A stretch of 64,000 bases of DNA from Asterias rubens (taxonomy: Eukaryota). Where the stretch lies: the NCBI RefSeq assembly GCF_902459465.1, contig NC_047070.1:18290001-18354000 (forward strand). Reading direction: 5' to 3'. The notes beneath the pieces are model-generated. The model saw nothing but the letters and a program-made list of their open reading frames with translations. It made no database searches and was not told the origin of the DNA. Positions within the stretch are counted from its first letter, which is position 1. Each line of letters opens with the position of its first letter. Of this stretch, positions 1 to 64,000 are shown piece after piece. The position numbers and the translations under genes were made by a program.

Positions 1-793
1 TTACATCCAAAGGGCTCATTATTTTGTTGACATTGTATGTAGAGCTATTTTAAAATTGTAATTCATATTGTAGCACCTTGTTTTTGGTGCTGAAGCAAGC
101 ACAAACCTAGTACAGCCATCCATATGAAATACCCATAATAAAAACTTAAAAACCTAAAAAACTTTCCTTAGATAAAGAGGAGAATTTTCTTAAAATGTCT
201 GATAAAGAATGGAAATCTGGAATATTTATATGTATTTTCTTTTTTGTTTCAGTGTAATGTATATAAAAAAATGCCAAATAAATCAGATCAAAATCAAATC
301 GAAATCATTTTGGTGCCCCCAAATAATCAACTTTTGTGTAACATACAAAACACTACAAAGTATGTAGATGCCCTGCACACTAAGGGAACCTGCCCAGTGC
401 CCGAACCAATGGTGTTTCAGGGCTCACACTTAACACTGGTGTTCAGTTTCTCATAACAAATAGCTATTGGCTAATAAACACCATTTCTCAAATTGCCATG
501 AGGGCTACTTGTGCAACTTTCTCATTCAAACATTATCTTCATTTTCAGATTCGAGTAGGGCCTACATTAGTGTGTGTACAGTATGTAACTTCATTTGTCA
601 ATTAAACCAGTTGGGAACACTACCATTTTAACATCAACAAAGATACGTCTATGACAATACATGTTTAAAACTTAGGCAACTAAAACTTCCTGTGGAAAAG
701 TAAAATGCTCAGTTCATCAGCCTAGTGGGCCACTTCACAAAAAGCTGAAGCAAAAGGCATACAGTGTCTATGGAGGTCAAAATAATACAGTTT

Positions 794-1181
794 TTAAAAG
801 GCAGGGGACACTATCGGAAATTACTCAAGATAATTATTAGCATAAAACCTTTCTTGGTGATGAGCAATGGGGAGAGGTTGATGGTATAAAACATTGTGAG
901 AAACGGCTCCCTCTGAAGTGCCATCGTTTTCGAGAAAAAAGTTATTTTCCACGAATTTGATTTCGAGACCTCAGATTTAGAACTTGAGGTCTCGAAATCA
1001 ACCATCTAAACGCACACAATTTCGTGGGACAAGGGTGTTTTTTCCTTTCATTATTATCTCGCAACTTCGATGACCGATTGAGCTCAATTTTTCACAGGTT
1101 AGTTATTTTATGCATATGTTGAGATATACTAACTGTGAAGGCTAGTTTTTGACAATTACCAATAGTGTCCACTGCCTTTAA
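794..1181. mobile_element. Kolobok-like non-autonomous MITE (TTAA-flanked, about 385 bp)
   Basis: Termini TTAA(A)AGGCAGGGGACAC...GTGTCCACTGCCTTTAA; central hairpin GATTTCGAGACCTCA/TGAGGTCTCGAAATC; seven related copies in the window. Confidence 0.85.
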
Positions 1182-1355
1182 TAAACCCATTTTATATCAG
1201 ACCACCTGCAGTTTTCCCTAAAGTGATGTCAAGACACTTGACACAGTGTCCTAGTGTCTTTATTCTCACACTTGTCAATATACAGAACTGGCTCTTCATT
1301 ATATTTTTAGGGTAAAATGTCAAAGGTCAGATGAAATATTGCCTTTGAGGATTAC

Positions 1356-4267
1356 CTTTCACATGTGAAGATGGATGGACATTGGGTCTGAAATGAGGGC
1401 AATGGACAGACAAGAACCAGGTTGGGTTGGGTTGTGTTTTGCTGGTAAGCATCCTCCACTAGTCCACACTTGGTCATTAGGTTTTGAATCATACTCATGG
1501 GAATTTCTTTATCAAGCCAGGTGAGGTACTCCCAAAAAGCTGTTAAAGCACAAGGACTATGTCATGAAGTTCAAAACATTTTAAATTTAAAATAATAATA
1601 ATACTGGGTTCTTATAGCACTTGTCCCAAAGCACTTATTATTTGTCTATTTCACAGGGTAAGAAGCTCTAGCTATCTTTTGAATTGTGAGACCCATTTGT
1701 GCAGGAGGACTTAATTGGTCAAGTGATTTTACTGTCCCGACATCTCCACCAAAAGTCAGCAAATGCCACTTGGCAAATTATTTTACAATATATTTTTGAT
1801 CTTCCAAAAATGTTCCTTGCTTTAAATAAAGGTTCTGGGCTAAAAGCACTATGGTCTTGTATAAAAGACATTAAACTTAGAAGAAGAAAAAAATATGTTA
1901 CCTGTGGAATGACCGCATGCTTTCACAATGCTTGTACAGAGTCCCATGTTGCTTGACAAATATTTCTAATCCAGGATTAAGTCCAACATGACAGAGTACT
2001 TTTCCTTTTTTACTAGTACGGTAAAATGTAACAGTGCTTTGGAGCATGTTCAATCCCAATGACTGCTTTGTACAAAAGGCATCCGTGTTTGTATACATTT
2101 TAAAACTAATTACAATGCTAGTAATATTTTAACGGATGGGTGGCCAATCTGAAAGATTATCTCAGAAATGAAGGAATGTATCTTACTACAAAAAGGATAA
2201 CTTGACCCCTGGGGTAAGACATAATTGAATGCTCTGAGGGTAACTCTGAGGGCTGTGACATTTGACATTTTGATCTCAAGTCGAAGGTGGGTTTCATTTC
2301 ATGGAGCCATTTTAAATGAACAATGTGCTTAGCAGGAAAGCATCTTACCAGGCATGCCAGGCAAAAGCAGGTTGCCAGCCAATCAACAATGTGTTTGTAT
2401 AGAGGCCCTAATGACCAGGATAAAATTAAATATCCTTCAAGGAAGTTTACTTAAGTACCTTTTTGTTTTACTTTGCCATACATTAGGCCGTTATCAACAT
2501 TTGTTTATGTATCAAATAATAAACCACAAGGGAAACTGACAGGGTACATTTTAAAATGATTTTGGGTTGAACAAAGAAAAATTGACTAGAGCGGGATTTG
2601 AACCAACGACCTCCGGTTTAACGTGCCGGCGCTCTACCAACTGAGCTATCTAGCCCTATGTTGGTGGTCTCCCTATTTAGTCAATATCTTTGTTCGGGGG
2701 GGGGGGGGGTGCCTGTCAGAAGCCATTCAACCGCAAACTGCCGTGTAGCCAGGGATCACACCCAGGTAACGGTACAACCTGGGAAGCGGCAGACAGGGGA
2801 TCACCTTAAGGGGATGCGACTTTTTACATCAGATATCAAATAATAAACCACAAGGGAAACTGACTGGGTACATTTTTAAATGATTTTGGGTTGAACAAAG
2901 AAAAATTTACTAGAGCGGGATTTGTTCATTTTTTATGTTATAGAATTAATTAATACTGCCTTAATTGTCCCTATTTTTACATTGCTTGCTTTAGAGTGCG
3001 GGGCACCTTATGGGCTCCTTCAGGATAAAAAAAAAGATTAAGAAATAATTTTCGGGGTGGGGGCAATGGTGGGGGTAGAATTCAAGAAATAAGTAAATAA
3101 AAACATACCACTTTCAGGTTTCTCTATTTCGTCATTGTCCACATCAGCATCATCTACCACAACCATGACAACTGCATCATCTTCAAGTGTCTTGTTGTCC
3201 TCATCCACGGATGTTGCCAAGAGCTCCTTATCTCTTCGATCTGCATCTTCAACCTCCTCCTCGTTTGCATCTTCCGACCCCTGTCCAACTTCGGAGTCAA
3301 AATAATCTACACAAGTTTGAGTGACATCATCTGTAACCATGGTGATGTTTTCATCATCATATCTCTCGCTCGCAAACACTTCTTTGCTGTCGTCTGCTTC
3401 ACAATCTGCTTTGTCCCTTGAGCCGGAACTTTCTGCAGGTTCAAGCTCAGGCATACTTTCATCCAATTTGGCGTCAGTGTCGCTGAGGACGACATCATCC
3501 TGATTCTCCTCGACCTCCACCACAGCAATTTTAATGTTACGTTTGTCCTTTTTCTTCTTCTTGCCAGACTTCTTCTCCGGAGACCCTTCCGGGTCACTCG
3601 AGGTTGAGCTCTCCTTTGGAGAAATGTGTCCCTTCTTCTTGCTAAATTTAGGGAGATGGAACTGGACTGCCTGCAAGATGCTCCCCTTTTTCTTTAACTT
3701 ATGTTTTACATTCTCAGCGTCATGGCCGTCTTCAACTTGTTGGGAAGAAGAGTTGTTATTCATCGAGTTTTCCTTTTCTTTAATAATCTCAGGGGGTTCT
3801 ATAACTACCTCGAGTTGCTCACCAACATTGCCAATTTCTGACCGGTCGTGAGCCCCATTTGCCGACACATTTAAATTAACAATAACTTCATTTTCCGAAC
3901 TAGAATTTTTGTCCAGTGGTAGGCCCATCAAATTCTGACTGTCACTATCCGGTAGATCCCTCGTGCAGTTGGTTTCCACTGTCTTTGCAAATACCAAGTT
4001 TTGTTCATTGTCACTGCTTGTATTAGGGTTTATCATATCAATAGACAATACCTTGTTGGTGTTACCCGAAGTTTGTTGGTGCACGGGAACAGAATCGCCA
4101 GAAGCAACTGTGCAAAGTGGTTGCTGCCGCAATGGGCGGTACTTCCCGGGCGTGCCTGTACTGCAGTCGCCCGCTGCTGACAAGTTCGGGACGATGTTCG
4201 CGTTCACCTCGTATTTTCCGCTTCCAGAACCGGGGGGCAACTGGCTAAATTCAACCGAAGCCGACAT
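1356..4267 (-). CDS. Unidentified gene, 5' part: large acidic/low-complexity exon with a Lys-rich NLS-like patch; continues towards the left edge
   Basis: ORF 3038-4291. Likely ATG at 4267 (AAGATGTCGG); strong donor G|GTATGT at 3109. Phase-compatible candidate small exons at 1902-1965 (EIFVKQHGTLYKHCESMRSFH) and 1356-1387 (RPNVHPSSHVK) are low confidence. No family recognised. Confidence 0.6.
2511..2924. repeat. 324-bp-period unit with 90-bp direct repeats, containing the tRNA-like sequence
   Basis: 2511-2600 nearly identical to 2835-2924; degenerate relatives at about 23150-23220 and 52190-52470. Confidence 0.85.
2583..2655 (-). pseudogene. tRNA-like sequence (73 nt, GTT anticodon) embedded in a repeat cassette; probably not a canonical tRNA
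   Basis: Acceptor stem GGCTAGA/TCTAGTC, A-box TAGCTCAGTTGG, B-box GTTCAAATCC, followed by TTTTT. Mismatches in anticodon and T stems; C at position 33. Confidence 0.6.
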
Positions 4268-5332
4268 CTTCCTGCCTGCACGAAGGAGCACTTTATAATA
4301 CAGAAGACTCTCAAACTTACTTTAGAAGTTGTTCAACTCTGAAGTCAACCATTTTTGAGAGCAGGCATAAGTCTGAAGTGTCTTGTATTTTTAACAGTCG
4401 ATTCTCGTCTGCTTTTTTTATGTTCATATTTTTCGCATCCCATGTATGCATCCGGACCTTCTGCGCACGCGTGCTTCCAGGACCAGCATACACGTGTGTT
4501 TTGTGTTGTGCGTGAAATGCATGAAGTGCGAGTATCATACAGAACGTGTCAGAAAATCTTCGAACTTATAACTAGCAGTGTTTACGTGAAGAAGGGGGTG
4601 AAAAGGTCTGGCTACACCAACTACACGTGTGCTTCTATAAAAAGTTTGACGCTTGGTTTGGCTGTGCTTTTGATGACCGTTACTCCCTCGATTAAGTTTT
4701 TTTGCAGTGTCATTTTTTTTTACAGAGGGCGCTATACAACTCTAACGGAGCCTCTTGAAAACAACTTAAGTATATTTTCAGGCAGCTGAACTTCAGATAT
4801 CTTTTCAATTTTTGTGAAAGGTCAGCCGTTTGGAAAGTTTGCTAATTACCCAAGAACCCCCCCCCCCCCCCGAAAATGTCCTTTTATTTCCCACCCCGAC
4901 TTTTCGGCCAGTTTACAAGAGGCACTCCCCAAATTACCAAAGCCAAATAGGACCAACTTCAAATCCTAAATTTATCAAATCTTAAAAATTGAAGCACAGA
5001 AATCCCAGGTTCAGAAATATTGTTACATTTGCACAATCTCAGTTTTGGTAGTGTCAGTGGAGGGGATGACAAACACAAATCAAGCAATTTTATTCAGTCA
5101 TTCTGCAGTTTCAGGTATGACCTATTTTATTACCCTTACGCAAGTGTAACCTTCCAGTCAAAGCTTTATAAACATTATCTAAAATACCTCTATTTAACAA
5201 CTATAGATGGAATAATATATTTTGTCTTCCAAAATCTTCAGGAAAGATCATAATAATAACAGTCATATTTAAGTGTAGTTATAGTCACACATTTCACAAA
5301 GAACAGAGAGAAGCTGTTTCTTGAGTTAGCCA

Positions 5333-5498
5333 CCAGACCTGGAATTTCATTTTTAAGAAGGCAAGGCCATTTCCATTTTGCAAGGGGCACTTCCATTGTA
5401 AAATCATAAATCTATGGGAAACTTTGGAAGGGGCATCAAAGCCAAGACCAGGGCAACAGAAGCAATGACCTTCATGGCCTGTATGTAATTCCAGGCCT
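5333..5498. repeat. Dispersed repeat family bounded by CAGGCCTG-like ends; representative copy
   Basis: CAGACCTGGAATTTC...AATTCCAGGCCTG; relatives near 19290-19465, 31370-31720, 34100-34200, 45370-45460, 46960-47085, 50010-50140. Confidence 0.55.
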
Positions 5499-5629
5499 GA
5501 ACCATTGTTGTCAATCCATCCATAAGCAGCCGCTATATGTTCGCACTGCTTCCTTCTTCTATTAAAGATCATTTTATACACAAGTAGGATTTTTAATGCT
5601 GAACTAAGTGACAATAAAGAGCCAGGGGT

Positions 5630-5792
5630 CCATTTCACAAAGAGTTGGGACTCGTATTATCTCGAGTTAGGACGAGCAACTCGTCCTACCTTAGGATTAA
5701 TCTTAAGGTCTGCCTGCTACAGTGCAGGGTTGGGACTCGTCCTAAGTCCTAAGATTAGTCATAAGTTAGGAAGAGTTTTGTGAAATCGATGG
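5630..5792. mobile_element. Harbinger-like MITE family A (ATTTCACAAA...TTTGTGAAAT ends)
   Basis: Inverted ends and shared interior TTAGGATTAATCTTAAG / GGGACTCGTCCTA; further copies at about 14155-14302 and 27508-27610. Confidence 0.7.
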
Positions 5793-8700
5793 CAGGTTAT
5801 TTTTCTCTCATCCAGCCAAAGTTTGAACCCAAGTTTAAACGTCAAATGTTTGTTTAAAACCAACCAGAGAAGCCAGTGGATTTTGTTCCCACAGTGTGAA
5901 ACACTGAGTACAATGTAAACACTGCATATCACACATCGATGCAAGGGTCAAACAAAAATAATATTTGTGTTTTTTTCACCAAACAGCAATTAAATAATGA
6001 ACAACAATGTCAATACTGTGATAATGGCACTAATTTCAATGACCCACACTTGAAAAGTTTTAAAAATAATGGAAATAAAACCAGGAAAAAAGCCGGGAAA
6101 TGAGTAAAAAATAACACATTATGATAGAATAACCCCCAGTGAAAGAAAGCATTTTTCCAAAGTTATGATTTATATTGCAAGCTCTACTAAGAGTTAAAAA
6201 AACTTGTTTCTAACTTGACACACACAGTATTCTATTAAAGAAGAAAATAAACAACATGCAATTTGTGGCTACAGGGAAAAGTATTCTTAAACGAAAAAAT
6301 ACAACAAAGTATTTGTCATATTTGTACAAAATACCTTATTTGAATCCCACCCTAGTAATGCCTGTAATATTTTTTTCACAGGACTCGGGGAAGTACTGAG
6401 TATACAGTGCTTACACATGGGTAAAAACCAAAATTAATATTATTGAATTCTGTTGAAAGCTCAACACGTATTTACCTACAATCCTTTAAATTAAAAAATA
6501 TGTGCGTCCGAAATGCATCTCATTTTGCACAAATCAAATACTGTAGCATTGAATATAAGAATCTTTTTGTTTCCATTTGGTAAAAAGAAAGTCTGAGTAT
6601 TAGCTGTAACTGGCAATTTGTTTCCAGGGCCCATTTTTACAGGAAAAGAAACCCCAAAACATGTATACCAGTATAAGGTTACAAACTAATAACGCATTTC
6701 ACTTCTTGCCAGGAAATATTGAGGACTTTTGTGGATTCGTTGTGCATGTTTTGTGTGCAACTTGCTTGTGGCTGCTAAAGTGTCTCCAAAGAGTGCCCTT
6801 TAATTTGTTTTTGGAATAAAAAAAACCTAATGATATAAATCCTAATAGATTAATATCTTCCATCATATAGAAACATGTACAAACCCTGTTTACTCCAATA
6901 TGTGTGCACATTTAAGATGCACACAGTATATATCCGGAGACACTTTCAACCAGAATCAATGGACCCTTTCCATGAAATATGCTAATCACATTCAGGCATG
7001 CGTACAGACCCTGTTGGTTGGCAAACGCCATAGAGTTGTGCACTAAGCAGACGCGCAATCGCGTCTGCGTCACACACCCATTAGCCAATGTACAAAACAG
7101 TGCGATGTTCCCTCATATTGCCAACCAAAACGTTAGTGTGCACGCCCTATGTGCAATTTACATATTTCATGAAAAGGGTCTATTCACCCTTCCCTTAAAG
7201 AGATATTTTCACCAAAGAAAATAAAACAATCTGAAATCTTCAAATATGTAGATTGACCCAAATGAAAACAGTTACAACCAACCCACAATCTACTTTATGC
7301 TAACAATGAACTTGTGAAACTCAGTAAAACAAGGACAAGACAATTTCAAATCACGATTACACTGTGTCAGTCATAGAAGTTAGATTTTTGTGCTCACATG
7401 ATAAAACATCTAAAACTTTGAGTCAGAGGATAGCAATTTTCATACTGTAACATTTAAATGAATACAAATTTGTTGGTCTTTATCTTTTGACAAGAGCATG
7501 ATTTGAGCAGTCTGGCTAAAAAGTTACTCTCTGAATTTGTTGTCTGTCTTAAAACAAAAACAAACTCATCACTAAAAAGAAGGTGGAAACCTAAATAGAA
7601 ATATCAAAGGTTTTCTACAACCCCAAAATGAAAATTGTAGGCTTAATTTGTTGGTGCAGAGAAATCCAAAAGTATGAAGAAAACCTTTAGAAATTCGCTA
7701 TAAAAACCAATATTGCATTAAAACAAAAAATTTAAAAGAAAAACAAAAGGAAGAAATAATATAGAATTAGTCATTTTTAAAACAACACTGTAATGTTATA
7801 CTGAGCCCTTTGAAGCACAGCTAAATAAATCGTTATGGCAAATTAAATAAATACATAAACTGGCAATGGTAGGGCGGCCCAAACCATTTAATTCAAACCT
7901 ACAACTTGAGCACTATACAACTCTGCTGGTTCCATGATCTTACATAGCAAATCATGAAACTAAAACTTGCAAATCACCATTTTCCCCTTCTCTATTATTT
8001 TTTTATATAACTTCAAACCATTTTTTCCTCACTGCTCAAACGGTTACTAACAAGCTTAATTTCCCTCTCTTTGATTATGTGCATTCATGCATTTCCAACA
8101 CAAATGTTAAAACAGTCAGCATGCAAATAATCATCGGCTCCTTTTGCTTTGGAGCTATCATTTTTTGCCGACGCACAAATATATGGATGAAATATCAATA
8201 CTAAAACAGAACCACTCAAACACAATATGCTTTGTGAGTACAAGTATGTAAATTAACAGCAAAAGTATCACTGCAGTTTGCAAACTCTGCTGAAATTCCT
8301 ACAGAAAATTCCTGTTTCTTTTCAAACTAACCATCTAAAGTAAACCTTGTTGGTTCTAATAGAAAAGCAGTTAAGCACCTATCTTTTGCTAAATCTGGGG
8401 TTTCTCCCTGAATTTTGCAAGGGTGACTAATCCCATTCCCCCCCCCCAAAAGGGAAAGATTTTACACTCTGCGTCTCAGCAATCCAATTCACTGACTGAG
8501 TGGAAAATTATAGAGTACCTTCTTTCAAAGGAGAATCTTGGGTTCATACAATACTTTTTTTAATTTTTTTAGTTTTTTTATGAAGAAACATTCAACTACC
8601 AAAGTGTACGTGTAATTTAAAATCACACAGTATTTTGATTTCATACAAAATAATACAAAGTTGCACTGTATATAGGGAGTACGTCAAGTTTGTTTTCAAT

Positions 8701-9316
8701 TACTAATCATCAAAATGTGTTAAAATCAAGCATACGGTTTTTGGCCCTGTACTGTATACTGTTTCAGACAAGTTATGATCATTGTGAGTTTTCTCTGTCA
8801 AATACTTGAGAAGGCTAACTAATCTGTCACATCAAAACTGTTAATAGACTGGTGCCTGTAATGCAAACCTGACTTAATATCGTTTGCTGCTACATGTTTG
8901 TCATCTGGGAATAGGACAAAATGGTGGTCTCTGTAAGGTTCAAGAGTCAGGTAGGAAGATACAGAATCTTCCACTAAACATTTAGGGGTTGTACCCAGAT
9001 CACGTCTCCTTCTCTGATGGTAAAGTTTAAAGCATCAGCTCTACCTAAAAATATGTTACTAAAATACACAAACTTTTTTCACAAACTTCAGTCTATATAT
9101 TTTTCACTCATGAGATCCAAAAATACATTGTAGAACTTCACAAAGAAAAAAGAAAAACAAAACATGGTGCAAAAAACTCCACGTCGTAAAAGGGAAACTA
9201 AAGAACCCTGATCAACTTTGACAATATCTATGAATAAAATTATGTTGTCTACAAAGAGGGAGTTAGAGAGAGGCAAGGGTACTTGCGAGGTTGACTGTGG
9301 CTACCGTCCACCGTCG

Positions 9317-12300
9317 TCAGAGTTGGTGAGCGATTCTGCGATATCGTTGGAGCCATTCTTCCAGCATTTGACCAATCAGCACGGGTCGTCGTTTGTGGTG
9401 GACCTGCTGGGCAACAAACACTCCCCCCGCTGTGTAGCAGCCGTCGAACCACTCGTTTAGAAGCCGTTCTTCTGAACCGAGCTGAAGTAAATAAAAATAA
9501 CACATTTTAAGTTAGGGTATGATTCAAGCGATTACCAAAAACAATTGTTAAAACCTTTCTGTGTATAAGTTGGTACTGATACGGACTGACAAAATTATAC
9601 CATGCCAATGTATGGCAGAGGGTGTGTGTTCCTCATCCACACCCCTCCAAATGTTTCCACAACAAGGGTACCCCCCCCCCTAAAATCCTCTTCAGATATC
9701 CAGAAATCAACGTGAAAAAAAAGGAGAAAAAAAAAGAGGGGTTTGCGGTAGCACCATCTGTAACTCTTTTGAGTAGTGTTGGTTCTGAGAAGAACTAGTG
9801 GTTGACAAACTCAACGTTCTGATCAGCTTCATAACAGATTTACAAATGGTGCTACCGCAAACCTCACCTGATTATATTCTCACCATGCAAAGTTTCAAAT
9901 CCTACACAACAACAACCAATAAGAATTTACAACGGTTGGAGCCAACTTACCTCAAGAGGTGTGATAAAGTGAATTGGAAGCAACTTCCCTTCAAAGTCTG
10001 TCAGCGGAAGGTAAACAGTCTGCGTCTCGTCGTCTGTGTTCAGGTTGGCTCCAGCCCCCTGGTTTTCGTCTGACTCTGTTTCCATGGGAACCAGGGCTGA
10101 GAAATGCCCCCGGGTGTAGCCAAGGGTAATTGGGCTCTTCCAACAAAAGCTGGGTTCCCAGAGTAGAGGTAGGTAAACGCCTGTTTATACAAAGCAGAAT
10201 AAATTACTGGCTTCATTAACAGGCGAAGGTCATCATTGTTGATAATAAATGTATGCTTGTTTTAAATAGTTGTGTTGTGTTTTACTAGGGCCTACTATTG
10301 CCATTCTCACTTGTTATGGCAGGGGGAGAGTTTTTACTTAATATTTCCACTTGTCTTGATTTTGGGGTCAGCATCTCGTTTCCTGAGAAACATCAACACC
10401 TAAAATACTTTCATGTTTGTGAAAATTGTACCCTGTTCTTCTTAAATCCTGACAAAAATGGACTTCAGTTTTACCCATGGCTTGGAGCTCCAGATGAAGC
10501 CCCCACCCCCAATTAGCTAACAGAATGAGGTAAAACATTCTCTGAAATCTTGAGGTTTGTCAACAACAAGGGCTGTCTTTCATCTTGCAAGATAATATGA
10601 AGATAACAGACCGATAAAAAATACTGAGAAATTACAAGCCTGCCCTCCTCAGACACTGACCTTGAAAACGTGCATAGCCAATATTCTCCCCACGGAAGCT
10701 CTTGATGAACTTGACCCCGTAGACTATGATGGGACGGCGGAGGATGTGCGCCAGAGCAAATATATGAATCTGCTCAAGGGCTGCCCCGGGCTGACCGGCA
10801 AGACTGAGCATCAGGGTCCAGTCCTGCTCCCACTGGTCATCATCTAGAGTGAACTGCATGCTCTCAACTTGCATTGATTCATACTCCTTCCAACGGGCAA
10901 AAAATCTGATGGTAGAGGGGAAAAACAAAAATGACCGGTTAAAATTGTTAGTGTTAAGCCAAAAGTTCTGCTTAGGAAATTTCTAGCTAAGCAAAAAATG
11001 AGTGGGCACCAGTCAAAACAGTGTGAAGATTATTGAATTTTGGCTGATAACCAGTTTCTGCTGAGCAATAAATTTGTTGGGCTTACATGTTATATAAAAT
11101 TGGGCCATGGATACAAAGGACCACAAGACGTCGGACCTGTCCAGTCATTTGTTTATTGGCCAAGGGCTTAAATCAATGGCCTTGGTCCAGTGTCAAGCCC
11201 TGACTGGTCCCTTGTTGGGGAGATCATCAAACAACCAAACAAACCAACCAACACCCCAACAAACAAACAAAAACATGTTGAAAGGTATACCCTCCCTTTA
11301 AATTTGAACTATTAAAAATCAATACAATGTATTATATCATTCAATGGCCTTCTAGTGAATATTTGTCTCCTGCTTGAAAAGATTGAATAGCATGTACCTT
11401 ACACCACCTTCGTTGAGACTGTCCCCAAGAGCTCTCCGTAGTGCAGCGTCTGTATCAAACACACCCCATGTGGCCTGCAACACAGAGTCCAGCAGGCAGT
11501 CACCGGCAGTGCGGTTCCACAGGGCATACAGACGACTACCTAGGCTGTCAGCAACTTCAACACTCCAGTTAATGATCGGGGACTCCTGCTCTAATTCTAG
11601 AAACGTGAACAAGAAAATACAAAGCACCTGTCACTGGTTAGTTTATTATGCGTGCCGCAGTATTAAATATTTCCCAATTCTCCTAGCAGAAAGACAGACT
11701 CACACAGAGCACCACAGTTATTACAAAACATGGTGTGCCACCAGAGTGTTCCTTCAATGAAACTAGGCTTTCTGTTGTTTTTTCTCACCCATACACTCTT
11801 TGCTTTGCCGAGATGTGGAACAATGAGCCATTTCAACAGCTTAAGTCCACGCAAACTGCACATATTGTGTATACTGCACATACTGCATCTGTTAGGAACT
11901 CCTTGCCTGGTGCATGCCTGGTGCATGTTTCCCTTCATCCTACAATCTAGACTGTTGTAAAAGGAGTAACAATTGCTATCTTCAGCTCTCCTCAGGAGTT
12001 ATTTACATTTTTAAATATTTTCTTTGTGTAGCCCAGGCCTGTTGCAATGGGCAATATCTCAAAACTGAAATAAGATATATTACCCTGCAAATTAGTATTA
12101 ATGATGACTGACTGGTACATAAAGTGTAAGAAGAACTACCTTTTTGGACGTCTCTGTCTAGGAGTTCATCAAAGAGTTGACTCCTCACAGTAGGTGGAAG
12201 GTCCTCGATTTCTGTTGGAAAATTATTCGGACATACAGATTTTAAAAAGGGAAAATAATGTCACAAGGCAACTTGGAGGCAACCAAGTATTTCACTATCC

Positions 12301-13950
12301 CCTGAAACAATATGAGGCTTATTAACCTGTGAATTTGTTTACTTCTTGGCGATTTGCATGGAAATGCTTGCCTATAAATTGGACCATTTAAATTGGCCTC
12401 TACAGGAGAAAGTGGAGGCAATGCACCATTTGGGTGTTAGATCTTAATCACAAGTTAACGCTTAAATTTGAATTTCTCAGACCAGAGAGATAGTTGCTAT
12501 GGCACATGATTCGGGCAAGCTTTTGCATTGCAAGTTGAGAGAAAGCAAACTCCTATACACAATTCTAAATAAATGTGTATGGCACAATGGTACTGTGGTT
12601 TGCTCATCAGGTAAAAGCCAAATCACAAAGAACTGGTTCTCACTACGCTCTAAACGAAATGTAGCCGAACGGGCTTTAACTGTTTTTAGGATGGATTCAG
12701 ACTTTTTGAGAACTACATGTAGTTTGATGTGACCAAGCCTTAAATTAGTTTTATAATACATGCTTTGGGGTATAAAAACACTTACCTCCAGGTAAAATAA
12801 ATGTTAATAAATCTGTCACAAAGAAGCACAGGAAGTCCATTTTTCTCTGGCGTAAAGATCTTGCAATGTCCCTTCGTATACCACCGGCCAGGTCTGGGCA
12901 AACCTGGGAAGGTGGGCGCTTCACAACATTGCCGGTGACGTCTGGGGTCAGCAGCACTGCCACAAGATCCTCTCGTTTAAATCTAATTGCTAAATGCACT
13001 AACGTAAAACCAACGTCAAATGCACTGGGTCTATTGAGGAGAGTCACTTCGTCGCGGTTAAGCTGGCGCGTTGGGGAGCCCCCAGAGGTAAGATACGCTT
13101 CCACAACCCTCGGGTCTCCCTCCACAACACCCATGCAGGCATTGAGGAACAGCCAGTCGGACTTGCGCAAGCGCCTGCGTATCTGTTTAATGCGTCGGTC
13201 GTGGTCGGCTAGGTTGATTGTGCCGTGGCTGAGTGTAGACTGTGGATTTGGCTCAGGGGTCACCGATGGTAGGGACACTTGTTGAAGTTCCACATTAGAA
13301 TCAGGACTCCTTGGCGGGGATATGGGTGGAGAGCTGCGGCTAGAGGCCTCAACGTTGCGTAGATTCTCTTCAATCAATGAACTGCTTGCAGCCATACCTG
13401 ATTCCGGACTGTGCTTGCTGCGCATAAACATGCACAAAGCACACTTCTTTGCTCTGGGCCAGTTCTCATATGTACACGCTGGGCAGGCCCATTTCTTCAC
13501 ATTCTGGGAAATATTACGGTTACGGTCGTTATTACCAACTTGACTTGCTTCTGGCGGCTTGGGTAATCGTGGTAACCTGAAACCCTTTGGGGTACCTCTG
13601 CCCTTATTATCCGCTGTAGGGCTACTGCTGCTATGTAACGAATAACACAGGGCGCATTTGGTGGCCTGGGGCCAGTTCATGTAGGTGCAGATCGGGCAGG
13701 ACCATTTTGCCGCCAGGGAAAGTGGTCCTCGGTGATCACTACCTGGAAGTATCAATGGTGCTGTCCTGGTACCAGTGGTTTTGGTACCAGTGGCCCTTGG
13801 TATTAACTCCCTCCGGGGCCCCTCTGGTGAGGTTGGGGCACTGATGTATTGAACAGGCCGGCGGGCTTGGCACAGAGTACACTTGATGGCACTGGGCCAA
13901 TTGTTGTAGGTACAGTATTCGCATGTCCATTTCTTGTGGTCATCAGTCAT
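9317..13950 (-). CDS. ZRANB1: OTU deubiquitinase TRABID (3 NZF fingers, ankyrin-UBD region, OTU domain), 667 aa
   Basis: Coding exons 13950-12786, 11596-11398, 10905-10661, 10180-9951, 9481-9317 (2004 nt, GT-AG, in phase). Three W-x-C-x2-C-T-Y-x-N-W-P-x4-C-x2-C fingers; catalytic AGDCLLDS and RGHFSAL motifs. Confidence 0.96.
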
Positions 13951-14154
13951 GCTGACCTTCCAACCTCACAAATCTGAAATGGCAAGATGGGTGTCTCAAA
14001 AATTAAACCAAGTATGATTAAACGGAATAATATTAATTAAACGCACAGCTAGCTAGAAGTGTTGTCATGTACACTGGGTCATGAACAGGGCCTGATTTCA
14101 CACAATTTCATTACTTCAGAATTATGTGAGGTAATGGGTAATGGTGTTACTGCA

Positions 14155-14302
14155 GCCGATTTCACGAAACGCTAGGATTGATCCTATCTCGAGTTTCGTC
14201 CTAACTTAGGATTAATCTTAAGGTCTGCATGCTACAGTGCAGGGTTGGGACTCGTCCTACGATTAGTCTTAAGTTAGGAAGAGTTTTATGAAATCGATGG
14301 CT
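14155..14302. mobile_element. Harbinger-like MITE family A copy in ZRANB1 intron 1
   Basis: CAGCCGATTTCACGAAAC...TTTTATGAAATCGATGGCTG; interior matches 5630-5792. Confidence 0.7.
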
Positions 14303-14381
14303 GGTGTACCGTAGTGTAGAGTGTACTACTAGCAGCAGAGTACCAGGTAGCATGTAAAATAATAATATTACTGTAAATCCA

Positions 14382-14440
14382 TAGTTCGATAACGTAACCA
14401 TCCTCCCGACAGCGGGGGGAGGGTTACATTATCGCAACTA
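14382..14440. repeat. Short hairpin element TAGTTGCGATAACGTAACCCTCC-n-GGAGGGTTACGTTATCGCAACTA, copy 1
   Basis: Imperfect palindrome; homologues at 17837-17910 and 44904-44964. Confidence 0.75.
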
Positions 14441-14693
14441 GCAAATCCATTGTCTCTTAATAATTTTTGTATCCAAAACGTGAAATAAACTTAAAACAAT
14501 TCAAAGTCTAACTAAAAACTAAAGTCTTTAGTAAAGACACAAATTCAAACATTTTCAAACTATATTTTTTATATGCAACAAAATTCTTGAAAAAACAAAC
14601 AACCGTTCAAATTTATTTAGTTACCATGCAAACAAGAAACCCATTAAATAAATTATAATCTTAATTGACAATGAGTATTGACATTCAAAATCA

Positions 14694-14830
14694 TGGATAA
14701 CTTTCCGTATGGCGCCACCACTTTTTCACCCTTTTTTACAAAAAGAGATATCTCATTGAGCTTTTTTGAGGTAAATTAGATACTTTATTATTTCATATCG
14801 AATGAAAAAGCGCCATACGGAAACTTTTCC
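14694..14830. mobile_element. Small MITE with inverted ends
   Basis: GGATAACTTTCCGTATGGCGC ... GCGCCATACGGAAACTTTTCC; an isolated end-like motif also at about 45466. Confidence 0.6.
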
Positions 14831-14922
14831 AAAATTATGAGTTTATTCAGTAGATTGTAGCACTAGTTAGCAGCATTACTAGAAAAACAGGTGAGCAGTG
14901 CACAGCTTGCTAGTGCTCAGTA

Positions 14923-14996
14923 GTGAATTATTGTTCATTGATTTACTGAACGTACTACTAGTACAGTGTTCAGTAAATCAATGAACAAAAATTCAC
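14923..14996. other. Long near-perfect hairpin in ZRANB1 intron 1
   Basis: 21-bp perfect arms at 14931-14951 and 14968-14988, plus 7 further bp after one mismatch; 16-nt loop. Confidence 0.85.
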
Positions 14997-15068
14997 AAAA
15001 TAACTGGAGCATTCTCTACTTTTTATTTATTTCTAAAAGACACCGAATCCCCCGAAAAAGCAACATAC

Positions 15069-15350
15069 CTCTTCTTCAACTTGACCACAACGCACCAACA
15101 AACTAAAACCAATCTTCTCGTCGCCCAAATAAGCTCCAAAAACCATCATAACAGCAGCATTCTGAGTGTTTCCCAACATCAACAAAGAGTAAGAAAAAAA
15201 ACCTACACGGCCATTTTATTATTATTTTGTTCACATCAGCTGGCTCCCGCGGTTAACCACAATAACATTCATCATAATGTTGCGATATCAACTCTGACTT
15301 GCGATAACCAGCGAACTATTTCTATGGGGGCTTTACAAAATGACGTCACC
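15069..15350 (-). promoter_or_regulatory. Putative non-coding first exon and promoter of ZRANB1
   Basis: Donor AG|GTATGT at 15069/15068; matching acceptor TTTCAG at 13974, 23 nt before the ATG; CRE-like TGACGTCA near 15342. The 5' end is approximate. Confidence 0.55.
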
Positions 15351-16139
15351 ATATCGCATCGAAACAAAAACAAACAAAACTAGAAGACAAGGAAAGAAAA
15401 ATGAGCATTGAAATGAACGTATTATAAAAGATAAATTTACATTAACGAGTCTCAGAATATTAAAAAATGGAAGTAAAATGTGCCTCAATTATTAATAATT
15501 GTCTAAACTAAAACTGTGCATCGATTTAATACGTCTGAAGTGGAGACTAGTTTCGACAGGGTTTATTTATTTATTTGCAAAATATCAACGCTTGGCGGCG
15601 CCCTTAAGAAAATACGGTTAGGTTCATTAATTTGTTGAACGTTTACAAAACGGATCCCTACAAAACAAGGTTTGTTGGTTTGTTTAGATGATCTTCCCAT
15701 CAAGGGAACTCGGCAAACTCCCCCACAAGGGGATATTAAACACCAAGCATGAGTCTATGAAATTTATGAAATTTATATGAGTTGTTTTTCTTGCGTTTGG
15801 TTGAACAACTCGGCCTTTGCATGTATTTTCCATGCGCGTGATTAGCAGACGACACAACAAAAAATTAACAATTATAAACGCGCCTACCCTTCAGTCACTG
15901 TACAAGAATGTCCAATAATTTAGCAAAAGCAGAATGATATTCGCCGCACAAACCTATTTTATATGCATGTCCACATTTAATGTGGATGTCCACTTCTTTT
16001 CTTAGTTCTACATACAACCAAAACTTAAAAAGTTATCGTTCTCAACATTCCTCATTTCAATCTTTTATGGGTTGTTTTATTTTAAATTAAAGGGGGTGTC
16101 CTGATGTGGAGGCAGCGTTGTGCCGTCCTTGAGGCAGCG

Positions 16140-16722
16140 CGGCCCTGTTTTGGTTAAACGATGTAAGTCATTTTTTTTTAGATTTTGAGATAAAGCCATT
16201 TCCCAGTAAAGTGAGGGCGCTCTTTCCGATTCTGAAAATCTTATCGTCAACGGATGAGTGGTTCAGAAGATACAAACTGTATGTTGACCTGTACAACTCA
16301 AAGTTTGTGACTTTAATTCACAAAAAAGATGTATGTCACACTTACACTTACTTTACAAACTAAAAATATGGTAAAATGGTGTATCTCTCTGACATACACC
16401 ATTTGAGCAAATTAATCAACATCCCAAATGCTTTTCAGTATACCATTGTTATGCACCAGTTTGACGACATACGCTTTCCTGTGAGTGTGCATTATTTCGG
16501 TGAAATGATGTATCTTTGAATAAACTGTCACAGTTTCTTTAATAATGTTCAAAAACTTATAACAAAATATGGAAACCTATTTTCAATTATTACATTAGTG
16601 AAAAACTTTTTAAAAAATGACAATCCAATATTCTGAAACAAAAAGGCAGTTATTTAAACTTTAAACCTATTTTTCTTGAAATTAGTTTTTTTGAGATACA
16701 TCGTTTTACCAAAACAGGGCCG
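16140..16722. mobile_element. About 580-bp element with 25-bp inverted termini, between the ZRANB1 and ADPRHL2 starts
   Basis: GGCCCTGTTTTGGTTAAACGATGTA versus TACATCGTTTTACCAAAACAGGGCC (1 mismatch). Confidence 0.6.
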
Positions 16723-17836
16723 AGCGAGAGGCAGACGGTGAGTTAGGAGGGCGCCACCATGCGGCGGAGTTTGGTTATGCCATTCTAATGCCTCCGTCGC
16801 TGGTCGGTTGCTTTTCCGACTTCCAATTACAGGTAAACTTTCTTCTTTTTGCAAGTGTGATTTAAATATATAAACTTTAGGGCAATAAACCGGGTATAAC
16901 AAACATCATTTAGATTTATCCATCAGCCCATTCAAGCTCTGGATTGTATTTTATTTTTCAGTAATTAAAGTTCAGTCAAAGTTGTAAAGTAGATAAAACT
17001 GTCATGGCGCCGTCCATAGCAACCGCGCTCTGCTGGTACATGTGCGTTTATTTAACACGAGCATGAGGTTTATTGTATGTGGTGAAATAATTCCTGTAGT
17101 TAATGCATCTGTGAAATGGGTAATTTACAGTACAGTTATACGTATTAAGTCTAAGTTGATTGAGCAATGTGGGCATATTTTGACGAATTAATGGTGATCC
17201 ATAGTCTAGTTATGCTACAACAGCGCCCTCTACGTCATTGGTAGAGTTGTGAAATTGGTACATGTATTGACATAGTGTGTTAATTAGCTTGCCATGGTGA
17301 ATTATTTGGAGAAGGTTGTCTATTATTATTAAGCTGATGACTTTAAGACTTTAGAATAAATCTATATATTGTTCTGATAATTCTTAAGGGTTTTAGGACA
17401 AGATCTGGATAATCCCATGTATATTGTTTTGACTGGTAGAAACTAACTGTACTGCTGGATATAATTGTTTAATACAGGTCTTACAGATACAGGTGTATAT
17501 TTCAAAACAGAAGGGTTGCAAATTAATTAATTGAGAGTTGCATTATTTCACACTCAGTATTTTACCTAATTGGATAGATTTTGGTGCACACGCACTGCAT
17601 GTATTTATCATACTAATGATTTCTTTTATTTTCTCTTTTCTCTTTTACTTGTTAATTGTTTACTGTTAACTTTGTCATGCCATTCTAATGCCTCCGTCGC
17701 TGGTCGGTTGCTTTTCCGACTTCCAATTACAGTTACCAAATTAAAGAGTCAATCCGAACCCACTGATGTTTCGAGGTTTCAAATTATTTTAGGCCTCGTT
17801 CGTCACCCCCCTCCACACTATTTGACTTTGAAAAGT

Positions 17837-17910
17837 TAGTTGCGATTATCGTTTCCCTCCATCTGCCTAATAACAGTCGGGAGGAGGGAGGGTTACGATC
17901 ATCGCAACTA
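17837..17910. repeat. Short hairpin element, copy 2
   Basis: TAGTTGCGATTATCG...GGGAGGGTTACGATCATCGCAACTA. Confidence 0.75.
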
Positions 17911-17998
17911 TGAAAAGTGGTAAAAGAAATAATGTAGTAATAACAATAATATTGCTCTTGTTTATATAAATATTTTGTTTAAGATTGAAAGGTACAAG

Positions 17999-20477
17999 AT
18001 GGCAAGTGCTGCATCAAGACTGAAGAGCCGTTTCCGTGGCAGCCTTGTTGGTGCAGTTGCTGGTGACTGCCTTGGAGCCCCTTATGAGTGTGGCACTCAA
18101 CTACCTGAAGGGGGTACTTTGATGTCAGAGGTCGTCAAGTTCATGCAGAATCTTGGCAAAAACATTGATAAGGAAAAAGGTCAATCAAAACTCTTCTTGA
18201 AAGTTAAACCATCAGGACGACACAGTTTTTGAGAGTAATTTTGTAACCCTTTTTAAAGAAAAAATGCAAGCATTTATTTACAAACTTTCTCATGTACTCA
18301 TTTTGACATTTTATTTCTTCTGGAACTTTAATATTTTTCTTTCTTCTTGGTGATCTAGGTCGTAAATTTGCATTTACCGATGACACAGCAATGGCACGTT
18401 CTGTCGCTGCTTCTCTCATTCACTGCAAGGGCAAATATGACGCACGAGATATGGCCCGGAGGTAACTATTGATATCAATATACTTTAAAGGTCATGTCTG
18501 GATATGAAATGATCCACTAGTACATTAATACATTACCGGTATCCCAATTTGTAATTATTTACTGACAAAAGTTGATTCAAGAAATTACAATGTCGGCAAT
18601 GCCTGGGCAATTTGTCACGATTATACATCAAATTAATGGTCTCCTAAGGGTTAAAGCAGCTCTGTGAAATTAGTTTTTAAAACATGTTTCGAGATATCAC
18701 CCTACTCACAAGGCCGGATGGCCACTTCAAGGTGAGGGCTACACTTCATTGACCTGCCCAACCTTTTTACAAAGTAATTCTGGTTAAGTACATTGCTCAA
18801 GGGCACACGTGTCATGACCTGGTTTGGAACCCACACTCTGCTGCTGTCAACACCAGAGCTTGGTTCTGGTGACCTAGGGCGCTCAGCCATGACACGCCTT
18901 AAAGTATACATGGAATTGCCCACTTCAATGTATATTTCCCTTAACAACGCCCCCCTCTCTCTCTCTTGTACCACTCCATAGGTTCTCTGAGGAGTATATG
19001 AATGAGCCGTTTCGAGGATATGGCGGAAACGTTGTAGAAATACTCCCAGCCCTCGGTGACCTCCGTGTCAAGGACATCTATTCACCGGCGGAAAGCCAAT
19101 TTAATGGAGAGGGTTCCTTTGGCAACGGGGGCGGCATGAGAATCGCTCCTGTGGGTCTATGCTCAGCTGAGAATCTGGACAGAGTGATTGAGGTATGTTG
19201 GCTGCATGTCTTGATGGAGATGCAACTCCTTGCCACTTAAAGATACCTCATAATCATTGAGATTTATGCATTCAACCAGTCACAGCTGCAGGCCTGGTAC
19301 TTCATGGAAGCAACAAATGCAATTGCCTCCATGCCCTCTAGTCATGCCTTGGTGCCCTTGAAATGCCCCAGTAGAAATTTACAATTTCCTCATATGGTGC
19401 CCTTTACCAAGGAGAAAATGCCATGGTGCTCTGGCCCTTTCAAAAACAAAGTATACAGGCCTGCAGCTGAAACTAGCAGTCTCTCTCACTGGCCAAAGGT
19501 CAATTAAAACTCAGGAGGACCAGTCAAAATTCACTCCAAGTTGCCTGACTGGCTAGTTCAGTGTTTTGTTTGAACCATGTTGTTCATGATGATGATATTC
19601 TGTTCTAACACCTTTATCAGATAGCAAGAGAGAGCACCAAGCTGACTCACTCCAATGAACTAGGCTACAATGGTGCAGTCCTCCAAGCCTGTGCCGTCAA
19701 CTTTGCTCTCCATGCCGACCCCGTGACCTTCAACCCTGATGGCTTTGTGGAGAGTTTACTGAAGGTCATGGGTCGAGTGGAGTCTGATGGTGTATACAGT
19801 GACAAACTGAAAAGGATGAGGGAAATGCTGAAGACAGATCCTACCACAGATGACGTTGTGGAAGAGCTAGGTAAATCAGTGGAGTTTGAAACTTGTGATT
19901 CTTTTTTTAAGGAGTTTGTCCTGCGCACTGTTAACGTCAAAATCCTGGCCCAGTGACCAGGGGTAATGTTTGATCATGCTAAAAGACCACTTTGGTAGCA
20001 CACGAGTCATTTTTCAAATAATGTCTTACGATCCTCAAGAATAATATGTGAACATTCAAATGTGAAAGGATTCTCTTCTTGGAGACTGCCTGGATCTGAT
20101 ATTCTGGAAATTGCCTCTACAGGTCGATATTATTATCCAGCCAGAAATGACTAACACCAAGAATTTCTGTTTTATTCTAACTTGCAGGTAATGAGGTCAT
20201 TGCCCATTTGTCTATACCCTCCGCAGTGTACTCATTCCTGAGGTGCATTCAACCAGTGCATGGAATCCCCTTAGAAAACGCCATGGAAAGGACAATCACC
20301 TATGCTATCTCCCTGGATGGAGACACGGATACGATAGCTTCGATGGCCGGGGCGATAGCGGGTGCCTTTTATGGGATAGAGGAGGTACCCAAAGAGTGGA
20401 TGGGCGTGTGCGAGGGTGTGGATGACGCCATTGAGCAGGCTGATCAGTTACTGGATATCATGCTAGGAGGAGATTAG
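17999..20477 (+). CDS. ADPRHL2: ADP-ribosylhydrolase ARH3 (ADP-ribosylserine hydrolase), 344 aa from ATG 17999
   Basis: Exons 17984-18179, 18359-18461, 18982-19192, 19621-19870, 20188-20477. Motifs GDCLG, FTDDT, GSFGNGGGMRIAP, TH, GDTDT. A probable upstream exon ends at 16832 (CAG|GTAAAC). Confidence 0.95.
18700..18900 (-). mobile_element. Same CORE-like SINE, reverse orientation, in an ADPRHL2 intron
   Basis: Reverse complement contains GGTCATGACACGTGTGCCCTTGAGCAA; another partial copy at about 27396-27495. Confidence 0.6.
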
Positions 20478-22306
20478 CATTGGCTGACGAAGAAGGCCAA
20501 TGTGGACTGGAATAACCATGCAGAGCTTGATATGGGGCATGGTGTGCTCCTTCATGGTGAACTCCCCAATTATTTAGAGGAAAGAAGAGTGTTTAAGTAT
20601 AGGAATATGGGGTGGGGGGGGGGGGGGTTACCCTCTGCCGCTATGGTCAAGTTTGAATGCTTGGGCACAACCAGCGTGGTCAATGGATGACTTCCTGATC
20701 TACCTGTTTTTATATTTCAAGCTTCTGAACAACCAACCCTAGTACTTCTTGAACACTTCTTTGAGCACTTATTTTGTATATTTCCAAAAGATTCAAAGTT
20801 AAAGACAGTTTTACAAAATTTAGTATTTTGAGTTTCGCTCAATAGAAGACAGTTTTATACATTTTTTTTGTGTCAAGGTTGTACGATAGTACAGGAAATC
20901 GGTACAAAACAACACAGTACTTGTAATGATGAAAGAATCTTGCATTTCATGAAATAATGATATAGATATATAGATATATGATATATAGACAGTTAGTTAG
21001 GCTGGCTGAAATAAATGCGGAGATTAATTTATAGGTGAAGATTTGGGTTAAATTACTCGCATAGCAAATGGAGAGTGAACTTGAGAATACTGATGACTTA
21101 TTTACACAACCATGCTTGGTCCAATTTCATGGGGCTGCTTAAGCACAAAAAAATGCTTATTAAATGTCTGTTAATTACAAATAAGTAGGGAACCTTTCAC
21201 AAATTATGTACATAAGATGGTGATATGGCTGGTAACCTCTTTCTGCTAAGCACAAATGTTTTGCACTTGGACAATTTATTTGGCTTAAGCAGCTCTATTA
21301 AGTATTTGTGGATTTTTTTCTCTCACATAACTCAGGAAACTAACTCGGGGAAATTACCAAGTTAACAGCAATTACAACAAACCGCAACTAAACAATTTAT
21401 ATTGCATTGATGACACAATAATGACAATAAATCTTATTTTTTGTATCATCTTATCCAGTGCTGCACACATGCAGTTGTTTTTAATTTGTATACATTATAG
21501 ATCTCACTAATAAAGATTAATACAGATATTGTAAAGATATCACAACTTTGAAGCAAAATATAGTAAAATCTTTCACAGCCTAATTTGAAATATTGTACAG
21601 TATCCGAATAAATGTACAGGTTTACTATAAAAAGAAAGAACAAAAAAGGGAAAAATTATACTTTATTTATTAACACACAAACAAATAAATGGCCCAAAAG
21701 AAATGAAATAAACCAAAGTTCAATGTTTGTACATTGTATTGTTAACTTTTCATGCTTAGGAAACAACAAAAAGTCATTCAATAAGCCAAGTTTTATATTT
21801 GAAGTTACTCAGCAGATGATTTCTTTTTACTTTTATTAAACAATTTTTTTTTTAACAATCCCTTGCTCCCTCTCACAAAACATTGATATATAAATTTATC
21901 ATACAGGATTGTCAGACCTGACAAAATAGTCGCGGGAAGTGTTTATGTTTTGTGTGCTCAACTATACACATGAAATAACTAACCTATGAAAATTTGGGCT
22001 GAAATTGTCAGTCAGGAGAAAATAGTGAAAAACATGCACAATTTCCAATCAAGATGCCAAAGAAATTCAGACAACCTTTGACCAGACACTTTTAGTTCGG
22101 AGTGAGTTAAATCTTGAGTCTATCCCCAAACTATCTTTGAATATACAAATTTTAATTTGTTGTTTTATTAACTGAAAGCAAGTTGAGGAACAGGGGAAGA
22201 AATAGTGTATCACCTAGTCTCTTAAAACAAGGCTTGCATATGTAACAACATATGGACCCTGACAACGATAATCACTGTTTCATAAACTTTGTCTTCAATC
22301 ATAAAT

Positions 22307-23630
22307 TTGATATTTAAGCCAATCAATGTTCAAGGGCAGTTTGTTTCATGAAAGTATACTATTTCCATGTAAACTATTTGCACAACACCACAATTTCTGC
22401 AGCATAAAAACTAACAAATAATAAAATGAAACAGAAAAAACCCCCCATAAATTTACCTTGTAAAAAAATGCCTACTGAATTATACACTTAGAAATAAACC
22501 TTTTCGCAAATACACATTGGGCAAGCGCCAACTGCAGAATGAGGTGAGGGGGGGGGGTTGTTAGTTGACCTACAACCTTTAGTTCATTCTCGACCTACTA
22601 CTACTTTAATGTGCTTTCAGATGTGCCTACCAGAAACAAAATTTTAAAATTATAAAATGTAAGCGACACTAGTTTTAAATTTATAGAGAATTAATACAAT
22701 ATCTTTGGGTGTTAAAAAATATACAACAGATATGGCCACAGATATTTTTCTTCTTTCCCCTAATCTTGATATTTAAGCCAATCATTGTTCAAGGGCAGCT
22801 TGTTTCATGTAAGTATACTATTTACATGTATACTATTTGCACAACACCACAAACCATAAATTCTGCAGCATAAAAACTAACAATAGTGTCATGTGTCTTT
22901 AACAGCCTACTTACATTACTTAACTGTAAAACCATACAAATTTCAGTTGTAATCAACCAAGACGGCCTTGCCAACTTTAATCATGTTTTTCCCCCTACTT
23001 CTAATGAGGTTTCTGAGGAAAGTAAGGTTAAAATTTGTGACTTGTCTCTCTTTTTTTTCATTTCACTTTCCAATTGTCCTTAAATCTTGTTACAAACATG
23101 ACCTCGGCAGACAGATGGGATTTAAATTAGTTTCTGATATTGACAGGCATTAAGAACAAAGATATTGAAAAATAATGGAGGCCCCCAACATTAGGGCAAG
23201 ATGGCTCAGTTGTAAGACCATCCCCTCGTTTCCGAATAATGAATACCACTGCGAGTCACAAAATGTATAACTGTGTTGGTCAAACATTTCAACTTGTTTG
23301 TTTCTTTCATGTTGTTTTGGGTAGCACAACTGCTTTATCAGAAGATACAGCTAATTTGATAGCAATATTTTTTTCACTTCCTGCTTTGTAACCTGGGCCC
23401 AATTTAACAGCGCTGCTAAGCGGCCGATTTTGTGCTTACTGCGCACTTTCTATTTCATAGCGCTGCTTCAGTGCTTACCGCACGAAAAGAAATGATGTCA
23501 CAATGAAAAATTATCAAATGTAAGAGACACTACTAGTTTTAAATTTATAGAGAATTAATACAAAATCTTTGGGTGTTAAAAAATATATAACAATTATGGC
23601 CGCAGATTATTTTTCTTTTCCCCCTAATCT
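22307..23630. repeat. Interleaved ~110-bp duplications A(22307-22417), B(22655-22766), A'(22766-22883), B'(23516-23630)
   Basis: Direct sequence comparison of the two pairs. Confidence 0.8.
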
Positions 23631-23926
23631 GCATGTTGTACTTTTCTTATTGCTTTCTATTCACTCTGAAACTAAACAAAAATACACATGAAGGCCTCAA
23701 AAAAGTAAAGTGTGTATTCAAACAAAAGTTTAAATTCATGACCTGTTACAAAAATATTGTGTAAAATTAATATTACTGACTACTGTGTGAAATGAAGCAT
23801 AGCATGTGGCCATGCAGGATACAAAATTTAAAGTCACGGTGGAAATGTCCATCAGACATGTGGTTGTCGGCCAAAAAAGTGAGGGCACCCCAAAGATGTC
23901 CGATCAAAATCATCTTCAGGCCTCGA

Positions 23927-24240
23927 AATAACCCAGAGCACCCACCGCAATGGCGTACAGGCACTCAGCAAGGTTCCAAATAACCCAGAGCACCCACCGC
24001 AATGGCGTACAGGCACTCAGCAAGGTTCCAAATAACCCAGAGCACCCACCGCAATGGCGTACAGGCACTCAGCAAGGTTCCAAATAACCCAGAGCACCCA
24101 CCAAAATGGCGTACAGGCACTCAGCAAGGTTCCAAATAACCCAGAGCACCCACCGCAATGGCGTACAGGCACTCAGCAAGGTTCCAAATAACCCAGAGCA
24201 CCCACCGCAATGGCGTACAGGCACTCAGCAAGGTTCCAAT
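23927..24240. repeat. Minisatellite, 52-bp unit x6
   Basis: AATAACCCAGAGCACCCACCGCAATGGCGTACAGGCACTCAGCAAGGTTCCA; only the fourth copy has a visible variant. Confidence 0.97.
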
Positions 24241-26519
24241 ACATTTTTCTCGTAAAAGTGCCCATTACCAGAGGGAAATTGCTCTGCCCCTTCAAGAGTG
24301 AAGTCCAAGGCCTGAAACGGTCTGCCTTTAGTCAGCCCAGAAAAAAATGGCATGAATACAGGTCATCTGGCGTGAAGTGCTTTTTTAAAACAACAAAAGT
24401 AGAAACGGTAGTTTGCACGAATGATGTAATTCTTGAATTGAGGGTTATGAATAACTACTTTCCGTCTTTTCCCCCACTGATGAAGTACTGTCAACTCAGC
24501 TCTTTTCAAACACCACAGAAAACATGTCCGTGTCATAGAGCTATATCTCAGAATTAGACAAGATTTAATAACACACACTATGCTGGCCACCATCGAATCC
24601 CTAACTGTTGGGTAAGCATTATACAAAGTGTGGACCTACGAACAAAAGAGGTCTCCAGAAGGTAAAGTTTTGGAAACACAATGTGAACTTTAACACACGT
24701 CTACACAAGGTTTTTACCAGTGCTAAAGAACAAGATTGCTTTGTGAAACCAACACAGAAATGTCCACAGATTGGCTGCAACACGAAGCTGTAAGCTTGAC
24801 CTGTATTATATGATGGGTCCACACTATTTTCTCAATGGCGAAAAATGCTTCCTGCTATGGTCCGAGTCAAGTCAGACACAACTTGAATCCATTCTCTTGA
24901 GATAAGAGAATATGTTTTGACCACGGCAGGCAAAATTATGAAAACTACTTGATCTTGAAGAGAAAAATATATACAAAAACCACCCTGTGGATGTTGCATC
25001 TACTAAATAAAAAAAGACACTCAAAGAAGGTAACCAGTATGATTAGCTTATGATTTGATAGCCAATGCCATAATGGTTTCTACTTTGTTTAACTTTTGTA
25101 CATTTATTTTCTGTAACATTTTTTAATTCTACAATTTAGTGCTGTTTATCCTGTTTTGTTTTGTATTGATGTAACAGGCTTTTAGGATGATGCCTCCTTG
25201 TGCAAATGTAGAAATAAAGTGTTCTATTGAACTGAACTGAAAATTTCTTAGATCTAACAGGTCTTATGTGGTTTATAGGTTGCGTCAAACATACTACTAA
25301 TAACTACTAGCATTTATTTGCTCTTGCACACCAAAAGATTAATTACTAGCCACCTTCATCGGGTAAAAACGTATCCATGAAACTCTGTTAACTCCTGAAG
25401 AGTATGGGAAAAAAACTGTATCAATCACAACAACTGTCAACCTTCACAGGTATCCATTTGACTCCTGTGAGATGAGAAGCAAGGTTTTATTGTCTTACTC
25501 AAGGAGAAAAATTGACTGGGATTCTTACTCGAGGGGAAAAAATTGACTGAGACTCTAACAAACAGTCTGACATCAAAAACTTGACGTGATATTTTTGTGC
25601 CTTATATGAGGACAAAATTCAGGACTAACCAACAGTCCAATTACTGGGACGTCAGAAACTTGATGAGAAGTAAGTTTTAGTGCCTTATTCAAGGACAAAT
25701 TGAATGGGAGTCAAATCAATAATCCAATGACTTGGAGATCAGAAACTTGAGTCCTTCGCATTAAACCACAAGTCTCGGAACGCCAAACCAATGAAAACTA
25801 GTGGAGTAGGTTATTCACAGTCACTTATATCTTCTTTGTCAGATTCATCAACACAGTCAGTTAAAGGCAAAGTATACATTTGGTGTTTGTAACCATCTGC
25901 TTTAAAAAAAAAAAACACCTGTGAAAATTTCATTTCAAAGGGGGTAGCCTATATTAGATGTTGCCGAACATCGGCACAGGGAGCATAATCCATTACTGCA
26001 ATACATGATCTGACAAAATTATCTGACAAAAACGTTTCTCAGTTTCAAACTTTCGGGGATGAACACTGTAACCTTTGTCCGTAACTGCATCACGATGATT
26101 CAAATTGAAATGTGCAGTATGAAATCTTTGAAACCACCATTTTGTCTTCAACTAAACAAAATTGTAACAAAGCCATTAACAGGAATCGCGTTCTCACCTG
26201 TTATACCTTTTTTATGTATATTGTAAGAGTTCATGTGTGGTTTCTTACTTTTCTTTAAAAGAGAAAAAATCAAACAAACAAACAAACCACAGTATGAACT
26301 TGATTACAAACAAACCCGGTTTTGTTTTCTATAAGATGGAAACATACTTCCAGATAACTGGCAACAGTATATTAAATTACAAACTCTAAGCTGTCTTTAA
26401 TTGACAAATGCAAATGTAATACCTTGGTTTTACTTATGTGTCTTCTATGTTTTTAAAAATATCATTATATTACATTGAGACATGTGATTATTTGTGCGCT
26501 TTTTCTCTCTCTCCCCAAA

Positions 26520-29500
26520 TCATGACGACGACTGTGCCTTCCGCAACGTGATAAAATACTTGAAGAACTCGTAGACTGACCAGGATAGAGCAGTGGCGGG
26601 CATCTGAAAGATGATCCTCGCCTGGAGGCCCTTGAAGTAACCCCTGACCCCACTCATCTGGTACACCGTTCTGAAGGCGTTAACCATGCCTTTAATTTCA
26701 GTCTGTTGGGCTCCTAGGGCCAGGACGTTCTTCTCTTGTGTGTTGAGCAGCGTCTTGCAAACATCCAGCGGCGTGGTGACGGCCGCGGCTACGGCGCCGG
26801 ACACCGCCCCGGAGAACATGTGACTGGTGGGGTGGTACTGCCGGCCCGGGTTCAGAAACTCCTGGCCGAGCTCGTAGGTGACAAAGTGGATGCTCTGGAA
26901 GGGTATGTTCATGGTGAGCTGTGTGGTGTAGCTCCGGTAGAAAGCATGCATGCCCTCAGTTCTTAGTATAGTCCTGATACATTCGGTAACGTTCTTATAA
27001 GGGCTTTTGAACATCTGCATGCGCTGCTTGATCACTGATTGAACCAAGATGATAGGAGTGTTGTTTTGGCATTAGTCCATGTGATGACCATCGAAGCAAA
27101 GTGAACAGCAACAGGAATGAATATACCATAGACAGAGAGAGGGGGAAAAATAGTGGCATAGCATTAGTCAAACATGTTACTTCTAATTCATAAGCCATGT
27201 ATATGATTTGAATGTTACATGTAGATCATATCCGAATGGTTGGCATGGCTGAAACCATCCAACTCAAAACTTAAACCTGGACTCAATTTCAACAGGTGTT
27301 TAGCAGAAGGAAAAACTGCTCACAAAAAGTCTGCAAGGATTTATGAAGGTGTGGCCATCATCAACTAGGAGCCTGACAGGTACAGCAGAATGTACAGAGG
27401 GCACACGTGTCATGACCTGGACTCAAATCCACACTCTGCTACTGACAACACCATAGCTTTGGTCTGATGAACTAAACTGCTCGGCCAAGATAACACACCT
27501 CGCATCTGGGATCGATTTCACAAAGAGTTATGACTACTAGGAGATCTTAAAAACATACGGCTAGTCCTAAGTTAGGACGAGTTAAGAGATAAGACAAGTC
27601 TTAACTCTCTAGTGCAAACACTTGCGTGTCAAGTTATCTTTACCGCGGAGGAACTCCACAAGACATCGTGTTCCAAGCCAGATTTCTGACAGAGTTGTAA
27701 AATAATCCGAAGTGAAGTACTTAACATACCTTCAACAGGATTCATCGCTGCATCATGTAGTAAAGTAGCGATACTCCCCGCACAGGCTGAAAGACAGAGA
27801 GAGATCAAAACAGTATCCCGTACTCCAGGCCCTCATCATGAGGGAACAGACATTAGTGAGTTGGGGGGGGGGGGGGGAGGGAGGGACATTGACCCAAATT
27901 CATTAAGCTATTTAGCAGAAAATACTGCTCGAAAAATTTCTGCACTAAGCAAAGTTTGAGTGGGACACCAGTCACAACAATGTAAACTTAAATGTGATTT
28001 TGGCTTGTAATCTGTATTTTGTTAAGCATTACTTTGTGTGCCTATAGACTTAATGAAATTGGGCCCTGGTGGACAGTGGAACATTGAGGGAGTAGCCTAG
28101 CAATGTCTTCGGCCAACTACAGCAGCCCAATTGCCGGACTATGTAAAGGCAGGGTTGAAATTGGCTCCAATTATAAATTATACTTTGATGTTAGTTTAAG
28201 GTTTCAGGTAATAGTTACAACACTAGTTTCAACCAAAACAAAAGTTTGGAAAGTCGACTTTGAAAATGTGTAAGCCTCGACTGAATAAATTGTTCTTGTT
28301 CTCAGAATTTGTATGTATTGGGTCTTGGTAGCTCCTTAGCAACAGATGTATATGTAGTGTATGTAATATCATTCCGCAATTGTAGCAACTGTCTCTCGTG
28401 TGAATAATTCAAACTTAAGTCGTCACTTCTTACTTATCAAGTCACTGCACCAGACATCATTCAAACGCAACTCGCTTAATATCTGTTAGATGAGCTCAAT
28501 GAGTTTCAAATAAGACAGTTTGGGTTGATTTGTCGTGAAAGCGTGGCTAACTGGATTGCTTGATATTATTACTTACCATCTCTCAGCATCTTTCAAAAGA
28601 TAAAAATGCAACGTTATCGAACAAAAGTTTAACACAAGATGTTAGCATTGGGAGGACGAACACATGTAATTGCTTGATGGTGTGAAGCAGATGGACTTAT
28701 ATAGAAAAGTAATCTGTACACATTTGTGTAACCTTGGAGTTTGGGGTGCCAAGTGACTTTTGCTTCAACAACCAGAGTTCCCCTTATAACTAAGTACCCC
28801 ACCTTCATCAACCAAAATGTTGTAAATATAAGTAAATTCATAACATACCATTACATAACATTTACAAATATACACTGGAAAGCTGGCACAGAGCCTTATA
28901 TTGTATTGACTACCAAATACCACCAATGTTTACCCAGCGTTATATGTACTGAAGAACACAGTATTAACACAAAGTATTGAGCTCGGCCAGTGAACTATAT
29001 AAATATGAAAGTCATTTTTAATTTGGCATTTTCAAGTAAGGAGGTTTAGGGCCACTCTTCTAGAAAGCAATGCTTGTGCACATGTGTACTCCACAATACT
29101 AGGCATTCTTCGCATACACAGCTAGCGCAAAAATCCAGCTCTTTCACAGCAAGCAGAGAACGGTAAGCGTGTTTGCGGAACTCGGAGATAAGCAGAGCCA
29201 TGGAATTGGGTCATACAGTGATACAGGTTTTCTTTACAGTAAAGGGCAGCTCAATGAAGGCAAACATAAATTTCTGTTAGAACATTTTAAGCGGCACAAT
29301 GACCAGTAGAGTGACAAAACTTGTAACAATATACATGAAGCAATGGTAGTCAATCATACAATACACTGAACAAACCATAGACACAAACCAGTCCTTTGAT
29401 TGGAATGGTTTTCTTATCATCACACACATACCGTTCGCTAGAGGGTTCTGTCCCGGTCTGGCACTCAGCATCTGCTTTAACTTTTCATAACTAGCAAAGT

Positions 29501-32500
29501 ACAGAGCATGGGCTGGTCCGGCACCACACGCAACTGCGTTAAGTCCTCGTACCATGCCGAAGGGTCCTTCTCTGCGAATTATTGTTGTTAGGCCGTTAAA
29601 AACATTCTTATAGCTTGCATCTGGAGACGGTCGAATCGTCTGCATTCTTGTCTGTGGATTGGGATTACAATTGGAGAAAATCAAATTAATTTAAATTATT
29701 TTCTAGGATTTGAATCTTACACAGTGCACATGCAGGTAGTTGCCTCTCTCTCTTTTATTTCTTTCCATTTGACTGTTTCTGTTACTATATCTGTTTGATG
29801 CGCTGTGTTTCTGCGGGGGTCGAAATGTCAGGCAATTAAATTTTGTTTTTGCATTATAAAATTTAGGGTAGGCGGTTGAATCCCAGAAGGGATGAGCTCA
29901 ATCTGAGCCTTCAGTAGCTCAAATTAAGCCCCTGTGTAATGTCAGGATAAACCCCAGAGAAGCTCAAATTAAGCCCCTGTGTAGTCCAAGGAATGAAAGA
30001 AGAGTGACTAAAACAGCTCCTTTTATATATTTTTAAATACTTGTCAACACTTGTGACCATTAAAATGGTCACAAGTGTTGACAATTTGTTCTTGGTAAAT
30101 CGGAATAACAAAATGATTTGAAGGTGAACAGACTATGTTGTCTCCCAAAGGTTTTTAAAATTGACCAACTAGTTCACTGTGCGAGGTCGAGGAAAACTAG
30201 TCCCCAGTGCGAAGCCGAGGGAACTAGTTTTGACAACTTTCAATAAGAACCAAACACTGCACACAAACCATACCCTGAACATCTAATGATCCGCTTTAAC
30301 AAGAGACCAGTCAAACACGATCCATCGAGAGAGGGCGCTGTTGTTGTTAGCGCCCTCATGAGATTGAGTAGTCGTTCTGTAACAGCTGTTTGTGAATGGA
30401 ATGAAAACTTAAAGAAAGGAAACGCCTCTTGAATGGAAAACCTTTCCAGGTAATTTGCTAATAATACAGTGCCTTGGTGCCCTTTCATCTGCCCTAGCTG
30501 CCCTCCAATTTGGACCGCTCCAAGCAAGGTTTTAGCCAGGATTAGGTAATTTTAGGGTGTCAAAATTTCTTGGAAATTTAAAAAATACACGTAGGTGTCC
30601 AAGTTTTCTATTTATACATAAATTTACATATTTTGTATGATATATAAAACATGGTGTGCATTTAAGACACTATGGCTAAAAATGGCTCCAAGGCCAAAGT
30701 GGCCTTGCCCTAAAAAAACGGGTATAAAAATTGAACCTATTTATCTTGAGAAACTATGTACACTAGCAACTTATTTGTGCAGGTAAACTTAATGAATGGA
30801 TATACTGCGTTACAGCAACAGAGTGCAGTTATCAAGCAAATTATCTATACTAAGACCTTTGACCTTGTCTTCCACTCAATGCGATCAATATCTGCATTCA
30901 TTCAAGTTGAGACCACATGTTTGTTTTGGAGGCTCTTCAAATCACCCAGCAGAGGTGATCGCTGCGTTACAATCCACACATGAAATATGTATCGCACCCC
31001 TTACGATATGTGTACTATTACTAAGCACAACATGTGTGCCCCTATTGTTGTAATGTACACAAACTATGATAGCAACAAATACATGACATATAATCATATC
31101 AAATATTATCAGATGCAACGTTTTCAATGGTACCAGTTCACTTGCCATTTCACTAGTCTGTCCTCTTTCTTAACTACGTGTAGTGTGCTTTTCAACAGTA
31201 AACAGGTAGCCAGCCGGACCAGCTGGAGATAATTTTGACTGGTCCTCGGTAGTTTTAACTGCCATTTGACCAGCACACCAGTGTTAAGGGGAGAACGCTG
31301 CTAAAATATCAAAAAAAGTCATAATAAAGAACGATGTACAATGTACAAAATTCTATTAGGGATCCTTTGAAAGGGCACTAAGGCCAATAGCAGGGGCGAT
31401 GAAGGTTGTGGCCTCCAAGTAACTCCAGGCCTGTAAATGTCAGAATTTAAGTTGTAAAAGATCTGGGCCAAATACCTTATTTACAATGTAATAACTTGGC
31501 CAGTTTTTGCATATTGGTACATGTTGTTCAATGTTCTTTTCTATGGCTGCAGTTACAATAGAGGCATGGAATTACATGGAGGCAATTGCCTCTGTTGCCC
31601 TGGGCTTGGCCTTTGTGCACCTTGTAAAGTGACCCATAGACTAAAAGATTTTCAAATAGAAGTGCCCGCTGCAAAATAATAATGGCCACACTCTCTCAAT
31701 AGAAAAAAATCCCACGCCTGACAATGATTTGCAAGGTTGTGACATACACTGTACAATACAATGAGTATCCCAAACCACACAGCGTTGCTTAAATAAATTA
31801 TAAATTAGGTATTACTATTAGGCTACTTGAATGAAGTCTATCCGTGTTTACAGAAGGTGGGAACCAGTGGTCAGTGGGCACAAGGACAGTGACTTGACAA
31901 ATTTGTTATCAACGCACTTTCGTTAACAAGGATGTAATGTATACAAATATCCATTGGTCTAAAAAAGGGGTGTCATTGTAGCTGGTACAATAAAATGGAC
32001 AAGGGTGCTACACATGTATATATTAAACTGTACACTACAGGTACACAAGTGCGTACATGTACTGCTAACTGCAGTACATGAACATGAAGGCCTTCATGTA
32101 CACTGTAAATTATAAAGTTCATGCATGCGCATAGAAATAATGTACATGTCAGGTTAATGTAATAGACATGAAACAAAATTCTGAAATCTTACTGACACAA
32201 AAGCATTCAAACATATTAAGCTGAAGTCTACTCTGATCAAAGCACTGTAAATAAATTCATAATTATTTACAGACTGTCTGCAATGAACCGAATTGCATAA
32301 AATTTGGGATTTGGGCGTTTCTCAGGGAGTCCAATCGGCACAGCGAATTTCATATAAATCTGTGACGATCAAAGGTTAAAAGCAAGTACTGTTGAATTGA
32401 CACGGAATGACCCTAATATCACGAAACTAGCATTGGACATACATTTTAATTACTTCACATAAGGAAACTGACCAATAAAAATATATCTAACCCAACAAAA

Positions 32501-35500
32501 TCCTGAAGTCCCAGGCCTGTGTTACAAACTTCACTTTTAGTAATTTTTCCCTGTGAAATATTTCCCACACACACTTGTTGTTATTGTACAATAACAGGTA
32601 AAATGGGCTGACAATCTGTTTGATATTTTCTACAAACTGTGGCAACCTTGAGGAAATTTTCACACATTGATTGTTCATTGAGAACTACTCCAAATATATA
32701 GATACCATTGATACCATTCAACAGGATCATTGTGTAACATGAAATTAACTGCTGAGTCAACTCGTCAACTGTGACTAGTGTCCCGCTCATTTTTGCTTTG
32801 CAGAAGCGTGTAAAAGCAATATTCTGCTTTGAAGCAGATGAAGACGGGAGACTGTTAGTGTTATGTCAGACTACTGTATAAAATCCTTGTTAAGCCAATT
32901 GAAACAAAATTGCGATACAAGAGTACACGAAGCAGCTGTTCACAAGGCAACCCTCATTAATATTCAGCGTAACACAAAACACTTCTTCAAACATCAGTTT
33001 TACTACCAGTAACAATTAACTCGATGCAAGGACAGAAAGACAAGTGTTAAAATGGAATTACTACCGAGTTCCCTGTAGACAAATCTAGTTCTCACTACAT
33101 TTCACATTCATGTAATTTCCTTGGTTATATTTATTTCCACCAACAATTATTAATGTTTCCAATAAAAGTCTGAAAAAAAAAAAATTGTAGCTTGCTTCCC
33201 ATCCTAATGGTTTTAAATGATTCTTTAAAGACACTGGCCACTATTGGTAATTTTTTAAAGACTGAGTCTTCTCACTTGGTGTATCTCAACATATATATGA
33301 TTAAAATAACAACCCTGTGAAAATTGGAGCTTAATTGGTCGTCGAAGTTGCGAGAAAATAAAGAAAGAAAAAAATACCCTTGTCACACGCAGTTGTGTGC
33401 TTTTAGATGCTTGATTTCGAGACCTCAAATTCTAAATCTGAGGTCTCAAAATCAAATTGTGGAAAGTTACTTCTTTCTAGAAAACTACGTCACTTCAGAG
33501 GGAGCCATTTCTCACAATCAACCTCTTACATGTACCTCTCCCCATTACTCGCTTCTAAGTAAGGTTTTATGCTAATAATTATTTTGAGTAATTACAGACA
33601 GTGACCACTGTCTTTAAGTAACTGTCAATCGTTACAGTTTAATCCTGAAATTTTGGGGAAGGAGGGGTAAAGAACACTTTCTCATCCCCTAATTGAGTCA
33701 ACTTTAATATCAAGGCCGAAGGTCATGGATACCAGTATCATAAGCAAGCTTTGGTTAGTATTTCTTTGCATGCACTTTGTTTGTTCACAAATGCAACTAA
33801 TGCGATCACTTCTCATTGAAAATTCAACGATTACATTCATCAAAGTTTATGGGTGTACATAAAAATAGTATAAATCATGGGATTATTTTTTGTACATTTT
33901 TATAAAAAGACATCATATGAATGATTCATTGCGCTTCACTGGACGCATGGACGCCAGAAGCAGCATGTGTTTACACAACAGCCTCCTAGCCCCAGGCCTC
34001 CAAAGCTGGGTCACAGAACTTTGATTACAAAACTCATCATCATCTCTTTGAGAGGAACAAACAAGTTGGCTCTTTTCAGAATTAAGCCAGCCAACTACAG
34101 GAGAGATGGGGCAAGGGCATCAAGGCATGTTAAAGGGCACCCTATGGTAAAGGGCACCCTATGAGGAAATTGTAAACTTCTAATGGAGCATCCTCAGGCC
34201 TACACCAACATGTAGACTCTCAAATCTAACCTCATACTAGATTTTTTTAAAAGTATTTGGCTTGTTTTTCTTTCATGATTGGGTGGAGTTACTGGATATT
34301 TACATTTTGGGCGGGAGTTGGGAGCAAATCTTTCAATCTGAAAGGGGGAGGGCTATTGACGATAATCAAACTATTCATTTGTGCATTTTTGATTTAATTT
34401 CATGGTGAGAGGGATTGGGGCGAAGGTTCTGATTTGAGGGGACACGCCTCGTTTTTGGTTACGCCACTGCACAGTTGATAATAGCCAAAAATTGCTATAA
34501 AGAACCATTCGATTGAGTGTGAAGAAAAGTTCTCACATGTTTGGCTAACTGTCTCCATTTGGTAATACAAATATAACCTTGAATGTCTAAATATCACCAT
34601 AAAAATGAAAATTTTGAAGAAAAAAACACAACAAAAATCTATCCCTGTGAAAAGATTATCTCCAGACAGGAAAATCAGTCCAGCGAAACCAAACGGTACA
34701 CACTTTAGAGTCAGAAAATACCAACGTAATGAACAACGCATTGTCCTCTTTTCAACTGTCATTATACAACTTTTACATTGATCATCAAAATGGATTCAAA
34801 AAGCTTAAAGGAATGAAAGAAAAAGATTTAAACTGTTCACTGCATACTTCTCCCCGGCACCTCCGGGACGCGCACTGTTGGAATTGAAACTTACATTAGA
34901 GGTAGGGAGGGACCCTGCAAACAAAAATTGCATAATTTGATTTATAAAAAAGCTTTCTCAGCTATGATATTTGGCAATTAAAAAAAAGTATGGACATTTG
35001 TTGAGTAAGGGTTGTCCTATATGTGCGTGCATAATATGCATGGAATACTTGATGTAGGCTTTTATGACATTTCAGCTATTCTGTAACTGACTTGTGAAAT
35101 GACAAGCTAGTCTGGCCCTGCTGGTCAGTCTAACTCCATGGTAGAACCATGGAGGATTCCTCAACAGACAAACCCTGATTAGTTGTTGTCTCAGCTGGAC
35201 TTCATTTGTGTACAAATAGCTAGTGCTGAACTGACTAAAACAAATAACAATTCTCAAGAAAAGATTGTCATTACTCGCCATAAACACTCTGTATAAGTGT
35301 TTAAATAGTTGTGTGGACCAAATCTTGACTACCCTGGCTGAAAATTCTAAGAAATGTTGAACGTAGTCGTAGTGTGTATACCTTCAGATCCAAAATATTT
35401 GCCCAGATAACAAACGTTTACAAAACTATCCTTTCTGTAAACTCACCAATAGTGAAAATGGCATCATACAGCTCAGCTTTCATACAGGTAAAAGTGATCA

Positions 35501-36234
35501 AGTGTGTTGCGCAACACAATACATGTTACTACAAAAATATGTCCCCCTTCTTGAACAAGATTGGCACATGTTACTGTGAACAAGTACAAGTAGGTGTTGA
35601 TTAGTAATTATAACTTCTGTGGTTTAATTGCCCAGATAACCAACCGCCCCCTTTTCACTCGTGTTGACCAAACAAAAAAGTAATCTTTGTAAAAAAACAG
35701 ATTACTTTCTTAACCTTATTCTATTTGAAAGTTAAGTTTCATAATGAGTAGTGGCGATTCCTTCCTCCATACTTTTTGTGTTTGTTTATAATGTGAAGTC
35801 GTTTTTATAAAATTAAATAATAAGTCAAATCAAACTACGACAAATGACACCGACCCTGTTATGGGAAACATTGATTGGAGTGAGTGGAAGGAAGGGCAAG
35901 GTCGGTCACAAGGATCCGGAAAGTGGGTTTTCCTTCCTTCATTCAACCCTGCTGCCACTACTGCCAGCATTCAGTTTCACACAAACTCGATTCTCCTTCC
36001 AAAAACCTTTGCTTGAACCTGTGAACTCACTTTGACACAATCCACTGGATACATAACACAATGCTCCATGATCCCAGCAATAGCACCGGCCATCAGATGG
36101 GTCGTGAGCGTGGTGGTCTCCGGTAAACTTTCATAGTCGTACGATTCGTACTCTTCTGCACCGTGCTCCAACTTGGCTGCAAGGTGATGAGGGTTTGCGA
36201 TAGCATTGGTGTGTTCTTCACTGTCTTTGTCCAT
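26520..36234 (-). CDS. SLC25A37: Mitoferrin, mitochondrial iron carrier (SLC25A37/SLC25A28-like), 331 aa from ATG 36234
   Basis: Exons 36234-36031, 29651-29432, 27786-27730, 27034-26520 (996 nt, in phase). Carrier signatures [44 protein letters not shown]. Symbol given by best resemblance; invertebrates usually have one mitoferrin. Confidence 0.93.
30041..30084. other. Perfect 21-bp inverted repeat with a 2-nt spacer in mitoferrin intron 1
   Basis: TTGTCAACACTTGTGACCATT-AA-AATGGTCACAAGTGTTGACAA. Confidence 0.95.
33225..33617. mobile_element. Kolobok-like MITE copy (opposite orientation)
   Basis: TTAA-AGACACTGGCCAC...GTGACCACTGTCT-TTAA; interior matches the reverse complement of 794-1181. 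Confidence 0.85.
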
Positions 36235-36399
36235 GACTCGTCGGCGAAACGCCTCAAAATCATATTCTGGGATTAATGGCACACTTTCAGTTATCCTTGG
36301 TGAATGGATATTTCTAGGTGTCAACATAATTTCGAGGGATAAACAGCCTCCCAGAAATTTAAGCTCCGCAGATTTTCCCCACTCCACGTTTTGCCAAAA

Positions 36400-36870
36400 C
36401 GGCGGCCATGTTTTTAAAGGATGTTACCAAAAACGGATCACGTGACCAAATTGGAACAGCCGATTTTTTATACAGGGGGCCGGGGTTCGATAACTATAAT
36501 ACAGGAATGTTGACAAAATGTTGTTGACGTAAGGTTGTTCAATTTGTATTGTATGTAGCATCTTATGATATGTTATTAATAAATATATTTAACAACAAAT
36601 AAAACACATTTTCGTTATTTTTGTAGATATGCCATTATCAAATACTGTATTACCTCCAATAATGGTTTTAGTTTCATCCATACCGGAGACCCCGCGAGTT
36701 ACCGCATGCTCTTAAAACTGGTTCCGGATATGGATCCATTCTTACAAATGAATCAACATTTTTGTGAGTCTTGCACTGATTTGTTTATGCATAGAGTAAG
36801 GACTTTTGGATGACGTCAAAAATGTAGCTATTGGGTAACAAATTTATCCTGGCTCTAAACTGGTAAGTCT
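36400..36870. promoter_or_regulatory. Probable bidirectional promoter of mitoferrin (-) and SFR1 (+)
   Basis: YY1-like AACATGGCCGCC (-, about 36401-36412), E-box TCACGTGA near 36439, CRE TGACGTCA near 36811, donor CTG|GTAAGT at 36862. Confidence 0.55.
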
Positions 36871-37309
36871 TGTGTAACTTACACTGTAAGGTGGGTGTGT
36901 GCACGTGCACATAACAGGGTTAGAATTTGCTTGGTCATTCAATAGTGATATAGTGTTGTTACATAACTAGTTTGTTGACCTTTTGTGCATCCAATGTCAA
37001 AGGTTGAAAATGTGGGCTACAGATCTTGTTTACTAACATCACTGCGGGAAAAGTTGTGTATAAATCGACTTGAAAGTGGGGTTAAACAGGAGCAACAAAA
37101 ATAAGTGGGCTAGTCATGAGCATGATTGAAAGCTCGGAAATGCCATGTCAATATGTATGACTCAATCAAGCTCCAGATCTACTGCTGGCCAGAATGATCG
37201 AGTTACGACTATCAGTGTCAAACTAAGACAACATTTTTATAAAGAGGAGTGCAGTATTCCAGTGATTTACTGGTTTTCTTTAGTATGCTCTGATAGTCGT
37301 TGGGAGAAT

Positions 37310-37615
37310 GTCGCGCATGTCATGGCCAAGCGGTCAAGTCCCCCGACCCGAACCTCAGCTCTGGTGTTGTCATCAGCAAAGACTGGGTTCGAATCCTGGT
37401 CATGACACTTGTGCCCTTGAGCAAGGCAGGTTTGCGTGAAGGAAGTGCATTGTGCTCCACGAACAGGTTCTAGTGCTAGTGGATTATATTAATCCATACT
37501 GCGCCTACATAATGATAAGGGGGTAACCATGTTTCAGCCCCAGGAGTAGGTGGCAACATGAATCAGCTATTTAGTGTAGCCCTCATCTTCAAGTGGCTGT
37601 TTGTGTTTGGCAGTG
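37310..37615 (+). mobile_element. tRNA-derived SINE with CORE-like domain
   Basis: Head CATGGCCAAGCGG...GGTTCGAATCC followed by GTGCCCTTGAGCAAGGCA, resembling the CORE-SINE motif; shares TGTAGCCCTCA..TT(C)AAGTGGC tail with the copy at 18700-18900. Confidence 0.65.
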
Positions 37616-37762
37616 TAATGTTAGGCGATGTACTTCAGAAAAACAAATTAAAAAACTCTAATTCTTTAATCTATCTTGCTTGTCTAGGCTTTGATAGCTA
37701 TTAACTGATAGGAGTTAACTGACTTTGTTTTGGGTTGCTTTGGCTTTTTCTAGACAAATAGA

Positions 37763-38743
37763 ATGGACATTCCCACAGAAGAACACCAGCCTGATTGGAA
37801 GTCATTGCAGAGGCAGGTAGCCATCCACACTGAGACTTTGCGGAAACTCAAGATGGTCAAGATGTATAGAACAAAGGTATTGGGTTTTTATAATGGCTTT
37901 TACACCCTGGTAGTATAAAATTAAGGAACAAGCCACAAGCACTGTAGGCCCAAATTAAGAATAAATGTTGGTTTTGGGTGTGGGAGGAAAACACAGATGG
38001 GGGAAAAAAACATTCAATCAGGTTTGAAATCCAAATCCACATGCAAGGCTCTGGTCTGGGTGTGATTTGAACCATGGTCCACCACAGAGGTCAAAGGTTG
38101 GGAAAGAAAATCTTTTAAGGCAAATCTAAAGAATAAGTTGCGTTAATGCAATTTTTGGGGGATAACAGGAACTGTGAATTTCTAGGACTCCATTGTTCTG
38201 AGTAGGGTTTGGGATCTTTGTTTGTTTGATCTGCCTATAATAAGCATTAAGTAGTCGACACTTTGTTGAGTCTACTTACATGTTCGTGTGCTGTATATAG
38301 GAATCCTAAAGGGGTAAAAACCATATTAATTTTATTCTATTTGTTAAAACTGAAAAGTCACAAAAACAAAATAATCATTAACAACAGGCACAAATATTTT
38401 TTATTTAAGCTACCAACGAAGAAACAGCAATTTATATAGTTAATTAACAATTAAGATAATTAATGAAGATATTCAGAAAGAATTTTTGTGTGTGAAAATA
38501 TTCAGAAAAGAATATATACAAAAATATTCAGACTTTTTTTTCTTTTTTCGTCTTTCCCTGCAGAACAACCTTTCAGATCTTGAAGTACTGATTGAAAAAT
38601 GGCGTAGTGCCTGCCAGACTGCCCTAATGGAGTTGCACCAAAGACTGCCTGAGCCAAGGCCTACAATGGGAACGCTAATCACTGATTGGAAGATTGACCC
38701 TGACCTTTTGAACTTTGACCCAGATGGGGACTCGTTCACCTGA
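37763..38743 (+). CDS. SFR1: Swi5-dependent recombination factor SFR1/Mei5-like, about 97 aa
   Basis: Exons 37763-37876 and 38564-38743. [37 protein letters not shown] resembles the SFR1 C-terminal domain as recalled. Upstream donor at 36862 belongs to a probable non-coding exon. Confidence 0.85.
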
Positions 38744-39369
38744 AATAAACATTGTTGAGTTTGCCTTCCCTTCATGGTGTGTGAACTTAGACATGTTGAA
38801 ACATTCAGGAAAGACGTGGAGGGATGTAAAATTGAAGACTAGTTTGTTCATCATGCAAACTTCATCATGCTTTTCAGCTTTGAAGCAGTTAAAAATGCTA
38901 AAAGCATGTAAGCTTAGTTACTGCTTAGTAACTGCTAAGTAATTGCTTTTAAGCAGTTTTAAACTGCTTAGCAGTCAGCTTTCAAAACTGTTCACTTTGC
39001 TGTCAGCATCACCTAAATCCACTTCCGTGGTCAACGTTTGGACAACACATAGGATCTATGGCTGAAGTCTTGGAATTTGATTGTCAGATTTATGATGCTT
39101 CATTCATTAGAGCACAGATTTCTTGACCGATTCTTTAATTAAATATTGTCCTAATAGTTTTGTAGGACAAAGGAGCTGTGTTACTCAACAAAATATCAAT
39201 GTGTTTAAAAAGTCAAATAAAGACCACGGTTAATTTTGTTCCTTAGATTGGTGTTATTTTGAAACAATTTGTCAGCAGCTTCTGCAAATGGTTGGTAGTC
39301 TAGTTCAACCAATAAATACCCCATTAGCCATTACTCTCCAAAATATGAATAGCAATGGTTCCCAATCGG

Positions 39370-39558
39370 TGCCCAATTTCATAGAGCTGCTTTAGCAGAA
39401 AATATTTTTTGGGAAATCACTGCTTAGCAATAATGATCAGGATACCAGTCACAAACTGTACACGTGACCAGGTATTTTGGCTGATTATTATAGTAAGCAC
39501 AACTTTGTTGTTATTGGCTACTTTTTGTGCTTGAGCAGCTCCATGAAATTCGGCCCTG
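39370..39558. mobile_element. Harbinger-like MITE family B (GGGCCCAATTTCAT ends); representative copy
   Basis: GCCCAATTTCATAGAGCTGCT...AGCAGCTCCATGAAATTCGGCCC. Relatives at about 10945-11105, 21118-21300, 23395-23470, 27890-28066, 29060-29212, 55099-55330, 57118-57310. Confidence 0.65.
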
Positions 39559-39592
39559 GAGTTTTTGGAAGATGAAGATATCCTGTAAAATG

Positions 39593-39840
39593 GGGCTCTC
39601 CGTCAGTCATAATAACTACTCTGTTCGGGATATCATCCTGGTTAGAACACCATAGGGCTCTCCGTCAGTCATCATAACTACTCTGTTCGGGATATCATCC
39701 TGGTTAGAACACCATAGGGCTCTCCGTCAGTCATAATGACTACTCTGTTCGGGATATCATCCTGGTTAGAACACCATAGGGCTCTCCGTCAGTCATAATA
39801 ACTACTCTGTTCGGGATATCATCCTGGTTAGAACACCATA
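39593..39840. repeat. Minisatellite, 62-bp unit x4
   Basis: GGGCTCTCCGTCAGTCATAATAACTACTCTGTTCGGGATATCATCCTGGTTAGAACACCATA; 1-2 substitutions between copies. Confidence 0.97.
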
Positions 39841-39909
39841 GTTCTAAGCCCAATTGCTTTAGCGATGCCTAAGCAGAAAATGTTCCAGAAAGCAAATGAA
39901 TATATGCCT

Positions 39910-40293
39910 TTAAAGGCAGTGGACACTTTTGGTAATTACTCAAAATTATTATTAGCATAAAACTTTTCTTGGTGACAAGTAATGGGGAGAGGTTGGTGGT
40001 ATACAAAATTGTGAGAAACAGCTCCCTCTGAAGTGCCATAGTTTTGGAGAAAGAAGTAATTTTCCACGAATTTGATTTCGAGACCTCAAGTTTAGAACTT
40101 GAGGTCTCGAAATCAACCATCTTAACGCACACAACTTCGTGTGACAAGGGTGTTTTCTTCTTTCATTATCTCGCAACTTTAATGACCGATTGAGCTCAAA
40201 TTTTCACAGGTTTGTTATTTTATGCATATGTTGAGATACACCAACTGTGGAGGCTAGTGTTTGACAATTACCAATAGTGTCCACTGCCTTTAA
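39910..40293. mobile_element. Kolobok-like MITE copy
   Basis: TTAA-AGGCAGTGGACAC...GTGTCCACTGCCT-TTAA; closely similar to 794-1181. Confidence 0.9.
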
Positions 40294-40703
40294 ATGTATG
40301 AGTAGGGTAGATGGCCTAAGCTTTCAATCCAAACCAGACCTTCAGAGGCATAAATAAATTAATACAAACAAGTAATTTCCATGCCTTTAAATATAATTGT
40401 ACATAATTGGTGGAGCTGACAAAACAATAACAGACAGTGTTCGTGGTTTGTTTGATCACCTAATGACATACATAAACATTTGGGCTGTTGTGTAAGTCAT
40501 GAGAAAACTAGTGGGGGGGAAAAACATGCACAATTTTCAGCATGTAAACCAATAGAAATACTGAAGATGCCCCATCATAAAGTGCAGTGCCAGAAATTTC
40601 CGTTTGGTGTTATAATTATCCGTAAGTGCCCAAACTAAAACGGTTGGGTGTTTTTACCTCTTTGGTTTCAAAATACTTTTAGCCTACTCTTGGAAAAGGT
40701 GTT

Positions 40704-41047
40704 CAAAGGCACTGTACACGGTTGGCATTTACTTAAACAACTGTTGGCATAAAAACCGACTTGGTAACAGTGCGAGCAATGGAAGGCTGTTGGTAGTATA
40801 AAACAGAGAGAAGTAAATTCTCACTAAAATATTTGAATTGAATTCGAGACCTCAGCTGGGGTCTCGAACTCAAGAATCTGAAACCACAGAACTTAAACAA
40901 GGATGTTTCTTCTTCCATTATTCTCTAGCAACTTCAACGACCAATTGAGCTCAAATTTTCACAGGTGTTCTATTGCATTAAAATGTTGTGGTACACCAAG
41001 TGAGAAGACTGGTCTTTGACAATTACCAAAGGTGTCCCATGCTTCAA
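40704..41047. mobile_element. Diverged Kolobok-like MITE copy
   Basis: AAGGCACTGTACAC start; shared CAATTGAGCTCAAATTTTCACAGG and GACAATTACCAAAGGTGTCC segments. Confidence 0.7.
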
Positions 41048-41208
41048 GTAGAAAGATTATTTCGTACTATAAGACCCTTGTTCAAAATGTCAGTTTACAA
41101 AAATCACACAGGTACATTTTAAATACAAAGGGATTCAAGAACGAGTGCAACAACACATTGCGATGGTGCGCGGTGTGATTGGTATCTAAGATCTATTTCC
41201 TATATCAT

Positions 41209-42135
41209 TTATTGGGAAAAGACACTCGCAAGAGCACGTCGAAACTGTCGGTTGGAAATCCCATATAAAAGTGGATTTATAGCAGAGCTACTGTACATGA
41301 CAAAATGTGTGACAGTCAAAACCATAAAGCTCCTCTCGTCAACGTTATCAACGACGAAGAATTGAGGAATCGAACTGAGGCAGTGGTAAAGTACAACCAC
41401 GAAGAGCAGGATGGTTGGCCGGACCTGGCGCTTCCATCGACCCGTCTCATGTCGCACTCCGATGGTGCTGATTGAGTCCTCGTTAGTCTGTTCCGTTGAT
41501 GTGGGTAATTGTGGTGTCGGCCGAATTTGAACTGCGATGGCCCGCATGTGCTTTCGCATCACCACGAAAATACTGCCATAGGTGCCGATAAACACGGCAA
41601 CGGAGACGAGCCTGTTTCCCAGAAGGAAAATCCTATAGAAAGAAGATGGCACCAAATCGATGAAGCGGCAACTGTTATTGTTCTCATCAGATGGTGCCGA
41701 TATTGAAAGCAAGACAGGGATGACAACACCACAAATGACACCAAAACTGTAGATGAGTATGATTACTACGACAGCTCTCTTTTCTGATAGTACTCTGCAA
41801 GCCGTTAGTGGACAAGTGATTGTCAAATAACGCTCCACGGTCAAGGCGAGGAGAGACCAGATGACAACGTATGCCAGCACAAGAAGAGAGTACAGAAATG
41901 GCAAGCAAACTGTTTTAGACGAAACTACACCGAGATCCACCAGGCACTGCAACGGGTAGAAGAGACCCACTATCAAATTCCCGAAAGACAAACTGGCAAA
42001 GAAATAGTTACTGATAGTCAAGATGTCCTTCCTACGAATGAAGACAAAAATCACGACGGTGTTTCCAATCGTGGACAAGCCACAAATCAAAACGCAACAT
42101 ATTACGGAAACGGTAATTTCTAAGACGCTACTCAT
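41209..42135 (-). CDS. Intronless rhodopsin-class (class A) GPCR, adenosine-receptor-like/orphan, 308 aa
   Basis: Seven hydrophobic segments; GN in TM1, LTVERY in TM3, NPLLY in TM7, helix-8 FRRA; ECL2 CRFIDLV. The ORF track starts at a TTG (42165); first ATG is 42135. Confidence 0.9.
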   Translation of the reverse strand: MSSVLEITVSVICCVLICGLSTIGNTVVIFVFIRRKDILTISNYFFASLSFGNLIVGLFYPLQCLVDLGVVSSKTVCLPFLYSLLVLAYVVIWSLLALTVERYLTITCPLTACRVLSEKRAVVVIILIYSFGVICGVVIPVLLSISAPSDENNNSCRFIDLVPSSFYRIFLLGNRLVSVAVFIGTYGSIFVVMRKHMRAIAVQIRPTPQLPTSTEQTNEDSISTIGVRHETGRWKRQVRPTILLFVVVLYHCLSSIPQFFVVDNVDERSFMVLTVTHFVMYSSSAINPLLYGISNRQFRRALASVFSQ

Positions 42136-44292
42136 AGTTTTGTTTTTGGGAGGAAAAAACCCCAATTCACCCTCATGAGTAAACTTTCACCTGAAGATGT
42201 TGAAAGTGCAGTTGAAGCATGGAGCAAGAAAGCAAGTAATTCGGACGCCAAACTCGCCACACACAATACGAGCTCAAAAACGATAGACTTGTGACGAAAT
42301 AATTGCATTCAGCCCATACCCTAAGATCACTGACGCACGTCTTACAACTGACGTAAAATCATTGCCCGCAGCCCATGACTTTTAATACTGATTAATGTCA
42401 GAAAATAAAGATCTGTGTTGAGAAGTGCGAGGGACTATTTTCACAAGAGAAACAAAAACGCATGAAAATACACGTATAGTAAAAATAATAATAAGGTATT
42501 GGCATTTATAATAGCGGCCCAAGATCGAGCGCTTTAAATACATACAAACAATGACAAAGATACAACAACAAAAAACAGTAGAAAAACAGTTCAAGGAAAT
42601 ATAATAAGAACTATAAGGGCTATTATAGGAACGTCTTGAAGATGTATTGCGAATTATTCATTTACTCCTTATGAAGAAATAATCCTTATTATTCTGTTTC
42701 TTAAAGTATATAATGACTTTATTGGTGATTCATATCATACTTTATCTGACAGTCCCCGATCTCGTGACCCGTTCATCAATAGTTTTACCTTTTCAAGAAG
42801 GTGATGAAAGAGGTATCTCAGTGACATTCAGCAAGACATTATACATGTTTCTTGTGTGTGCTCATATTTCGGCACTCTGGGAATTTGGATTATTTAAAGA
42901 CAATTTACTTTCACTGCAGTTTTTGGTGCTCCGCTTGTTGCCATTCTCGTTTAAGTAGTCTGAGGTGTCCCCCCCCTTCAATAAAACCATACATTTCCAG
43001 GGCGGTTTCCATCAGTGGTTAAATTTGTACGGTACTACATTCTGTACCGACGGCAAAGCATCATAACCAAACGATAAAGCCTGATTAATGGATTATATTA
43101 TGGTGTGGTTGTTGTGGATTTGGCTTAATTTAAGCTTATTGCTTTTGGTGCGTAAAAATAAGTGTTTGAACTGCCCTAGTTGTAAATGTTTCGCTCGATT
43201 AATGTGGTGGTCAGGGAGAGAAGGAAACGAGTCAGGGTCAGGTCATTTCACGACAGCATGATCCATTTAGGGGTCAAACCCAGACCCCGATTTAGAAAAG
43301 AAAGGACTAAAAAAATGAGTCAAATTGACCACTTCACTGTATACACTAAAATGAATATAAACTGTGGAGTGGAATTACGAAAAACATAAACAAAGTACTC
43401 TTAACCAGACCAAGTCATGTTTTTAGTGTCAATGGCCTATAGTCACCCACTGATAGTAAAATTGTCAGCTCCAGGGTTCGACACAAAAAGAAACCTGTAC
43501 CAGGTACGAAAATAGGAGAAAAAAAAAATCATTAGTGAAGCTTCCACACCTCACCATTGAAGTTAATCACAGATTAATTCATAACTCCTATTCAAGTGGG
43601 AGTTGTTTACCGAGGCCGAATGGTAGAGCCCTGGGCAGTTTTATTGAAACCTCAACAGCGTGAGTGAACGCGTCGGTTGTAAAATTGGTCACATTGTGTG
43701 AGCGAAATTGTTACGAATAAACGTGAGTGGCTGTTTCCTTAAATGAAGCAATCTGTTTTTTTCCCCCTGATTGTGCCATTGCAAGATGTCCCATGTGAGG
43801 CAATTAGGGTGCAGCTTCTGAGAATGTTAAACAATAAAGAGGTGACAAATACGGCAGCACTTCCCACGTGAAAGACACAACGCAAGGGAAATTAGCACTG
43901 GATTATCGCTCGGTGTTAAACAAAGGTCATTTAAAGAGTATTACAACTCATACTCGTAATCCAACGAAATGCAGAGCGTAGGCGTGTCTAGACCTATTAT
44001 ACAGTTTAAAAAGAAAGAAAACAACATCAACAAACACAATTTTTTGTTACCTAGAAAATTGATGTTTTTTTCTGTGAGTTTTTTTTGCAAAAGAAAACAA
44101 ACCCTGAAGACACTCTGGATAACCATGGGATAACTAAACCCCATTTAGCGGGAGCTCAATATGCAAAAGTAATTCTATGAAATCTTTACAATATTGCACC
44201 AATTCGGAGCAGACGATGTTTTCTGTCTGCACTGCAGGCTAGCTAGCGCCCTCTGTAGCTTTAACTCGCCAAATCTATCATCCCAATCCATC

Positions 44293-47200
44293 ATGGCTGC
44301 CGCCGAAGTTGACGCTGCGTACAGCAGTTCCGATGCAGATAGCGATGTACCTTTCATACTGTATCGAGACAGGCCTGATTGGAAGGATGTCGAGCCCTTG
44401 CCACAAGACGACGGACCAAGTCCAGTTGTCAAAATAGCTTATTCCGAAAAGTGTAGGTTATTTCTTCATTCTTTGTTAGGCCCAGTGGCTGTGACCCAAT
44501 TTCCGGACATTACTTTACTCCAAACCAAAACGGACCAATGTTTACTTTTGACTTGATAAAAACCATATAAAAACATACACAAAAATCATGGAGCTATGAA
44601 TTAAAGTATTTTATAAACAACCCGACCAGATGTCTCCACTTGTATCGAGGGGTGGGGGAGGGGGATGGGGCATGGCATAATTGTATATCTGCTGTAAAGT
44701 TTTGTGCACGAACAAACCTTGGAAAATTTCTAGCCCCTTTAATATTGACAATGACATATTGATGAAAGATTGAAGTTTAAAAACGAAATATAACAAAACC
44801 CTATACAACTCTGGAACCCGATTCCCCTCATAGATTTGTGGAATGGTCCAGTTTAGGATATTAAGGACATTGACTCAGATCACTCATGTCACAGGGGCAT
44901 AGTTAGTTGCTATAACTTAACCCTCCTCCCTACGGCTCGGGAGGGGGGTTACGTTATCGCAACCATAGAGCAAATAGCTCTTTGTCGCAACCAACGGGGC
45001 ATTGCTTTTTAGGAGAAAACATTTGAAATAATAAAAATGTGAGCGCCCACTTAAGCTCAAAAGCAGGTTGTGTTTAACAATATTTTCTGTGTTTTTGGTT
45101 TCATACAGTTAAGGATATCTATGATTTCTTCCGGGCTGTAATAAAGAGAGATGAACGAAGTGAAAGAGCGTTGAACCTGACCAAAGATGCTGCAGATCTT
45201 AACCCTGCAAACTATTCTGTTTGGTATGTTCATATACAGACATGCAACCTTTCTGCTAGTTAGTTGGTTTCCTCTACTAAATTAAAGAAATATAATAATA
45301 TACTGCTATAGAAAACTGTCAACACTATATAAAGTGTTGTGTGCTGGGCAACACTGCGTTCAGACTAACAGGCCTGTATGCTTCGTCTTTGAAAGGGCAA
45401 AGGCACCAAGGCATTTTCTCCTTGGTGAAGGGCATCCTTTGAGGAAAATTTAAAGGGCAACTTTCCGTATGAGCTGTCTTTACTTTGTTCATTTCAATAA
45501 TTGAAATAACATGACCATGCAGTCACGTTCAGTGCCAACATGATGCTTTGCCATGCTTAAGAATGTTTCATTTTTTCCCTTCTTTTTCTTGTAGGCATTA
45601 TCGTCGAGTTCTCCTTCAGTCACTGAAGAAAGACCTGCAGGAGGAGATGGGTTACATTCAACAGATCATCGAAGACCATCCTAAAAATTATCAAGTCTGG
45701 TAAAGCTCCCCTTAACTGTAGCATTGAACCATTTCCGAGTTAGATTTAAAGTCCGGTAGAAGGACTTGCTTGATCACAAGTTCCCGCGTTAGTTTGAATT
45801 CCTTAGCAATCAATATTCTTGGACAATCTACTCACATGCATTCAATTAATTTATAAAAATGGACATTCCTTGTAACTTTAGTAAAACAAAGATAAAAAAG
45901 ATTGGTCAGAACACTACCAACAAACGGCTGCCTTAGGAATTTCATGCCACAATACCCCTTTTGTTTCTACAGGCACCACAGGCGCGTCCTGGTTGAATGG
46001 CTGGCTGACCCCTCAAAAGAGCTAGCCTTCACTGCAAGCATCCTGAGAATAGACTCCAAGAACTATCACGCCTGGTCCCATCGCCAGTGGGTGCTACGAA
46101 CCTACGAGCTGTGGCAAGATGAGCTGACCTTCGTGGAGAGGCTGCTGGACGAAGACCTGAGGAATAACTCGGCATGGAATCAGAGATATTTTGTCATCAA
46201 TAACACAAGTGGATTCAATGAGGAGGTCATAGACCGAGAAATCAAGTACGTCCCTCTCTTAATTTGTCGTTTTGTTACAAATGATCCCCATGAATTTACC
46301 GAAGGAGATTTCAGGGTTCAATTGCTGAATTTTGATTGATAGGAGATTTATTTTGTGCAACTTTTGATCTTGTTCATTTTTGTTCTTCATTTTTCTGAAA
46401 TGAAGGTTCTCACAGGATCTGATAAGCAAAGCTCCAAACAATGAAAGTGCATGGAATTACTTAAGAGGGTAGGTACAAATAATGCTCTTAACGTCCTTCT
46501 GTTGTTTGTTGATGTTTGATGACAGATGCTGTTAAAAATGATTCGTTCCTGAAAATGGTTATAAAACTTAATTGTTTGTGTGTTTGGCTCAAGTGTGATC
46601 ATATTAAAGATGTGTACCTTTGTGTGGCTTTAGTTTCAAATTTCCAGCCATGTCTAGAAGGTGGTCCAATTGGATGTATTGTCCCTGTTTTGATAAGCCC
46701 GACACTTGTGGCTTCCCTTTTGTGCAGGGTCCTGTCAGACATTAACATGAGCGACTTCACCAGTGTGCGAGATTTCTGCCAGGGTATGTACGACAAGGAC
46801 ATACGATCGCCGTACCTGCTGGGATTCATGGTGGAAATGCAAGAAGAGCAACTCGAAGGAGGGAACGGTGAGGAGAGTGTCTTACTCAAGGCCACCGAGG
46901 TAAGGAAGGAATGGGAGGGGGTCATTTCAAGCCTTGAATTACGCACAAGCCACAGAGGCTAAGGCCTCTGTTGCCCCAGGTTTTGGCCTTGGTGCCCCCA
47001 TAGACTTCAAGATTTTCCAAGGAAGTGCCTTTTGAAAAATGGAAATGGATTCGGCCTCGCTTTCAAAGATGAAATTCCAGGCCTGCATTTCAATTATTAA
47101 TTCTGGTTGTAAAGTCAAGGTTCCTCAGAAAAACAAAATTCCTCATTATACTAGGAACCCAGTGGAGAGAAGACGAGGAAGGAAAATTAAGTTTTACCTC

Positions 47201-47510
47201 AGAACAAAGTTTCAGTCTTTAGTTTGTAATGAGTGATAAAAAAAATCTGCAAAAAATGTAACGACCGACCACTTTTATACAGTAAATTATTTGTACATCC
47301 GCTCTTACATTTTCAAAATCATATTAATAACATGAACTGAATTAAAAAAACCAAAATTTTGATTACTTTCAGCTATGCGACATGTTAGCCAAGCAGTTTG
47401 ACCCTATAAGACGCGAGTACTGGAACTACATTCAGAGATCCCTCCGATTGCGCTTCGGCAAAATACAAAAAGACGACGCCAACCAACAGGCATATGACCC
47501 GACCTTTTAA
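44293..47510 (+). CDS. FNTA: Protein farnesyltransferase/geranylgeranyltransferase-I alpha subunit, 341 aa
   Basis: Exons 44293-44452, 45109-45223, 45595-45699, 45973-46245, 46406-46468, 46728-46899, 47373-47510 (1026 nt). PFTA repeats NYSVW, KNYQVW, KNYHAW, RNNSAW, NESAW; terminal DPIRREYW. Confidence 0.96.
44904..44964. repeat. Short hairpin element, copy 3
   Basis: TAGTTGCTATAACTTAACCCTCCTCCC...GGGAGGGGGGTTACGTTATCGCAAC. Confidence 0.75.
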
Positions 47511-47740
47511 AAAGAGCATTTCAGAGATCGCCTGTTTTGAAAACATTAAGTGGGCACCCTGCTTTTCAGAGGGCAATTGGTTATTCCAAAAAGGTGCACT
47601 TTATTTTCCAAGCAACATCGCCTTTTAAAAAAAGCATTTCAGAGATCGCCTGTTTTGAAAACATTAAGGGGGCACCCTGCTTTTCAGAGGGCAATTGGTT
47701 TATCCAAAAAGGTGCACTTTATTTTCCAAGCAACATCACC
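47503..47740. repeat. Tandem duplication, 119-bp unit x2, overlapping the FNTA stop codon
   Basis: CCTTTTAAAA...CAAGCAACATC starts at 47503 and at 47622. Confidence 0.9.
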
Positions 47741-49140
47741 TGCTGGTCATTCTGCTTAATGCGTGGTGCTCCATTTTTCAGAAACACAGGTCAAAATGAG
47801 TCCGTTTAGGTAATGTTTATGGCTTGATAATACCGTTTCAAATATTTTGTAAAGTTAAATATTTTATACAAGCAGACTCAAGAAAATTTTTTCTTTCACT
47901 TCAGGCATTTCATCTTTCTAAATCTGTTGTAACATTTGGTAAATCTGGCGTTTTCTTGTGAGAAGTAATTAATGTATAGAGTTGAAGCTGTGAGCTTTGC
48001 TGCCACGTATGTTATCAAAACTGTACTAAATGTACTCACAATGTCTGTAATGTCTATTTTGTAAATGTTGTCAAAATACATTGTGTTGATGTGCTTGTAA
48101 TAATTATGACTATGTAGTTCTGCCTGTTAAAATGTTCACCTCTGTTAATCTCTTATTCATTCCACATAATTTGCATCTAGCTCCATGATCTTATTGAAAG
48201 TATAAAAATGAATGACGTAACATGCTAGAATCATTGTGAGCGCACAAGCTGGCAGTACATTTAGTAGTGAAATATTGTATGATTTTTCTTCTTTAGTTAG
48301 CACGAAATTTGCTTACCGTTAAGTAGTGCTATGAAATTGGGTCTAGGTCTGAATTAATGGCTCTAGGAGTGGCTATGGCTGGAACACTGAAAAGTCCTTT
48401 GTTGCAACATTGTTGCTACAGCCAGTGGCTATAGCCGTAAGCTAAAGACACTTGTTATGGACATGAGCTTGAGGAGGTTTTTACGCTTATATAGACCATT
48501 TTGAATAACCACTTTGTTTCTATGAAAGTGGCACGCATCATTCTTGGTTTGATTATGTTGACACACGCACGCACACCTACACGCACACGCTCACAGAAGC
48601 CATGTTGTAGGGCAGCTATTTGAATTGTGCTGTCATATTCGACGCGTTCAATTGAGGCCAGCTATGCATTGAATACTTACCTGAGTAACTGAAGCTCATC
48701 AGAAAAAAAATTGAATATAAAACAAACTTTATTAAACTTTAGAACATGAAAAATGTTTTTTTTTTGTACATGGTACAAAACATTGCTCAAATATAAAAGG
48801 CAACTTGAATTAATTTGGCATATTTTAATACTTTGAATGTGTTGATCGAAGATTAAAACGTGAAGTAAACAGAAATAAAAATTCTATGTAATTTAAAGAC
48901 TGAGTCGTGCGTGGAATTATTTTGTTTACATTTGTTGAGTTCTAAACAAAATCACTTCTCTCAAAACATGGTTCTTTATCTTTAACATTAAATGGCAAAG
49001 TTGTTGACAATGAGTCACACAAACCCTGTCTGTGTGTGGGATGAACTTTTCCACACATAATTCAATATTTGGGATAACTCATGTGGTGGCTGAGATAAAG
49101 GCAAAATTAGGAGTACAACCTCACAAACATCACAACCCGT

Positions 49141-49479
49141 TTAAAGGCACTGGACACGTTTGGTAATTGTCAAAGACCAGTATTCTTACTTGGTGTCTTC
49201 CAACATATGCATAACATAACAAAACTGTGGACATTTGGGCTCAATTGGTCATCAAAGTTGCAAGAGAACAATGAAAGAAAACATGCTTGTGTTGCAAAAC
49301 TTTGTGTGCATTCAGATGTATTATAAATGAGTTAGAACTTGTCTCTTTCTCAAAAACAACATTGCTTCAGAGGGAGCCGTTTCTCACAAAGTTTTGTACT
49401 ATTTAAAGCTCTCCGTTGCTTGTTTAAGGTATTTTAACAGGTATTTTGAGTACTTACAAATAGTGTACAGTGCCTTTAA
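49141..49479. mobile_element. Kolobok-like MITE copy
   Basis: TTAA-AGGCACTGGACAC...GTGTACAGTGCCT-TTAA; probably within the TOPAZ1 3' UTR region. Confidence 0.8.
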
Positions 49480-50495
49480 AGGAATAACCAAATAATGTAA
49501 AATGGCTCAATCGTGAACTCTTTTTGGCAAGACAAAAATAAAATATATCTTCTAAGACTACACCACATGCAGAGTAACAAAAGAAAGAATGAAATTAAAT
49601 AAAAGTATACTTTTAAAAAGTATTTACAGAAAGATGCTTGGTTATATGGAATATGATACTCACTCGAGTTAAAAATAAAGGAAAGTTTAAAAAATAGTAT
49701 TTGGCAACATATACTGTGTAAAGTAAATAAAATATACCTATCTTTGGAAAACTCAGATGCAATCTTTGGTTTATAATGTTACATAAATACATCATTGAAA
49801 GGCAAGTAACAGTTAACATAAATATAAAAAAATCAGCTGCAAGTTGCATACAAAAGTCTGTAGTGGCTGCCAACACCAGTAAGATTGAACTTTGGCCTAC
49901 TTCTATCAAAAAAAGTCAAGTACTGAATTGGCTTTATACCAATGTTTCTCATAAACTACATTGGTAAATAGTAAGAGACCAGAAGCAGTAGTGAGATTTG
50001 ATGCATATTCAGGTCTGGCATTATATAGAGGCCGCGACTTTTGTTGCCCTTGTCTTGGCCTTTAAGAATTGTCCATAGGCTGTAAATTGCCCTGTACAAA
50101 AATGGCCTTGTCCTTAAACATTGAAATTCCAGGCCTGCCTGTGGAAATTCCTGAACAAATAATTTGGTTTTCCCCTTAATTGTTCTAGACGTTTAATTAT
50201 TCTATTATAACTCAGGAGGTTTCGGACTCTCATCAGAAATATAAAAACTACAGGTTTGGACACAATGGCGGACTATTTCTGTCTCCCTTTTGTGACTGCT
50301 TTACCTCTTTTAAGAAAATTATAGTGGTTTTGAGAAAATACTGAGTCTGGAAAAAAATCCTTAAAAATCACATGCAGAAAAGAATACACAGCTATTTACA
50401 AACTTTTCAACCTTTGCAACTTTCAGTGACCAGTACAAGAAGATGTCTTTTCCAAACCAGATTTTGAGAACTGAGATTTGTGCTGCTTCAGAACT

Positions 50496-53400
50496 TTACA
50501 TACCTTGTTTCTCCAGCCACTTGCCGACGCTATCCAAGTCCAACAAGTATGACTGGTGGTACACATCCTCACTCGCAGCTCTCAATGAGGAGTTTTTCCA
50601 CTTGATGGGCGGAGTCGACTCCTCCAAGTAGCTATCAACCAACCTCAAGATATTCCTCGGACCTGCAGAGTTTGGCGCCAACACAAGATCGTTATTGATG
50701 AAGCTCAGCTTTACAGTGCAGGTGCTTCGTTGCTTGTGTTTGGCGACAATTTCGAGTGTGTGGGCGTCCGTTAGGAAGCTTTCCATCGTAAGATTCACCT
50801 CCCCGGCTGTTAAATCAAACAAGAGGCACGCTTCGTGGTATTTCTGGTCTTTCTTGAACTTAATGTAGATGCCATTGTTGAAGCCACGTGTGTGAAGTTG
50901 ACGAGCATATTGCTGTTTGTAATCGGTGCCGGTGTTCCATAGGACACTGATCAGCAAGCGATAGTTGCGCTTTTCTAGCGTCATCGCTCGCTCTGTCTGC
51001 ATCTCCTGGTAGATTGAGAAGTACGCCTTGTTGCGACTGTCAAGGGACGCGAAAAGCACTTGGTTGAACAATGAAGTATATCGTTCATCTGTATTAGAAG
51101 GAAAATAAAGGTCAACTGATAAAGAGTTTGGTTTTGGATCAGATTGTGTAAGCAATAATTTAACAGGGAATGGCGTAATTGGTGGTGAAAGTATTTGTAA
51201 CTACAACAAACCAAGTCAAGCCAACATTTGATTAAAGGCTATATACAACAAATAGTCATAAGAAAAGGAAATAGAAACTTATACCAGTAAATTTAGCCTA
51301 TCCAGGCCACTATTGGATTAAAGACTCTAGACACTAAATAGTAATAAAAAAAGGGAAAATAAATTGTTACCAGTAAACAAAGCTTAGCCAGCTCTAGAAA
51401 CTAAATAGTAATAATATTAAAGGAAATAGAAACTGATACAAGTAAACGATACCTAGCCAAGTCAACATAGGTTTAAAGACTCGGACACTCAATAGTATTA
51501 TAAAGGGAAATGAAACTGATATATTTAAAATAAGCTTAGCCAGGACATCACTAGATCAAGGACTCTGGACACAAATAGGCCTGGAGTAGAAACTGATACA
51601 AGTAAACTAGATTAAAGACTCTAGAAACTAAATCCCAATAATATAAAAGGAGATAGACATTTATACAAGTAAACTATTCCTAGCTAGGCCCATATTAGAT
51701 TAAAGACTCAAGACACTAAATAGTTATATAAAAGAAATACAAACTTTTACAAGCAAACATTAGCCTAGCCAGGTCAATGTAAGATTAAAGACACTAAAAT
51801 AGTAATATAAAAGGAATGGAAATAGGAACGTATTCTGCTCAGCAGAAAACTTTACACAATATTTTTTTAATTTTATATTACTGATACTGAGAGAGCTGAA
51901 GCCATACCCAAAGCCAAAATTTCATTAACAAGTCAAAATCAAAAACACATTTCTAGCCAAAGTCTGACACCCCGCAGGGATACTCACAATGGTTCTGTTT
52001 ATGAAGATGCTTCAAGGGGACCAGACTCTGCGAGAAGGCTGACTTATCAACACACAATCTTACAAGCTGTTCCAACTTCTTGCAGCTGAGATGGAACAGT
52101 GGATTGTGACTGCCTTCATCTTCTTCATCAATTGAAACATTGATGTTTGGATCTAGAATTGACAGAGAAAAAAAAATAAAGAAAAAAAAATAAACCACAT
52201 AGGAAACTGACTGGGTAAGTTTCAAATAAATTTAATTTGTTTTTTTTTAGACAAAGATAAATTGGCTTGAGTGGGACTAAAACCTATGACCTCCAACTTG
52301 GTGTAATCTATGGCAGTTACACCTTGAATGGCTTGCACCCACGAACGAAGATATTGACAAAATAGGCAGACCGCCAACATTAGGGTTAGGTAGCTCAGTT
52401 GGTAGAGTGCAGGCAGGTTTAATCCAGTGGTCGCTGGCTAGTCAGTTTTTCTTTTGTTCAACCCAAAATTAGATTTCTATTTCCTCACCTGCCAATAACT
52501 GCGTTGCATATTTCGGCTCTCGGACCTCGAGGCACACCTGGGACACCAAGGCAACCCACACCTCCGAGACGTCCCAGTTGAAGAGCTTCAACTTGGGATG
52601 CGGGACCAGGATGTCGGAACCGAGCTCCTGCAGGTATGGGAAGTGGTTGGTAGAGAGGCAGTCCAGGATGTAGAAGGCCTGTTGCCATTGATGGGTGGAG
52701 CAGCACATTGCTAGGCAGTTGATACCAAGACGGGAGAGGACACGAACGAGGTTCACTGTGGCAAGAGTGACAAGTTGGAAGTCAGAAGAAAAACAATTTG
52801 GTATTCAGTGGATGAGGTGGTCTTTTCCAAAACAGTTTTTCTCTAGTCTCCAATGGCAAAAGAATCAGAATATCAAAACCTTGGCTTGTCTGGCTGTTTT
52901 TAACAAGCTTCTGCTTATTTCCAAACAACCCTATTCTCTTTTAATTACATTTATGTTTACTGTTACTTAATGTTATTTTTGAAATTTAAATTGAATTGGG
53001 GGAGTTTTTTTTTTTATACATCACTTTGGGTAGTAAAATAGCCTGCTAATATTATTGTTGTTGCAATTTTAGAAATCCTTGTGACAGAGGGTGGGATAGG
53101 TCGGAGAGAATACACAAACACTGAAACTCCAGTTCCTAACCATCCTTGAAGTGCCGACTGAAAACAGTCACAAAATTGTTGAATTTGGAGCCAGCCATGT
53201 CGGCAGGCTCAACAAGCTTCTTCATCAATTCCTGGATGACCGGTTTAGCCCTGGCCACATCCGGCCGTCGTTGACAGAGATCCAAGAGGGTGTCTCTGGT
53301 GTCCTTCCACATGGTACACTGCTGGATGGAGAAAGATGCCTCAAAGACCTCACTTGGGCACTTCTTACTGTCCGAGTCCATCAGTTTTCTGGCCGGATCG

Positions 53401-56400
53401 ACGGTGCTGCTGGCAAAATGTTTTGAAGACAAGGTAAAAAAGACTGCTGATTATCAAGTATAGAAAAAATAACTTTTATTCCAACCTCGAGTTTACTTTA
53501 CACTAGCAATAAAATCATTAAATGACAGCACAACAATAAAACTAACTTGATAATTCAGGAAACTTACTTGTTGTTTTCAAAGTCTATCTCCATAGTTGAT
53601 GTTTCTTGTACATTCTGGGTTTCATTCAGCTTGTTGAGGTCAAAAGAAAAAGTATTAATAAAACCAAAACAAATATTGCTACCGTACTTCACAAAATTCA
53701 CAATTTGTCAATGAAAGTAAAACTACAAATTGAACCAATACTTCTAAAATTTGTTTCGAGTTTTTTTTTTTCTTTTCGGTTCTTGTTAATTATTTTTTGG
53801 TTGTACAATTTTTGTCATGATGTATGTTTTTATTGGTTGAACACTTACTGCAGTCACAAGTGTTTGAAGAGTGTTGAGATCGTTTTCCTTCTGCAAAGAC
53901 GTCTTGATGCCATTGATAATGTCTGGGGAAGGCTGGGAAAAGACATGGCCAAAGGATTCAGAGATATTGATTTATAGATTGGTTGAATTTATTCGGATAA
54001 AACTAGGCCGAAAAGACAATAAGAAGTACATGCAAGATGAACCAAAGTAGAACACAGAAGAAAGCTGCACAAAATTATCCAAGAATAACCCCCAAAAGCA
54101 GTAACTTACACTTATTTAAATTGGCAAACAAATGGCAAAAACACCAACAAGAAATGGAAATAACAAAAACAGACAAATAAATCAGTGTATTGGTAAAAAA
54201 CCAAAATTCATAAAAACAGACAAAGTTACACAAGAGCAAAAAGATGAATAGCGGAAAACAAAGCAAGAAAACACAAACAAAATAAATAAGGTAATACAAG
54301 GTAAAAGCTTTTGCAACTTGATGTTATCACCAGTGTGGTTTCATTTGAAACTTACCAAACAATTGAAAGCTTTCCTCTTGATGATCCCCATGACTAGGTC
54401 ACACAGAGGGTGGATGTGGTTCAGCTCAAGAAGCATTCTCCCCATTCGATTAATTAATGCCATGTTCATATCAGTCATGTTGGGCTTCATCGGTAATAGA
54501 TTATTGAACACATTCATTGCCCTGAGAACATACAATTATTATTAATATTATCTATAATAATAATAATAATAATTTATTGATCTTATCTTGCGCTCTCTCC
54601 AGGACCAGCCTGTTCGAGGGCGCATGACAGTAAAAATTAAGAAAATGACATACAGTAAGTGAAAAGTTTAAAAAGTACACCCGTAAAAATATATAAGCAA
54701 AGTAGATAAACAAGTTTACAAGCAAAAAAGAGCATTAACACCATAAAAAAAAAAAAGGCTGTGAAAACAAAATTCGGCCATTTCACAAACTACAATAATA
54801 TAAAATATTTGCGAACAAAAGTATAGCTATAGGAAAAAATAAATAAAACATGTTGTACAGAACTACATTCAGGCATACAGGCTAAATAGAAAGTAAAGCA
54901 CAGGTCCCAAGTGAAGATGACTGACACCAAGGTTTGGTTACTACAAGGAACATGTGAAGAATAGATGAGAGATGGGGGTAGATTGGTAAAGACAGGAAAT
55001 GGGGTGAGAGAGGGAACAGCGGGGAATTAGGAACAGAGAAAACCAATTTCAAGCTGGCCAGGATTAACAGTCAATCAAAAAAGCTGTTAGCAAGATCAAG
55101 GCCCAATTTCATGGCTCTGCTTACATAAGCAAGAAATTGGCACATCAAAGGGAGGGGGGAATTTTTCCCTTACGTTAAGCATGTTTCATAGCTTAGCAGG
55201 GAATTTTTGCTTGTGCCTGTGCATACTCCAAGTAACTAGGCATTTTTCGCTAGCAAAATTTCAGTGCTTGCCCAGTAAGCAAAGAATGGTGCTCACAAGC
55301 ACAGAGTTCAGCTGTGAGCACAGTCATGAATTTGGGTCTAAGATGGTTGCCAAGGGGGTCCCAGAACTTGGAGTCATTTAATTTACTAAAGCGTCAACTT
55401 TGATTTTTCCAGTTTAACTAGGACAAAATCACTCACTTTGAGGGAAATATTAGTTGCCTCTTGAGATTGTTTTGTAAGAAGTAGGACTGCTTATAATTTT
55501 TTAAAATTTATTTTGTTTATACCCTTAAAGAGTTTTATTCCAATTTCTTATATAACATATACATAACCACACAAACCATTTGTTAAACCAAGCTATTTTT
55601 AGAACAGTATGTAAAGAAGTATGGCAAATGAAAAAAGTTATAAAGTTGACTTACATGAGGTGGAAGGTTGCTGGGTCGCCAGTTTGGCCATCCTGCAGGA
55701 GATGTTTGATGAGCAACATACACTGGGCTGTACAGTCGTACTGAGGGATGTGGGAGATCTCCTCAAGAATGCAATAAGCAACCTGGGAAGAACAAAGCTT
55801 TTCAATCATTTGCCATCCCATTTGAATAGTGCATAAAATACTGGAAAAACAGTTATCTTATGTGATAAAATGAACGAGCAAATTTGCAGGAAAAAAGTTA
55901 TAATAAACAGATTAAGAATGCTTAGGAAAAATACAATTGCTTTTTAATATTATAATTACTTACAGACCACTTGGCAGGATCTCTTACGTTCTGTCCACAA
56001 CATCCATGTAAGATCTGCACCATCAGGGGCAGGCTGGAGGCACGTGGAAGACCAGTCCTCTGGAACTCCTGCCAGGCTTTACTAACATGCCCCCAGCGAG
56101 AGAGGTCTAGGATGAAGTCCACGGCGTTCTTTGAGGTTAGAAGGTTCTGAGAGACTCCCCTGTACTGGGGGTTGTAAAACTGCGGAGGTGCTTGTGGGTG
56201 CGGGTAGTGACTAAGGGTGCTGGGGTGCATTAAGGCTGAATGGGGGACAGCAGAACCTTCATATAATTGGGTATGAGGCTGGAACTCAGAAACCGGGTGT
56301 TGGGGATAGTGGGACGCTGGAGGAGGAGGAGGAGGAGGAGGAGGGGGAGGGGATGGGTAAGGGGATGGAGTATGGATGTTGGATTGTTGGGTTCCAATGT

Positions 56401-59400
56401 AACTAGGATGATTTGACATCATGACTTGTCCCATAATTCGACTACCAGTAGATGGTGGTTTGTTTGCTTGTTGTCCATTGTTGTCCCCCTGTAGAGGAAC
56501 AATAACATTGATTATCTTATGTAGTCCTGGCTGATTTCCTACCTTCAACCAAGGTAGCAGTTACTAACCAGGACAGTTCTTTTCAGAACTGAGTAGTCTC
56601 CCAAATTCTGAACATCTCCTCCGCGGTAGAAGAGAAGTCTCCTGAATTCCCAAAAATTTGCTATAGAATTATATAGCAAGACATTATCTCCAATAAGAAC
56701 ACATGGTGATAACACAAACCAAAACTACTAAAGAAAGCTTAAAGGGGTTGGGTATTTTTTGTAGGACAAAAAACACAATGTCCACAGATTTACATTAAAC
56801 TAACACGGTTTGACGGTTGCTGCCATCACCAACACCTACATTAAGATACCAACCAAACCATTATAGCTATACATACCTGACAGGACTTTGGTGCTTCAAG
56901 TAGAGCATGCCTGAACATGCATCTCTGGCGTCGGCAATGACCAGTACGTACATATTCAAAGCAGTACCCCTTTGGTATGACCTACAAAAACACCAAGTAT
57001 TAATTCATAATCACTAAAAGCTTTTTCAAGATAAGTGTTTACTCCTTAGATCTAACAAAGAGTTTTCAGTCCTTGAGTCTTTGAGGTGTCGTGGACTCAG
57101 TGTCATAATAACACCCTGGGCCCAACTTAATAAAGCGTGTTAGCACAATAGCTTGCTAAGCTGAGAAAAGTAAAGCTTCACAAAAACAGGTTACCAGCCA
57201 AATTACATTAAGTTTACATTGTTGTGAGTGGTGCCCCACTCAATATTTGCTTAGCAGATAAATTTGTCAATCATTTTTTTCTGGTTAACAGCTTCATGTA
57301 ATAGGGTCCAGGTTTTGAACCAAGTACCTTCACGCCTAGAGCACAGAACTGTTCCACTAGGCCACTGCTAATGGGATAGAAACCTTCAAGGTCAATGTAA
57401 GGTTTATTCATAAGAACCTAAAAGTTCTTTAGGTAAGTGCTCACATTACAGTATGAAAAATACTTAACTAATAGCATTAGTACTAATATAGAATAAAACA
57501 ACCACTTGCCTGATTTGCCATTGCTAAGCCTGTCCAAGGCGCTGCTTGGGGCTGGTTGATGCCCAAAATCTTCCCCTCAATATTCCTGTTCACCCTGCCT
57601 GCACTGGAGATGGAACAGTCCCCACCAGTAAGGCTGTTGATTGGCTGATACTGTGAAACTTCGGACCAGTCCACTGTTTGGAGGGAAGCATTTCCATTGA
57701 TGGGCCTCACTGAGTCACTGTCAGCGTTGTTAGTCCCCTGCCGAGAATTGGCGTGTCGTGACGAATAACCACCCGCTTGTCTCTTCTCTGATTGGCTGGT
57801 TGGAGGGGGGGGGGGGGAAAGGTTAACAAAAACATTACTTTTAAAAGGTCCAATGTTTAGGAATTAGATTCACTCATATGATTGGAAGAGGGGCTCCAAG
57901 AAAACTGGGAACTCAAAAACACTCAAGTTGTCATAACTCACCCCATCTGTTTGTCTATCTCAAGAAGCTCATCACCGAAGTCATCCAGGAACCCCGGTGA
58001 GTCACAGAGTAAGGACAGGCAATCCTCCTCGGGAAACTCAAAACTATCCACCAGGGGAGACAGAATAATGTCCCCTAGGCCAATGGACAAATCCTGCGGA
58101 TCCTCTTCATAGTTTGCCGCTGCAGGATCAACTTGAATAAAATGAACAATAGAATATTAATTTTGGTTTAACCCATATACATCGATGTTTGTTAGCACTG
58201 TATATTCAGTACCTTGAAAGATACACAGGCATTTTTCACAGAGCTCTGGAACGTATTGAGCATACATTGCTAACACACATCAGTGTATACGGGTAAAACC
58301 AAAATTAATATTCTTTATCCCCAATGCAAAGCTCCATCCATTATTGTACTTTTGTAACAGAAAATTATAATGAAGAATGTAATGATAATGATTACCTTCA
58401 ATTGAGTAAAAACTCAATACAAATTGTTTCATAATGTTAAAAAAACAAAAAAATATACAGTTTACTATCCCCTTGGAATCAAAACAGTACAGTGACATCA
58501 GACTACGTACTTGATCTAAGCAAGACAACGAAAAATGTATAGCCATGAAGATTTTTTTTTAAACTGGTACCCATTTATCTAGTTTAATGCTTCCATCTGA
58601 ACTACTGTGTAAAACGATGCCCTCCAGCTTTTACAAACAATCCTTGTACCAATTAACAGAAGTAAAAATGCATCAGTTACAGACAGAAAAAGACTGCAAC
58701 AGCTGGATAGAAGACAACACAGAACAATGTATCACAAAGGGAAATGAGTAGAAAAGATTACCTGGTCTTGGACTTTCTGAAATTTGTTGGAACGGAGGAG
58801 AACTTGCATGGTACTGCTGCAACACCTCTCGTCCCAGATCAGGCATAGATAAAGCTGTTTGGGATGAGGGAGGGGTACTTCCTTTAGATGCAGTCTCGCA
58901 AGAAGCTGGTACGGAAGCACAGTTCTTAACAGGCAATATCTCCTCAGACTTGCTTTCTAATCGGGAAGGTGCAAGTCTATTGCTTTCTTTATCCAGCGCA
59001 TTAGAAAGTGCCTGTTTTGCAGTCTCAACTTGCTCTTGGTTCATCAGAAGATCTTGACCACTGATCCGTTGCTCAGGATTCAAGAAAGGACTTCGACCAT
59101 CAACCTGTTGTGTTGGGTTAAGCAGAGGAACTTGAACCTCAGCTTGCTGTGCTGGGCTCAATACATGATCTTGACATCCATTTAGCTGCTCTGGGATCAA
59201 CAAAGGAGTTTGACTGCCAACCTGCTGGTCTGGACTCAACAAAGGAGTTTGACCACCAACCTGCTGCTCTGGGCTCAACAAAGGAGTTTGACCACCAACC
59301 TGCTGCTCGGTTCTTAACAAGGGAGTTTGACGACCAACCTGCTGCTCTGGGCTCAACGACGGAGTTTGACCACCCACATGCTGCTCTGGGCTCAACAAAG

Positions 59401-62400
59401 GAGTTTGACTGCAAACCTGCTGCTTTGGACTCAACAAGGGTGTTTGACCACCAACCTGCTGCTCTGGACTCAACAAAGAAGTTTGACCATCAACCTGCTG
59501 CTCTGGGCTCAACAAGGGATTTTGCCCGCCAACATGCTGCTCTGGGCTCAACAAGAGAGATGGACCGTCAACCTGCTTCTCTGGGCTCAACAACGGAGTT
59601 TGACCGCCAACCTGCTGCTCTGGGCTCAACATGGGAGATTGACCGTCAACCTGCTGCTCTGGACTCAACAAGGGAGTTTGACCGCCAACCTGCTGCTCTG
59701 GACTCAACAAGGGAGTTTGACCGCCAACCTGCTGCTCTGGGCTCAATAAGGGCGCTTGACCATCAACCTGCTGCTCTTGGTTCAACAACGGAATTTGACC
59801 ACCAACCTGTGGCTCTGGACTCAATAAGGGCAATTGGCCATCACCCAGCTGCTCTGGGCTCAACAAGGGTGTTTGAATATCATTGTGACCTCTAATCATT
59901 TCTTCTTGGCTAAACAGGCCCGACTGACCGCCAGTCTGCTGTAATGACGATGCTTGACCATCTACTTGTTCTGGGCTCAACAGATGAGTTTGACCACCAA
60001 CATGCTGCTCTGTGCTCAATGAAAATGTTTGCCAATCAACAAATGGCTCTTGAGAACTAGGAGGACTTGGACCATTACACTTCTGCTCTTGATTCAACAA
60101 AAAAGATCCATTTGAACCTTCCATGAAGGCATTACCTGTAGAAAGTACCAAATAAACTTGATAAAACTATGTGGCATTACTCAAAATTTAGAAAACTATT
60201 TCCCAGAACCCATCACAGTCTTTGGTGCGTTTTGGCGGTCCAATAAATGTTTCAGTTGATTTAACTATTGATTAATGACTAGCCATTGACCAAATCAGTT
60301 GGTTGGTTACAGCAGCAAAACTGCCGCCCCCCCCCTGATGCTGGCAGGTACTTGAATCTACAGGGAAAGAGTATTTAGTGGACAAATAGTTCTTAAAGGA
60401 TTGCAAAGTGACCTCAATTATAACATGTAAAAATAATTTTTTTACCTTGACTTTTAGAGTCTAATCTGTCATCATCTGAAGTGGTATCAGTTGAGCGCGA
60501 TGCCCTCCACATACTTCTAGACGATACCATATCATCGGAACAGCCGGTGAAAATGGGCGTACATCTTGCTCTGGCTTCCCCACCGGTGACCGGGATCCGT
60601 GGGAGTGTACGGAGCATATCCAGGGTGGACTGGCGGCTGCTGAACGATGGCATCATGTCCACTGGAGTGACGACTACTCTGACGGACGGTGACGCAATGA
60701 AGAAAGTGTCACTGCCGCAGATGTCCTCAGAGGAGCTCATCTCAACTGTGCTGCTGGCCACTTCCATTGATTCATACTCACTCAATAAGATGCTAACTGT
60801 AAGACACAAGACACATAATAAATACAAGGGTCACTTTCCATTTGAAAACATGACCATTACAAGAAGCTATTACAAATCAACAAAGAAAACCTTAAGTCTT
60901 AACCTCCGTTTTAAGTTAATTTTGAACAATAAAGAATCTGGCTTACTGTCATTCATTTTATTATTTAACCTATGATAATGGACCCAAAAGATTTTGTTTT
61001 AAATTTTTGTTTCAAACGTATTTTAAAAAAATCGAATTGAGCATCTTTACCAAATTTAGACACATTAAGCTACAAAATTTGTTCAGAAAAGCAGATGTAA
61101 AATACCTCAGTTATTGTCACTTGACTTTTAAAAGTTAATTTTGATTGCATAAGAATATAAACAATATCAAACAAACAATTTTGAGTCCAGAACTACAGCC
61201 GACGAACAAAGAACTGTTTTCATGAAAATGAATAAAGAACTGTTTTCATAAAAATTCCATCAAACCTTGGTTTTCCAGTTCGCTGTCAATATCCATAGCA
61301 GTTGCAGAATCAGCAGTTGATGTATTAACCTCCAACCCACATGAGGAAAGCTTAGTGGAAGGTCTGATGTTGGACTTCCCAGATCCTTGAAGTGCCCTTG
61401 GAACGAAGCAGCCTTCATACCTTGGGGTCACAGGCAGGTCGTCTGTTGAGACAACTTCAACAGTGTGGGCAACCTCCGGGGCCTCCACAATCTCAATAGG
61501 AGGGGCTGATAAGTTGGTAAGAAAAGAAGGTTTTTATTTAATAGATGTGAAACTTGCATTGGGGATAAAGAATATTAATTTTAACCTATACTGGTGTGTG
61601 TTAGCACATGTCTTTAAGAGCAGGGGGATAAACCCAAATCAACTGTCTTTTCAATTTCTTAAGTTCATATTTTAACTATTATTTAATATATGCATTATTC
61701 TCTAAATATGTGCGTTTTAAGACTAACTTTCTTTGTAATTGTTTGAACCAGTGAAGCATCTATTTGACAGCAGTATTTTTTGTTATAAATCCTTTCAAAT
61801 CCTGTATAATAACTTTGAAGAGAAAATGTTTGCAAATATGCTTTAAAGGTAAGGTACATGATTGGTAATTATCAGAGACCAGTGTTCTCACTTGGTGTAT
61901 CCCATCATAAGAATTTATAAAGAAACAAGCCTGTGAAAATTTGGGCTCAATTGGTCATCGAAGTTGCGAGAAAATGATGAAAGAAAAAACACCCTTGTTG
62001 GACGAATACAATATGTGCTTTCAGATAAGAATAAAAGACTTCTAGCTAGAAGTCTTTTATTATTTTAGTCAGAAATTATCTCTTTCTCAAAAACTACGTT
62101 ACTTCAGAGGGAGTCGTTTCCCACAATGTTTTTTTTACTAACAACAGCTCTCCAATGCTCATTACCAAGTCAGTTTTTAGGTTATTATTTTTACCTTTCC
62201 TTTAAAGGCACTGGACACTATTAATAATTACTCAAAATAATTGTAAGCATAAAATGTTACTTGATGAAGAGCTGTTGAAAGTATAAAACATTGTAAGAAA
62301 AGGCTCCCTCTGAAGTAAATTAGTTTTTGATAAAGAGGTAATTTTTCACTCAAATATTAAAAGACTTCAGACCCGAAGCCTTTTATATGCATATGAAAGC

Positions 62401-64000
62401 ACACAATAAATGTGCACCAAGGTTGTCTTTAATTATTCTCTTTCAACTTTGATGACCAATTGAGTCCAGATTTTCACAGATTTTTGTTTATGCATAATTT
62501 GGTCTTTGACAATTACCAAAGGTTTCCGGTGCCTTTAACAATTCATGAATAAAGAGTTTACAAAAATTCTTTAATTGCTACGTACCCGAGTTAGGTGTTC
62601 CACTTGAGTATTTAATTCTTCCTTCAGATACAGATCTCCGCTCTCCATCCAAACTTCTCTTGGGCAATGTTGACCGATGACAACCATCCATAGTCCGATC
62701 CATGGTGGCAGAAGTAAGCTCAGATGGGATCTGGAATCCAAGGCGGTTCCACGTCTCTTGAATAGCCTCCAAGCCCTTCGTCATTCTCCGAGCAATTGTG
62801 GCAATCGACATCACTTTGCGCCTCCGGGTCCAAGCATGTTTCACACGCCTTTTGCTGGGCGATGAGAATTTTTTTGAAGCGATTGCGTCCAGGGGGATGG
62901 TTTCTCTGAACTTGAGTCGTGACAGCTGGACCGTGGGTTGATTTGTTAAAATCTCTGCGAGAGAAACTTTCCCCAGAATCCTACTCCAGATGTATTGTTC
63001 ACTTCCATCTACATGAGGCACTGTAGAGCCAGTTGTTGCAGCATCACCACAGGCATCTGAGCTCGACTTCAGACCCTTCTCTTTTCCGTCCTCATAACTT
63101 GACAATTTGGACACTTGGGCATCACCAGATGGACCTGCCACCCGGTCACCTTCGGAGCACATCCTTGGTTTTTCAGGGGGGCTGGTTGAAAACCTCTTTT
63201 TAAATGGTTTCCTCTTTAGTTTACTGATAGCGTTATTCTGTCCTCCATCATTTGTCTTCCTCCTCTTAACTTTAGGCAGAGTTTCACAAACTTCATCTTC
63301 GTCGGTATCACCTTCATGACCATGTACACTGCTCTCCTTGGATTCCTGTACCCTCATCAAATGGAGAAAGTTTATTTCATCTTTCGAGATACTTTCCTCC
63401 AAAATGGTGTTCTCCTGCGATTGTGCATCTCCGTTAAAAACACCAGCTTCAGGAGAGATTCTTTTGGGAGTATTTGATCGGAAAACCACGGCGGATCTTG
63501 ACTCGTCTACAACAGCATCACAATTGGTATTCTCCTCACCTTTGTCTTGCGTTGATGAGGAGTAGTCTGTCGAGACCGTCTCTTTACTAATGGGTTTCCT
63601 CCGTCTCTTTCGAAGACCTCTTGGCTTCTTCAAAACTAAGTCACATTGTTTATGGACAGACTTTGAGGTATCTCTGGGAGGCAATTTGTGTACCTTGGAA
63701 TCCTTTTCAGTATGATCCTCACCAGCTTCTGATGAAAGGAATGCCTCTTGAGAAATCGTTTCTCTCCTCTTCCAACCGGCTTGTCTTTCCTCGATACGGG
63801 ACTTGTTTCTGGTTGGTGCACTGTGCTTTGTAATTGCTTCATTTTGTACATCAAAATCCTTTCCACTATAATTTTCTCCAGACTGCTTTGTGGGGTCAGA
63901 TAAGTTGTCTCTAGCAATATTTCTTGACCGTGTGATAACAGCTTGTGCCTCTTGTACAATGGCATCACAACGACCTGGATTTGTTATGGAGGCATCATTA
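50496..64000 (-). CDS. TOPAZ1: TOPAZ1-like germline protein: long disordered N-terminus, CCCH finger, helical C-terminal domain; 5' end lies outside the window
   Basis: Phase-consistent exons: >64000-62586, 61505-61266, 60796-60446, 60135-58762, 58131-57942, 57795-57510, 56981-56877, 56488-55964, 55782-55655, 54521-54356, 53932-53849, 53629-53568, 53409-53141, 52755-52489, 52152-51988, 51088-50496. VLSRLGINCL...QW, YTSLFNQVL, RLLISVL and YLLDLDSVGKWL resemble vertebrate TOPAZ1 C-terminal segments (from memory). C-x8-C-x4-C-x3-H finger in exon 56877-56981. Confidence 0.78.
51190..51830. repeat. Degenerate tandem repeat (about 75-90-bp unit, 7-8 copies) in the last TOPAZ1 intron
   Basis: Recurring GATTAAAGACTCTAGACACTAAATAGTAAT...AAAGGAAATAGAAACT.ATACAAGTAAAC...CCTAGCCAGG. 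Confidence 0.75.
59030..59875 (-). repeat. Coding minisatellite, 39-bp (13-aa) unit, about 21 copies: PLLSPEQQVGGQT
   Basis: Read directly from ORF 58673-60151. Confidence 0.95.
61843..62538. mobile_element. Two Kolobok-like MITEs in inverted orientation sharing one TTAA (62202-62205)
   Basis: Copy 61843-62205 and copy 62202-62538, each TTAA-bounded, in opposite orientations inside a TOPAZ1 intron. Confidence 0.8.

What the first reader, a model, noticed from the sequence alone, without database searches (positions are those of the whole stretch)
58269..61605. Reverse-complementary intronic pair brackets three frame-symmetric TOPAZ1 exons: candidate RNA-structure switch or circRNA
Seen: AAAATTAATATTCTTTATCCCCAATGCAA (58301-58329) has an exact 29-nt reverse complement at 61554-61582, extended by an 11-nt arm (58269-58279 / 61595-61605). 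The pair encloses exons 61505-61266 (240 nt), 60796-60446 (351 nt) and 60135-58762 (1374 nt). All three are phase 1-1 and multiples of 3. The upstream arm ends 49 nt before the 61505 acceptor, close to where a branch point is expected. Established: flanking reverse-complementary intronic matches promote exon skipping and back-splicing. Inference: pairing could remove the whole 655-aa disordered block, including the phospho-repeat array, in frame. It could alternatively yield a 1965-nt circRNA with a stop-free, endlessly open frame. A fragment of the motif also occurs near 6420-6445, so it may come from a dispersed repeat.
Basis: partly seen in the sequence, partly recalled or inferred. Interest (0 to 1): 0.72.

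Follow-up and report, generated by a model that had tools for sequence, protein, structure and literature searches.

The report
Inverted SINE fragments flanking three exons
The 29-base reverse-complementary match is real, but it comes from two broken copies of a repeat present thousands of times in this genome that happen to sit in the introns either side of three exons; the RNA data available show only the normal linear transcript, so this is an ordinary by-product of repeats until a circular or exon-skipped RNA is actually seen.

Summary
There is an exact 29-nt inverted pair, 58301-58329 / 61554-61582, plus a second arm. It brackets three exons that are all phase 1, have AG/GT splice sites and read open for 655 aa.

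The arms are fragments of a high-copy tRNA-derived SINE-like repeat, and both lack the tRNA-like head. The 29-mer occurs 2,489 times at two mismatches or fewer, equally on both strands. A neighbouring 35-mer occurs 4,642 times. The two fragments carry different substitutions and indels, so they are separate copies, not a local duplication. In 11 of 42 sampled loci the family has copies on both strands within 1.5 kb, so inverted neighbours are routine.

The pairing potential is real. A:B alone gives -82 kcal/mol. The downstream arm is also half of a local head-to-head hairpin (58151-58215 / 58250-58314), but even against that competitor A keeps 30-42 nt of B.

Spliced contigs from two RNA runs of one study carry all three exons in linear order across every junction. 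No skipping or back-splice joint was seen. However, contigs drop rare forms and the joint table was swamped by repeat joints.

Verdict: this is an incidental inverted repeat-element pair of the known IRAlu/MIR kind. A low-level circRNA is possible but not shown. The TOPAZ1 identity could not be verified.

The parts
61536..61607 (-). Arm A. A head-less fragment of the SINE-like repeat (consensus positions 302-381, 81% identity), in sense orientation within the transcript. It lies in the upstream intron (61506-62585) and ends 31 nt before the 61505 acceptor. It contains the exact 29-mer at 61554-61582.
   Evidence: (I4, I7)
58232..58344 (+). Arm B. A head-less fragment of the same repeat (consensus 267-379, 86% identity), antisense within the transcript. 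It lies in the downstream intron (58132-58761), 433 nt after the 58762 donor. It contains the exact 29-mer at 58301-58329.
58151..58215 (-). B'. A third fragment of the repeat (consensus 285-348), joined head-to-head with B. Together they form a local hairpin (65-nt arms, 85%, 34-nt loop). It competes with A for B and ends 20 nt before the 58131 acceptor. It lacks the last ~31 nt of the unit, which leaves 58315-58345 of B free for A.
   Evidence: (I2)
61266..61505 (-). Exon, 240 nt, phase 1-1.
   Evidence: the spliced contigs X3 rec19 and X4 rec22
60446..60796 (-). Exon, 351 nt, phase 1-1.
58762..60135 (-). Exon, 1374 nt, phase 1-1. It holds about 24 copies of a 39-nt (13-aa, TPLLSPEQQVGGQ-like) tandem repeat.
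   Evidence: (D1-D5)
61831..62538 (.). An unrelated, very abundant repeat element that folds on itself (inverted arms I1 119 nt, I3 57 nt, I5 39 nt). It fills most of the upstream intron. This is within-intron pairing and does not involve arm A.
   Evidence: depth about 10^6; more than 2,126 candidates at 94-96% identity

Best explanation
The pair is an accidental product of repeat-element insertions. Three head-less fragments of one high-copy tRNA-derived SINE-like family lie in the two introns around the three-exon block of a minus-strand gene. Fragment A is in the upstream intron. Fragments B and B', joined head-to-head, are in the downstream intron. A and B are in opposite orientation, so their transcripts can pair. 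The 29 exact bases are the best-kept, CpG-poor stretch of the family unit, in a minor 'CCCCAATG' subfamily variant that both copies carry. In the pre-mRNA, B is shared between its local partner B' (about 45-50 bp) and the distant A (about 30-42 bp). The gene is spliced mainly, perhaps entirely, in the normal linear way with all three exons included. Shown here: the repeat origin, the copy number, the independence of the copies, the predicted energies and the linear isoform. Inferred: that the pair has no selected function, and that any circular or skipped RNA it promotes is a minor by-product, as with most inverted Alu or MIR pairs in mammals.
For: Copy number and strand balance:
- The 29-mer occurs 1,227 times forward and 1,262 times reverse at two mismatches or fewer in the 417.6-Mb genome. 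The reversed control gave 0. There are 53 exact copies.
- The adjacent 35-mer occurs 4,642 times.
- The 201-nt query gave 2,093 first-look candidates, with copies at 85-90% identity on many chromosomes.

Family identity:
- The family consensus carries a tRNA-like head.
- ARAGORN calls a degenerate tRNA-Ser(aga) next to the 29-mer at 5 places in 4 of 11 loci (L013, L016, L019 and two in L020).
- The B-box GGTTCGAATCC lies within 170 nt upstream in 22 of 38 copies.
- Five head-less fragments lie in this window.

Independence of the copies:
- A and B differ by separate substitutions, and A has a 9-nt deletion.
- The best genomic matches of B are other 'A-variant' copies.
- Copies with an exact 29-mer but diverged flanks are common, 5 of 10.

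How ordinary the arrangement is:
- 11 of 42 independent loci have fragments on both strands within 1.5 kb, several as head-to-head dimers like B/B'.
- Uniform random placement of 2,489 copies alone predicts about 25 inverted pairs within 3.3 kb (my arithmetic).

RNA:
- The spliced contigs X3 rec17 and rec19 and X4 rec20 and rec22 run unbroken through 62586|61505, 61266|60796, 60446|60135 and 58762|58131.
Against: The pairing is strong: A:B gives -82.4 kcal/mol alone and about -32 kcal/mol extra when competing with B'. It also survives in the global MFE fold. Inverted repeats of 30-40 nt are reported to be enough for circularization in minigenes (Liang & Wilusz 2014, as cited in PMC11766002). 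An inverted pair of MIR SINEs drives ciRS-7 (PMC7371899). A and B are each about 14-19% diverged from the consensus, so a 29-nt run with no differences between them is longer than I would expect (roughly p ~0.01 by my estimate, made post hoc). The RNA evidence comes from contigs of one study. Contigs drop rare variants, 355 joints were not shown, and tissue and library type are unknown.
Confidence: 0.75

Rival explanations
1. The inverted SINE pair does promote back-splicing of the three-exon block into a 1,965-nt circRNA, or in-frame skipping of the block, at a detectable level in tissues where the gene is expressed. The route is the known intron-pairing mechanism. This may or may not have any function.
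For: One arm lies in each flanking intron, 49 nt from the 61505 acceptor and 433 nt from the 58762 donor. The A:B duplex gives -82.4 kcal/mol. In the global MFE fold, 42 nt of A pair with B despite the competing B'. All three exons are phase 1 and open, so skipping keeps the frame and a circle would have no stop. Published precedent exists for short repeats and for SINE pairs (PMC11766002, PMC7371899).
Against: The data laid here show no back-splice or skipping joint. The contigs cross all four canonical junctions without a break, which argues that alternative use of these sites is minor in those samples. Both flanking introns are short (1,080 and 630 nt) and each holds a strong within-intron hairpin: B:B', and the element at 61831-62538. 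Under the competition model of Zhang et al. 2014 (as summarised in PMC11766002), within-intron pairing favours linear splicing. The pair is explained by repeat density alone.
Confidence: 0.2
2. The two arms arose from a local duplication or from gene conversion between the two introns. On this view the exact 29-nt identity reflects recent sequence exchange within the locus, not family-level conservation.
For: Both copies carry the minor CCCCAATG variant, which is exact in only 53 of about 2,489 copies. They are identical over 29 nt although the flanks are diverged.
Against: Outside the 29-mer the copies differ: CATCAGTGTATACGGG in B against CACCAGTAT with a 9-nt deletion in A. They also continue differently 3' of the 29-mer, where A follows the family consensus better than B does. 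Nothing beyond the repeat unit is shared between the two sites. The CCCCAATG variant marks a dispersed subfamily, and its members are B's best matches elsewhere in the genome.
Confidence: 0.05

Closest known systems
Inverted Alu pairs (IRAlus) flanking circularized exons in primates (Jeck 2013, Zhang 2014; summarised in PMC11766002)
   Same: These are SINE copies in opposite orientation in the two introns around internal exons. They can base-pair across the exons, and they face competition from within-intron pairs.
   Different: The arms here are about 75-110 nt fragments of an unrelated tRNA-derived family, not ~300-nt 7SL-derived Alus. The flanking introns are short. No back-splice product has been observed.
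Inverted MIR (tRNA-derived SINE) pair needed for ciRS-7/CDR1as biogenesis (PMC7371899)
   Same: Old, fragmentary tRNA-derived SINE copies in inverted orientation flank the circularized sequence.
   Different: In ciRS-7 the circle is the main product and its dependence on the repeats was shown by deletion. Here the linear mRNA is the assembled product and nothing has been tested.
Short engineered inverted repeats, 30-40 nt, sufficient for circularization in ZKSCAN1, HIPK3 and EPHB4 minigenes (Liang & Wilusz 2014, cited in PMC11766002)
   Same: The length class matches the uncontested part of the A:B pairing, which is 30-42 nt.
   Different: Those were over-expressed minigenes with miniature introns. 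This is a native locus with a competing local hairpin.

Membership tests
tRNA-derived SINE family (the repeat the arms belong to) | tRNA-like head with internal Pol III A and B boxes | tested here: met
   This holds for the family. The consensus contains TAGTCTAGTTGGTAAGA and GGTTCGAATCC. ARAGORN calls a degenerate tRNA-Ser(aga) beside the 29-mer in L013, L016, L019 and L020. A B-box lies upstream in 22 of 38 copies. The window's own fragments A, B and B' lack the head.
tRNA-derived SINE family (the repeat the arms belong to) | High copy number, dispersed over all chromosomes, both orientations | tested here: met
   There are 1,227 + 1,262 copies of the 29-mer and 2,255 + 2,387 copies of the 35-mer, found on C1-C23 and on unplaced contigs.
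tRNA-derived SINE family (the repeat the arms belong to) | Defined 3' tail shared with a partner LINE, and target-site duplications | not tested
   Many copies are arranged in tandem at 259-bp and 55-bp periods. That is atypical for a plain SINE, so 'SINE-like' is the safe label.
Intron-pairing-driven circRNA locus (IRAlu type) | Reverse-complementary sequences, one in each intron flanking the circularized exons | tested here: met
Intron-pairing-driven circRNA locus (IRAlu type) | Back-splice junction in RNA (downstream donor 58762 joined to upstream acceptor 61505) | tested here: inconclusive
   None was seen among the joints shown for four runs. However, the data were contigs only, 355 joints were not shown, and repeat-derived joints dominated the table.
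Intron-pairing-driven circRNA locus (IRAlu type) | Dependence of the circle on the arms (mutation and compensatory rescue), and RNase R resistance | not testable with these tools
   This is a bench experiment.
   A C-x8-C-x5-C-x3-H motif lies at 56844-56981, but the Pfam zf-CCCH_2 hit is below threshold (E 0.045, 14.8 bits against a 25.8 cut-off). No Pfam family hit any of the downstream ORF pieces tested. HMMER with the 234-aa ORF 50499-51200 against 1.84 billion representatives gave 0 hits. The Atlas gave nothing. A spliced full-length protein could not be submitted.
   The 5' part of the gene runs off the window: contig X3 rec19 extends 5.6 kb beyond the upper end (63200) of the stretch laid. 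Run tissues are coded and unknown.

The most novel reading that the evidence does not exclude
In germ cells the SINE pair drives production of a 1,965-nt, stop-free circular RNA from the three-exon block. This circle is translated round and round into a repetitive TP..SP-rich polypeptide, or its formation titrates the output of the full-length protein. That would make a chance repeat-element pair into a regulatory device of a germline gene.
Probability: 0.04. Interest if true: 0.6.

Novelty: new member of a known kind. Interest (0 to 1): 0.17.

Why it matters
If a circle or an in-frame skipped form were found, this would be one more case of SINE-derived intron pairing shaping transcripts. It would be in a non-mammalian-looking repeat family and would remove a whole repeat-rich 655-aa block in frame. 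That is a useful locus for a minigene test but not a new principle. As things stand, the value lies in the negative result. An eye-catching exact 29-nt inverted match is fully explained by a repeat present thousands of times, so similar matches elsewhere in this genome should be checked against this family before they are given meaning.

Tried and rejected
- **Chance match in unique sequence.** Rejected: 0 of 100 shuffles gave a match, and the sequence is a repeat.
- **MITE with terminal inverted repeats.** This was my first reading of the hairpin at 58151-58314. I replaced it with 'head-to-head dimer of SINE-like fragments' once the family consensus showed a tRNA-like head and a one-directional unit.
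- **'The local hairpin fully sequesters arm B'.** Rejected: cofold and the global MFE fold both leave 30-42 nt of B paired with A.
- **Local duplication or gene conversion.** Judged unlikely.
- **RNA test.** Only one read-laying run was allowed and only contig-level runs were on offer. The joints table was saturated by repeat joints, so rare junctions could not be read. The second sequencing-run run was not used, because no further laying was possible.
- **Gene identity.** Two Pfam scans of ORF pieces, two Atlas searches and one exhaustive HMMER search gave nothing that confirms TOPAZ1. The 234-aa ORF used may not be coding at all.
- **Earlier notes.** A findings look-up for the word TOPAZ1 found no note.
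- **Conservation in related genomes.** Not testable here, because no relative's genome is reachable with these tools. X1 looks like a relative about 6% diverged, but it covers exons only.
Full report
**1. The observation**

The window holds an exact 29-nt inverted pair, AAAATTAATATTCTTTATCCCCAATGCAA, at 58301-58329 (+) and 61554-61582 (-). The 29-mer occurs nowhere else in the window, and none of 100 shuffles gave a match.

On the minus strand the three enclosed exons are 61505-61266, 60796-60446 and 60135-58762.
- Each has an AG acceptor and a GT donor.
- Each has a length divisible by three and is open only at offset 2, which is phase 1.
- Joined, they give 655 aa without a stop, including about 24 copies of a 13-aa TPLLSPEQQVGGQ-like unit.

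**2. What the arms are**

A genome search shows that the 29-mer is a repeat. It occurs 1,227 times forward and 1,262 times reverse at two mismatches or fewer in the 417.6-Mb assembly. The reversed control gave none, and 53 copies are exact.

The commonest form reads CCCCGATGCAA. Both window copies carry the minor CCCCAATGCAA form. The neighbouring 35-mer of the unit occurs 4,642 times.

I aligned 28 genomic copies and obtained a unit with two parts:
- a tRNA-like head, with TAGTCTAGTTGGTAAGA ... GGTTCGAATCCCAC;
- a body of about 150 nt that contains the 29-mer.

ARAGORN calls a degenerate tRNA-Ser(aga) beside the 29-mer in L013, L016, L019 and twice in L020. A B-box lies within 170 nt upstream in 22 of 38 copies. 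Some copies stand in tandem at 259-bp or 55-bp periods. I therefore call the family tRNA-derived and SINE-like, not a textbook SINE.

BLAST of the consensus against the window finds five fragments, all without the head:

| Fragment | Coordinates | Strand |
|---|---|---|
| – | 6339-6444 | + |
| – | 54181-54212 | + |
| B' | 58151-58215 | - |
| B | 58232-58344 | + |
| A | 61536-61607 | - |

**3. Are A and B independent copies?**

A four-way alignment of A, B, B' and the 6339-6444 copy against the consensus shows different private changes. B reads CATCAGTGTATACGGGTAAAACC, where A reads CACCAGTAT with a 9-nt deletion followed by AGGTT. Downstream of the 29-mer, A follows the consensus (GTTTCACATCTATTA) better than B does.

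The shared A-for-G difference marks a dispersed subfamily. B's best matches elsewhere, for example C1:2832527, C4:4675646, C11:5500809 and C19:11606017 at 89%, are the same loci that carry the exact 'A-variant' 29-mer.

Among ten copies chosen for an exact A-variant 29-mer, five have four or more mismatches in the adjacent 35-mer, or lack it altogether. So an intact 29-mer beside diverged flanks is normal for the family. A local duplication or gene conversion is unlikely.

**4. Is an inverted pair at this spacing unusual?**

Uniform random placement of 2,489 copies predicts about 25 inverted pairs within 3.3 kb genome-wide. This is my arithmetic.

Empirically the family clusters far more than that. 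In 42 independent ~3-kb loci centred on a copy, 11 have fragments on both strands. Several of these are head-to-head dimers like B/B'. Inverted neighbours are therefore ordinary for this family.

**5. Could the RNA pair?**

Yes. Energies for the minus-strand transcripts are as follows.

| Structure | Energy (kcal/mol) |
|---|---|
| A:B duplex | -82.4 |
| B:B' duplex | -75.0 |
| Local element folded alone | -80.1 |
| A alone | -4.9 |
| A cofolded with the whole B..B' element | -116.8 |

In the cofold, B' takes about 65 nt of B. A takes the roughly 30 nt that B' lacks (58313-58345). The gain is about -32 kcal/mol.

In the MFE fold of the whole 4,521-nt segment 58100-62620, 42 nt of A pair with B and 44-49 nt of B pair with B'. 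My first idea, that the local hairpin cancels the long-range pairing, is therefore wrong. These are equilibrium predictions. Kinetics, helicases and co-transcriptional splicing are not modelled.

Both flanking introns are short, 1,080 and 630 nt. Each contains a strong within-intron hairpin: B:B' in one, and the unrelated element at 61831-62538 with 119-, 57- and 39-nt arms in the other. Under the published competition model, within-intron pairing favours linear splicing (Zhang et al. 2014, as summarised in PMC11766002).

**6. RNA evidence**

Six runs hold part of the stretch. Four were laid in the one call allowed.

- X3 and X4 (one study) are RNA, because their contigs are spliced.
  - X3 rec19 (7,214 nt) and X4 rec22 run 59717-60131 | 60442-60796 | 61266-61505 | 62586-63200.
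  - X3 rec17 and X4 rec20 run 57509-57795 | 57942-58131 | 58762-59273.
  - The 4-nt offset at 60131/60442 is an alignment ambiguity (TTAC on both sides).
- X2 is DNA-like. Its contigs cross exon-intron borders.
- X1 is about 6% diverged.

So the assembled transcript includes all three exons in linear order, and the contigs pass every junction concerned without a break. This argues that alternative use of these sites is minor in those samples.

No 62586-to-58131 or 58762-to-61505 joint was listed. This is weak evidence of absence, for four reasons:
- contigs drop rare variants;
- the joints table was filled with repeat-derived joints, and 355 rows were not shown;
- tissue is unknown;
- a poly(A) library would miss circles.

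Depth over the arms is 10^4 to 10^5, and over 61831-62618 it is about 10^6. That confirms both stretches are multi-copy repeats.

**7. Mechanism and odds**

The best explanation (0.75) is an incidental inverted pair of repeat fragments, with the gene spliced linearly.

The main rival (0.20) is that the pair promotes a detectable circle or a skipped form by the well-known intron-pairing route. Repeats of 30-40 nt are enough in minigenes (Liang & Wilusz 2014, cited in PMC11766002), and an inverted pair of MIR SINEs drives ciRS-7 (PMC7371899). A selected 'switch' function is much less likely than mere detectability.

Local duplication or gene conversion gets 0.05.

**8. Gene identity**

The name TOPAZ1 was not verified. 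A C-x8-C-x5-C-x3-H motif lies at 56844-56981, downstream of long disordered exons. This fits the published TOPAZ1 layout of a divergent N-terminus, one CCCH finger and a conserved C-terminal ~620 aa (PMC3206057).

However:
- the Pfam hit is sub-threshold (E 0.045);
- no other ORF piece hit Pfam;
- two Atlas searches were blank;
- an exhaustive HMMER search with ORF 50499-51200 found nothing.

The ORF at 41209-42165 is a separate rhodopsin-type GPCR gene.

**9. Verdict**

The feature is real and has a mundane origin. It is a new instance of a known kind, an inverted SINE pair flanking exons, with no evidence of function. Interest is low.

Noticed in passing
window 61831-62538: Most of the upstream intron is a different, very abundant and young repeat. 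It gave more than 2,126 first-look candidates, the best 40 at 94-96% identity, and contig depth of about 10^6 in all four runs. It folds on itself through 119-, 57- and 39-nt inverted arms, so it looks like a MITE-like foldback element.
   Followed up: partly
window 58151-58344; also L004:1485-1638, L015:1431-1544, L042:1205-1331, L002:1483-1720: Head-to-head inverted dimers of the SINE-like unit, 5'-truncated and joined near consensus positions 267-285, recur at several unrelated loci. This suggests a recurrent way of forming them, such as template switching during insertion, or a palindromic subfamily.
   Followed up: partly
window 58134-58170 and 61508-61582 (minus strand): Two sense-oriented 3' parts of the repeat sit directly upstream of two acceptors of the same gene. 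B' ends 20 nt before 58131 and A ends 31 nt before 61505. The repeat's UUAAU followed by a pyrimidine-rich stretch places a branch-point-like A 25 nt before the 58131 exon. The repeat may therefore supply that intron's branch point and part of its pyrimidine tract.
   Followed up: no
G000:C16:13685840-13687199; G000:C1:3741729-3742534; G000:C4:713452-713926: Parts of the same repeat unit form long tandem arrays, with a 55-bp period on C16 and C4 and a 259-bp period on C1. So the family behaves partly like a satellite.
   Followed up: no
window 41209-42165 (-): An intron-less ORF of 318 aa with a full-length rhodopsin-family 7TM domain (7tm_1, E 8e-27). This is a separate GPCR gene downstream of the large gene.
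   Followed up: no
window 60846-61042: Run X3, but not X4, has contig depth of about 13 inside the intron 60797-61265. This could be a retained-intron piece or an unrelated contig. It was not resolved.
   Followed up: no
window 58992-60100: A 39-nt tandem array of about 24 units encodes TPLLSPEQQVGGQ-like repeats. Contigs from the RNA runs break inside it (between 59273 and 59717), so the unit number in the transcript is not confirmed by these assemblies.
   Followed up: partly
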